From Podarcis liolepis (lineage: Eukaryota), in assembly GCA_965112155.1 (NCBI GenBank), contig OZ218103.1: 64,000 nucleotides of DNA; one strand, 5' to 3'. Positions 1-64,000 of this stretch are shown piece by piece; the first letter of the stretch is position 1; each line of letters opens with the position of its first letter. The notes under the pieces were generated by a model. The model saw only the letters and a list, made by a program, of their open reading frames with translations, did not search any database and was not told where the DNA came from. Made by a program: the position numbers and the translations under genes.

Positions 1-564
1 AATTTCTGCCTACCATGCAGCGAATGAATGAATGAATGAATGGCGCAGGTGGCAGTGGGGAATTATTTCCTTGAAGGAGACCAACGCATGGGAGATGGAG
101 GGCATATTATATCTGTGGCGAGCAGCGAGTGCCTAAGAGAGGAGGACTGCCCTTTGCCAGAGCGGAGCAGCCCCCGGGGAGCCTGTCTGGCTCATTGTCT
201 TCTCCCTTTTTCCCGCCACAGGTCCCGAGCAAGCCTCGCGCCCCCCTCCGCCGCCCCCTCCTCCTTCCCCCCTCTCTTTGGCGCCTTTTCCTTCCCGCCA
301 CGTCGAGTCTCTTTCCATTCTGACGGAGAGCCGAGGCGCGGGCTGGCGGCTGCGGCGCCGATTGGCCGGCTCGGCGCCGGTGGGCGGAGCTTCGCCGCTG
401 TTGGAGACCTGCCCGCCGGCTCTCCCCGGCTCCGCCCCAGCGCTGCTCCCTCCCACTTTACTACAGGCGGCTGAGGCCGGGGCCGTCGCGCCACACGGGA
501 GGGAGCAGGCTGGCCCGGCACGACCCCGCCCGCAGCTCCCGCCCGTGCCTCGGAGACGCCAACC

Positions 565-582
565 CAGCAGCAGCAGCAGCAG
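565..582 (+). repeat. (CAG)6 repeat in PIM1 5' leader
   Basis: cagcagcagcagcagcag read directly. Confidence 0.9.
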
Positions 583-641
583 CTGCCTCAGAGACGCCGC
601 CGCCGGTCCCGGCCTGCTTGGAACACGCGGACGGGGCGGGA

Positions 642-723
642 ATGTTGCTCTCCAAGATCAACTCCCTGGCCCACCTGTGCTCCGCGCCCGGAGGGGACCT
701 GCACCCGGTCAAGCCCCTGCCAG
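642..723 (+). CDS. PIM1: PIM1 Ser/Thr kinase, coding exon 1
   Basis: ATG at 642, [12 protein letters not shown]... is the PIM1 N-terminus; donor CAG|gtcagc; 82 nt. Confidence 0.96.
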
Positions 724-963
724 GTCAGCCACACCGGAGGGGCAGAGGATGGATTGGGGGGGGGGGTCGGGCGGCCTGCAGGCGCCCCTCACGATCGGTC
801 GGGGTCGTGAGGCGAAGGCGGGGCTGGGGTGGCGGCCAGGGGTTTGTTTTGTTTGGGGAGCGGCTGATGCGGAGAGATCGGGCGGGAGGGAGAGCAGCGT
901 TGCTGAGGAGGCGCAATGGACTGACCTCCCCCCCTCTCCCCATCCCTCGTTTTCTCTCCGTAG

Positions 964-1070
964 GAAAAGAAAAGGAACCCCTGGAGAAGTTGTACCAGGT
1001 GGGCCCGCTGCTCGGCAGTGGCGGCTTCGGCTCGGTCTACTCGGGGACCCGGCTGGCGGATGGAGCTCCG
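964..1070 (+). CDS. PIM1: PIM1 coding exon 2 (Gly-rich loop)
   Basis: acceptor ccgtag|; [27 protein letters not shown]; donor |gtgagt; 107 nt. Confidence 0.97.
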
Positions 1071-1270
1071 GTGAGTGCTTGGCCGCGGGTGGATTGTGCC
1101 CCCATTTGCTCCCCATCGCTCTCCCAATTCGTTTTCCCCTCACCCCAATTTTCTCCAAAAAAATACCCCTTCCATTCATTCCAGCCCCCTTTCCTCCCTC
1201 CCCGCCACCCATGGCATTTCTTTCTACCGGTCCTGTTCGCTCACTCCAATTTTTTTTCCAATCTTTGTAG

Positions 1271-1321
1271 GTGGCGATCAAGCATGTGTCCCGCGACCGG
1301 GTTTCAGAATGGGGGGAATTG
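1271..1321 (+). CDS. PIM1: PIM1 coding exon 3 (VAIK lysine)
   Basis: acceptor ttgtag|; [17 protein letters not shown]; donor |gtaagt; 51 nt. Confidence 0.97.
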
Positions 1322-1475
1322 GTAAGTGTTTGGGCGGAGGAATGCCCCCGTGATGCTCGAGAGAATCTCTTTCAGCTTTCAGTGATCTGCCACAATGCAG
1401 GTCGATTGATTCTCCTATTCATGAATCCTGTTTTCTCTCTCTCCCCCCCCCCCCTCAAAAAAACCCACATTGCAG

Positions 1476-1842
1476 CCTGGTGGAACGAGGGTACCGATGG
1501 AGATCTTGCTCTTGAAGAAGGTTGGCTCTGGCTTTCGGGGCGTAATCCGGCTCCTGGATTGGTTTGAGAGGCCAGACAGTTTTATTTTGGTTTTGGAACG
1601 GCCTGATCCCGTGCAGGATCTCTTTGATTTCATCACGGAGCGGGGTGCTCTGCCCGAAGACTTGGCTCGCAGCTTTTTCCGTCAGGTTTTGGAGGCGGTT
1701 CGACATTGTCACAGCTGTGGGGTTCTGCACCGGGATATCAAGGACGAGAATATCCTGATTGACCTGAGCAGTGGAGAGCTCAAACTTATAGACTTTGGAT
1801 CTGGAGCGCTGCTCAAGGACACAGTGTACACTGACTTTGATG
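1476..1842 (+). CDS. PIM1: PIM1 coding exon 4 (hinge, HRD, DFG)
   Basis: [16 protein letters not shown]...[13 protein letters not shown] (PIM-type hinge Pro)...HRDIKDEN...DFGSG...YTDFD; donor |gtgagt; 367 nt. Confidence 0.97.
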
Positions 1843-3326
1843 GTGAGTCTTGTCAATTTCCATTCACTGCTTCGAGCCAGGGAATTTCCTCTTTGAAACA
1901 CTGTGTTCCCGGGGTTTGAGTGCTTTGCAGCAATGGAACATGTTCTTCCTCTGAGCTGTAGGACTTGTTCTTCTTATGAAATACATTTTATCCTGATTGC
2001 CTATTGCCTACACAGTTTCTGTTGATAGGCGATTTAACTCCAATCAACTGCTAGACTTTGCTAATGGTTTTTTTCTTATGAGCCTGAACCTACTGTCTTA
2101 TTTGTGGTGTGAAAATAGAAAGTGAAGGAACCAGGCAGTAAATATGTTGTAAATCTGAGTGGCTACTAATTCACTTGTGAGGGAGTGCAGAAGTGCAAGG
2201 CTGAATGTAAACATGTTTGCAGGCATACTGTTCAAAACCTTGAATGCTAATCAAAATCTGTAACTAAAGGAAAAATCTTAAAGTACGTGGATTTCTATCT
2301 TTCTAAAACTGATAGATGACTGAAAGGGTTTTGTAGTTTGTCCCTACGAAGAGCAGAGTACAAAAAAGCGGAGGAGGTAGTTACTAAGATCTGCTGCCTC
2401 TGCCACCTCACTAAATTAATCATTTTAAATGGAAAGTTGCTTTTCGTCATGGCATGAATGTTGTGAAATCTAATCTGGAAGAGATCTGTTTACATTCATC
2501 TCACTTTACCTTCCCTGCTAAGAAGCACAAATCAATAATTTGTTTAACAAAATGTGCATGTGGGGGAAAGGAGATTCAAGTATTGAAGATTTGAATAGAA
2601 ATGCGAGCTGCTCACAGACATTGTTTCCAGAAAACAAACCAAGCCTCTAGCCGTTGCTAACGACTCTTTTCATGAGCTGTTGACTTTCAAAAAATCACGG
2701 CTGGCTTTCAGTTTGGTTTGTTTGTGTGTTTTTTTGCCTCTGGGTTCCTGAGTGGCATGAGCTGCCTTGCATTTTTTGTTTTGTTTTTAATTTAACGGTT
2801 AATGACCAGGGGTGGGTTTGCTCCTCCCTCCGTAGCCCTCTTTCTTGCACAATTACTCAAGCTTCTGGTGCCCCCTGGTGGATCATGAGGATTTTTTTTA
2901 CAACCCAAAGTTTGTAAACAAGAGTCACATGTCTGGAAACCAGACTAGCAGCTCTGACCTCAGTATCCTTGCTTCCTGCCAGCAAGGAGGCGGGTGGGGG
3001 AGAGAGATCAGATACTGCAACAAAGGGTGCCAAGAGCTACTGCAGTGGTGCAAGTAAGCTGCATCTCAGCATCACCACATGCAGAACTAAAAGATAAAGC
3101 CACCCCATCATACTGTACATTCAATCTTTGTCAACATCTTAAGCAGCTTGTCTTCAGAAGTCCATGCCTGGTTTTTACTAACTGCATTGTCATAGTTGAA
3201 AACTAGTTCACTTGATGTTCCTGGTCCTTTGATCAGTGTGTCCAAGCGTTGAAAAAAATCAGCTCTGAGGTGATTTGTAGGAATTTTAAACCTCATGATG
3301 AGACCTTCCTCTTCTTTCTCTTCTAG

Positions 3327-3503
3327 GGACTCGTGTATATAGTCCTCCAGAATGGATTCGCTACCACAGGTACCATGGTAGATCTGCTGCCGTCTGGTCG
3401 CTTGGAGTACTGCTCTATGACATGGTCTGTGGTGATATCCCCTTTGAACATGATGAGGAGATCGTAAGAGGTCAAGTTTATTTTCGGCAAAGGATTTCTC
3501 CTG
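3327..3503 (+). CDS. PIM1: PIM1 coding exon 5
   Basis: acceptor ttctag|; [46 protein letters not shown]...; donor |gtaagt; 177 nt. Confidence 0.97.
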
Positions 3504-3974
3504 GTAAGTGTCTGCTGCTCTTATGAGATAGGGGATAACTTAGCGGACAGGGCTCATCCACTCTCTGCTTTGAGGGACAGTACTTGGAAGTATTTCTGAT
3601 GATCCCCAACATCTTTTATATTAGATATTACTGCTATATGCTAAAGCATGCAAGTAGCACTTCAGCTGCTGAGGGGAGGAAACCTAGAATTTGAAATTAA
3701 GTGGTGTGTTACCATCTTAATTGCAGAAGCAAGTGTTCCCAAAACACTGTTATTGGGCTTCCAGTCAGATTTTGAATCATTCCCTTGATGTCAAACTTGA
3801 AGCCAACACACCCTGGTATGAATAGCAAAGCAAACATTAGTTAACCATTGTTTCAGCCATGTAAAACAGTCTTGTTTTATAAGCAGGTTGAGATTTTGTT
3901 GCATCATCAGTGTCCTGTTTTGTAGATTCTCCTCAGCAATGCACCTATTTCAACTTTGTCCTTTCTTTTTGCAG

Positions 3975-4132
3975 AGTGCCAGCATCTTATTAAGTGGTGT
4001 TTAGCTCTGAGACCTTCTGACCGGCCATCCTTTGAAGACATTCTGAACCATTCTTGGATGCAAGAAGTTCTCCTGTCTCAGGAAACAGCTGAGATCCACC
4101 TGCACAGTCTACTGCACGAGTGTAGAAAATAG
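3975..4132 (+). CDS. PIM1: PIM1 coding exon 6 (to TAG stop)
   Basis: acceptor ttgcag|; [30 protein letters not shown]...[14 protein letters not shown]; exon total 942 nt = 313 aa. Confidence 0.96.
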
Positions 4133-4794
4133 CAGTGTGTCTCATCCTTTTGGGGTGCAAAACAGAATTCTGCCCTACTGATTCTGGCTGAGTGGGGATT
4201 TTTACAGGAATACCATCATCTCATTGCAGACACAGGCTGCCTGGAGACATTTCCAAGCCTGAAAAAACCATCTCTCCTGGTTGAGTGGATTTAAACTCTT
4301 TGGGTCCCGCTTTGCAAACCTCCTTGCCACTAGATGACTTGAGCAACTCCATGCGTGTTCATAACCTGCTGAATCCTAGAATATGAAACAAGTGGAGCAG
4401 ACAACTAGAGCATACTCTCAATTGGGGGAATCTGGGATGGGGAAACACCGATTTGGACTGGCCCCTGTCTTCACTGTGTCACCATGTTCTGAGTGCCTTC
4501 AGTTGCAACTGAGCTGTGCTGGGGGAAAGAAAAAACTTGAGCGTTCCTTCCTTGCTGCTGCCTCAAGATTTACCTGGGTTTTGGTTTGTTCCACCTTCTA
4601 AAAGAACTGCTTGAAAAGAGGCTGTGGGTGATCCACTGGCAAACCCTAGCTCTGTGCTGTCCAATATGAACTCTGAGTTGGCTCTTGCCACCTCTCACGT
4701 GAAGGCATCCTCAAGTGCACAAACAATGCAACCCAATTAACTGTAAATTTGTACAGATCAATACAGGAACAAAGCTTGGTGTACAGAAGATTGC

Positions 4795-4890
4795 AGTTTA
4801 TAATGTTTTTACTCCTGTTTTTTTAATTTATTTCTAGGGTTTTTTAATGGAATATCCTAACTTTAGGATCTTATTTATTTTATTTATGAA
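4795..4890 (+). promoter_or_regulatory. AU-rich element in PIM1 3'UTR
   Basis: U-rich tract with ATTTA pentamers, including TTATTTATTTTATTTA at ~4871-4886. Confidence 0.7.
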
Positions 4891-5310
4891 TCATGTGGGT
4901 TCTTAGCCTACACTTCACCGCTACAGCTGCTGACCTGATATCCTGTCACATTGCCCCTCTCCTCCCCTTTCCCAACTTCCTTCCTCCATTGGGTTATTTT
5001 CTGCCTATTCTGCTCTGTTTGATGTCTTGCCACTGTATGGAGTAGCTGACCTGCCACTCAGCCATCTGTAAATAGTTCCAGCTGTGGCTGTTCAGCCTCC
5101 CCGAATGTTTGAGACATGTTTTCACAGGTATTGGTGGGGGGAGGGCATATGTACATAGTACTCTTCTTACTTAAAGTGGAGCGAGATACCCTGGACTTCA
5201 ACATTGTCAAGCTTCTATAAGTAATTTGGTGTGTAGTCTGCTGGTTTTGTTAATAGCTAATACTGTACAGGGAATTCAGAATTGCTATTTTTTTTATACA
5301 TGCAGTTTTA

Positions 5311-5316
5311 AATAAA
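5311..5316 (+). terminator. PIM1 polyadenylation signal AATAAA
   Basis: AATAAA about 1.2 kb after the stop codon, in U-rich context. Confidence 0.75.
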
Positions 5317-7528
5317 AATGAAAACTTGATTTTAATTGGATGTCTGGCTCTTCAATGGGCAGTACTAGACTTTGGATGCGCAGTTTGTTTCATATTCACA
5401 CTGTTACTGCAAAATGTTTAACTCAAATTTTTTGTAGCCCTATTTCCGGCTAGAAAATGTCAGCAGAAAAAAGCCACAGAAGGTTGCATTAACCTGCAAA
5501 TGCTGGGTTAATGGTGCCAATAAACTACTTTGGGTATGGATGTTTCAGTTATATTGCAACATAACTTCTCCAACCTAGAATGTGGATTCTAGTCTTGGGA
5601 GAAGGTGGGGGTAGTTAATGAGTGAGAAGAGAAAGTTGGGGAATGCCTTGCCTATTTAACCCTATATTTTCCTCACTTTCCCATATCTGACTATTTCTGC
5701 TCTGCCACTACAATGGCCAAACCCATTGGACTGTCCCATTTTTGTTACTGCATGCGTGACTGGAGTTTTTCACATGGGTTATGCGTTAGTTACACCAGCA
5801 GTTGGTGTACTATTTAAGTTGCAACCTTAACTCCATTTCGGCTTAGTGAAGTCCCCTGATTTCCAGGGGCCTTACTCCAAGGCAAATATTCACAGGCTTA
5901 TATCCTGAAGGGGGCTTCTGTACCACAGTTACCATTTGTTTTGTGAAGAGGCAAAGCTCATTAAAAAAAAAGCGTGCAGTCTTTTGCTCTCCAAAATATT
6001 GATAGTTTTAGCTGCAATTCTTTTTAATACATTGACTGCAGGAGGTGCAGATACAGGTTCAAATACAGATACTGAGCTTCCAGTGCTTCCTAATTCTCTT
6101 GTGAACACCAAATTGGTTTTCACCAAATCTTACAGTAGGGTAAATGGCCTTTATATACCATATTTCTTCGGAGGCAAACTTTGCAAAATGCAAAGTTATT
6201 TGTGGGCTTTTAAAAAATTCAATTAAATACTTACTGAGAAGTTGCCTTCTGAATAAGAGGGGGTTTTAACCCTCTCCTGGTGCCATTTTTCCAAAAGGAT
6301 GAGCTTGCAGTTTCAGTGGGACAATTTTGGGAAAATGGCACAGGGGAAAAGGGCTACTTACACATAATACCATGGCTCTGAAATAAGCTGCAATCCACTG
6401 CAGTTATGCAGTATTCCACTTCTTAAAATGTCAGAAGATCTGATCATAGAAATCTCACATACCATGTAGGGTGGCCCTTAAATTAGTTCAGCTATCAACA
6501 CCAGCCTGCTTGCCTTCAAACATTTGCCTCCTAAATGCAATTCGTGGAAGCAGGTCCTATGAATTTCAATTAAATTTGCGCTTATGTGTGCCCACCCTTA
6601 TTCCCGTAAGGGTTGGTTGACTGTTACTTATTCTTAGAAAAACTTCCCACAACGGAGACAAAGTGACCAGAAAGTCAAGCTGCACAGAGGCTGATCCAAT
6701 GATAGAAACAAGCCACAGTAGGAAGTTGCTATCTTCCCCCACCCTTTGCTATGTCAGTAAGGGAAATGACATGAGTCTCCTCACTCAGCAAGGATCCCAT
6801 GGAAAATGAAATATGAAAATTACAGCACATTGGGCCCTGCACTGCTTATGTAAGTAAGTACATACACATTATTTTCAAAAGCTGAGGCCCATAGAAGAGC
6901 ATGGAAGAAAGCAGGAGGTTTGAAGTGGATTTAACTTTGTGGGTGGTGAACTATGAAACCTTATTTGACAAGTCAATATACACTTGTGGGAGCAGCACAA
7001 AACATGACATTTGGCTCAAAACTTTGCCACAGGTTTTAGGGGGGAAACCAGATTTGGGAGTTTGTAGTTAACTGAGCTTGTTCAACAAATGGTTGTGGCA
7101 GAATTTTGTTGCCAGTTCACTGAAACTCGGGGTCAAATGTCACATAGGAAATGACCACCACACACTTAATTCTCCATCTTTCGTAAGGTCTGGGATCTTT
7201 GGTGCTGTGACCTGACAGCATTCAGCACATCCTGTCTCCCAGCCACAGACAGCAATGTGGTTGCAGTGTGTGTATGTGTGTAGATGTCAGGGAAACACAG
7301 GACCGTGACACAACCTGAATGTTAAAGTCGGGGAAAGTAGACATGCAGTATCTGCCGTCAGCCACCATCATGCAGTTAATGTACCGCCATATTTGGCTTA
7401 GTGAACATAAGAATCCTACGAGCCACCAGCCACCTTCCATACACCCAACCTGCACTCTGGGTTGCAGAATGCTCATTGTTTTTTAGTCAGAATTGTCTAT
7501 CACAAGCACAAATCACAAGTTTGCATGG

Positions 7529-7704
7529 AAACAAAATAAAAAAATTCCTTCCAGTGGCACCTTAAGAGACCAGCTAAGTTTGTTATAGGTATGAGCTTTC
7601 ATGTACCACTAACAAACTTTGTTGGTCTCTAAGTTGTTACTGGAAGGAATTTTTTAAATTTTGTTTCGACTACGGCAGACCAACATGGCTACCTACCTGT
7701 AACT
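7529..7704. mobile_element. Penelope-like element fragment forming an inverted repeat, flanked by 12-bp TSD
   Basis: ~57-bp arms (7529-7585 / ~7609-7666) are reverse complements; AAGTTTGCATGG duplicated at 7517-7528 and 7705-7716; sequence resembles squamate Penelope termini (from memory). Confidence 0.7.
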
Positions 7705-7976
7705 AAGTTTGCATGGGTTTGTTCACTTATGGAGGTAGGCATACAACACTATAACTATGATGGCATGGACAACCCTGTTGCTATGATTATCAAGCACACC
7801 AGAAAATATGGTGTATGAACTAACCCTGGGGCAGTTGGCCTAAAGTACGAAAGGTTTCCACAACACAAACACTTGACTGACTTACTCATCTTGTCTTCAT
7901 GTGGGCATTCACAGAAACTTCCCAAAATTGTAGTCTTTGCGCTCCAGACTGCAGTGCCTCTATTGCTGTTTACTAC

Positions 7977-8303
7977 CTTCAAATATCTTAAGGGCTGTCA
8001 CATGGAAGAGGGAACATGCTTGTTTTCTCCTGCTCTGGAGGACAGGACTCAAACCAATGGCTTCAAGTTACAAGAAAGGAGATTCCGACTAAACATTTGG
8101 AAAAACTTTCTGACAGTAGGGGCTGTTTGGCAGTGGAACAGACTCCCACGAGAGGTGGTGGTCTCTCCTTGCTTGGAGGTTTTTAAGCAGAGGTTGGATA
8201 GCCATTTGTCATTGATGCTTTAGCTGAGATTCCTGCATCACAGGGGGTTGGACTAGATGACCCTTGGGTCTCTTCCAACTCTAAGCTTCAATGTTTCTAT
8301 TCT
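7977..8303 (+). mobile_element. CR1 LINE 3' fragment
   Basis: FKYLKGCHMEEG...RFRLNIWKNFLTV...WNRLPREVV...FKQRLDSHL = CR1 ORF2 C-terminus, then CR1 3'UTR and ATTCTA-type tail. Confidence 0.9.
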
Positions 8304-10244
8304 ACTTTCTGTGTTGGAGAGAAAAGCTTTGAATAATAATCTGAAGGAGACTTTAACAGGCAGTTATAAGCAGGACTAAGGAGGGGAATTGTCCTCTCAT
8401 TCTTTCTCCATGTATGGCAATCAAGGACCAATGACCATTGCGTTTGCATAGGATGACACAATGAACTTGGTTTCTAATTACTTATATGTAGTTCACATCC
8501 ATATTCAATTCAAATTCAGATTATTTTTGTATCTCTGAATTGAATGAACAAGTTGGAATAAAGCAGCACCCTTTAACACGGCATATAGAACCTTAGCACT
8601 GCTTGCATTTTCTCCCTGGGCATCATTGCATGTGTGTATTAGTTCTAACAACGCATTTTGATGTGGCAGAAGCAACACTTCCTAAACTGCCCCACTGTCA
8701 AATCTAAAAATATGGCTGCTTGCTAGTGTGTGACTTTTAATCATTGGGGGGGGGGGAGAGAATTATGCTCATCCAAAGGCTGGGACATCTCTTCACTGGT
8801 CCAGATAGATGATTCCTGACTCACCTTGTAGCAGTGGGGTGGCTAAGGCAGATGTTGATAGGATGGGATGCTAAAGCCCCTCTCCAACTCTTGAGTGTTC
8901 CTGCCCCTCTTATAAGACTCATGGAGAAATAGCCCCTCTCAGCAAGCATACTGCCAAACACCACCAGATGCAACTGCTATCGCTATGAGATGAATGCACT
9001 TTTTGTTGACAAGCATGTACAGGAAATAGAAGCACCAACATTAGCACCATGCAAGGTGTTTGCTTACTGTTACATAGCAACTGGTGTTAGGAGTCCTGAC
9101 ATTCCCAAGGTGTTTTGTGAGACATACTCCCATATGTATCATTTTGCTAAGGGCAGGTACCTCATGAAAGGATGTTTGATCTCACAGAGTAAGGGAGGGC
9201 CTATGTTCAAAGAAATGCAGTATCTCCTGCTTTGCTTGGGATATTCTTTCAGCAGGGAAGAAATGCATGAGCCCAACACCGACTCCTACTCCTCCCCAGA
9301 TCTGTGTCATTTGAACACTGTTGTGTATCATTTGAACAGGCAAAGAGTTATCTGCAACTCTATACAACAACTAACTCAACTTATTTTCTCAATGAATTGG
9401 GAATGGAGAGTGTTACCCTTTCCCGTCTTTGCTAGTAATCAATCTAGGATGATCAGTGCTGGCTTTATAGAAGAGTGGCAGCTGTATATCCATTAAACAA
9501 ACAAAATTTAAAGAGGACAGGGTCTTAAAATGCATTTCAAACAAGAAAAATAAGTGCTGTATGAGTACTGGGGTCCCACAAGGGCATGAAACAATATATG
9601 AAAATTAATTGCAGGTAATGTTTCCAAAACTACATTTCTCATCAGTCAGCACAGCAACGAGCCTACTATTCTCAAAGCAGCTTCCCAAATAGGCAGTGTG
9701 TCAAATTATATGTGAGAGTTGCATGATTGGACCACCTAATTCTTTAAAAAAAAAAAAATAAATAAATGTAAATGCTGCTGTGGCTTGCTTGTCAGCTTGA
9801 AATAAGCCACAGCGCTGGGGGAGGTGATGTCTAACCCTGTGTCATTTTCCTGATCAAATTCCCTCCTCTGTTGCTATTTCCACTTTCCATAGCTGCTTTT
9901 AAAACAAAACAAAACGAAACGAAACGAAAACTAGACCCATTTTAACTTTTTACATGGAAACAGCACCATCTGCTGGCTTGTTATGGAAGCATAATGTAAC
10001 CAACTTTGGTGCTGTGTGGTGTTTCGCATTATATAGGAAACTTCATAGACAACCATTATAGAGTTACCTTGTGAAGAGAATGCTAGAGACTTGTGTTTTT
10101 ATGTATCTGTTTGCTACAAATTTGTAGGCTGAGCTGGAGTTGGTGGGTGGGAGCAGGCTAGTACCCAGACAGACACAGTTTTAAAACCATCACCCCACAA
10201 TGCAAACAGCATGCATGCATTTGAATTCCTTCATGTTTCTTCTT

Positions 10245-11090
10245 GCCAGCCAGCTGCAGAAAACTACTATTCAGTCTCTAATATTCCCTTCTTGAGCAAG
10301 GTGGCTGACAGGGTGGCCACTGACAGGTGCAGTTATGCTTGGACGAAGCAATTATCTAGATTCATTTCAATCTGGCTTCAGCCTCCTTTTACCACTAAAA
10401 CACCCGGTTCCCCCGACTAATGACAGAATATCAGGAGACAATTGGGACCATAGCCTTGTTGGTTCTCCTCAGTCTCTCAAGACTTTTGACACCATTGACC
10501 ATGGTCTCCTTCTGAACCCAGGGGGATGGAAGTTGCAGGCATTGTATTACAGTGGTTTAACCCCTACCTGCAGAGTCATGACCAGAAAGTAGTACTAGGG
10601 GGGTCCTACAAGGTCCATTTTATGTCCTATGCTATCAGACACCTATCTGAAACATCATCATCATCATTTTATTTGTATGCCGCCTTTCCATAGTTGAAAC
10701 TATGATCAAGGCGGCTTACAACATGACAAGATTTACACAATTAGAAACATAACAGAAGTCATAAACAATAAATAAAACACATCAAAAAGTACACAACCAA
10801 ATGGAAACAATTTCCACATAAATGGTAAGATCTAAAACAAAAGATACAACAATAATATCAATAACAGCAACAGCTCTCTCAACCCCCTGTAAACAATACT
10901 CCAGCCCAAGAATCTGTTCAACGGCTTCAGCTTTTGTAGTTGGAGTCAGTCAGCACTCCACTCTCCCAGGCCAGATGGGAAAGGGCCAGCAAGGCAGGGT
11001 GCAGGTCTTCCAGTTGAGAGCTGTGTTGTCTAGGCATTTGTAGTACGGTGCCATCAGTGTGCAAATGACAGTTGTACCTCTCTGTCTTGT
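10245..11090 (+). mobile_element. Degenerate L2-clade LINE RT fragment split by an insertion (~10654-11009)
   Basis: NYYSVSNIPFLSKV, YLDSFQSGF, FDTIDHGLLL before the break; decayed CHQYADDTQLYLS-like sequence at ~11047-11082 after it. Confidence 0.7.
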
Positions 11091-11366
11091 TTTGATGTAA
11101 AGGAACCTTCCACAACCTGATCATTGGCTGTGCTTGATGGGGCTAAGGCGAGTTGTAGTGCCTCTGGCCTTTGTATAGTGGGCAACATTCAAGTCATGCG
11201 CAATTCAGAGGTTTCTATACCCACTTCTCTCCATCCAGGTAAGTAAGAAGCATTACTGCAGTTCGAGGACACATTCCAGCCAGGTGAGAACACACAAGGA
11301 GTTAATGGAGTAGGGCCAGTGAGGAGTGGGGCCTGGGAAGGGATGTGAGGTAGGCATTGCCAGGGA

Positions 11367-11368
<2 letters not shown>

Positions 11369-11403
<35 letters not shown>
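11369..11403. repeat. (GT)n microsatellite
   Basis: read directly. Confidence 0.95.
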
Positions 11404-11408
<5 letters not shown>

Positions 11409-11594
11409 TATATCCTTCCTCTTCCTGCCACTTTCTCCCTGAACTCTCCCTAGGCTGACTTTTCTGCCTCACCAGGATTCTTTTCAATCTTGGGACCAGC
11501 TAAAATCAAGCCAGCTACTGGGGAAGAGTTGTGAGTGGTTAAGCACTACCAACTGCTTTCCTCCTGCAAAGTCCCCATCTCTGCATTTGTATTA

Positions 11595-12110
11595 CCGTAT
11601 TTTTCGCCCTATAGGATGCACCGGCCCATAGGACGCACCTAGTTTTTTTTGGGGGGGAATAGAGGGGAAAAAATATATTCCCCCCCCCAGCCGCGGATAT
11701 CTGCCCGAAGCACGGGGCGCTCTGCTTCAGCGCACCTCGCGGTCCATGCAGCAGGCTGCGGATGTCTGCCCAAAGCACGGGGCGCTCTGCTTCAGCGCGC
11801 CCCGCGCAGCATGCTGCTATCCACAGCCTAGGGAGCCCTGCGGGAACTAGGCTCCCTAGGCTGCGGATGTCTGCCCGAAGCACGAGGCACTCTGCTTCGG
11901 CATGCCCCGTGCTCCGGGCAAGCAGCCTGGGGAGCCCTGCGGGAACTCCCCCAAGTCATAGGCTTGCTGATAGCTTCCTGAAGCCTGGAGAGCGAGAGGG
12001 GTCGGTGCACACACTTCAGCGAAAGCCTGCATTCACCCCATAGGACGCACACAGATTTCCCCTTCAATTTTGGAGGGGAAAAAGTGTGTCCTATAGGGCG
12101 AAAAATACGG
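11595..12110. mobile_element. Non-autonomous Tc1/mariner-superfamily MITE (Tc2-like ends), copy 1
   Basis: TIRs CCGTATTTTTCGCCCTATAGGA.../...TCCTATAGGGCGAAAAATACGG, TA on both sides, CpG-rich internal repeats. Confidence 0.88.
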
Positions 12111-12450
12111 TATTTAGTAACCTTGAGGCAGTGTGTCATTCTGGCCAAAGAAAGGGAGCAAACACTACTTTAAAAATAATAATCCAGCAATAAATAATCT
12201 TCACTGTGACATTTCACATCCAAGCACATATGTTGTTAGAGACACCAGCTTTTTCCACGGAATTTCATGATCCCAGTTTTCCACAGCCATATCATTGTGA
12301 TTATATGAGTTAGAAAGGAAACTATTGCCTTGCCCAAATATTCTGATGATACAGTTCACATGTCTTCATAACTCAATCAGGCAAAACAAGATTGTGTGTA
12401 TGTGGAGGGGGGGGGGAATAATCCAAAATACAATGGAGAGGAAATATATG

Positions 12451-12456
12451 TTTATT
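12451..12456 (-). terminator. Candidate TMEM217 polyadenylation signal
   Basis: TTTATT on + = AATAAA on -, ~315 nt past the TMEM217 stop. Confidence 0.5.
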
Positions 12457-12770
12457 AAGGACATCAGGTCAATCCAATAAGGTAATAAGAATTTAAAAAA
12501 AAACAAAACAAAAGTCAAACCACATGCAGCACCACTTAGAATGCATGAATTTATACACCAGATTTGCAACTCTGGCAAGACAAACCCATGTTTTGCGGCC
12601 CTGCTGAGTGTTTGACAATCCCTCTGTTCTTGCAGTTCCAGGTAGGCAACAATAACCAGAGGCTTTTAAAGCTCCCAGTGGCCAGCAATACAAGGTTGAT
12701 GAACTGTACTCATCTTGCTATGTCCCAAGCATTGCAAGCCTGCTAGTTTGCACAAATTACCTGACAACTC

Positions 12771-13343
12771 TTATTGAACTCTCCTAGCATTGATACCCAG
12801 CCTAAACTTGGGAGGCTCTGACACACGTCTTGATATCCGCCTTGTCTTCAGTGACATCCTCCCTGTGCTTCTGCCTTCAACAATCATCAGAAGATATGTT
12901 ATGATAAAGAGAAGCCAAAAGCAGTCGGTGGGGATTCTGGTGGCCAGTCCAAACCATTCCAAGTCACTTATTGAATAAAGAGCTGCCCTTGCTGTTAGAA
13001 CTACGAGGACAATGTTGGCTAGATCATAGAAGATGATCCAAACAATGTAGATAAACAATCCTACAGTGTCTCGCCTCTGGATGGATAAGAGGAAGTAGAA
13101 ACATATAGGATAAGTTATAACAGCCAAGCCAATTGCAGTGTAATAGTAATATGGGATGACCCACATCACTCCAATTGAATAATTTTCTTCCTGATGCAGT
13201 TGTATCAGAGCTAGGGAGCGATTTAGGTGGCCAGCCTCAAAGATCAGGTACATATTGGTTGTCAGAATCATGTAGACACCAGCTAGAAGAGATCCTGCTT
13301 TTGGAGCTACACCACAGATACCACCTGCAAACAGGATGATCAT
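12771..13343 (-). CDS. TMEM217: TMEM217-family four-TM membrane protein, single coding exon (190 aa)
   Basis: ICGVAPKAGSLLAGVYMILTTNMYLIFEAGHL resembles the TMEM217 N-terminus (MYLIFE); four hydrophobic stretches; syntenic between PIM1 and TBC1D22B; - strand acceptor tttcag| at 13365/13364, 21 nt before the ATG, with CTAAT branch-like site. Confidence 0.9.
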   Translation of the reverse strand: MIILFAGGICGVAPKAGSLLAGVYMILTTNMYLIFEAGHLNRSLALIQLHQEENYSIGVMWVIPYYYYTAIGLAVITYPICFYFLLSIQRRDTVGLFIYIVWIIFYDLANIVLVVLTARAALYSISDLEWFGLATRIPTDCFWLLFIITYLLMIVEGRSTGRMSLKTRRISRRVSEPPKFRLGINARRVQ

Positions 13344-14534
13344 CTTCTCACTTCCAAAAAACCCCTGAAAGGCAAGTAAAACTGAATTAGTAGTGCAGGA
13401 TATGGAAAATGTTTCCAGAATTCTCTGAGAAAGCTTAAAGATATGTTCAAACTAGAGATGAATACAAAACATCAGAGTAGGAGAGAATGCAAATATATTG
13501 ATGCACACCTAGGTTGCTTCCAGACTGTCCTGTCTTGTGGGCGGGATTCAGTTGTTTACCAGAAATACATGTTACACAATTTAAGTACATTATGCACTCT
13601 TTGTCAACAAATCCACTTACACACTCACCCCTTTTGCTGTAAGGAAAGTGATGGGAACATGTAGGATAACAGCAGTTGCTTAACACAATGTTGTATAACC
13701 TTCCAGCAAAGAAATCAGAATGAATGCGCAACAAACAGTGGATGATTTATATCTACCTCACAAAAATTGTGCAAACAAATCAGGATGAAGGCTCAGAAAG
13801 CAGGTCACATGAAGGTGACCTTGGATGCACAAGCAACAGCAACATATGAAATTGCATGTTTGCAGCATGACTTCAAGAATCCAAAAGAGTGCATAGATAT
13901 CTGCAGAGGCAGAACCATCCCACCAAGTGTTATGTAGCACCTCTAAAAATATCCAGGTATTGCTATGATAGCCTGCAACTCAGAAATAAGTTTGGCCTGG
14001 AGAGGTCTTCCTTACAGAAAGTCAGGCTCACATATTCCAGACCAGCCCAGTTGTAACAGCGCCTCTAAAATGTATTGTTTCTTTTCAGTGTAAATCTCTG
14101 CCATTCTTTCCTTATCATTTGTAAATCAGAAGTAAGTAAAAGACCAAATCAAACTAAGGTATTGGCACCCAGCTATCAAACCTCCCACTCTCTCCTTAAA
14201 TTAGGAAGCAATAAATTTCAATAGTCTGAGGCTTTTGCTTGAAAAGTCCAAAAGATATGTCAAGCTCCATCTCACCAGAGCAGAGGAATAAGATGCATTT
14301 CTTGAAATCATTTTGCAAACTTTTTTAAAACAAGCTCTTCCTGGCTGACGTAATTTCTTATTTTTAACACCCATTCACAGTGTTAGAAATTGAGATATGA
14401 AAGCTAGGAGCTAAATGGTACCTTAAACCTAGATTATGGGCACAACAATAGAATGTCTAGGTGCACTTTTTTATAACAAGAATACAAAGCCGAAAATGAA
14501 TGAACAGCAGCTAAAATATTATGCTCATTTTTCA

Positions 14535-16100
14535 TGTGGTCTAGTCCTTCCCCTGCCCACCCGCCCCCTAATATTCTTAAGAGCGTCTCTTCTCCAGTCT
14601 TCAGAGAGTAGCTAGAAGTGGGGAGGCAGAAAAAGGTCGTCCTTTCCTTCTTCTCTGAAGTTTTAATCTGAAATCTCAAACAAAAACTGCACCCAGAGCT
14701 CAGAAACTGATCACACTAATGAAATTCACTGTTGCAAAATGGTAAAATGGCCTAGAACAATGGGAGTTTCAAACACTGCCCATTCACTATCAGAAAAAGA
14801 GAATTTGTTTCTATGCTAATTTTTGAGACTAACTCAGGCATAACTGGTGATGCTTTTCACTTTACTAGCTAGGAATCCTTCGGGTACTAAAGGGATCTCA
14901 CCTCATTGTCAAGGAATTTTCTGATGGATTCCCCCAACCCACCCACTTTTCCTTCCCCCTATCCCCTTTGTTGCTGAAAGGTACTCTTGCTTTCAACACA
15001 CTGAACCTCAGGCTCACAAAATTAGGAAAGGCGTTAAACTTTAGAAAGAAAACCCATCAGCTGTCCAACACCTCCCTCCCCTTCTACCTTACACTTTGAA
15101 AACCAATCAGATTCCTCTTTCTTGGGGATACCAGTCTCTCATTTTCCCCTTTGTCACGCTAATTTCTTCCTCCCTAATTTTCTCACCCCAAAAGCTCAGA
15201 TCTCCCTATGCTCAGTAATCTTAGCCACTGTCCCAAAGCCTTCCATTTTTCTTCTGATTTTCACCTAAAACTCCCCCAAAGCCCTTCCCAATCATTCCTC
15301 TGACCCCCCTTCTCTCCTGCAAAGAAACAGCTCAAGCCAGCTCCCACCCCCACATTCTAGTACAACCTTAACCTCTTCAGCCAACAACCCCCCCCAACTC
15401 TCTTTCCCTGACCACATCATAGTTTTCCTATGTGCTCCTAGGAATACTTCTAAGAATAACTCTTGCATGGTTTTAACTTTCCCAAGCCTCATTCTATTCT
15501 TGGTGTGCTGTTTATTGATTTTGTTTAATATGTTTAGTAAATGTGCTGATTCCTTTCTGAGGCAATCAGCTAATTCCCTTTTGATATAATAAAACTGACT
15601 TTTGATTTATCTCTGTTGCCTGTATTAACTCCTGTGCTACCAAACTCTGGAGTATATCCAGGTCACAATCTCAAAAGATTCCTGGAAGTGTAAGGTTTAA
15701 TTTTCCTGTTTCTTCTGTGTGATTTTTAATTCTCTTCTCTATTTCTGTAAATCTAGGTTCTAATGGTTTTACTGAATTTGACAGACTTACTGTTTTATTG
15801 ATAATCTCCTTGTCTCTTTCCTTCAATGAATTTGTTACAAAGTATTCTACAGCAATCCATTTTCCTCTATAGTTTTTAAAATAGTTTTGTGCTTTTTAAA
15901 ATAATCACCTTCAAATTCTTTAGTAAAAAAATGTTTTAATTGTTCTAGTACTGAGCATGCCACCTTCTCTATTTTAAAATCTGTTTTACCCATTTTGAAA
16001 GCCTGTATTTCCCCCAGTCTTAAAATGTGCTTCCATCTCATTTGTACATTTTCTGCTTGCTTTTCCAGCACAATTGATTATAATATCCAGAAAAGTAACT
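14535..16100 (-). mobile_element. Probable LTR-retroelement remnant: ~850-bp LTR (14535-15386), polypurine tract, decayed 3' internal region
   Basis: TG...CA ends (TGTGG / CCAACA), adjacent - strand purine tract 15387-15410, ATTAAA at ~14661-14666 on -, strong strand asymmetry, stop-interrupted Lys/Glu-rich frames. Confidence 0.4.
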
Positions 16101-17779
16101 AATGCAAGCTTGCTGATATCATTTAGTTATCAGCAAAGAATGTTGAACCCAATAAAAGTTAGAAAGGGAGAAGAAAAAAGGTAAGGGGGGGGGAGAAATC
16201 ACTAAGAAATTCATTAGTCAAATAGGAATTAATTATTAATTATTTAAGCAATTTCATTACTATAGTGTTCTTGACAGACTGAAATCTTACTGTTTCTAAG
16301 AAGAAGTTCTAGCAGAAAAATAAAAAGGGGACAAGCACAAGGAATACAGCTGAAGAAATGAAAAGGTGCCAGACACTGTGATAGGTTTCTATTGACCTCT
16401 GGTGGTGACTGATGCTCTCTTTAGTTCAATTCATTGAACCTTATTTTCTAAATGGTTGGTTATGTGTTACTGCCTCAGTGCTATTATTATTATTATTAGT
16501 CCTTAAAAATAGTGTTGCAGTTGCACAGAACAGCTATCAATCACTCAGTGGTGCAGCTAGGACTGTGTCTCAAGGCTGAGGTTCAGTGCCCTGCAGTCCG
16601 GCCCAGCCCCACTGTGCCCAGTGGCAGATTGCTAGTGTGGTGACAGACAGGCCTTGTATAATCATCCTTTATTTTTCATTTTTAAAAGGACATTTTATGG
16701 CCACAGGATAGGCCGGTGGCCATGTACATGTTTTGAGGTTAATGGGAGATACAGTTCAAAACATTTGAATGGCTTGTGGTTGCAAAGCATAGAATAGCAG
16801 CATTGATGGGGAAGAAGATAAATGCTAAAAATGTGTTTCCCAATTGAAGTAATACACATGACTGAATTGTGGCAATGTGGTCACCACTTCCCTCTCTGAC
16901 AAGCAGTAGAAGTGCACTGGATGAAGAGCACAAGGGAGCAGCCTTGGTATGTTCTGTACTTGCTCTGTACTTGCACTTGTATTGATGTTAACTGCTGCCA
17001 AAGGTAAATCATACTGCACATTTCTTCTCACCATTTTGAATCTGTTCACTTGATCTCTTGTGACCCCAGTTGTTTATCTCTTCCAAGGATTACTGCTGCA
17101 TCAGAAAACAATGCCACTTATAGCAAGCTTCCTGTGAAGAAACATTAGAGGAGTAATACACTTGGAATATCCGTATGCTGATACCTTATCTGTCCCAGTG
17201 GATAGATAGCTGCCTCCCCCCTCAAGTAAATAAATACAAATACTTAACTAAAAATAGAAATTGTAGAAAGATTTTGACAGATTTTTTGGAGCACTTGGGG
17301 GCAAAAGGAAGTAATTTAAAACAACTTATCGTTGTGACATTTCATTCCGAATCTGCTAGACAGAGCCAGGCAGATGACAGGTGGATGTTCTGCCACACGC
17401 CAACATAAATCCTGACTGTGCCCACAACATTAAAGGAACGAACATGCCAAAGTTAAATAAGTTCTTGCATTCTCTCTCTCTCTATTGAATAAGCCGGACT
17501 CATTTTGATCTGATGGGTGTTCTGTTCGCACCAATGTGCAGTTTAAAATCTATCCTTGTGAAGAACAGCATACCTACATTAAAAGGGAGGGCAATCTGAG
17601 GGCTTCTGAGGAGTTTCAGGTAGGAGCTGAAGGTGACTTTGCTGAAGAAAGCACATAAAAGTAGCGCCTCTGCAAAAATTGTCCTCTTTTTAATGGAAGA
17701 TTCGAACCATCAGTCTCCCAATAATTAATGAATTTTTTAAAAAGTCTGCCTAGATATGAAAGTGTTGTTTATTATTTTC

Positions 17780-18960
17780 CTCCCTGAGAGAGGGGGCAGC
17801 CCCCAGCCTGCCTTGGTTTCCCTCACTGGCTTTCCGCTCCCGCTTCTCCGCGAGGACGGCCACTTTTGACAGTTAAACCGCCTCCCGCTTCGACCAAACT
17901 GCACGTGGCTCCCCCCGCCCCCTCGCCGCAGCCTTCCTCCTCCCCCGCCCCCTCCTCTGTGCATCACTAGGTGAATCGCCCCGCCTCTCGCGCGTTGCGC
18001 GCGGCTCCTGGTCCCGCCCTCCCTTCGGCGGCGCCCCCCCACCTCGCTTATGCTTCACGTTGCTTTAGGAATCTGACTCAGGATTGGCCAGCTAGGGGGA
18101 CTCTGGCTCAGGCAACCAATGGCTGGGCTGCGCCCGCCCGACTCCAAGATGTCGGCGCTGAGGCCTGGCAACGGGGCTCCCGGAGGGAGGCGGTGAAGCG
18201 GCCTCGGCCGGAGGCTTTGGGCCCCACCGCTCCGGCTCGTCCCCTCCCTCCCGGAGCCGGCGGGGTGCTCCGCCTTCTGCCCCCCCCCAGCCATGGCCGC
18301 GGAAAGCAGCAAGCAGTTCTGGAAGCGGAGCGCGAAGCTGCCGGGCAGGTGAGCGGCCGCATGAGGCTCGGTCTCCGGGGTGGGCGCCCACCAAGCAGCC
18401 GTGCCCCGGGAAGGCGGGAGCCGGTTGGCGGCGCCGGTTCCAGCGGGTGCTTCCCCGCCGCCATTCATCGCAGGGAGTTGCTTCGTGGGGGCTCGCGGCT
18501 CTCGTCTTGAAGCCGGTTAGCAGCCTCCCCGCATCTAGAGGGAGCAGGGCAATTGGGAAGAGGACCTCTGTGGGTCCCCCGATGCCCGTGAGGTGAAGCT
18601 CGGGATTGCGGTCGCGCCACGATTGCTCTCCGCTGCAGCGCCGGCTGGCCCGGTTAGTCAGCAGCAGCTGCAGTCAGAAGCCCATCGCCAGTCGGAGAGG
18701 CGAGGCTGGCGATCGCGGGGCAAATGGGCTTTGCTAGGCTCCCATCTTCCTAAACCCGCCGTGGGGAACGACGAGACTCGCCGGTGCCTCCGTCCTCCCT
18801 TGTCCCGGGGCCGTTTGTATTTCGGAGCCAGCCAGGTTGCTCAGCGGACAGGTGCATTGGGTTGCTACTTTGCCCAGGAGCAGAAGTCACTTCCTCATTT
18901 GCATAGGTTAATCGGCGTGGGTCCGTATGGGCTTCCTTATCGTGCTGGCGCTTAAACGCT
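17780..18960. promoter_or_regulatory. CpG island, likely bidirectional promoter for TBC1D22B (+) and TMEM217 (-)
   Basis: CpG-rich; CACGTG 17902-17907, TGACTCA 18074-18080, ATTGG 18083-18087, CCAAT 18116-18120, YY1-like CAAGATGTCGGCG 18145-18157. Confidence 0.8.
18293..18348 (+). CDS. TBC1D22B: TBC1D22B coding exon 1
   Basis: Kozak GCCATGG; MAAESSKQFWKRSAKLPG; donor |gtgagc; 56 nt. Confidence 0.95.
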
Positions 18961-19523
18961 CTGATAGGAGTGAACTTCTAAACCGGGTGGCGAAGAGAAT
19001 CAACCAGGCTTTAAAAAGCAAACACCAACTAATTACGCCTATTGCAACTCGGCAACTGAGAATCTTTGCTTTGTTATACCAAGAAAACTCTCTGGAGAAC
19101 TTCAGGACACACAAGGCTGGCTTTCTAAATATGAAAGCAGAAGTCCTACTTCATATTCCGGAGACGATTTCTCCTTAATGTGCCCACCCCCAAAGCTGGT
19201 GAACAGGGAGTTTGCAGTGCTTAAATTACAAAGGGGTGATGTGGAGCGTGGTGGGATACTTCCCATATTTATTGCTTTTAGCATTGTTTGGGGATGTGTG
19301 TGATTTGCCTAAAATGGATGAAGTTAGAGGTAAGGTGTGTGGATTTTATAAAAGCCCCCCCCCCCCAATTTCTTCCATAGTTTAAACCATGGTGGTGTGT
19401 GCATCCTTTTGATAAGTTATAGCCATCACTGATAGACTTATCTCCAGTATCCGAGGGACCATGCGTCATATTCTACTTGTTTTGGAAGACAAATGCTAGA
19501 GTATCTTTGCCCTCTTGTCCTGT

Positions 19524-19775
19524 GAGAGCCAGTGTGGTGTAGTGGTTAAGAGTGATAGACTCGTAATCTGGGGAACCAGGTTCGTGTCTCCACTCCTCCA
19601 CATGCAGCTGCTGGGTGACCTTGAGCCAGTCACACTTCTTTGAAGTCTCTCAGCCCTACTCACCTCACAGAGTGTTTGTTGTGGGGGAGGAAGGGAAAGG
19701 AGAATGTTAGCCTCTTTGAGACTCCTTAGGGTAGTGATAAAGGGGGATATCAAATCCAAACTCCTCCTCTTCTTC
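19524..19775 (+). mobile_element. tRNA-derived SINE (Squam3-like)
   Basis: GAGAGCCAGTGTGGTGTAGTGG A-box, GGTTCG B-box-like site, CTT/CCT tail. Confidence 0.8.
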
Positions 19776-21746
19776 CTTGGGCTTCCCATAGGCATCTGAT
19801 TGGCCACCAGGAACAGAATGCAGGACTAGATAGGTCTGACCCTGAAAGGCTCATATGTTTCTCTTCAGCACCGCTCCAATCACTTTATTATTTGGAAACA
19901 TGGCTGCTGGGGAAACTGTTGTTGGCGGAGGGTTCTGGCTATTGTTGGACAGGGCCAAGCTGGGATGATCTGCTATCAGCCTTGAAGAGAGATTTCACAT
20001 CCCACCCATGTGCAAACTCTTATACTTTTAACACTAATTATATTGGAATACATTCTTTCTCTATATACTTAGTGTTCAATTCTGATTAGGTTTCCTTCCT
20101 CACTCATTAAGAAGGCACTTGAAAGTTTGAGGAAACTCTGAACAATTGTTTGACCACTCTGAATGAGATTGAGCGATAACTCTCCTCTTTTGATGATTCA
20201 GGAGCATGTGCCCCTGAAGAAAGTGAGGTAAGACCTAAGAGGTGATCTTGGCCTCAGGTTTGGGATAAAGGGTTTATAATTCATGAGGCTATTGCATTAG
20301 ACTTCAAGCTTTCTAGAATACCAAGGTTCACAACCAGAGTTAAGTGCAAAAGTTATACACTTGGGATTAAATAACTCTGAGCTGAGGAATTTGTTTGGAA
20401 TACCATCCTTCCGCACAAAAATCCACTTGTGGTTACCTCCCACCCCGCCCTTCAGCAGTGCAATGCAGAATCATTTTGCTGTTCCCATTGTTAAACAATT
20501 GGGAGTCATAAATCCTTGCTGATCTACTTCAGATCTCTCAGTAGATCCTAATTTATCTTCTGCTCACCCCTGTGTTATATTGTTCACATGCTCTCTAACC
20601 TCATACTGACCCTGCTGTCCCAAGCCAGTTCACCACCGCGAGGCCTCTGGAATGCTTAGCTGGCTTTAAATCCTGCCAGGCTAGTTAATTCTCTGTTTCT
20701 CCCTCTAATGTCATCCATCTCTCCGCCTGTCAAACTCTACCAACTTTCTGGGGTAGTTTGGATGTGTGGGAAAAGTACAGCTAAAGGTCTTATAATACGT
20801 ACTTGGGAAAAAAAGAAATAACAAACATTATTTCTGCAAGTGTGCTGGTGCCTCACTATCTTAGCTTTCTTATCTCATTGCCACATCCTGCTTGCTCACT
20901 TGTGTGTTTCTGCCTTTCTAAATCAAGATGTTGTTTCCATCTATAGCTAATTTAAACAGTGAAGTTGACTAAACCAGGTAAACCGGTTTTGGGAAAAGAA
21001 ATGATCCAACTTGAACTTCAGCCCAACCAATGAACTTAAGCTTTATTCACTGATGTGTACGTTGCCTGCCAGTCAGTAGGCTGCTGTGATAGCTCAGGCC
21101 AATGGAAGGGGGAGGTGTGTGCACATGCTCTTTTATTTAAATAGTCTGTAGCCTATGTCTTGCCCTCTACCAATTTCTCTGTTCTGAAGCACATGTAGCT
21201 AGAAGATGAGTGAAATGAGGGCTAACTCCTGGGGGCCCCTCCACATAACTTTCCCCCCAGCTCAGTTGTCTGAATTGTTTGTTAGGAGTACAGTTTTCCT
21301 AACCTGTGCAAGTAAAGTTGTCCTTGTGACCAATAGCCCTTACTACCCGTTCTTCACCCCATGTGCTGTATAATCCATGCTGAGAAGAACAAGCACTAAG
21401 CTTGTATGTAGTCATGTGGCTTGGCCTCTGTTAAGTCTGCAAAGAATGATGGAGATATTTTGAGTGGGGCCAGAGGGCAGAGGAAACTCTCAAAGAGCTG
21501 CTTATCGAAATGGGAAATCTTTCTCATGTGTGTTCTTTGGACTGGCCAAAGGGGATGCCAAGAAAAGAATTAGGAGGGTGGGTTGTCAACATTGTTTTTG
21601 CTTTTCTAGGTAGCAGATTGTGTTTGTTCCTGTGGTTTTGATACCTGGGAGTTATTGACGTTGCTTGTATGTGGCCCATGATACATTCACTGCTGAGGCT
21701 AGAATACTTGCTCACAAATCACTTGAGTCTCTTGTTTCCCCTTCAG

Positions 21747-21803
21747 CATTCAACCTGTCTATGGAGCTCAGCATCCTCCACTGGATCCCCGGCTTACTAA
21801 AAA
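21747..21803 (+). CDS. TBC1D22B: TBC1D22B coding exon 2
   Basis: acceptor cttcag|; IQPVYGAQHPPLDPRLTK; donor |gtgagt; 57 nt. Confidence 0.95.
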
Positions 21804-22109
21804 GTGAGTAGCTTCCCTGGTTCTCAGACCTTTAGCACTCATCACCACATGGTGCTGCTTTGCCCTGGGAAGAAGTCCGTTTCGTTCGTCCAGCTATTTT
21901 GCTCTCTCCTATGGATTACCAGCCTCCAAGGCCTCGGTTTAGTTGGTGATCACAGGAGCTATTGCAAAAGGAGAAAAGTGGGATGGAGAGAAAGGGAGCA
22001 GCACCAAAAATGCTGAAAGTGAAATTTAATGGCTTAACATACACTGCTGTGTTGTTGGAATTTTACTAAGGTTTACTTACAGTAGACCCACTGAAATTAA
22101 CAGACTTAG

Positions 22110-22329
22110 TCAGGGGAATGATGGCACCTTGTACACCTCCTTCCAGCCAAGCTGGTGTCAAACGTATTGCTTTGTGGAGTCTTGTCATCTGGGCAGCCCA
22201 GGATCTCCATACACACTGTCCAGGCTTGCACCCCAGGGAGGTCACTTAGGTGCTGCAAATGCAACGGTTTGACATCACCCATGGAGGTGCACTCCATTGT
22301 CTCTCGAGACAGACAGATGCCAACAACAA
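22110..22329 (+). mobile_element. Retroposon fragment with RTE-like 3' end
   Basis: ends CCATTGTCTCTCGAGACAGACAGATGCCAACAACAA; flanked by partly complementary MITE-like halves. Confidence 0.4.
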
Positions 22330-24558
22330 GTTCACTAATTTCAGTTGGTTTACTCTGAGCAAAACTTAATTAACTACCACCTAATGTGTTTGAGCTAAAC
22401 ACAGGCATTGGGACCAAGAATTACAAACTACACAATGTCCTTTGTGAACTAAAACTCTAAGGAAGAACTTTTTAGAGTAGGAGAACTTGCAAGTATTGCC
22501 TCAATGAGGGATGTTTTGTTTAAATGGCTTGGATGCCATTTGGACCAATAAATTCCCCATCAGGCACCAATTTGAGCTTTACCTGTTTTTTGGCCCTTGA
22601 GTACTGGGCATGTAATGAGTTGGTGGCCCCATTATTAAGTCACTATGGGAAGACATTCCCATCACAATTGTTGCTGTTATATCCCAAGGGATTCATGAGT
22701 CATGGAGTCTAACCTCCTTGTCAGTCTCTAGAGGGGATTCTCCAAGGGAAAAAAGGAGGGCAAAGACTTTAATGCTGCTATCCAAGCTATGCAGAGCCAC
22801 CCTAGTTTATGTGTTGCTTGTCTTTATATATAAGCGATTGTGGCAGTTTACGATTATAAATCTAACATGTGCCTTCCCCTGTGCTGAACATCTTGCTCTC
22901 GTCATGCTATTGTGGAGTTTATAAATACATTGTTCCCTAAATCACAATGTTTGCTAATACTGATGAATTTTGATAGCGGTTTTCAACTGTTGACTATCAC
23001 AATCCTATATTCATTTGAATCAATGACACTCTAGCCCAGTCTGTTTGTTTTTGAAGGGGGCCATTGCAAGATGAATATAAAATTATAGAACAACTTTGGA
23101 GCCATTTGTCTATCATAGATTCTTCTTAGTTAGTGCCAGTTAAGAGGGAGGGATATCTTGGGAGTGAAGACCACTAAAAACCTTTGATGAGAATATGCTA
23201 GATTAATTGAGTCTGATCTTAAATTTCTGTTGTTTTAAAGAGTGTATCCCCTTCCTACCTTGGGAGGTGGAGAAGGGGTTTTTGCAATCTGCCAGTGAAG
23301 CCCTGTTCCAGGTGCCATCTCTTTCAGACATTAGATTGTTGTCAGCTAGAAGCAGAGTTTATTCTGTGGTGGCCCCTGAATTCTGGAACACTCTCTCCCT
23401 TGAGGCCTTGTTTTTAATTTGACTGCTGTTGATTTTAGTGATCAGCTAGGGTAGGCTTAGTATTGTTGCATCTGAGTTCATTCAAGCCTCTTATGCAAAC
23501 AGATTATGTCCTGATCCCCTTCATCAGAAACATTACTTTATGAAAGTTTTACCATTTTCAAAGCATATCTCATGGGTCTGAAGATCTCACTGCTCTTTCT
23601 GCATTTGAATGTGTGGCTTATACTCATTAATCTCTTTTCAGTGCCTATTTGGACTGACTATATAAATCTGTAAATTTAAATGAATGAAACATTGTTAATG
23701 TCAGTTTCTGCTGATGATATTTTATTATTTTTGACACATTTGCAAATAAAAATTCTAAGAAAAAGTGTAACTTGGATGTAAGTGGTCCCCTTCAACAAAG
23801 ACATCTTCAAGGAATAGCATTAGTTTTTCTGTATTGCCTTTGTCTGGCTTACCTCTTGAACATGCTGTTCTTGACCAGACTTTCTGAAGTAGTTTTGAGA
23901 CATTTCCATTTTCTTTGTTCTCAGCTTCTCTCTTGGTCTCCTTAACCTTGCTGGAGTTCATGTGCTTTCTGAGTTTCTTGTTCGGACATGAACTTTCTCT
24001 TTATAGCACAAGGGCTTTGACTCATTTAACTGAGAACAAAGCAAATGCAGCTTATGAAAGAATAGTTGTGCCTGATTATGCCTCTCTTCTATGTATATGT
24101 TAACCTGATAGCAAAGCAGTATGTTATTGTGGCTACTTTCAAATTGTATGCCTGCACTTTTACTGTTCTCCAGGATTCCATATGTGCTCCCTGAAGTTGA
24201 ATCTAGTCTCCTCCTTTGCTTTGCTTGCCAAGCAATACTTCAGACTGGCAACCTTTCTTCATCGAGGCATTTGGCAGAAGCATTTCTCCTCACTGTCCCA
24301 TGTGCCAAGACTGCAAAGCTCACTGGTTCAGACATTGAACTTTGCACTTGGTGGAGAGCTTATAGGAATACTTTGCATTCCTTCTCTTTACCCTGACCAG
24401 ACGAGAAAGGAACTGTACCATGGGATGGAGAAGTGGCAGTGGGGGCCTGACCTGCAGAGGAAATGGAATCAAGTAGGGCAAATTAGGCTATAGGCAGGGG
24501 AAGGTGCGATGCAGAGTTTGACCACATTGCATTAATGCCAGCTTCCTTTATTTTGTAG

Positions 24559-24860
24559 CTTCATCAAGGAACGGTCAAAGATCAGCGCGCTACCCATGAA
24601 GAATAAGAAGGCCAGCAGTTTTCACGAGTTTGCCCGCGACACCAGTGACGCCTGGGACATTGGGGATGATGAAGATGAGGACTTCCCATCTTTCCAGACT
24701 TTGAACTCTAAGGTGGCCAAGGCCACAGCAGCCCAGGTGCTGGAGAACCACAGCAGGCTGCGTGTGAAACCTGAGTGGCCCCAGGTGGCTCTGAATGAAG
24801 CACCAACCAATTGTAAGGTCATCAAGTCCAATAGTGAGGCCCAGCTGTCCAGAGCGCCTG
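24559..24860 (+). CDS. TBC1D22B: TBC1D22B coding exon 3
   Basis: FIKERSK...KKASSFHEFARDTSDAWDIGDDEDEDF...SEAQLSRAP; AG/GT sites; 302 nt. Confidence 0.95.
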
Positions 24861-26497
24861 GTAAGGGCCCCCTGGCCTTTTTACCCTATGTGATCTTGTC
24901 AAAGGTGTGTGGGTTCTACAGGTCTGCACAAGGGTCACTTTGGGAGTCAAGTGCAGAACTTAGCATTCTGAGGATCTTGAATTCTAGCCAAGGAATGTGG
25001 ATGATCTCTCTCTTATGGCTGAAAAAATAGATTTGAATATGCGTGGTCAATTCCTGTTGACACCTTGAAAGCTGGTGAGGGGTTGAGTTAGTGCTTTATG
25101 GAGCTCCCTGTTTGCCTCATTTTAGCAGGAGCAGAATAAATTAATGCTGATAATATGTGACTTCTCTTGATTTTCATAACTCTCATTAGTGGACACTGTT
25201 GTTGGTTGGTTGCTCGGATAGGTGAATCCTTCATCTGATCCAGTAGCATCCTTCTTATTTAGCTAGTAGAAATTTGCTTTCGTTGGCACAGACTATATAG
25301 GTTACCTTGGTGTAGTTTTACAACATATATACTTTTGCAGAGTATGCACAGATCTGGTATACTTCCATGGGATAAAAGCCTAGTGTCCTGTCAAATCAGG
25401 CCCACTATTGGGCACAGTCCTTGTGTTACTCCTTTTGCAAGTGATTGGGGCAAGCTTTCTATGAGTAAGCCTTCTTAGTTAACAATGAACCAATCTGAAT
25501 AGGGTTTACTGGATGGGGGTGGGTGGGACCTAGAGCTTTGCACTAAGGACTTTGGAACAGGCATGCAAGACATACTCAAAATAGTTTAGATAATATGGAC
25601 CAGACCTTTTTGTGATGGTGCTAGTGGAGTAAGCAAAGCATACTCTACTTTTTAGCTCTGAGAATGAGCCTTCCTATCACAGAACCACCACCAGATGGCT
25701 CCAGAGTCCATGTCTCACCTCCAGTTATCTGCTGGAAACTGACTGGCCACTTGGCATAGAGGTGTCAGTGGAATTTGGGATAGTAAACTGCCTTTGTGTT
25801 TTTCTGCTTCCTCCCATATGTGTTGAGTTGTCTGTCCAGCATGTTAGAAGAGGAAGGAAGGAAGGAGAGCATGAAAATTGGAGCAAAAGGATTGACCTTG
25901 AGGAGATGATGGATGGAGAGCAGTGAGAGCCTAGCTGTGTTTATTGTTGGAGGACAGGTCAGATGAATCTTTGCCTCAGTAATTATGCAACAAAAATGGT
26001 CTGAGAGCCATCCATGCAAACCACTGAGTGATGCCTATTCTGGATAATGTGGTATTTTCTTTCACCACTGCTTATTAGCCCAGAAAAAGTGAGCAGGACT
26101 CCTGGATCACTACTGTCCTGTGCTGCTAAAGCATTGTTCCAGTTGAACTGAAAGTCCAAATATTACATTAAAGGGATTCCTTCTGTTCCACAGAACGTGC
26201 AGTTGAAGCAGAGTAGCTGCCCAGCAGGAGTGCATGAGTTTATATTTCCTGCTCGTTGAGGTTGCGTTTGTATCTTTTTAATAATAGCGTGGCAGGAAAA
26301 AATTCAGTTGGTGGAGCTTCTGTCCCCATTCAGTGATGGGGGACAAACTTCACAGGTGTGAAGCCTTTCTTCGTCGTGCATGTTTGTGAAGGTGTGCAGA
26401 CCTTTTTGGGAATGGTAGTGGATTCTGGAAGCTCCAGACAGTGCTTGCCGCTGCCCAGTATGCTCATGGCCTGATGGACCTCTTTAAACTCTTTTAG

Positions 26498-26677
26498 AGG
26501 ATGCCTGTGTGCGCAACCCCCTCCACAAACAGCAATCCCTCCCACTCCGACCCATCATTCCGCTTGTTGCTCGCATCTCTGACCAAAACGCTTCAGGGGC
26601 TCCTCCCATGACGGTGCGTGAGAAAACTCGCTTGGAGAAATTCCGGCAGCTTCTGTCTAGCCACAACACAGATCTAG
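26498..26677 (+). CDS. TBC1D22B: TBC1D22B coding exon 4
   Basis: NPLHKQQSLPLRPIIPLVARISDQNASGAPPMTVREKTRLEKFRQLLSSHNTDL; 180 nt. Confidence 0.95.
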
Positions 26678-27409
26678 GTGAGTCCAGGCAATAAACTCAG
26701 AGGGTCCTGTTAGTTTCAGGATATCACCAGAGGGGAGAGAAGTGTGTTCCCCGTTTGGTTCCTTTCTCTTGTTTAGAAGTAGTTTTGCGTTGAAACTGTA
26801 CTCAGTAACTAGGATAAGTGTGACACTGATGTCTTGTTTTGTTGAGCGGCTAATAAGCACTGCCTAAATTGGGAAGTCATCCCAGGCATTGCGGAATACA
26901 ACTCCCATAATCTTTTGTAAGTATGGCTAGTTGTCAAGGATTATGGGAGTTAGGTATCATGGCATCTGCAGGGCACCATATTGGCTGCCCCTGGTTTAAA
27001 GAGTGGTGTTCGACTCAGAATCAATGGAATATATTTATTTAAAAAAAACCCTTTTCCAGTGCTCCAGGCTGCTTATGCCATGTATTTGAGCCACAATTCT
27101 ACACCCCTTTATCTGGGAGAAAGCTGTATTGTAATCAATGAGACTTACTTCTGGGTAGACACGTATGGAAATGCAGTGCAAGTTACATAAATGTTTGATA
27201 AAAATACAATTAAAAACCTATAATTACAAAAAAAGAAAGAAAAAAGGAATCATAGACACCATCACCATAGAAACCTACATATCCAGCAAAAAAGTCTTTC
27301 TCGTGGTTCTGGAACCTGCCAAGCTGACAGGAGTTGCTTTTCCTCCCTAGTGTAGAAATGCCAGCCAAGATACTGCGTGTGAATAAACTTAACTGCTCTC
27401 CATTTGCAG

Positions 27410-27480
27410 ATGAATTGAGGAAATGCAGCTGGCCTGGGGTCCCCAGAGAGGTCCGGCCTGTGACGTGGCGACTTTTATCA
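27410..27480 (+). CDS. TBC1D22B: TBC1D22B coding exon 5
   Basis: ELRKCSWPGVPREVRPVTWRLLS, start of the TBC domain; 71 nt. Confidence 0.95.
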
Positions 27481-28179
27481 GTGAGTGCTGCTTCCCTAAG
27501 CTAAGGCAACTTGCGTACATTTGCAATCTATAGAATACATACAAACGACAGAGCTGGACTCTAGGGAAACATGTCAGCTATACTAGGCCCTGGTTGAGTT
27601 CTTCAGGTCTTTTCAGCCTAGACACCTGGGATCCTTTAACGGGAGAGGAACGTCTCCCTCCCATAAACATGAGAGAATATTACCTTTTAAAAACTAGGCA
27701 TCAAAGCAATGGAGACTTAGAAATAAGATTTGCCTGACTTAGAAATAAAAGTTGCCTGTACGTTCTGTTGGTTATACCTGGAAAAAACAAACATGCTGCT
27801 GGATTCCAGAAAGCCGCTTCTGCAAAAAGTGAGATATGATGATTAGATTCAGAAACTTTTTTTTTTGTAGCAGCAAGTGTTAAAACTAAGTTTGTTGGTT
27901 TCTATGCAAGGTAGCCTTGAATGCCCATAAGAGTGATGGGGGGATTCTGGCAGTTGCCACTTCTTCCACCACACTTGGATAGAAGGAGTTGCCTTTGCTT
28001 AACCTTCTATGAGATTCTTACATGGCTCCAACTTTTCTTTTACTGAATCCTGCACTCCTGGTTAGAACAGTTCTCCTGCAAACTACTTTCAGGCATGCAT
28101 GTGTGTAGGGAAGTTGAGGACTTTGAGCACAGCAGAGGAAAAGGAGACTTGCCTTGACGGGCTTTTCTTTCTCCTACAG

Positions 28180-28308
28180 GGTTACCTCCCTGCCAGCATG
28201 GAGCGGAGGAAGCTGACTTTGCAGCGCAAACGAGAAGAGTATTTTGGTTTCATTGAGCAGTATTACGACTCCAGAAATGAGGAGCACCATCAAGATACAT
28301 ACCGGCAG
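28180..28308 (+). CDS. TBC1D22B: TBC1D22B coding exon 6
   Basis: GYLPASMERRKLTLQRKREEYFGFIEQYYDSRNEEHHQDTYRQ; 129 nt. Confidence 0.95.
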
Positions 28309-28868
28309 GTACCCAGCCCCCTACTTCCTGCTGCCTGCCATTTCTTTCGCTTAGCATCTGGGGTACATTAGGATTCCATGGCACAGGGCTTAGTCATTCC
28401 ACTAACAGTGGCAACAGTGTGCTTTTTACCTGTAACCTTGTCTCTTATCGTGGCAGACCCATCCTACACAAAACAGTGTTTGTGGGTGTTAGTGGTCAGA
28501 AGTGAGCAGATGTTAACTCTTGACCTGCCAAGAGATCCTAGAGAAGAAATACTTTAAAAATTTACCCAGGTATTTGAAGTGGCCTTTAAAAGGTGTTCTG
28601 CTTTCAAGCATTCCAGATACTCTGCTTTGTGTTCTAAATGCAGCCTCTGTTGAAAGGATTTTGGATGATAGGCTAGCATGTTCTTTTTTATTAAAGAAGG
28701 AGGAGCAAAACAGTTCTTCGGGATTTCTGAATGAGTCAATATCACCTCTTCCACCTTAAGTCATAGTTCTGCTTTGGCTTGAGCCAGAGAAATATTGCCT
28801 CTAGTGCTGATCAGCTTGGCAACCATTAATGTTCTCTGATACATATATATTTTACAATTGTCTTTCAG

Positions 28869-28934
28869 ATCCATATAGACATTCCACGGACGAACCCCCT
28901 CATCCCTCTGTTCCAGCAGCCACTAGTACAGGAG
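28869..28934 (+). CDS. TBC1D22B: TBC1D22B coding exon 7 (IxxDxxR arginine finger)
   Basis: IHIDIPRTNPLIPLFQQPLVQE; 66 nt. Confidence 0.95.
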
Positions 28935-31900
28935 GTAAAAGGGGCCTTTTCTTTTTAGCTTTCCTGCAGTGTGAGTTGCCAGCCTGTGTTGATGGGCAGG
29001 AAGTTTCTCCTGCCCCCCAAAAAATATCTAGCATTTTTTCCCAGTCAGCTGCTTTCTGCTGTATGCATGGGCTTTTCTAAAAAAGAAAGTCATAGCTGAT
29101 TTCAACCTCAGCAGTGAAATTTTGTACATTTCATTCCAAAAGCAGAGTTGCCACCCATTTCTTAATTTGGTATCTTGTGCAAATTCTGTGCTCAAGCTGA
29201 ACTCTCAGCTGAAATGCAAGTTTTTTTTGCAGGAGCAAGCTCAGTTTGCATGCTTTACTTACAGTTCCCTAGGGGTGGCAGGAACTGCCCTTTCCTTCAA
29301 GATCCACACCTATCTGGAAACGATAGAACTAGACGTTAGAGGTGATGCGTGGCTGTCCCTGAGATTCAGCCTTGAATCTCATTTTCCCCTCTCTTTGGTA
29401 ATATCTGGTAATAAAAAATATGTGACAAGACTTCACCCCATTCTTTTTCCTTATCCCCCTACACATCATTGGATGCTGGCTGCAGGGATGTAGAAACTCA
29501 TAACATGGTGACAGCATGTCCTATATTTTGTGTTACTAGATGATGCAGGGAACAGAGGCGGGGAAAATGTGGGACTGCTGTTTCCATCTGCAGGTATGCA
29601 GTACCCATAATGTGTAATTCTGGGCTCAATTTCATAAGACTCCACAATTTGAGTTGATGTCTCCTAGGAACAGAGACTGCCAGCCTGTTACGCCAAGTGT
29701 GCTTATGGCAAGATATCATCTCAATCCCAAAGGCACACTATCAGTGTGTGTGTTGCAGAGTTGTGCATGAAGTTTCGCAGCAACAATGTGACTTGCCAGA
29801 GGCTAAATAGTTTGTTAGTGGCAGAGCCAGGAATGAGCTACAGCTTCTGTCTGAACCAGACAGAATTGCAGGAATTAATAATGAAAACTGACTTTTGCAG
29901 TATAGCTCAAAATCCTTTGACTGACCTAATCCTGTTGAATATTTACTGATGCTTGCAGAGCATGCCAGTTCAGTCAAGTCTGAGTGGACTTAATCCAAGT
30001 CCCTTCTGCATAGCGGAGAGGCAGGGTTTGCAAAGAACCGGTAATTGACTGATGTTGGAGTTTATGAAAATTGATGTCTAAAGCCACAGGCCCTGCTATC
30101 ATGCAAGCTTGATTCACATTTTCTGGTTTTTGGAGCACAGAAGCCCACAGTGTGTCCCATGGGGGGGGGGGGATTCAACAAAGTCCTGTGCTGTTGTCTT
30201 GAAATTAATAGGTTCATGACTGTTCTGAGCTACATTGTCATTGCTACTGTAATATGGCTTGTTTGCTGGTGTATGCCTCCTTTCTCCTTCTAGCGGACAA
30301 TGGCTCATAGATTGGGGGTTAAAGCATTGTTCAGCCTGTGGCTTAAAGCATTGTTCAGCCTGAAACCTAGAATACTTCATTGTTAACGTAGGTGGTAGTG
30401 CTGTAAAGCAAACTGTCATGCTCAGAGTATGATTAACGAGAGCTGTCTACTGTAATTGTGCTGAACGCCATTGCAGACCAATCTGCTAAACTGTAAAATG
30501 AATATATGCAGGCTCCTTAAAGGAATTTCCCCCCAAGAAATGTATGTCCAAGGTAATGAGGATGGCACCCGTCTTTATAACAGTTTTGCAAGGTTTTTTT
30601 TGCAAATAGCGGCAAATGCCCTCCGGATCTGTTCTCTTGAGTTTTGTTAGAGGACAAGTCTTTAAATCTGACATTTTGCTTGCCTGCAAATTTTGATCCT
30701 AGTGGATGCAAATGGAATGAGGTGCTCCAGCCAGCAGCCCACCAGTGCTCTGAAGGCAGGGCTCCTCATCTTTTGGAAGTGCACATGTAGGAACTGTATG
30801 AAACTTCAACCATAGCTTAGGTTCTTGTGGATTTCAGCTTTCTTAAGTGAAGAACAGCATGTTCCTTGCCCATGGTTGTGGACATAACATTTCAAAAACA
30901 TGCAAGCCAAGGCAACTAAAAACAAGAAGAAAACAAAATCCCCCCCCCCCCATTCCAGTGTTCAGAATGCACACCTTGTATGGCTGCTAGTTCCCCATTG
31001 CCCGTTCCCCACTGTACCTTCTTATGTTCCATTATCCATAACACTTACTGCTCCTTAGCCATGCCTGATTCCTGCCGTTATAGCCCTTTGCATTCAGGTA
31101 GCCAGCTCAGAATAAAACATACAAAAAGAACATCTTCAGGTGTAATTTTTGTAACTTTGCTGTGATTTGTTCTCACTCAAATGATCTGTTTTCTTTGAAG
31201 AACTTGGACTTGTGTTTCTTGACACGTGTGGTAGCAGATGACTAAGGGTTGCATTCATCATAGTGCCAATGAGATAACTCCACCAGTACAACAAATTACT
31301 GCTTACCCAACAAAACAATCTCCCCTCTCCTCTCCCTCTGCACTGTCTTGGGGGTTCTCCTGAAGTCCCACTGTGGGGGCTTCTGCTAACAAAGCAAATT
31401 AGCTAAATACAGTATGGCCCTAAATATATTGGCAGTGATTTGGTAAGGCTGACTTGCATGCTAGAGGGGGGTGTAGTGTGTTGAACTGGGAACACTGGGC
31501 TGTTACCAGGGCAGACTTTTTATTCATTGGGCATTATTTCTCTGATAGCAGCTCTCCAAGGTTTCAGGCAGAGGTATTTCCCACTACTTGCTTACCTGAT
31601 CCTTTTTTAAACTGGAGGTGCCAGTGACTGACTCAGTGGCAGATCACAGTGGCATGTAGTCATTTCTCTAGTTTAACCATCTCTCAAGATATTTTCTGCA
31701 ACAGAGTGGTTTGAATTATAGAAAAATGTGGCATGTTATGTTTAGCAAAATCAGAGGGAGGAAGCCTAGGTAGTGGGTGGATTCAGCTCTTGAATCTCGT
31801 AAGTGGAAACCGGAATGAGGGCTCCCACTAGCGCAACAGGGTTCCCCCCCTCCTCCTGTGTCCCCAGCAGCCCCTGAGATTGGCTCTGTGGGTGTCAGGA

Positions 31901-33252
31901 GAACCCCAGAGCAACATGCAGGGGGAAAGGGGAGGGGACCATTCCATCTGGCAAGCTGTTGCACTGATGGAACACTTGCCGTGATGCTGTGTTGATTTCC
32001 TCCCAGTTCCACCTACTAGAAGCACCCTTTAACTAGTTTTGGCAAAGCATATTTAGCAAGCTAATCCATCCAAAAGCTGTAAGGTCTGGCAGCTAAAAGC
32101 TGCTCCAGTTGCTGGGCTACAAATAAAACTGCACTTTGAAATCCTGTTTATCCATGGCATTTTTCCTTCTGCAAACGGGGATGAACCTGTTGCAAGCACT
32201 TCCAGCTGGAGCATGAGGTCTCAAATAGCCCGTAATTTGGGTAACATCTCACTTGTTCCCTTCAAGCAAGACCACAGATATGAAGGAGATCTTGAAGAAA
32301 ATCAAATAAATGAAAGCTGGCAAAAAAAACTGTGTGGCATTGTGTCAGGGCAACACTGGATAAATTTTTATTCTACATATGCTTGTCACCCTGGGATCCT
32401 ATGGGATAAAGGGTAGCTTATGAATATAAATAAATAGAAGCTCCCTTTTTACTCTGTGCTTGGATGAACTGCTGTCTGTATGTTTCTCTTTCTTTTTTGT
32501 TTAAGAGATGGAAACTTACAATGCTTTCTTTATGCAGAACTGAAAGTTTAAATCTCTGGGAGGGGCACAGGGCTTCCCTTTCCTCCCTGTGGCTACAGTT
32601 ATTTTGAGGAGAAAGGGAAGGAAAAAAACTTCTGGCCTACCATCTGCCACTATGTGAACATGGTGAAAGCAAAGTTAGATAATACTCAGACTGCATCTCG
32701 TTCCCCTCTGTTTTGATGGCAGAGCAGTAAACGGAAACATCTCTCTGCAGTTGTTTTCAGGGCAGAGAGCTCTCATGGAAAGGATGGTAATTCTGACTTC
32801 CCACTGGCCTACATGCAGCATCTTATGCTGGTTCATGTATATCCTGGCTGGCAAACCCCCAACATGAAGGTGTTACCTAGCTACCCAAGCAATCTTTCTG
32901 CCCCCCCCCCCAAAGATCCCAGCAGTTTGAGTGGCAGTGGCAAAAAAAGAAGTAACAACCCTGTGTCCTCGGTGTGTGCACGCATGTGGGAGTTTAAGGT
33001 GGTCATACCCAACACTGGTATGTGGTTTTTGGAGAGTTCACCCAAGAGTACATGTGGTTCTTGGGCCCCAAAAGTGTAGCCACTCTGGTTGTAGTCTATA
33101 CTTCATACTGGGTCTCTCTGCACCTTAAGCTGTGTGCATTTCTAACTCTTTATCGCACACTCTTCCCCCCTTGTGCTTGTCAGCCTTTCCACTTCTGTCT
33201 TTCCCCTGGGCATGGCTAACTCGAGCACCTGGCTTTCCTTCTCCCTCTCTAG

Positions 33253-33367
33253 ATCTTTGAACGAATCCTGTTTATCTGGGCCATCCGACACCCAGCCAGC
33301 GGCTACGTGCAGGGGATTAATGACCTGGTCACTCCATTTTTTGTCGTGTTCCTCTCTGAATATGTTG
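33253..33367 (+). CDS. TBC1D22B: TBC1D22B coding exon 8 (YxQ glutamine finger)
   Basis: IFERILFIWAIRHPASGYVQGINDLVTPFFVVFLSEYV; 115 nt. Confidence 0.95.
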
Positions 33368-36300
33368 GTAAGCGATGCTGGATGGCTGCAATGTGCTCTT
33401 AGTGCTTGCTGATGAGTACTCAAATTGTCATCATTGGGTAAGCTCTGTCATGCCAGAACTGCTTTGCTGTTGGCTGCTGTAGAAGCTAGTAGTGCATATT
33501 AATCTGTTCTCACTTCTGCCCTGGATTGGCTTTCGTCAGTTGCATACTGTGCTTAACAGTGAAAACAGGTATGGTTTTGAATGCATCTCTAACTGGGATT
33601 TCTAGAAGGGCAAAACAAGCCATTAGTGTCCGAAATGCCACTAAGAGAAATAGCTAAGCTGTGTCAAAAATATTTAAATACTTTGCCAAGGATGCCAGCA
33701 TCTTTCAATCAGGATGCTTTATGCATTGAAACGCCTGCATTTCTGTGGTCCAAGGCAAGCCGTTCTCATTCTCCTGTAATTTTTAGAAAGCTGACAAAAT
33801 GACATAATGTCCAAGATTATTTTCCATACTTATGCACCTCTCATACTTTTATCCCAGGCATTTTTGTGTTGTGACACCTGTAGATGTTAACTCATTTTGT
33901 CTTGTACAACCGCCTCATATGGTAAGCCAGTTACCATGATCTGTCTTAGGAGCAGAATGTGTTGTCTGCCCCCTCCCCCCAAAACCCAATTAAAGCCATG
34001 TTTTTCAAATGTTTTGAAAGGGGGCCTTTCTATACACTTAACCTTCAGGACCCACTTGTGTACTACTAACGCCGCCTTTGAACCTTGCCTTCACATTCTG
34101 TTGCAGAAGCAACAAAAGAACATCATAATGTTTGTAGTTAACATCCATTTTCAATGCTAAAATCATTTTTAATGTTAAATCTAGAGATGTAGGTATTTGA
34201 ATAGAATTTATACATTTCAACCACCAACAGGATCCTAATACATAAAAGTGTGTGCATTAGTAAATATTTGGGTTTTGTTGGTGATGGAGTTATTTTGTGG
34301 GGACCTTTATTGTGTTAAGAATTGTATCCTAAAATTTAAGCATGACATGAAGGAAAGGAGTGAATGAGCCTGTCTAGTAACATGTCTTGCCCCATACATG
34401 CCCATTCGACTGCTTTGATCAGTGACTTTTACAAGTGCGACAGAATGTTCGTTCAGCATTTATGAGGATTCTTTAATTTTTAGCATGGAGCAGCTGTGCT
34501 TTGGGACTCCCTGCCTATTGACATTAGGCAGGCATCCTTGCTATATTGTCTTCGATGCCTACTGAAAACGTCCTTATTTCAGCAAGTCTACCCAAACATA
34601 TAATCCAATTACCTATATTTGTTTTGAAAGATTTACTGGTTTTACCTCTCTGTAGCAGTGATAATTAGTTTATATCTATTTGCTTTTTCAGTTTTGTGAG
34701 TTTTAGCTGGGTTTTATCTAAAATTTTATTATGTACACCATTTAAAGAACTCTTTGATTATGTGGTGCGTGAAGCTTTCCAAATACAGTTTAGAAATAAG
34801 TTAAAGAGGTTGCATATCAGTAATAATTTTTGGGATGGGGTAAGCCTCTGATAATGAAGGAGAACCTCCATGTTGTGTGACCCACCTACAACCCATCAGA
34901 ACCTACCTACCTGTGGCTTGGGCTTCTGAGTTTGAGAATTTCTGCTTTAAAGGCTTGAAGGTAGGAACACTAGATTGGGTTTTGCATCTGAAGCAAGGAG
35001 CTGGCTAAGAAATATTGGGACAACAAAGCCATGCTAGACCGGTACTCTTGCCCCTTTTGGGCTCAACTGCTTGCCATTCCCTGTACTTTTGCTTGTGGAT
35101 GCTTCTCCTTGACCTGCTAGTCTTGATAGCTGTCATGAACCACCTTCTGCTGCACACGAAAGACTAGCCTTTTATAACCTGGAAACCCAATTTCTGTAGC
35201 TTCACAGTGAGAGCAATAAATTATGTATTTTGCAAATATTGTGCAAACATCTGAGCACAAATGAGGCCATTGAATATTGGTAGAGATGAGGATTTGAGGC
35301 CATGTTAGATACTCCACCCTAGTTGTAATCAGAGGAGAATATGAAATGGAACTTCACAAATTGCTGGTTGGTAAGTAAGTAAGGGCAGGGGAGTTGGTAA
35401 CTACGGCAAAAACCAAGTTCCATGGTTATTGGTGCAGTTGGCTATACAGTAAATAGGCATCCTTGTTGATTGCTAATGCTATAAATGTGGATGCTAAAAA
35501 CATCTTCAGGTTTTCATTATGTTCTTTCCTCCCTGTTTTTTATATTGTCATGCTGACTTCACTCATTCCAAATTCAGGGATGAGGAACTCATAACTAGCC
35601 AGATATTGTTTGACTCCCATCAGCTCCAGCAAACATGACCAGTTGTTACGATTGATGGGAGTTGTAGCCCAGCAATCTCTGGAGAGCCACAGGTTCCTCA
35701 TCCCTGATATAGATGTTGAGAAGCATGGGAGACAAGATAGAACAGTATGGAACCCCATAGCATTAATGCTATAGGTCCAAGCAGTATCCCCTCAGCACCA
35801 CCTTCTGGAATCAGCATTCCATATATAAATTGAACCAGTGGAACACTACACTGCCAGGACCCAACCTGGAGAGCCTGTCTAGAAGGATATCCAGCTGCCA
35901 AGAGGCCCAGAAGAATTAGCAGTCACATTCTCTTGGTCTCTCTCCCAATTTGGTCATCAATAAGCAGCCCAAGCCTTTCTGTGCCTGATCCGGGCCTGAA
36001 ACCAGATTGATTCTATTGATCCATTTTATTCTCATCTAGAGTTGCATCCATAGCATCAGAATTCAAACTGGTGCTCCTCAGTTCTAAATACCAGCCGCTT
36101 CCCTGGCAGCTCACAGTAGCAACTTTTTCATTTCTTTTTTTCTTTTGGCTACTCTTGCCTGTAACAGGCTTCCTTAAATAGCTGCTTCTTATCTGTGGTT
36201 TGAGCTGTTTCTGTACACATCCATCCCCTAATGGCACAGCCTGTAGCATAGATGGCTGAATCAGCAAGCCAGCAGGATCTCCCCGGGGAAGCATTTTGTG

Positions 36301-37440
36301 TGGGAAATGACTGCTTTGTTTGGAGGCAGGAGTTCTTAAGCCCTTATCTCCAAATAAACTCTTGCTTATGCATTTGTGCTGACACCTGTGCCTCTTAATA
36401 TTGGATTTACTGGTCTCTCGTAGCATCAGTCCTCAGCAATGCATTAACCTTGGTCTGCCCAGGTCACTGCCACTCATTAACCCCCCACTGCTGGGGGTAA
36501 GTGTTGTGTTCCCAGCTGATGCCCTCAGCCAATTTTTGCGATGGATTGAGAAGTGTCTCACGGAAAGGTCTGCTTCTCAATACATGTGTATGGCCAACTG
36601 TTGCTTTTTGGTGGGGGGACAGTCATTCAAGAGCCATACAAGGAGTTTGAAGCGCACACAGCTGGGCAACACGGTTCAGTTGACAGAAGATGGCATTTTG
36701 GAAAGCACCCAAAGATATTGGTTGTTGTGGAGCTTTTATCAATGAGATATTCTGCGTTGTGAACTGGGCACATCTGGATGCCCTCTGCCAAAAAGCACCG
36801 GAGAAGATTCGGAACAAGGCAATGGAGCCATTGTCCTTAGACACGACACACGGAAAGGATTCTAGGAAGTTCTGCCCCACAATATAGACAAGTGGTCGTG
36901 GCTGCTTTCACCTTTCTGAAATTGCCTTTCCATGATTCCTGGTGAGTCGCCTGACCACTGACCTGCAGCAAACTCTGTCCCCTGTGCATTTCCTCTTTCT
37001 CTTGTATGCTTGCCTCTTCCAAAGGTGAACACCATTTGCTTGCTGCACAAGCCCAGCTGTCTTTGTGAGACTTCTGGGCCTCTGCCAGGGACAGATCTAT
37101 ATATGGAGTGTCTGATGCTCCCATCAGATCAATGGTTTTAGCTGAAGATTGCTGAGCACTGCTTGTTTTAGCTAGTGCTGTCTGACAGGATGGCTTATGG
37201 GAGTTGTCAGGGCTGCAGCTGCAGAGGATATTTAGCATCCTACAGGTTGAGCTAGTGCAGGCTGCCAAAGGTCCTAAACCGGCAGGATAGTGGTCATTTG
37301 GAAGAGATTTTAGGGTTGCCTTAAAGAGGCATATATAAGTGATCTCCAGCACAGACAGCATCTTGCCCAGCAAAAGCAAGGTAGGCCTGCTGGGATATGT
37401 GTGTGTTGGTGGGAATCAAGGATTTGAGTTAATGGGCATT

Positions 37441-38275
37441 AAAATGGCAAATGGTAATTCACTATAAGCAAGTGTAAAGTAATGCACATTGGGGGGGAAA
37501 TACCCCACCCTTATTTTGCATATATGCTAATGGAGCCTGAAGTGGCAGTGACTAACCAAGAACAAGACCTTGGGTTTGCAGTAGATAGTTCAGTTAAGAT
37601 GTCAACCCATTGTGAAACCCATTATGAAAAAGGCAAATTCCATATTAGGGATTGTTTAAAAAGGGATTTAAAACAAAAGCGGCAATGTCACTATGCAAAC
37701 CTATGTTGAGGTCACACTTTAAATGCTGTGTGCAGTTCTGATTTCCTTATCTCAAAAAGGATCATGCAGCGTAGGAAAGGGGGTACAGGAAAATGAGCAA
37801 GGGGTTGGAGCAATTCCCTTTTGACGAAAGGGTTACAGCATTTGGGGCTTCTTAATTTAGAGAAAAGGCGACTAAGAGTCAACATGGTAGAGGTGCATAA
37901 GATTAGGCATGGTGTGGAGAAAATGGATAGGGAGATGTTTTTCTCCCTCTCTCTTAATACTGGATGCCAGGGTCATTCAGTAAAGCCAAATCTTGGAGGA
38001 TTCAGGACCAAAATATAGGAAGTGCACAGTTAAACTATGACATTCATTCCCACAAGATGCAGTGACCGCCACCAACTTTTATGGCTTTGAAATGGATACC
38101 AGCCATAACTGTTTTACCTCTGTTGTTGGAGGCAGAATGCATCTGAATAACAAATATGGAGAGTGCTATTGCACTCTGCTCCTGCTTGTGGGCTTCCCAT
38201 GTTGGCCATTGTGAGAACAGGATGCTGAACTATAAATGACTCTTGGGCCTGATCCAGCAGGGCTCTTTGTATGTC
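37441..38275 (+). mobile_element. Old CR1 LINE 3' fragment
   Basis: KCKVMHIG-like sequence, QEQDLGFAVDSSVKMSTHC, LGLLNLEKRRLRVNMVEVHKI, then CR1-type 3'UTR. Confidence 0.85.
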
Positions 38276-41179
38276 TTAAAATGTGCCTAAATGTAACACT
38301 CACTTAATTCAGCTGTCTGATCCTTGGGGAAGAGTACAAAATGTCCAGGTTTTCTTCCCCCAAAGCAACAATTCAAAGAATCAGGACTCTCTTAATGCCC
38401 TTTTAAATTACAATAATTAAATGCCAGTGCAGTTGAGAATTAATGGCTTTTTGTGTGTGGTCCATGTTCCCCCAACTCCAGATCCCATAAATTCTCCAAT
38501 GTCTCTATAAAAAAAGGAATATTTGTGACCACGCAAGATGCGAGAATGTAAAAGAGAAGAAGAAATAAAATAAAATAAATTCCCCAGTCAAAGTACTATA
38601 AAGAGAATGTTGCATTGATTCGATCTTTTGTTTTTGGGTGGAGTGGGGGAAAGCTGAGGGACACTGTAGTGTATGGAAACGACTTCCTATTATGCAATTC
38701 TGCCCTCATTGTTACTTCCAGTTTGCTCTAACCACCTAATTGTGTCTATAATTAGAAACTGAACACTCTTAAATTACATTTGAAAAGTCAAATTCTATTG
38801 TCGTTTCCTTCTTTCTGGTGCCTTGGTAGGCACAACTATCTGCTGCTGGTGTACAGGACAGGTATTAATACTAGAATGACAGCTTGCCTGCCTGTATCGC
38901 TGTCTCGGTTCCTGCCCATCTGGCAGCATCCTGAGCCATCACTTTTGTTCAGCACTTTTGTGCTGAACTGAAAGTAAACAAAGCCAGCTGAGTCGATGCC
39001 TTCAAAATGCAAAGATCATTTTAAAAACAACATACGTATCTGTGGCGATGTCATGGTCTAAATGAGCAGTGGATGCGTTCCCAGTAAGGCAGGAAGAAAT
39101 ACAGTACAACCTTTCTTTGGCAATGCCCTGTATGTTTTAGAAAGCTGGGCTCTGGTTCTGGTGTCAGTTAACTCCACTTGCTAGTTCCCAGCATGATCTT
39201 TGGGCTTGTTGGTTGAATCTGAGTCCAAAGAGCTTTCCTCTCCCTGGCAGCCACGTACATTGTGAGCCAGAGATGCGGATACTAATTTACTCCTAACCTG
39301 GCTGCAGCATGCCCTGTGATGTGGTGTCAATCATAGCCCCATTAGACACTTCTTCATGCCAGCCTCGAGTGACTGCTGCAAAGCTGTTGGCTGCCTTTCA
39401 GCTCCTGTCGGAGCCATATGTTGGATATCCAGGTTCTTTATGTGGGACCTGTCGAAGGGTCTTACAGAACAGATGTTCGTGATGAGCAATATGCTTGAGA
39501 GAATTTTCCAAAGCTCCTCATTTGCCAGGACTCTTGGCTCAGGTTTTTCAATGCTGATTGTGCTCTTTGCACTGATGGCCTCTGTTGGGGAGTGGGGAGC
39601 TCAGATGGAAGTGAACTGCAGCATTTGTCTGTCTTCCATAAACACCACTGTCACTACTTTCAGATTTCACACCAAACCATGGTGGTATATCATGAATAAG
39701 GCATCTAAGTGCTGGGTGGAGATTGGAAGGTAAAGACAGTCCCTGCCTGCAGACTTGCAATCTAAAAGACACAATACAAAAGAGTTAGAAGCAAGCAAAT
39801 TGAGGCAACCTGTTCTGAAAGTAACAAACGTTAGCCAGTAGCATCCATTCTGGACAGGTAGACCTCCCTGCCTTTATACTCACATGCACAAACAAGTAGC
39901 CCTTGAACCCCTAGCAGATGATAAAGGTCCAAGTTGGCTTCGGCTCTCAAACCAAGGTTTGCAAATGGCTACCAAATTAAGATATCAAGTCATGTTTTGA
40001 AGCTGGTTTGCATGAACTGTGGTTTTCCATTCTATTTGAATTGACAAACCACATTTATGACCCATGCTCTGTCTCGAGAGGCTACTGCATCATCTGGAGA
40101 GAGGTGTGAACTGAACAAAGATGCATTCTGAGCAGAGAAAATGAAACCAGACAAGGAGCTCTCCAAGTAATGGTTTGCCTATTGTAAGTTTAGAAGCTCA
40201 ACCCATGAAGTGGGTTTTTAACCACCATAGGTGTAGTACAGCTATGTACCTCCTTGTTTTGCTGACTACCTCTTTGTACTGATAACTGGCCCATTTATGT
40301 TTTTTTGATAGATGATTCCATTGATTAAGATGAAGAAGATGATACCGGCCATGTTTAAATAAGATAGGCACAATGTTTTTGCTTACATATGCAGCCCCAC
40401 CTCTCCTCCCCTTGATGCTTGTAGGAATCAAACCGGGAAGTAATTTGAATCAAGAAGCCCTGGTTACCGGATTTGGAACAAACCAGGATATTAAATCTCC
40501 AGGGCACAGTTTGACTACAACCCCCTTCATCCCTGACCATTGGCCATGGTGGGTGGAGGTCTGTGGAGTTGGAGTCCAACAACATCTGGAGGGCCACCTC
40601 TGATCTAATGGTTCATTTTCACACTACACGTCCCAGTTTCTTTTGTCCTGTTCAACACATTCTTAGATTTAGCTTCTGGGCAGGCATCTTCTAAACTGAT
40701 ACAGAGGATATTTCTTTACCTACTACCATGAGGAATTTTGAATTTAACAGGTGATCCATTAAATCGGGGGTGGCCCTCTAGATGTTGGGAGTTGAAGTCA
40801 AACCCCTTTCTTTGAGACATAATATTTTGTGTTTGATACAGCTCTGACAAACTTGAAAAGTCTAGAAGAAAGGGATTCCACATTCCCTGGGAATTTTAAT
40901 TCATTGCAGAGCTCTCCTTAACAGTTAAGAAGGTTATATGCATACATGCATATCTTTATCTATCTATGTAAATCTGCTTTGTCATTTACTCATTTTCTCC
41001 TGTTCACTAGAGCAACATTTGAGAACAATTGTTACCCCTCTTCCTCTGAGATTCTTAAATACTGAACACCCAAGCCACTTTCCTTAACCTTCTTTTGTGT
41101 TCTCAGGCTTTCTGCTTAAGTAGTCTGAAAAGACTGTAAAAGGAAAATGGCTTCATTTCTTTTCAGTGTTCTTTCTAGC

Positions 41180-41385
41180 GCTTTTTCGTAGCTGAAACAT
41201 TTTCAAGTTCTCAATGCCTTTGTTAAACTGTGATCCATTATGGTGAACACAGCACTCCAAATGAAGCCTTAACAGTGACAAATGGAGTGAAGCTGAGTTC
41301 TTGAGGTGTGGAAACCATGTTCCTGTTAATGCAGGCTAGCATAGCCTTGGCCTTTTGAGCCAATGCAACATATTGTTGGCTTGTG
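41180..41385 (-). mobile_element. Degenerate CR1 fragment
   Basis: - strand QQYVALAQKAKAMLACINRNMVS resembles CR1 ORF2. Confidence 0.6.
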
Positions 41386-43419
41386 TCTCTGTGCAAGTTT
41401 TTGTTTCCAGGAAAATATAAAATGCAAAGTAGTAACAAAGAAATCAGTATGTCTTAACCATTTGCAACTGGAATGAAAATAAATAAAAATGCTTCTTCTG
41501 CTCCTGTTTAAGATGTTATTCCGAGTTCTGAAACCAAAGTTTCTAAGATACTGAACATTTTTTATTTATAGTCACCTCTATAGCTGTATTCTTTGTGTAC
41601 AAATTCTTAAATAAGGCAGTTCTCTATTTAGAATTAATAAACTGTTGCGTAAACCATAGTGCAGAATATTATAAACCTTGAACATTATTGGGTTTTAAAA
41701 ATAGTGATTTAGAATGCTCTTAGTGCTCCCTACAACTGCAGCTCAGTAATATTATCCCCATATTTCATATTGGGGGTGGTAGTGGTTAAAACTAAGCATG
41801 GAATTCAAAGTAGCACTAAGGAGATCACTCATTCCATGCTAGCATTTCTGCTTGTCTGATGGAACTGTCACCACCTCCTCCCTCCACAACCTGTTCTACC
41901 AGTTCTGCAAACACTCCAGAGCTGATCTGGTGGGCAGGGGAATCCCTGCTGCACTGGTGGGACTCATTGTGCTGGCTCCTGCTAGCACAACGATTTAATT
42001 TAATCTGGTCCAAAGAGACTGGTTTACCTGAGATCACCTGGAAAGTTTGTGGCCGGGCTGTGATTTGAACCAGGGCATCCTGGTTCATGCTTTGCCACTA
42101 TTTTACACGGGCAGGCAACTTTTGTTCACTTGGAGAAGATTTCATATGATCCAAGCTTCCACCAGAGCTGGACCCTAAAACTCATGAAGATACAAGCGAA
42201 TGCGCAGAAACCCTTTTCCTTACTAAATGCAGAGCCAATAAATCTGTTAATTAACCACTGCCTCCACTTTTTAAATTAAGGGAAAGAGATTCTGGATAGG
42301 GGTGGACTCTTAAGATTAAGGGCTGCTCCACTTGTGTGTGCATCTCTATGTATGTAACGTGTGTATAAAGTGTTAAGGAATGTGGCACACATCCCCTGCA
42401 CACTTTGAGATGCAGTAGACACGCACTAGGGAACCGGGAGCATCCATGGCTCCCTGTCAAGTGTTCATGGAGCGTTTGGAGATGCACAGCATCACTTCCC
42501 ACCTCCTATGTGTTACTTGTTTCCATGACAAATGCTGCTATACTGCAGTAGCCAAATAGGGCATGTGAAGCCTATCTAAGCTTTACAGTCCTACTGCCAT
42601 GGGGCTTGTTAATTCAGGATTGTTACCTTCACTCAGGTTATTGATATGCTGCACCCCAGCTTTGGGGGTCCCAGAATAATGTAGAAAGTGTAGGTCCACA
42701 GAGCACAGGGGACTTGGAGACATACCGTGTGATTTATTTGCACTCCTGGGGGTCTTTCTCCCCATAGATTGTCAGGACATTCTTCCATACATCACGCCAG
42801 ATGTCTAGATGAGAGATGGGACCCCAGAGCTCTGGGTGCATATTGCACAAAGTGCCATGTGGTCGCTGTCTCATGGATTAATGGAATAAGCTATGAGTGT
42901 CCATCATCTGTTCACCAATGTCATTCCTTGGCCAATGATGCTGCAGTGGGAAAACAGCCCTTGATTATTTTGTGGCCCAGTTCTTACAGACAATAAATGT
43001 GGCAGTAAAGCTTTCAGTGGACTGAACTACTTCAGGCTACAGTTGGGCTCACATGATGAAATGCTTGCTCCTTCATTTTAAAAAAAAAGTTAATGCATGT
43101 CAATCAGACATAGCATGTTGGAGGTAATATTCCTGGGCATGCTATCTTTCTCTGTGTAAGGTTTTACCATTTTATTTTGCATAGAGGGAGCATTCCATCA
43201 TTTGATTTTCTTGTCTGCAGTCTGAAATAGTACTGACATAGTTTCCCTCTTTGCCTACGGTTTGCCAGAGCCCACGACTTAACTTTAACCTTGGATTTGC
43301 CTGTACAAACAGTTGTGATTAAGTGTATTATTTATTAATTAAATTTATGCACTGCCCTTCATCCAAGGATTATATAACATAATAGCAAACAAAACAATAA
43401 TGCGCCCCAAACACACACA

Positions 43420-43645
43420 GTTTAAAAGGCCATGGAAAGGTTTCAGAGAAGAGGAATGTTTTTGCCTGGCTCCTAAAGATATGTGAAGAAGGTGCCAGGC
43501 GAGCCTTCCTAGGGAGAGTATGCCACAAACCAGCAGCCACTGCAGAAAAGGCCCAGACCTCTTGTGGTCATCAGATGATTGCTGGATCTGGGTCAGTTTG
43601 TATGGGAAGAGGTGGTCCTTGAAGTATTGCGGCCCTGACCCTTTT
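43420..43645 (-). mobile_element. L2-like 3' fragment
   Basis: - strand GSGPQYFKDHLFPY resembles the L2 ORF2 C-terminal GLGPxYLxDxL motif. Confidence 0.6.
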
Positions 43646-44376
43646 AAATGATGCTGAATGCCTAAAGGATGGTGGTACAACCTTTTCCTTCTCTGAAGCC
43701 CCATTTAGAAGTTATACTCAATGCAAAAGAGCAATGCACGAGAGTGAGGTTGCACTGAATAGCCTTGGCTCCTATGTTGCACACCCGCTAGTTCCTACCT
43801 CTTGGTATCCATGCACGCAGCACAAATATTTGAAGAAGGGAGCCTCCTCTGCAAAGAGGGGGATGCCAGGGGTGTGTGGATGCCATGTCAGTGTTGGTGT
43901 GTATTATGTCAGGCAGTGGGGCTCCTTAGCATAGTCCTACTTACGCATTAGTCCCACAAGTGAGTGTAACTGCTGAGCAGTGCTTGGAAAGTTCGTTTTA
44001 AAAATAAATTGGTTCCACTTTACCTCCTCTAAAAAGGAATTAGTTCCCATTCCAGTTCCCATCCTCCAGAAAGGAACTAGCTTCATTCCCACCCATTTCA
44101 TAGATAGTCCGTTTGGTCCTTTGCATTATTTTTTTCCAGCCTATGGAATTTTACAAACTGTTCTGCTAAAGTCTAAAATATACTTCAGACAAGTAAGAAA
44201 AATACTCTGTAATGCAACCAATTGTTTTATTTATTCCCCCCAACAATTAGGATTTTTAAACTTAAACAGTAGCATCACTTTTCAGAGAGGTATACAAATG
44301 GTAATAGCAATGAGAAGGCAATGAAACCCTTACATATCTAGATTTACAGTACATAAAATCATTTACTCTCTAGGCT

Positions 44377-44540
44377 CAGTGCTTTTTTCTGGGGGGTTTG
44401 CATACCCCTAAACATTTTGTGAATATTTGTACTTTTGTCCATTTACTGTATTTATTTCCCCCGATTTGAACTATAAAATGGTGATTTTCTTGAGTCAAAA
44501 TGAGAGTGCCCCTAAACATTTTTTAAAGAAAAAAGCACCG
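44377..44540. mobile_element. Short MITE with terminal inverted repeats
   Basis: CAGTGCTTTTTTCT...AGAAAAAAGCACCG; internal repeat CCCCTAAACATTTT. Confidence 0.65.
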
Positions 44541-44689
44541 TCTAATTACAAAATTTATCAAATGCATACCTAATATACCACCTTATCAGTCATTTTTAAG
44601 CCACTCTACAGGGAGGCTTACCAGAAATAGACCACAAGGCAACTGAGAATCTACTCCAACCTTAAAGGGCTAGAAACAGCAGTCACATC

Positions 44690-44880
44690 TGTACCATACA
44701 TTGAAAGCCACTTATATCACTTTAACAGTCATGGTTTCCCCTCAAAGAATCCTGGGAAATGTAGTTCATTAAGGGTGCTAGGAATTGTATTCAGTACCCT
44801 TAACAAACATCATTTCCCAGGATTCTTTGGGAGGAAGCTATGACTCTTAAAGTGGTATTAGAGTGTGTTCAGTGTGCTGC
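44690..44880. mobile_element. Palindromic MITE-like element
   Basis: CAAAGAATCCTGGGAAAT...ATTTCCCAGGATTCTTTG and flanks fold into a long hairpin. Confidence 0.6.
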
Positions 44881-45331
44881 TGGCATAGAATGATCATTTG
44901 CTTCTTAGCCACTGCACTAACTACTAACCTGAGTCTGGCTTCATTCTGCAGGAACATCTGACCAGCAACAGCCAAAGGTTTTGGTCCCAGACTCAACAAG
45001 GTGCCCTTAAACCACTGTGGGATCCTGCCCATTGAAATAATTGAACCAAATTTTAAGATGCCTGAAGTTCTACTTGATAATTAAGTGTGCAAACTTGAAA
45101 ATTGCAAACACAGACATCTGTGTAAATTAAAAGCTTTTGTATGATTTCCATAAGACATTTCAGTCTGAAATAGGGCATCACATCAATTTTCTCTCTCATT
45201 CACCATGACAGCTCTCTTTATTTCACAAATAAACAGAGAGGAAACAGAATGAGCTAAGTACAGTAGAGTATAGAGTGTAAACCAAGAATGAGAAACAAAG
45301 AAGTTTGTGATTTGCTTGAGATCAGCACATA

Positions 45332-45789
45332 CCGTATTTTTCGCCCTATAGGACGCACCATCCCATAAGGCGCACCTAGTTTTTTTGGGGGGAAATAAAG
45401 GGAAAAAATTATTTCCCCCCCAGGCGCGGGGCTGGGGCGGGGGAAGCCCGAGCTTCCCCCGACCCCAGCCCCCAAACAGGCAGCTCTCTGCAAGCCGTGG
45501 GAGCCCAGCGCTGGCTCCCGCTGCTTGCTGAGAGGTCCGCAAAGCCTGGACGCGCTGAGCTCAGCGCGCACAGGCTTCAGCATGCAGGCAACTCTCCGCA
45601 AGCAGCGGGAGCGCTCCCGCTGCTTGCAGAGAGGTCTGCGAAGCCTGGAGAGCAGAGGGGTCGGTGCGCACCGACCCCTCTCGCTCTCCAGGCTTCAGCG
45701 AAAGCCTGCATTCGCCTCATAGGACGCACACACATTTCCCCTTCATTTTTGGAGGGGAAAAGGTGCGTCCTATAGGGCGAAAAATACGG
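45332..45789. mobile_element. Non-autonomous Tc1/mariner-superfamily MITE (Tc2-like ends), copy 2
   Basis: Same TIRs as 11595-12110, TA at 45330-45331 and 45790-45791. Confidence 0.88.
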
Positions 45790-47472
45790 TAATCATCCAG
45801 TGGGGAAGTTCAGCTTTCAATAACATTCTGCCCAGAATCCTTCTCTGTTAGGTTTTACTACCATCTCCAGCCTTTTTTCAAAAGAATAGGACAGTTTTCC
45901 TAAATACTGTTGGTCATTCCCTGTGTTACATATTTAAGAGTCTCCAGTCTTTTAGCTGATTAAAATAAACCTTGTAGTGTGAAGTTGCCAAAGTTTGTTC
46001 CACCCTAGAATTTTGATTTAAATGGGAGCTTTTTTTATTATTCAGAGGGCGTCAATATTAATTAGAGTAGATTTTTAATCCATGGAACTGTAAGCAAAGG
46101 GTGCACTTTTTAATTTTGTGAGACCACTTTGATTCAGGTATGTTACTGTATTAGGTGATGGAAAAGAAAATATTAAAAAGGGCCTTCCCTCCTAACTGTG
46201 AGTGGTAGGCTTTTTGAATGAAATCACAGTGTATGTTCTCTCTCAAGTGCTTCGGCTTTCAAAATGGCACCTATAGTGCTGTATTGATAATATTAAAAGG
46301 CAGTCAACTGATCAAGTGCATTGCTGAATGGCAGGCAGCCGCAAGTTAAACCATCCCACCTACCTCACAGCAGACATGCATTTAGCCATACTCCTTTCTT
46401 GAGCTAGCGCTGCTCCCTTTGACTCTGCAAAAAGGGCTCTCCTCTCCTGCTGGGGTCCAAAATTAACTGGAGCTGAAAAGACTTGGAAGAGCCTGTTTCA
46501 GTGAGATTCCTTTAATGCCGCTAGGCTGGTTGCGGTGAATGGCGCGTTCCTTTCAGGTTTGATGGGGGAAGTGGAGGGGTCTCTTTATGTGAAGACAGTC
46601 CATCATCACTGCCGACACTAATTGCTTAGAGCTAGATTTAACTTTCAGACCTTTGATGGGTAAGAAACTGTTTAAGAGCTGTTACGCTTTTGAGAGTCTG
46701 CAGAGTCTTTTCGTGAAGCTGCAATTAGTGTTGATGACAATGTGCGTTTCAAAGACTCAGGGTGGGCTGCCTGGGAGAATCTCCCATCTCTCCTTCCCTG
46801 ACTGCCATTGCCAGTTAGTCGCCTGCTGCCATCTCCATTACCCTAATGTGACTCATACGCTGCTTGCTGCTGGGCTGCCACAGGATTGGTGCCTTCCTGC
46901 TGTTCAGTGATGGCTCCCACCCCCACTCCCACCCTGAAGCTGGAATGGTGGTGTCTGGGAGAGGTATTGGTCTGAGGGTAAAGACAAAAGCTTGTGGCCC
47001 TCCATCTACAGCAATTAATACTTTAAGCTCCAAATAGCTGGCAGGGCTATTACACATTATTGCCATAGAGCATCTCTGTGCAGAAGACTCCAGGTTTAAT
47101 CCCAGACATCTTCAGATAGGGCTAGTTAGAGGTCCCTGTCTGAAATCTTGGAGAGCTGCTGCCATTCAGTGCGGACATTACTGAACTTGATTGACTTCTA
47201 TATAAGGCAGCTTCTGACACTCCTATGTTGCTTCTTGAATCAATAATACCGTTGCTCCTTCACGCCATACCAAACTTATTCCAGTTTTACTCATTGTTCC
47301 AGGGCCAGTTCTACCGTTAGGCAAGGCAGCCTCCTTAGGTGCTTTCCTCAGCTATTCGCATAGCTGTCAAACGTCCCTTATTTGGTGGGAAACGCCCTTA
47401 TCCCAGCGCCGTGTCCCGCTGCTGTCCCTTATTGATGATGTCCCTTAAATTTCCTGGGTTTCAAATGAAGCA

Positions 47473-47804
47473 GGTAAAGGACCCCTGACAGTTAAGTCCA
47501 GTCGCAAACGACTCTGGGGTTGCAGCGCTCATCTCGCTCTATAGGCCGTGGGAGCCGACGTTTGTCCACAGACAGTTTTTCCAGGTCACATGACCAGCAT
47601 GACTAAGTCTCTTCTGGTGAAACCAGAGCAGCGCACAGAAACACGGTTTACCTTTCCGGCGGAGCGTACCTATTTATCTACTTGCACTTTGATGTGCTTT
47701 CGAACTGCTAGGTTGGCAGGAGCTGGGACCGAACAACGGGAGCTCACCCCGTCGCAGGGATTTAAACTGCTCAGTGGTTTACACCACAGCACCACCCACG
47801 TCCC
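47473..47804 (-). mobile_element. Sauria SINE (Squam1-like, lacertid type)
   Basis: GGTAAAGGACCCCTG...TACCTATTTATCTACTTGCAC...GCTTTCGAACTGCTAGGTTGGCAGGAGC...CACGTCCC; deletion near the B-box. Confidence 0.88.
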
Positions 47805-50772
47805 ATTTAAAGGAATAGCTCAATGCATTTCCTCTTGCAAGGATTTTATTTTTTGAAATGGAGGCTAATCTATTCCAAAACTAACTCCCATGGGGCTGCG
47901 AACTCTAATGGAAGGTACCAGAGCCCAAAGCCGACTTTCACAAATCCTGCTCTGAATACAGCTTGTAGAGTTCGGTGCCTGCCTATCTGCATCCCAAAGC
48001 AGCTGCCCTTCCTGGGCTCAGAGCTCTCAATTCCTTGAACCAGAGAACTAGGCCAGTTGCTCAGCAGTAGCTCTTAACACTGTAGGAGGTTTGAATGGCT
48101 TGTCCTTGGCTTTTCAAAAGAATCATGGGTGAAGCGTAACCTCCTGTTCAATGCTGCCAGCCAAAGCATCTCTTGCTAGGGACGTTCTGTGATATCCATT
48201 AGCAAGGCAGCCACCACTAAGGCAGAGAGTGGCCAGTTTTGTATTCCTCTGCTGCCTTTTAATGGATTTGACAATTGTATCCTGGCATCAGAGAAACCAC
48301 GGAACTCTTGCACAGATGGATGGAGCAAGAGGGGGCTGGGGGTGGGGAGCAATAGGTCTTGATTGACAAGGAATGTCAATTTCTGGTTTGAATCCTGCCC
48401 TTAAAAAGTAGGAAGAATTTGGAAGTGTATTTTAAGAAACAATTCCAATTCTGTAACTGCAAAATCAACTGCTATTAAAAATGTACGTATAAGGATGCAG
48501 TATCGTTTCACTATGGCGTTTCAACATATTGGTTTGTTTGGATATATTTTTTGGGAGAAGGGGGTACTATAGAATTTGGTTTCAGCTACCATTGGCCTAC
48601 ATTCCCACCCCACTCCCAGGCATGAAATGGAAAATTGGAACTTAAAATGTGGAAGGAAAAGGGACCAGCCCTGTTGAGAATCAGAACTGGGCAGTGCTGC
48701 TGAATATAATATCTGTCTTTAGAACCATAACATGAGAAGGGTTTATATAGAAAGAGAAATGGGGCAAAAAGGAAGATTTATACCTGCCTCATTCATCTCC
48801 AAAGACCTATGCACTCCAGAGTTATTTCTGTAAAACTTGATCTATGTACAGCTCTTTGTCTTTTATCAGGTACATGCAGCTTTATCAGGTACTTCCAGAA
48901 ACTTATGTAACTCCAGGAGTTCTCATGAGCCTTAAAAAAATAATAATCACATGAGATTAGACTTTATGCCTTTAGCAGGAACTGACCGTAGCATTTCAGA
49001 TTTTGCTTTGTAATCATGACTCATCAAGGCTCAGGCTGGAAACCTTTCATAAATGCCATTCTACAATCCTGGAATATGTGAAGTAATAAAAAACAGAGCC
49101 CCTGAACACCTACAGTGTGTTTCCCCAATAACATTAAGCCCAGCCCATATACACCTGAAATTTAGGAGGATCAGATGGTGAGAGTTGTAGGTTCAATTAC
49201 TCTGTCTTTTATTGGAAATAAAAGTTGGAAATTCTCCGGATTCCATGGCTGTTGTTTGAAAGAGTGAATATACACAGATGCCATCCTGACCCTTGGTCCA
49301 TATTTCCCCTATCAGCAGCCCAGGCTTGTCTCACTTTCCTTCATTACCAGTGTGGGAGAGATGACAAGTGCAGAATTAGTGTGCTAAACAGAGTTGCAAG
49401 CTGGCAGCAGAGCTGTCCCTGTGAACTTGTTGTGCACTCCATTCTGTCCACCTTTTGAGTTGAAGCTTCCATCATGGTGATGATGGAATTGGTTTGACCA
49501 TTGCTGGTACAAAATGCTCTAGAAAGCCATATTGTTGTGTGCCTTAGGGCGACCTTGGTCACAGGTAGGACCGTGTGAGTTCTGCGTGTCACAGTGAACC
49601 TGGACCTGGAGGGTGCATGTTTGAGGAGGTGGCATTTCAACATCACAGAGCTCCATATCTGGGGTCCCTGTAAAAAGGGTGAAAAACCGTTTGGGCTCCA
49701 CAGGCCAGATCCCCATCAGGCTTGGTCTGGTGAACCCACCTGCCAATCACCTGACATCACAACAACATCAGGTGTAAGATGCTTTGGAGTTAGGGCTTTA
49801 TAAATGCCCCCCCCAATTTTATCAGGGGATTCCAGTGCAAACCTCTTCTTGATTCAAGAATCCCTTGCTAAAAGAGAAGAAAAGCCACCTTCATTTTAGT
49901 AGGGGTTTCCCTGCCTGAGCTTAGTTAATGGATGCAGAAAGATTGGTTCATCCCAGCAACTGAACAGAGGTATTCCAATAAACAGGAATGCAGGCACATT
50001 TCAAGTGAGACTGAGTCCAGTTAACATCTTGCAGCCCTTGTGTGCCCCACTTTAAGTTCCTGCAAGACTTCTAGTTGTGCCTCTCCCAGGGGCATTAAGT
50101 GCCATTCTTGCTGTCTCACCTAGTCAGGATGCAGTTAAAATGGTCTCTGCCTGCTCAGCCTCCAGCTCTGACCTTGGGATTAGCCAATTATCGCTGCAGC
50201 ACTCGGATACCACCTGAGTCTCAGCCCTCCCTTTTCAAAATCTCCTCCCTTTTGCTCCTCCCTTTCCCTATATACACTGACTCCACCCCACTTCCAGCTC
50301 ACACCTAGCTTTTAACCCTCTCTTAGCCTCCTTACTGGCCTGTGTCCACCACCTTTCCCTTGACTCAGGGTTTTCCTTCAGGATCATGCTGTAACTCTGG
50401 ATCAAACATCTGGGTGGCTCTCTCAGCTGGCAGCTCATATATGCTTTTTTAAAAAGCAAAGAAGACAGATATTCCGCACTTGGCATTAAGCATTTCATCA
50501 GGCTGTGGCAAAAGCAGCGATGGGACGCAGGGCACCTCATTGCTCTTCTGAGAGACCAGCTCCTTTTGGCTCCTCTCCCAGAACTGTTTCCATCCCAGCT
50601 GGTCAGTTGCAATGATTATTCCCCCCCCTAAGTTTGTATACTGTCCTTTATCCAAAGATCCCAGGGTGGTTCTATGTAACTTAAAACATAAGCACCCGAG
50701 TTTGCTTTCCCCCTGCATATATTCTTTAAGCCACTCCTCAAGCCTTTGCAGCTGAAGAGAGCCAGTGTGGTG

Positions 50773-50895
50773 TAGCCTTTCTCAACCTTGCATCCCCAGG
50801 TGTTGTTGGACTACAATTCCCACCACCCCTAACCATTGGCCTTGCCAGCTAGGCATGATGGGAATTGTAGTGTAACAACATCTGGGGACCTCAGG
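50773..50895. mobile_element. Truncated palindromic hAT-type MITE
   Basis: TAGCCTTTCTCAACCTT...ACTACAATTCCCA...TGGGAATTGTAGT...CATCTGGGGA; right end missing. Confidence 0.65.
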
Positions 50896-50911
50896 TACAG
50901 AACGGTTAGAG

Positions 50912-51047
50912 CAGGCTTCCTCAACCTCGGCCCTCCAGATGTTTTTGGTCTACAACTCCCATGACCCCTAACTAGCAGGACCAGTGGTCAGGGATGCTGG
51001 GAATTGTAGTCTCAAAACATCTGGCGGGCCAAGGTTGAAGAAGCCTG
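50912..51047. mobile_element. 136-bp palindromic hAT MITE with 8-bp TSD
   Basis: TIRs CAGGCTTC.TCAACCT / AGGTTGAAGAAGCCTG; GGTTAGAG at 50904-50911 and 51048-51055. Confidence 0.9.
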
Positions 51048-51330
51048 GGTTAGAGTGTCAGACTAGGACCTGAGAGAAACTAGGGTCTGAATCTCCACTC
51101 GGCCATGAAGCTCACTGGGGGGCTTTGAGCCAGTTACTCTCAGCCTAGCGTACCTCGCAGGGTCATTGTGGGGATTACATGAGGCGTGCGGGGAGAACCA
51201 TGTAAGACACCTTGAACTCCTTGGAGGAAAAGGTGAGATGTAAATAAATAAGAGTGGGGTAGCTATTAAAAAATAGATAAATCCCTAGGCCTTGCTCTCT
51301 CCCCAAAGCCTGCCGCCCTTTGTTTTTCAG

Positions 51331-51437
51331 AAGAAGACGTGGAAAATTTTGATGTAACAAACCTGTCTCAGGATGTGATGCGGAGCATTGAAGCAGACAG
51401 CTTTTGGTGTATGAGCAAACTGCTAGATGGGATACAG
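51331..51437 (+). CDS. TBC1D22B: TBC1D22B coding exon 9
   Basis: EDVENFDVTNLSQDVMRSIEADSFWCMSKLLDGIQ; 107 nt. Confidence 0.95.
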
Positions 51438-52577
51438 GTAAGGAGTTTCCTCTTATGCACCACTTATTTTGCCTCTCTGCATCTCTCTATACTTTTGATA
51501 ACTCCGTCTTTGCATTCCCTATCATCTTAGTACTAATCATCCCGATCATGTTTCCTTCTCCCTCACTTCAGGAGGAGCATCCAAACATTACTTTTACCTT
51601 TGTATAGTAAGCTAGTTTCTATACACACTCACACAACTCCCCATCCTCCATCCAGGGAAGCAACAAGTATTATTGCTTAGGGATGATTAGGGATGCATCC
51701 AGGCCAGACAAAAACACTCAAAGAGGGTCCGCCATAGGGCCAGTGAGGGGTGTGGTCTAGGGAGAACCTCAAGGGCCTCATAGAGGTCTGAAGGGCCATA
51801 TTTGAGCCCTGGCCCCGAGATTCCCCGTCCCTGTTTTAAACCTTCCTTCCTCAGCCTACTTCTCAGTAGTGCCCAAGACACCTTCCTTTATTTCTCCTTT
51901 ATTTTCATTGAGGATCCCCCCTTCCCAGTAAGCTTCAAGCTAAAGGCTCCTGCTTCCTTTTCCTATTTATGCATTCATCCAAATGAAATTTTGCTCTGTG
52001 AGCTCTGCGTCGTTTTCCTCAAGCTCTCACAAACGTTGGCATAGATTTCCTCCATATGATTGGGCACATTTCCACCTCAAAATGGCTTTTTCTGAAGCTG
52101 TAATGGTTCCCTTTCTTTGTAGATCTAGAGGTCGCTTGCCAACAGAAAAGAGCTTCCTCACTTTCTGATGAGGAATGGAGCTTTCCAGGCAGACTTGCCC
52201 CCAAACCAAATCAGCCTTGCCTCTCTCATTCTCCTTGCTTTTATCTTGCTGTATTACTTCAACAAACTCCTGAGAAAATGGGTTTGTTACTGGAGAGAAA
52301 AATGGTTGTCACTGCCCTCCCCATTCTTTTATTTTTCCTCCTTCAGGAACCACTGCTACCATCCAAATGGTTCTTTCACCCTGCAGGAGATTTATAGCAC
52401 CTGTGTTTCCTAGCTGAGGAAAAGTTGCATGTCTTAAGGTCCCAGGTTCCACCTCTTGGCATTTCTTGTTGCCCTCAGAAGGCATTTCCACCGTGTACGA
52501 CACTGGGCTAAGAGAAACAATGGCGCATGTATCTGCTGGACTTGCTCCTCTTAAACTCACCATGTGTTTTGCTGCAG

Positions 52578-52653
52578 GACAATTACACGTTTGCACAGCC
52601 GGGGATCCAAAAGAAAGTCAAAGCACTGGAGGAACTTGTCAGCCGTATCGATG
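52578..52653 (+). CDS. TBC1D22B: TBC1D22B coding exon 10
   Basis: DNYTFAQPGIQKKVKALEELVSRID; 76 nt. Confidence 0.95.
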
Positions 52654-53136
52654 GTAGGTGAAATTCAAGCTACCAGAGGGGAAGTCGAACTTGCCAAGTT
52701 CTTAATTGTTCACATCTCCAACCGAGTTGCAACGATTGTGGGCTCACCTCGGCGTTGAGGGTGGAATGCACGAAGCGGAAAGCAGGCTTCTGGAAGCTTC
52801 TCTAGCCTGGGGGCAGTGCTAGGTGGTAGTCAGACCAGGGGGTCAAATCTGTTAGCTTGATGCCATTAAGGGATGTTGGAAATGGGACACTGCTGGGGAA
52901 AGGGGGTGGGTGAGAGGCCATGAGCCGAGAGGCACACAAGAGAATATGTGATTCATCAGAAGAAGGGGGCTGAAGCATCTGAACGGTGCCTGTGGGAGGC
53001 ATTTGGCGTGGGCTTGTTATGTGGGAGGGATTTGGTTGGATGGAACAGAGACTGTGGCTGAAAGTGGAGCTTCCTGAGACGCAGCCTATGAGCCACACTC
53101 CATATTCAGCCGTGTAAATGGCATGTGCTGTTTCAG

Positions 53137-53264
53137 AGCAGGTACACAATCACTTTAGGAAGTATGAAGTGGAATACCTGCAGTTCGCCTTCCGCTGGAT
53201 GAACAACTTACTGATGCGGGAGCTTCCTCTTCGCTGCACCATCCGCCTTTGGGACACTTACCAG
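53137..53264 (+). CDS. TBC1D22B: TBC1D22B coding exon 11
   Basis: QVHNHFRKYEVEYLQFAFRWMNNLLMRELPLRCTIRLWDTYQ; 128 nt. Confidence 0.96.
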
Positions 53265-53516
53265 GTACGGGTGGGTTGGCTTGTTTACTGTCCAGCCTTG
53301 TGATTGGAGAATGGTGCTCAGTAGGGATTCTCCCAGAAAAAGTTATACGGGAGCAGGCACTACAAACCAGCTTTTGCGTGGCAGCATACTCATGTGAAGA
53401 CATAAAAGAGTTCTGTCACATCCATACAGCCCCATAAAACTGAGGAGAAGCCGTGATAAAAATAAATAAACCCATGCTAATTCCATTCTTTTTAACCCCA
53501 AGTGTCTTTTTTCCAG

Positions 53517-53612
53517 TCTGAGCCAGAGGGATTCTCTCATTTCCATTTATATGTCTGCGCTGCATTCTTGATTAAGTGGCGGAAAGAGATCTTGGATGAA
53601 GAGGACTTCCAG
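53517..53612 (+). CDS. TBC1D22B: TBC1D22B coding exon 12
   Basis: SEPEGFSHFHLYVCAAFLIKWRKEILDEEDFQ; 96 nt. Confidence 0.96.
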
Positions 53613-54137
53613 GTAAATCTTCAGAAGGCAGCTACATTTGGGAAAGGATGCCGCATAATTATCCTGCTTGAGGATGTATCTGTCTAGAGTAAGGCAACAG
53701 ATGGCAGCATGAGCAACAATATCTCTGGCATGTGATTAGGGGCATGAAATTCCCCAATCCAGAGATCCAGGCTTTTTTAAAAAAATGCTTTCCCTGACTG
53801 GGGGATCTAGTAAACTTAGTGCGTCACCTGTTAGAGGAAGACCCAAGTATTCTGTGTTTGGATATTTGAAATATACTACATTCTCCCTTGTCTGTTGTCA
53901 AAATCACCACTTTTTCTTTCCCCCTAAAGTGAAAATCAGTAAATCAGTAGCTGTAATTCATGTTTAATTGAAACAAGACTGCACAGATATAGGTTTCTGC
54001 CATAGCTGTAGAGATCTCAACACGTGAAACCACAACAGAACAAAAAGGGCTTTTGCTTTTTAAAAAAAACAAACACAAAAAACCAAGAGCCACATCTTGC
54101 TTCTCTCTGGGTACCCAAGTTTCTGTCTTAATTTCAG

Positions 54138-54266
54138 GGCCTTCTAATGTTGCTACAAAACCTTCCCACAATACACTGGGGCAACGAAGAGATTGGACTC
54201 CTCCTCGCCGAAGCCTACAGACTCAAGTACATGTTTGCAGATGCGCCCAATCACTACCGCCGATAG
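54138..54266 (+). CDS. TBC1D22B: TBC1D22B coding exon 13 (to TAG stop)
   Basis: GLLMLLQNLPTIHWGNEEIGLLLAEAYRLKYMFADAPNHYRR*; exon total 1512 nt = 503 aa. Confidence 0.96.
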   Translation, partial: GLLMLLQNLPTIHWGNEEIGLLLAEAYRLKYMFADAPNHYRR

Positions 54267-54943
54267 GGGCCAGGGATCCGCCTCTGCTCCCCATCATGCT
54301 GGCCCGATCCCAGTCACTGTGGCATTGCATCACCCGAGTCCTCGGAGCCACTGACAAGGAGCCGCTCTGCTGTAAAAAGCTCACATTGGACCTCTGTCTT
54401 AACTTTTGCGTGTGCCTGCCTACCACTCTGTGCGTGGATGTGCCACTCAAACTACCATTTGTGTCCTGTGCTGTGACGGTGACCTGAGCCCAGGGTGCAG
54501 GGTGGGCGGGCAGGGGCTGTAAGAATAAACTGAGCCTCTGACTGCCTTTCCAAGCTCCAGCGTGGGTCATCTAAGCCTTGCAGCCTCTTGTTAACCCGCC
54601 TAAGCACAGACACACTCACACACTCCCAGCTGGGCCTGTGTTCTTCTTCTCCTTCTTCAGATGCTGTTCAATCAAAGTCCCCAATGAAGATGCCTTACAA
54701 AGAGTCCTGCCCAGGGGATGGCAGTGCCGTTGGACACAAGAAGCTCTCAGGGCTTAGCTTCACTCCACATGTCTGAAGAAGTGCACCATTTCAAAAGGTT
54801 AACAAGAGACACACACACACACTCTCGCGTAACACTCCACTCCTGCGCAATCGCGCCCCTCTGCATACGGGGGCTCGTATGTGTTCCAAGGCTGTCTTGT
54901 CCACGCACAGTTGGGAATGACACAAGTGATAGGACGCCTCCTG

Positions 54944-55003
54944 TGATTGACTTGATTGATTGACTTGATTGATTGATTGATTGATTGATTGATAGACTGA
55001 CTG
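54944..55003. repeat. (GATT)n/(GACT)n microsatellite downstream of the TBC1D22B stop
   Basis: read directly. Confidence 0.9.
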
Positions 55004-56450
55004 ATCTACTGTGTGTGTTGAACCGGAGGGCGTCAGGGTGGGGGAGCTGTGCTTCGAAAAGGAAATCCTTTCTGTGACAATGACATTCCTCCAAGGCATT
55101 ATGTGTATATTGTGTTCTTGTGTATATGGGTAAAAGATGTACAATATAAGTCTTCTGTTTGTAGCAGATATGATTTTATATTTATAACGTGCGCCCCAAG
55201 CGTATAAAGGCTGCCTAGGTTGCAAATAACAGTGGGCCTGCTGCGTCCCCCGGTCACCAGGGTGTCAGAGCTGTCGGCACATCTGCACTAGCTCATTTCC
55301 ACCCCCAACCCCCGATATAAGCATTTTGTTTCTGTCCAGAAAACTTGACTCCAAAGCGAAGCAGCATTGCACGACCTCCAGGGCCAAGGAAGTGAAGGGT
55401 TTGAAGAGAGAGGCACATTCTGCTGGAACAGGCACCTTGGACCAGGTGGAAGTTGACCTGAAAGGCACCCACCTTACCCCCTCCACACTCCAGCATGCCC
55501 TTATAACAAGCATGGCAGCCCTCTGCTCTCAAGTAGTGCAGCAGCAGCAGCAGCGGAGACCAGTCTTGTACATTTCTGTAGCAAGTCTCCCATGCACATT
55601 GCTGTAGCGAGGAAAAGGGTCCTCGCCAGCACCTCCTGGCTTTCCTTCTTCCAGCCCTAGCGAAACTCTAGTCCTTTGCTTGAGCAGCGGGGAAGACAGA
55701 TGGGCATCTTGCTGCAAGGCTTCCGAACTGTTCAGAGGAGGTAGGAGATGGCTTCTCTCCTAAGCTCCCTTCCTCTATCTCTCCCCCACCATTGTCTCAA
55801 TGTGATTTTCATTGGGGAAATGGAGAATGTTTTTCATTTTAACCGTTTCTTCCAGCCAGCAGGCGCAGCCTCGTTAGTGCCAAGCCTTGACCTCTCGGGG
55901 CAGATCTGCTCCCTTAGGCTGAGGTCCTCTCCTTGTGTTGGGCCAACCTTTGCTGTTCTTCTCATCAGGCTTCAGACTGCGCCCACCTCTGTTTGTTTTG
56001 TTTTGTTTTTTCCTCCTGGGGCCGAGAAAGAGAAGCCGTCCAGTGAAGGCACCAGAAGGCATGAGAAGGGTGAGGGCCTTTCCACCATTCAAACCCCCAG
56101 CAGTGTCTCTCATGTTGCTTCCCTAACCTGGAATTGTTTTCTCAGGCATTCTGATTTGATTTTTTTTCTTTTGTGTGTGTGCCTTTTGTTGTTTCCTCCG
56201 AGACAGCGACCTGGTGGTCATTAGTTTAACATGACTAATTAAAAGAGAAAACCATCCCTTGTTGCTGATCTTTATTCTTGGTGGGTTTGTGGCTGAGGAG
56301 CGATGAGGCTTTTGAGGACCTCCTCGCATTCCTGAATCAATCTCCCATTGCTTTCCTCTTTCTTTTTGAGAGGTTCCAGTCTAATTCTGCCCTTTCTCCT
56401 GAAGCAGGAATACCCCAATTTATGATGCTTAGTTCTGTCACCTTTTAGAA

Positions 56451-56774
56451 CATGGGTAGGCAAACTAAGATCTGGGGGCCGGATCCAGCCCAGTCGCCTT
56501 CTAAATCCAGCCTGTGGACGGTCCGGGAGTCAGCATGTTTTTACATGAGTAGAATGTGTCCTTTTATTTAAAATGCATCTCTGGGTTATTTGTGGGGCCT
56601 GCTGGGTGTTTTTACGTGAGTAGAATGTGTGCTTTTATTTAAAATGCATCTCTGGGTTATTTGTGGGGCATAGGAATTCATTCATCCCCCCCCCCTCAAA
56701 ATATAGACCAGCCCCACCACAACGTCTGAGGTACAGTGGACCGGCCCCCTGCTGAAAAAGTTTGCTGACCCCTG
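56451..56774. mobile_element. Non-autonomous hAT (Charlie-like) element with 8-bp TSD and internal ~70-bp duplication
   Basis: TIRs CATGGGTAGGCAAACT / AGTTTGCTGACCCCTG; TTTTAGAA at 56443-56450 and 56775-56782. Confidence 0.9.
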
Positions 56775-57660
56775 TTTTAGAATTACCACTTTGAGCTCAT
56801 ATTCTGGGCACTCCAAAAGCACAGTCTGGATGTGGGACATAATTAGGGAGAGAATTGCGAGGAGAGTAGAAATTCAAATTGTCTTCCCTCACGGGTGTCT
56901 TGCCAGGGCAATTTACATGCGAGGATAGCATCTTTTGGGGCCAGAGGGAAGTCTGGTTTCTCTGTCTTTGCATTAGGTCAGCATAAATTATGCCAATGAG
57001 GTGGCTGTGTTGCAAAGAAGTACTCAGTATAGCTTGGGGGTTTCCAAGGTGTTATCTGACACCTCCCTGAGCCAGTCGGCTTGGTCTTCTCAAGTGATCC
57101 TGGACCACAGCCTAGTTTCAATAATGTTGCAGCAGCAAAAGGCCAACTGGCTCCTCAGGCAGGTCTGAGACGTTAATGCAGCACGTAAAAGTGTTCTTAC
57201 TTAAAGACAGTTCTGGGGCACTGGCGGCCTGACTGTGGCCTCATTCAGTAGGGTCTCCAAAGGGCATCTGATGGGAAGGATGAACCCACTGATGGGTTGC
57301 CTCTTTAGCATAGCAGTTGGTAATGGTTCATTTCACCGTGGATTTCCTTGCTCAGAATAGCAGTTCCCATTGATCTCATTTGTTGTCAGAGATGACACAA
57401 AGTATGATTCAGCCAAACAAGAAATCTAAACATCCTTGAACAGATGAACCAGGCAAGTCATTGTTACACTGTGGCAAACCCTTCTGATTTATCACCGTTT
57501 AAAAGCCAAAAAGGCATTAGTTTCCTCCTTTGCCCAAGAGGTCTATTCCGATGAGTTCACAGCTAGAATTGGCCATCCTTCCATTTTTCATGTGTGCTGG
57601 GGCCGGGCACAGCAGGTCACTCAAACTTTCTCTCCCCCACCCTAAGTTAATTACTATTAA

Positions 57661-57666
57661 AATAAA
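57661..57666 (+). terminator. Candidate distal TBC1D22B polyadenylation signal (proximal AATAAA at 54524-54529)
   Basis: ATTAA immediately followed by AATAAA; no transcript evidence available. Confidence 0.4.
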
Positions 57667-59499
57667 AAGTTCAGTGGAGTGGAACAAACATAATTACTTT
57701 TTGGGAGCCTAATTATCTGCATTTATTGCCAGTGCTTTGTTGTAATTGATTGCTAATGGTCTGCTTCACTCTGGAATTATCTAATTAATACCCCCACAGA
57801 AAAAATCAGGCTCCACTTTGAAATGGCTCTCCCCGCCCCCCAGCAGCCCTGATTGCAATTGTCGCTGGTCGGGTGCCTCTGTTGGGATCTTTTTGTGTAT
57901 ACCTGGATGTTTCCTTGGAGTGTTCTGAGTTTGCAGGCTTGATTGCCTTGCCAGCCTAATGGTGGTGTGTTCTATTTTCTCCTGCAAAGCAGATCCTTCT
58001 CACTTTCAACCCATTTCATTCCATATCTGTGTCATCTGTCTGCTCTTATCTTTGGTCTCACAAATTGCATTGTCTGGCGATGGTTGCCTACTCTCCTCTT
58101 TTAGCCTATTACTGTTTTGTTCCATCTTTAAGGTTGGTCTTCCCAAGCATTCAGTTTTGCTGTTCGAAGAGAAAGGAATTAGGTAAGATTGTGCGCTGCT
58201 GTTCACCTACTGAATTTCACCTAATCTGTGACCCTCCCCCAGGCACTACCAGGTCTGCCAGCTATGGGTAGTTCACATGTTTATGTATATAACTTGATTC
58301 TTCATCACTCAATGTGCAGCTGAATCCGTGAGCTGACACCATTGTGTTTGAGCAATGATGTGAATCTGGTTGGCAACATCTGTGCTCATACATCTTTTCA
58401 AGCTTCCACTTGATGCTGCAATTGTCAAGTGTTGGTCATGCATGTGGGGGAAAGGGCCCACTGGATGCTGAGAAATCCCTTGCTCCTGAGTAGCAAACCA
58501 TTTAATCTGAAAAATGTGTGGGTGCTTTCTGTCCCTTTTGTCTTACTACAGAGACAGCTATTCTGGGAAATAACTAAGAGGTTGCTTTCCCTCCAGAATA
58601 ATCTTTTTCACATTGAGCCTAGAAAGGAACACTCTGTAACTTGGAGGAGAACACTGTGTAACTCGAAAACTTGCTCACCTCATTGTGAACTCTGGTTGAT
58701 CCTAAAAAATATATAGAACTTTCATTAGGAGTGTTCCATCTAAACACCCATCACACACTGAGGCAGAGTTGAGTCTCCCCTGACTGCCATCTGTCCCCCA
58801 TCAGCTGTACATTTGATGAGTGTGAGATGGGACCCTAATAAGGTATGCACATAGAGCTATTTAGAGAGAAAATGGAAGACCAGTCAAATCATGTTCTTTT
58901 AATCTCATAACTGATTAGCTGTCTGCCACTGCTTTCCTTTGGCATAGCGGAGCTCATTTTATAAAGAAAGGATTATTTGTACAAGGCCAGTGTCAGATAA
59001 AGAGGAAGTGAGATGAATGCTTTAGAGAGAACAATGTAATATTAATTGTTTATTTGAGAGAGTCAAAGTAGGAGCAAAGACACAGTGACAATTTAAATTG
59101 AGTCGCTTCAGAGGAAAGAAGCACAAAGTGGGTTAAGTGTTACTAGGAAAGATCATCATAGCTGATGACATTAGTTGTGGGTTTGACAACTCCGTATAGA
59201 GAAGAAAAGGGATTGTACCATGTAGCAGAATCGTGAGCTGAGCTGCGTAGACTGGCCAAGGGCCTGTGGTCTAACACCTAATTTATCATGTTCCTATGTG
59301 GTATGCCCAAGAATGAGTTGGCCATTTCTCAAGGATCACCTCACTTAATGCCTCAGGTAATGTAAGCAGATCTGGGGCTAATTCGTGTGATGTGAATAAT
59401 GTATGGCGAATACAAGTTGAGTAGATTTTTTGTAGAGTTCAGCAGTTGGTATTTGCTTCAGTACAGAGATCTACACCTAGATCAATACTCAGCCCATGT

Positions 59500-59907
59500 T
59501 TGTCTGGAAGCCGTGCCTTATGAGGAACAGTTGATGGAATTGCGTATGTTTAGCCTGGAGAAGAGGAGACTGAGAGGAGATATGATAGCCATCTTCAAAT
59601 ATCTCAAGGGCTGTCACATAGAAGATGGAGCAAGCTTGTTTTCTCCTGCTCCAGAGGGGAGCACCCGAACCACTGATTTCAAGTTATTGGTTCTGACTAA
59701 ACATCACAAAGAACTTTCTGGTGGTAATAGCTGATTGACAGTGGAACAGACTCCCTTGAAAGTTGGTGGATTCTCCTTTCTTGGGGATTTTTAAGAACAG
59801 GTTGGATGGCCATCTGTCATGTATGATCTAGTTGGGATCCCCATATTGCAGAGGGTTGGAGTGGATGACCCTTGGGGTCCTTTACAACTCTACAATTCTG
59901 TGATTCT
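59500..59907 (+). mobile_element. CR1 LINE 3' fragment
   Basis: PYEEQLMELRMFSLEKRRLRGDMIAIFKYLKGCH; same family as 7977-8303; ATTCTGTGATTCT tail. Confidence 0.9.
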
Positions 59908-60560
59908 CTCTCGTTCTCTCCCCCCCCCCCCCGCAAAAAAAGTATTATGGGAGTGCAACGGAGTAGTCTCCACCTTACAACATGTTCATATTTCTCCTGA
60001 AGGACACAGTGAGGTACAAAACACATGGTGATCTTTTTGTTTTATATAATACTTATTTGTGAGTTTGTGGGGTCACACGGAAAGTGCTGAACAATGTACC
60101 ATGTTGCAAGAAGCCTCCAAGTGATGGTAGCCCCCTAGCAGTTGAGTCTTTGGGTGACGGTAGCAGCTACCAGTTCTGACAACTGCTGGAGGTACCTGCA
60201 GAAAACTTCCTCCAAAGCCATTTTCATGTCCCATTCTCACAAAATGCAGAAAAGGTGGTGAACCTCTGCTTGGACTGTAGAATTTCAGATTGCAAATGGG
60301 GCAATGCAACTCCATGGGGGGGCAGGACATCATAGAAAGCTAGCGTGACAAGGAGAAGGCTCCACTATATCCATGGCTATAACCCCATGGTGGGTTAAAA
60401 CCGTTGGAGGGGCAATTTGCAGTGGGGAGTTGGAAAGGGAGTAAGGTCCCCTGTCCTTTTACTCCTTCACTCTGAATTCTCCCAAAGCAGCTTCAATGGC
60501 ATTAGGGCTCTCCTACACATAACTGCTTGTAATATGCAGTTATTCCCCTTAGGCTCCTGT

Positions 60561-60730
60561 TGATGCAGCGGTTAGAATGTTAGGATCTGGGAGACCAGGG
60601 TTCGAATCCCCACTTGGGCCAGTCACTGCCTCTCAGCCTAACCTACCTCTCAGGGTTGTTGGGATTAAATGAGGAGCTCATTGGAGTAAAGGGTGGGATC
60701 GAAATGCAATAAATAAATGCAATAAATAAA
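60561..60730 (+). mobile_element. Internally deleted Squam3-like SINE
   Basis: GGGTTCGAATCCCC B-box, CTCAGCCTAACCTACCTC core, AATAAATAAA tail. Confidence 0.65.
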
Positions 60731-61704
60731 TCAGCCCAGGGTTTAACAATCACACAGCCACTTCAGTATATTTTTTGTGAACAACAACAACTCAGCCTCT
60801 ATCGATCTAGTTTTGTGCATTAGCTGCCATTCTGCTTATTGCCAAGAAGAAAAACCTGGAGGCCGCTAGGAGATGGAACAAATTCTCCCCACTAAATTAT
60901 TTCCCCTACTCACTGCTCCCCAAAACAGTTGTCAATGGATGAAACATAGCCAGTAATGGAAATTTTATTGCCATCACATTGGGATTGCATAGCCATTGAT
61001 TCTCATTGAGAAAAACATGATGCAATGCATGGTATAAAACAAAATAAAAATCTAATAAGGCAGTTTAAATCCTGTTGAAATGAACAAAATAAGGCAGAAA
61101 AGAAAGCAAATCTGCATTACCCTTCAGCTTAATGTAGCCCAAGTAGCACTCTCATTCCAGCTAATGAGACTTGATAGGATGTCATATGTATCCAACTTTA
61201 TTTTTAATCTCCATTGCCCAGGGAGAAAAACTCACTGTCCTATTTGCTTGCTGTCAGGCAATGGTCCAGGCTTTGAGTGCTCTCTGTCTTTGGCCCACAG
61301 GGGGCAGACTTAAGAAGACAGGTTGGTCCTGAGCTTGAGAAATGAGGGGAAACCTTATACTGTATATCCATTCTCCAAATATGGATCTGTATGTAACCAA
61401 AAACAGAACTATCAATGCACAAGAGAAAGCTATGGGCAGGGCTGGAGGTTCTCCCAACCTTGCAAAAGAACAGTACTGTAAATCTTTAGACAATAAAACC
61501 TTAAAGGAGAGCAACTCTCCAGAATTGCCCAATAAGGTCAGCACGGTCAGTGACCACTGCTGGTTGCCTGTTGGAGGGGTGGGGTAACAGAAGAATGAGG
61601 CAGAGGAGAAATGGAGTTTCCTGGAAGATGCCATGGCTAGTTGGCTGGAACCTGGAACAGGGGCACTCCATACCGCAACATTTTGTTGTAGCTGCCTCTT
61701 GTTG

Positions 61705-61830
61705 CAGCCTGCCTCCAAGAAGCTCAGGGTCATGTGCCTAGTCCTCCCCTCTGCCTTTATTTTCAGTATAACCCTGTGAGGTAGGTTAGGCTGACAGTGA
61801 ACGGTCCACCCAGTGAGTTTCATGGCTGGT
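61705..61830 (-). mobile_element. Squam3-like SINE fragment
   Basis: AACCCTGTGAGGTAGGTTAGGCTGA...CCCAGTGAGTTTCATGGC is the reverse complement of the SINE core seen at ~51100-51170. Confidence 0.6.
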
Positions 61831-62934
61831 ATCGCAATCCAGCACCAACAGGGCATTTCGTGCCTTTCCCCTCAGCTCCGCCAGCTAAGCCAGACTCCAG
61901 AAAAAAAGTCCTTGCTGTAAATTCATGGAAGATAAAAGGCTACCAGCCATGATGGCTGTTCTCTGCCTCCACAGTCAGAGGCAGTCTGTTTCTGAGAGCC
62001 AGTTGCTGGACACTGCAGGAGGGGACAACACTCTTGTGCTCACATCCTTCTTACAGGTTCTCCACAGGTATCTGGTTGGCCATGGTGACAACAGGAAGCT
62101 GGACTGGATGGGCCATTGGCTCTCTTACAAAACCAGGTATTCGGGTGGAGGTGCCAAACCAGCCCAGTATCTGCTGGATCTTGAGCTGGTTTTGTTGCCG
62201 TCACCTGCCGTTTACCAGCAATCGGGCCAGTCATCCTCTTCCACCCCACCTCCTGCTGCTGCTGCTGCCATGGAAGGTTGGTCTGTGGATGTGGCTTGCT
62301 AGCTGGGAGTGGTGCTTTAGAGATGGCGCCCTAAGTAGACTTTGAACTCTGGTCTTCCGAGACCATCGCTGTAAACATGTACTGGCTCTGTTGCTTGGCT
62401 TCTCTGTGATCTTGTTATAAACTGCATTCTAACAGCGGGTTTTTCTTTTTCCTTTTAACCGTCATCCGACAAAGGAATTTTATATTCAAAAGCAAGAGAC
62501 ATCAAAGCGACTTACAGGGGCCAGGAAGGCCATCCACGGACAGATCGATGGGCATTTATCCTGAATGCTGGCTCTGAGATGCTTCTTTGTTCCTCACCAG
62601 TTGGTGTCTCATTGGTTTCCTGCTGCTATGCATTGCTTGTGCTGCTGAACCTGGCTAAAATGCCTGTTTGTCAGCTTCCAGATGACCTGTTTATTGAACA
62701 CCCATCCTGATTTGGTTCACACAAAGCCTGTCCAGAGGTTACGTGACATCTGTTGTTTACTGGGCATGCATCCTGATTTGTTGGTGTGGTGGCTATATGA
62801 TCCTGAACTTTTTAGAGCATTTGCCTGCCATTTTCCTTACCACACAAACTCCCTAAAAAATTAAAAGGTCAACTTGTTGTGCCCAAATACTTTAATATAC
62901 ATGAATTTTCCGGTATGTGATGGCAGACCCACCA

Positions 62935-63061
62935 AGCGTCTCTATATTCGAGGGTCAGTCCCAGATTTACAGAAGCCATCCTGGTTTCTGATTTGATCCC
63001 AGAATGTCCCATTTTTCCTTAGGACGCCCCTATTTTCTGCAGAGAAATGTTGGAGGGTATG
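62935..63061. mobile_element. Probable MITE fragment
   Basis: terminus GAGAAATGTTGGAGGGTATG and GTCCC subrepeats resemble a lizard non-autonomous DNA element (from memory). Confidence 0.35.
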
Positions 63062-64000
63062 CTGGGCTAAACAGACCTGTGGCCTCATCCACCAGGACTC
63101 TTCTTTGGCTCTTACAATCTGCACGTAGGTAGGTTCTGTGCTGTTTTCTACATGGGAGTGTTTTGCGTGCAGGAAATCCATATTTTGAGAGGGAAGGGAA
63201 TCCCTCAGGGAAACTGGCATTATCCTGAGCCAGCCCTGCCACCTACCCAGGTGTCATCACAGGACAAACGAGCACTTCAGGGCAGAATGAGACATTCGGC
63301 AGAAGGTTACTCCGATCAAATCAGAAGTAAATAAGCACAAGGGGACCCAGGGTGAGCCTGCTCATACTATATCAAACACTTGTCTTCAGACCGCTGCAGA
63401 ACACAGGATCAGAGCCCACTTACATGGCACCAGAAGTCATAATAGCCTTGAAATTCCCTGCTGTGTAAGCTAATGCTCATCTTCCAGGCCCGAAGATGGC
63501 AGGTGCCCACCCGTTTCATTCTCCATTCCCATAGCATCACTTCTTTTGCCATTTCGGCCCGCGTCTTCCCTGCCTGCACTTAGTCAAGCAGGCTTGATAT
63601 CTTCTGACATGCTAAAAATGTCAGCCTTGCTCTCTATTAAAGGTCAGATCCTGATGGGTGGGTTTCCAAATGCCATCCCTTCTATCCGGCACCCTCCCAG
63701 GATGATGCTGGCATCTACCTGATGTTTCCATGGCGGGGGGGGGGGGGCTGCGTAAATGCCTTGGACCCTCACAGGGTCATCAGGGCCTTAGTGGGTTGGC
63801 TGAGAGTGCCTGATCTCACTCTTGACAGAGCACAGCAGGGAGGACCATATTCTGTCTGCTCAGCAAACTGCTGGCCATCTTCACGCTCTTCCCTCCCTGA
63901 AGGCTCCTGCTACAATTTCAGCGGGCTTCAGTGGACAGCTCAGTCTTGGCTTGTAGCCACTGCCAAGGGCTTCACACCCAACTTATGTCTGCCTCCCATG

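Follow-up and report, generated by a model that had tools for sequence, protein, structure and literature searches.

A candidate in-frame CUG start within a predicted cap-proximal hairpin of the PIM1 leader in the lizard Podarcis liolepis

Mammalian PIM1 gives rise to PIM-1L, a 44 kDa isoform initiated at a CUG codon, according to the available parts of three reports (PMC13410110, PMC4640547, PMC4526774). Partner binding through an N-terminal PxxP and a membrane location are among the traits that define this isoform. PIM1 also lies in a stretch of 64,000 nucleotides from Podarcis liolepis (contig OZ218103.1 of assembly GCA_965112155.1; referred to as the window), where an initial annotation drew attention to a CTG codon located upstream of the main start codon and in frame with it. 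A reptile isoform resembling PIM-1L was proposed, together with dual initiation of PIM1 inherited from the amniote ancestor. The locus thus raises two questions: whether the CUG is used, and whether it corresponds to the mammalian start.

Translation of exons 1–4 gave a near copy of the PIM1 records of Podarcis and Zootoca, and exons 5 and 6 were also located. The gene is therefore the orthologous PIM1 kinase gene, with six exons and 313 codons plus a stop. Its ATG (642–644) has G at −3 and T at +4.

642..723, + strand: main PIM1 AUG with the coding portion of exon 1; the splice 723/964 is present in RNA reads
964..4132, + strand: PIM1 exons 2–6 (964–1070, 1271–1321, 1476–1842, 3327–3503 and 3975–4132), from the sequence

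The leader region has a single match in the lacertid genome assembly examined (G000), and no second leader copy was found there. Three PIM paralogues occur elsewhere in this assembly (C11:62136726, C2:104743186 and C18:5585847), with identities of 79, 74 and 68% in exon 4. The C11 gene is presumably PIM3-like and the C18 gene PIM2-like, and the gene on C2, which contains introns, is the fourth PIM kinase gene of the assembly. For the PIM3-like paralogue, the only one whose start was located, a stop lies 37 codons 5′ of that start. Rhineura has no fewer than seven additional pim-1-like records, on contigs of several sizes, and tortoises and turtles have many (extra-copy records P0002, P0005, P0007, P0008, P0113, P0114, P0116 and P0001); the last of these, a broken second copy in Crotalus, includes the leader. 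PIM1 thus seems to have been copied often in some reptiles, with no leader copy in G000. The 3′ UTR of PIM1 is AU-rich at 4820–4890 and holds several copies of ATTTA; such stretches have been described for mammalian PIM mRNAs (PMC4526774, in part).

The description of the upstream frame in the initial annotation was accurate. The PIM1 frame is free of stops back to TGA at 321–323, and the CTG at 510–512, with A at −3 and G at +4, lies 44 codons 5′ of the ATG and opens the peptide described, in which PPPVP is encoded at 597–611. The second in-frame CTG, at 471, is indeed weaker, with C at −3 and A at +4. The predicted long PIM1 would have a mass of ~39.7 kDa (4.3 + 35.4 kDa).

510..512, + strand: candidate non-AUG start CTG in strong context, in frame, 17 nt from the cap
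510..641, + strand: putative N-terminal extension of 44 codons (4.3 kDa), from the sequence; in frame in snake records
471..473, + strand: weak in-frame CTG (context score 0.6), 5′ of the main transcription start and out of frame in viper records
565..611, + strand: (CAG)6 and CCG triplet runs encoding poly-Ala and PPPVP, variable among lacertids and snakes (sequence, reads and contigs)

Some of these features are expected by chance. All three frames are open over 475–641 (nearest stops at 321, 472 and 134), and when the transcribed leader was shuffled 20,000 times, 70% of the products remained open in frame; the open frame therefore carries no weight and was dropped as evidence. The PxxP motif was dropped likewise, since it arose in 64% of 10,000 shuffles of the extension peptide; the single PxxP of the lizard extension fits neither the class I nor the class II SH3 pattern. 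Among 20,000 shuffled leaders, 9.1% contained an R-N-N-CTG-G in frame and ≥20 codons 5′ of the AUG, and 4.9% contained an in-frame CTG whose context belongs to the top-scoring class. The excess of the CTG510 observation over chance is modest. The 9% figure favours a reading in which CTG510 is not measurably used, 493–641 serves only as a structured 5′ UTR and its in-frame CTG is a chance occurrence, a reading that we consider unlikely; the 4.9% figure speaks for a start that has been selected.

The strongest argument for initiation at CTG510, as proposed in the initial annotation, is its context. A screen that tested every non-AUG context with a reporter in mouse pre-B cells, scaled to 100 for the consensus AUG (PMC5778536, in part), gives the CTG510 context a score of 28, as compared with 1.1 for the CUG of human PIM1 and 0.6 for lizard CTG471. 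By our own count from the available data of that screen, 30 of the 256 CUG-G contexts score at least 28. The claim of a strong context is thus borne out, and a codon among the strongest for CUG argues against complete disuse.

Whether CTG510 is transcribed was judged from four raw RNA runs of two studies, all from an organism (A) close to, though not necessarily the same as, the species of the window, with differences from the window sequence at 594 and 597; 6–12% of each run was sampled for mapping to 241–1140. Runs X21 and X22 are single-cell runs from one study, and X23 and X24 bulk runs from the other. The loose 5′ ends in X21 and X22 bear the template-switch tag of Smart-seq3 (bioRxiv 10.1101/817924, in part). 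Of the 310 tagged ends listed at 488–495, 236 lie at 493, 39 at 495, 20 at 488 and 15 at 492, a tally that omits a row of six reads at 983 and seven further rows of loose ends.

488..495, + strand: transcription start cluster with its main site at A493, from template-switch tagged 5′ ends

With a median of 23 bases, the loose part is one base longer than tag, UMI and GGG together, and the genomic base 5′ of 493 is C. One extra G is a sign of a capped 5′ end. In the bulk runs, depth rises from 0.5–1.2 at 451–480 through 8–11 at 481–510 to 27–40 at 511–540, and in the tagged runs the depth at 451–480 is ~1% of that at 511–540. The main 5′ end at 493 therefore places CTG510 within the mRNA, 17 nt from the cap, and transcription does not begin only downstream of 510, a finding that would have spoken against the proposed start. 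By the same mapping CTG471 lies outside ~99% of reads, 5′ of the main start, and was ruled out as the main start codon. Contigs of organisms B and D extend 5′ to 412 and 456, respectively, so rarer upstream starts may exist. A few RNA reads apart from the PIM1 transcript cover 241–300, with differences at 250, 253 and 259; these may derive from another locus or from upstream transcription.

The sequence 5′ of the start cluster contains the following elements.

361..365, + strand: ATTGG, 128–132 nt 5′ of the main 5′ end
382..389, + strand: GC-rich element
457..463, + strand: AT-rich element at −36 to −30 relative to the main start
402..481, + strand: promoter, largely untranscribed, with conservation in snakes equal to that of the leader (viper peptide matches)

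We take ATTGG to be a reverse CCAAT-box-like promoter element and the element at 382..389 to be GC-box-like; the AT-rich element would be TATA-like, as judged by its position. A stretch similar to it precedes mammalian PIM1 (PLYSW and PLLLAAG in the readings of mammal records). A promoter scan used a bacterial model and was uninformative for the lizard PIM1 promoter. Farther upstream, ~200 nt 5′ of the start, 275–305 matches stork, hummingbird and P0003 readings at 9/9 residues and the viper in two runs of five residues. The stretch is thus conserved across sauropsids and is likely a regulatory element.

The position of the cap also bears on the predicted RNA setting of CUG510. The first 58 nt of the mRNA are predicted to fold as one stem-loop at 494–547, and 1 of 200 shuffles folded as well.

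494..547, + strand: predicted hairpin with CUG510 in its upper stem (−34.5 kcal/mol, z −3.56)

Pair probabilities in the main stems are 0.97–1.0. Repeats gave z −2.8 and −3.2, the best among 58-nt windows across 301–667 (63 rows, with 493 counted twice), and three stretches beside 494–547 folded no better than shuffles. The leader hairpin had no Rfam match at E 1. The predicted hairpin begins one base past the cap (+2); as predicted, its stability and position fall within those of cap-proximal inhibitory hairpins (≤−30 kcal/mol, within ~12 nt of the cap). According to the accessible text of PMC5766168, translation is strongly inhibited when stems of −25 to −30 kcal/mol lie close to the cap.

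This setting bears on how far CUG510 could be used. AUG recognition is robust from a leader of ~20 nt, codons nearer the cap being reached less efficiently (PMC8593136, in part), and leaders of ≤40 nt favour leaky scanning (PMC13219423, in part). A position 17 nt from the cap, inside a predicted −34.5 kcal/mol stem, is what a codon passed over entirely would show, as is the weak structure 3′ of CUG510, where folding allows only a −8 kcal/mol hairpin. Less efficient recognition near the cap is nevertheless still recognition, which weighs against complete disuse. The level of initiation at CUG510 could lie anywhere from nil to large.

Conservation among squamates was examined next to these predictions. 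The frame is kept in three lacertid contigs, in all three snake records that reach the Leu and in one partial copy from the amphisbaenian Rhineura, where the last 17 residues of the extension are preserved; relatives thus retain the frame. The snake records are the Crotalus gene (P0110, 47-codon extension), the broken second Crotalus copy (P0001) and a snake-like record (P0111, 50-codon extension); each keeps the frame, the Leu and the Ala at +4, and in this small sample of protein records the Leu is visible and the codon is not. The squamate sample is also biased, because an extension is visible solely where a record has an open frame and an ATG somewhere upstream. The first 16 and the last nine residues of the lizard extension are identical in the viper gene. 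Bases 510–512 are unchanged in the lacertid reads and in the covering contigs, those of B and D (C begins at 525). A gap of 3 nt occurs in the contigs of B and C and is absent from D, and all squamate indels between the CUG and the AUG keep the frame.

Other searches added little. A pattern scan of metagenome contigs with exon 1 gave no matches, and a search of short protein fragments gave no candidate. The metagenome protein scan yielded 80 loci at 45–66% identity, none of them amniote PIM1, and was set aside. The four matches of the representative protein search were P0001, P0006 and two unrelated low-complexity proteins.

The retention of Leu, frame and Ala in 3/3 snake records, the 16/16 identical N-terminal residues, the frame-keeping indels and the presence of a PxxP in both lizard and snake versions, together with a context far above that of human PIM1, could be taken to indicate a selected squamate long PIM1, started at the CUG, similar to PIM-1L in role by convergence as a second isoform that differs in location or partners, and with the cap hairpin setting the ratio of long to short forms. 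We regard this as a real but lesser possibility. Exact matches to P0110 occur not only at 489–557 (frame 0), where 23 residues are identical in snakes and seven of them precede the CUG, but also at 374–388 (frame 2), 402–440 and 444–458 (frame 0), and 458–481 (frame 2). In the untranscribed promoter the agreement with snakes is 13/13 at 402–440, 5/5 at 444–458 and 8/8 at 458–481. As the promoter is as conserved as the leader, residue identity does not demonstrate selection on a protein. The indels are weak evidence, because slippage in the GCA and CCG runs, where they lie, changes the length in steps of three. The lacertid changes within the extension, at 594, 595 and 597, each alter a residue, whereas the single lacertid change in exons 1 and 2 (1016) is silent. 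The PxxP, frequent by chance and of neither SH3 class, differs between lizard and snakes, and PPPVP is absent from vipers. Nor do the snake records, which give the Leu but not its codon and are annotated only where the frame is open, add much weight. On the other side, three frame shifts relative to the viper records fall between 388 and 489, just upstream of the CUG (the one between 481 and 489 affects CTG471), and this pattern, with frame-keeping indels after the CUG, also fits selection on a protein.

The most conserved block of the leader, 489–557, is spanned by the predicted hairpin. The lacertid contigs show no change within 494–547 and are therefore uninformative on pairing. The conservation of 489–557 is likely due to constraint acting on the promoter DNA and the RNA structure and not on the extension peptide, and the long form of ~39.7 kDa is probably a tolerated by-product.

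The second question, whether CTG510 corresponds in reptiles to the start of mammalian PIM-1L, so that dual initiation would be ancestral to amniotes, was addressed by comparing protein readings. None of eight eutherian extensions resembled the lizard extension above shuffles (z −0.7 to 0.5), and against a eutherian profile of ten sequences 175–180 of 500 shuffles scored as well. A PDB search with the lizard extension gave no match at E 10, including human PIM-1L (5tur_A, 404 aa). Human PIM-1L indeed begins MPHEP, in agreement with the initial annotation, but the RHDP/PHEP similarity did not exceed that of shuffles. A collinear DPA...RP.L..D.P.A resemblance to human residues 18–45, likewise not above shuffles, and the upstream promoter element common to mammals would also point towards a shared start. 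A turtle LPHQP, 44 codons before the AUG, would add to this; it was tried as a homologue of the mammalian start and was not above shuffles (five eutherians, z −1.3 to 1.0). The lizard extension matches the turtle record weakly near the AUG (12/2000 shuffles and, in a second test, 0/500).

The arrangement of the leaders argues against a common start. The distance from promoter to Leu is 19 codons in the lizard but 46–55 in titi, pig and dog (the 21 codons of the colugo come from a model that appears to skip sequence), and the CAG run lies 3′ of the CUG in the lizard and 5′ of it in eutherians. Human PIM-1L has 91 added residues, and its start is in frame in 11 of the 18 mammal records examined. 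In our own reading, the PIM-1L start stretch is in another frame in the dolphin Sousa (P0033), whereas the bowhead keeps it; it also seems shifted in the Myotis model. PIM-1L may have been lost in some mammals, or these gene models may be wrong.

At the protein level, none of ten bird records has Leu at the lizard position, contrary to expectation for an ancestral start. These represent about six lineages, five of the records being pigeon-like; motif-less partials (P0017, P0076, P0096 and P0171) were excluded. The first in-frame Leu after the start motif falls at codons 14–39 in 10/10 birds versus codon 7 in 3/3 snakes. The stork has three residues (9 nt) between matches to 481–501 and 528–542, where the lizard has 26 nt containing the CTG. 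The leader frame of pheasant, hummingbird and warbler is not that of the other seven birds, and by our own reading the in-frame Leu codons of the hummingbird arise from a shifted Ala run, which would favour a chance origin of the in-frame CTG. It is thus highly improbable that CTG510 is a counterpart of the PIM-1L start inherited from the amniote ancestor. Nothing in these comparisons of protein readings supports a start shared by lizard and mammals, although a distant homology of the leaders could exist. Of the proposed PIM-1L-like isoform, the in-frame CUG inside the mRNA stands, while a homologous extension and a homologous position across amniotes do not.

Turtle, petrel, stork, pigeons and one other record (P0125, P0003, P0014, P0183 and P0217) have a common frame over the ~35 codons before the PIM1 AUG. 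The turtle leader reading gave z 6.6 against the petrel and z 9.1 against P0003. These birds have an in-frame Leu ~31 codons upstream, whereas pheasant, hummingbird and warbler have lost the common frame. The leader may hold another, separate start, or its UTR may simply be conserved.

The lizard leader shares with PIM-1L the gene, an in-frame upstream CUG, a GC-rich leader and an unstructured-looking extension rich in Pro, Ala and Ser with a PxxP. It differs in the length of the extension (44 residues, predicted, versus 91) and in the location of the CUG, 17 nt from the cap versus nt 158–160 of the annotated human mRNA (PMC4526774, in part), as well as in the context score, the undetectable sequence similarity and the side on which the CAG run lies. 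As in the CUG extensions of MYC, FGF2, BAG1 and HCK, there is a purine at −3 and G at +4, and the score of 28 falls within their range of 11–46 in the available screen data; theirs are annotated non-AUG starts, whereas the lizard start is predicted and lies inside a cap-proximal stem. The predicted stable stem at +2 in a GC-rich PIM leader resembles the cap-proximal inhibitory hairpins in the sources available, and differs from them in holding an in-frame CUG and in belonging to no matched Rfam family.

According to the available text of a survey in mammals (bioRxiv 10.1101/2022.05.02.490320), most non-AUG extensions supported by ribosome data are without phylogenetic support, and such unselected extensions provide the base rate for the reading preferred here. 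PIM1 is not named in the main text of that survey or of PMC3105428, as far as these were available, and their supplements may list it. No report of a CUG start in reptile PIM1 was found in a literature search covering few subscription journals. PMC11900008, available in part, served as general background only.

We give about even credence to the reading that the leader is capped by a hairpin and carries a CUG of independent origin, restricted to squamates, from which a minor PIM1 product, longer by 44 residues, likely leaks. The mRNA begins mainly at 493, and its first 55 bases are predicted to form the stable hairpin. This hairpin, at +2, would slow loading of the 43S complex and thereby make PIM1 translation dependent on eIF4F. 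Once it is opened, a minority of complexes would initiate at CUG510, the strong context being offset by the cap distance of 17 nt and by the want of a strong hairpin behind the CUG, and most would scan past it to AUG642. The leader would thus act as a cap-proximal brake on translation, for which GC-rich PIM leaders and ‘weak’, eIF4E-dependent transcripts provide a precedent (PMC4526774, in part). As far as sequence comparison goes, the long lizard PIM1 appears to be a predicted minor product unrelated to mammalian PIM-1L.

A stronger proposal, that squamates evolved their own CUG-initiated long PIM1 with its start in a cap hairpin controlling both the amount and the form of PIM1, is tentative and somewhat doubtful. 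If true, a long PIM1 with a non-AUG start would have been retained, or invented anew, in different lineages out of leader sequences that are unrelated. Should the long form be real and selected, one oncogene would have acquired a CUG extension on two occasions from sequences without common origin, which would suggest that possession of a second PIM1 form matters and not the sequence of the extension; the leader would also be a small natural example of a cap hairpin that gates a start codon. As a by-product, on the other hand, CUG510 would be another of many leaky non-AUG starts. Either way, the mapped transcription start site and the predicted hairpin are a useful annotation of squamate PIM1.
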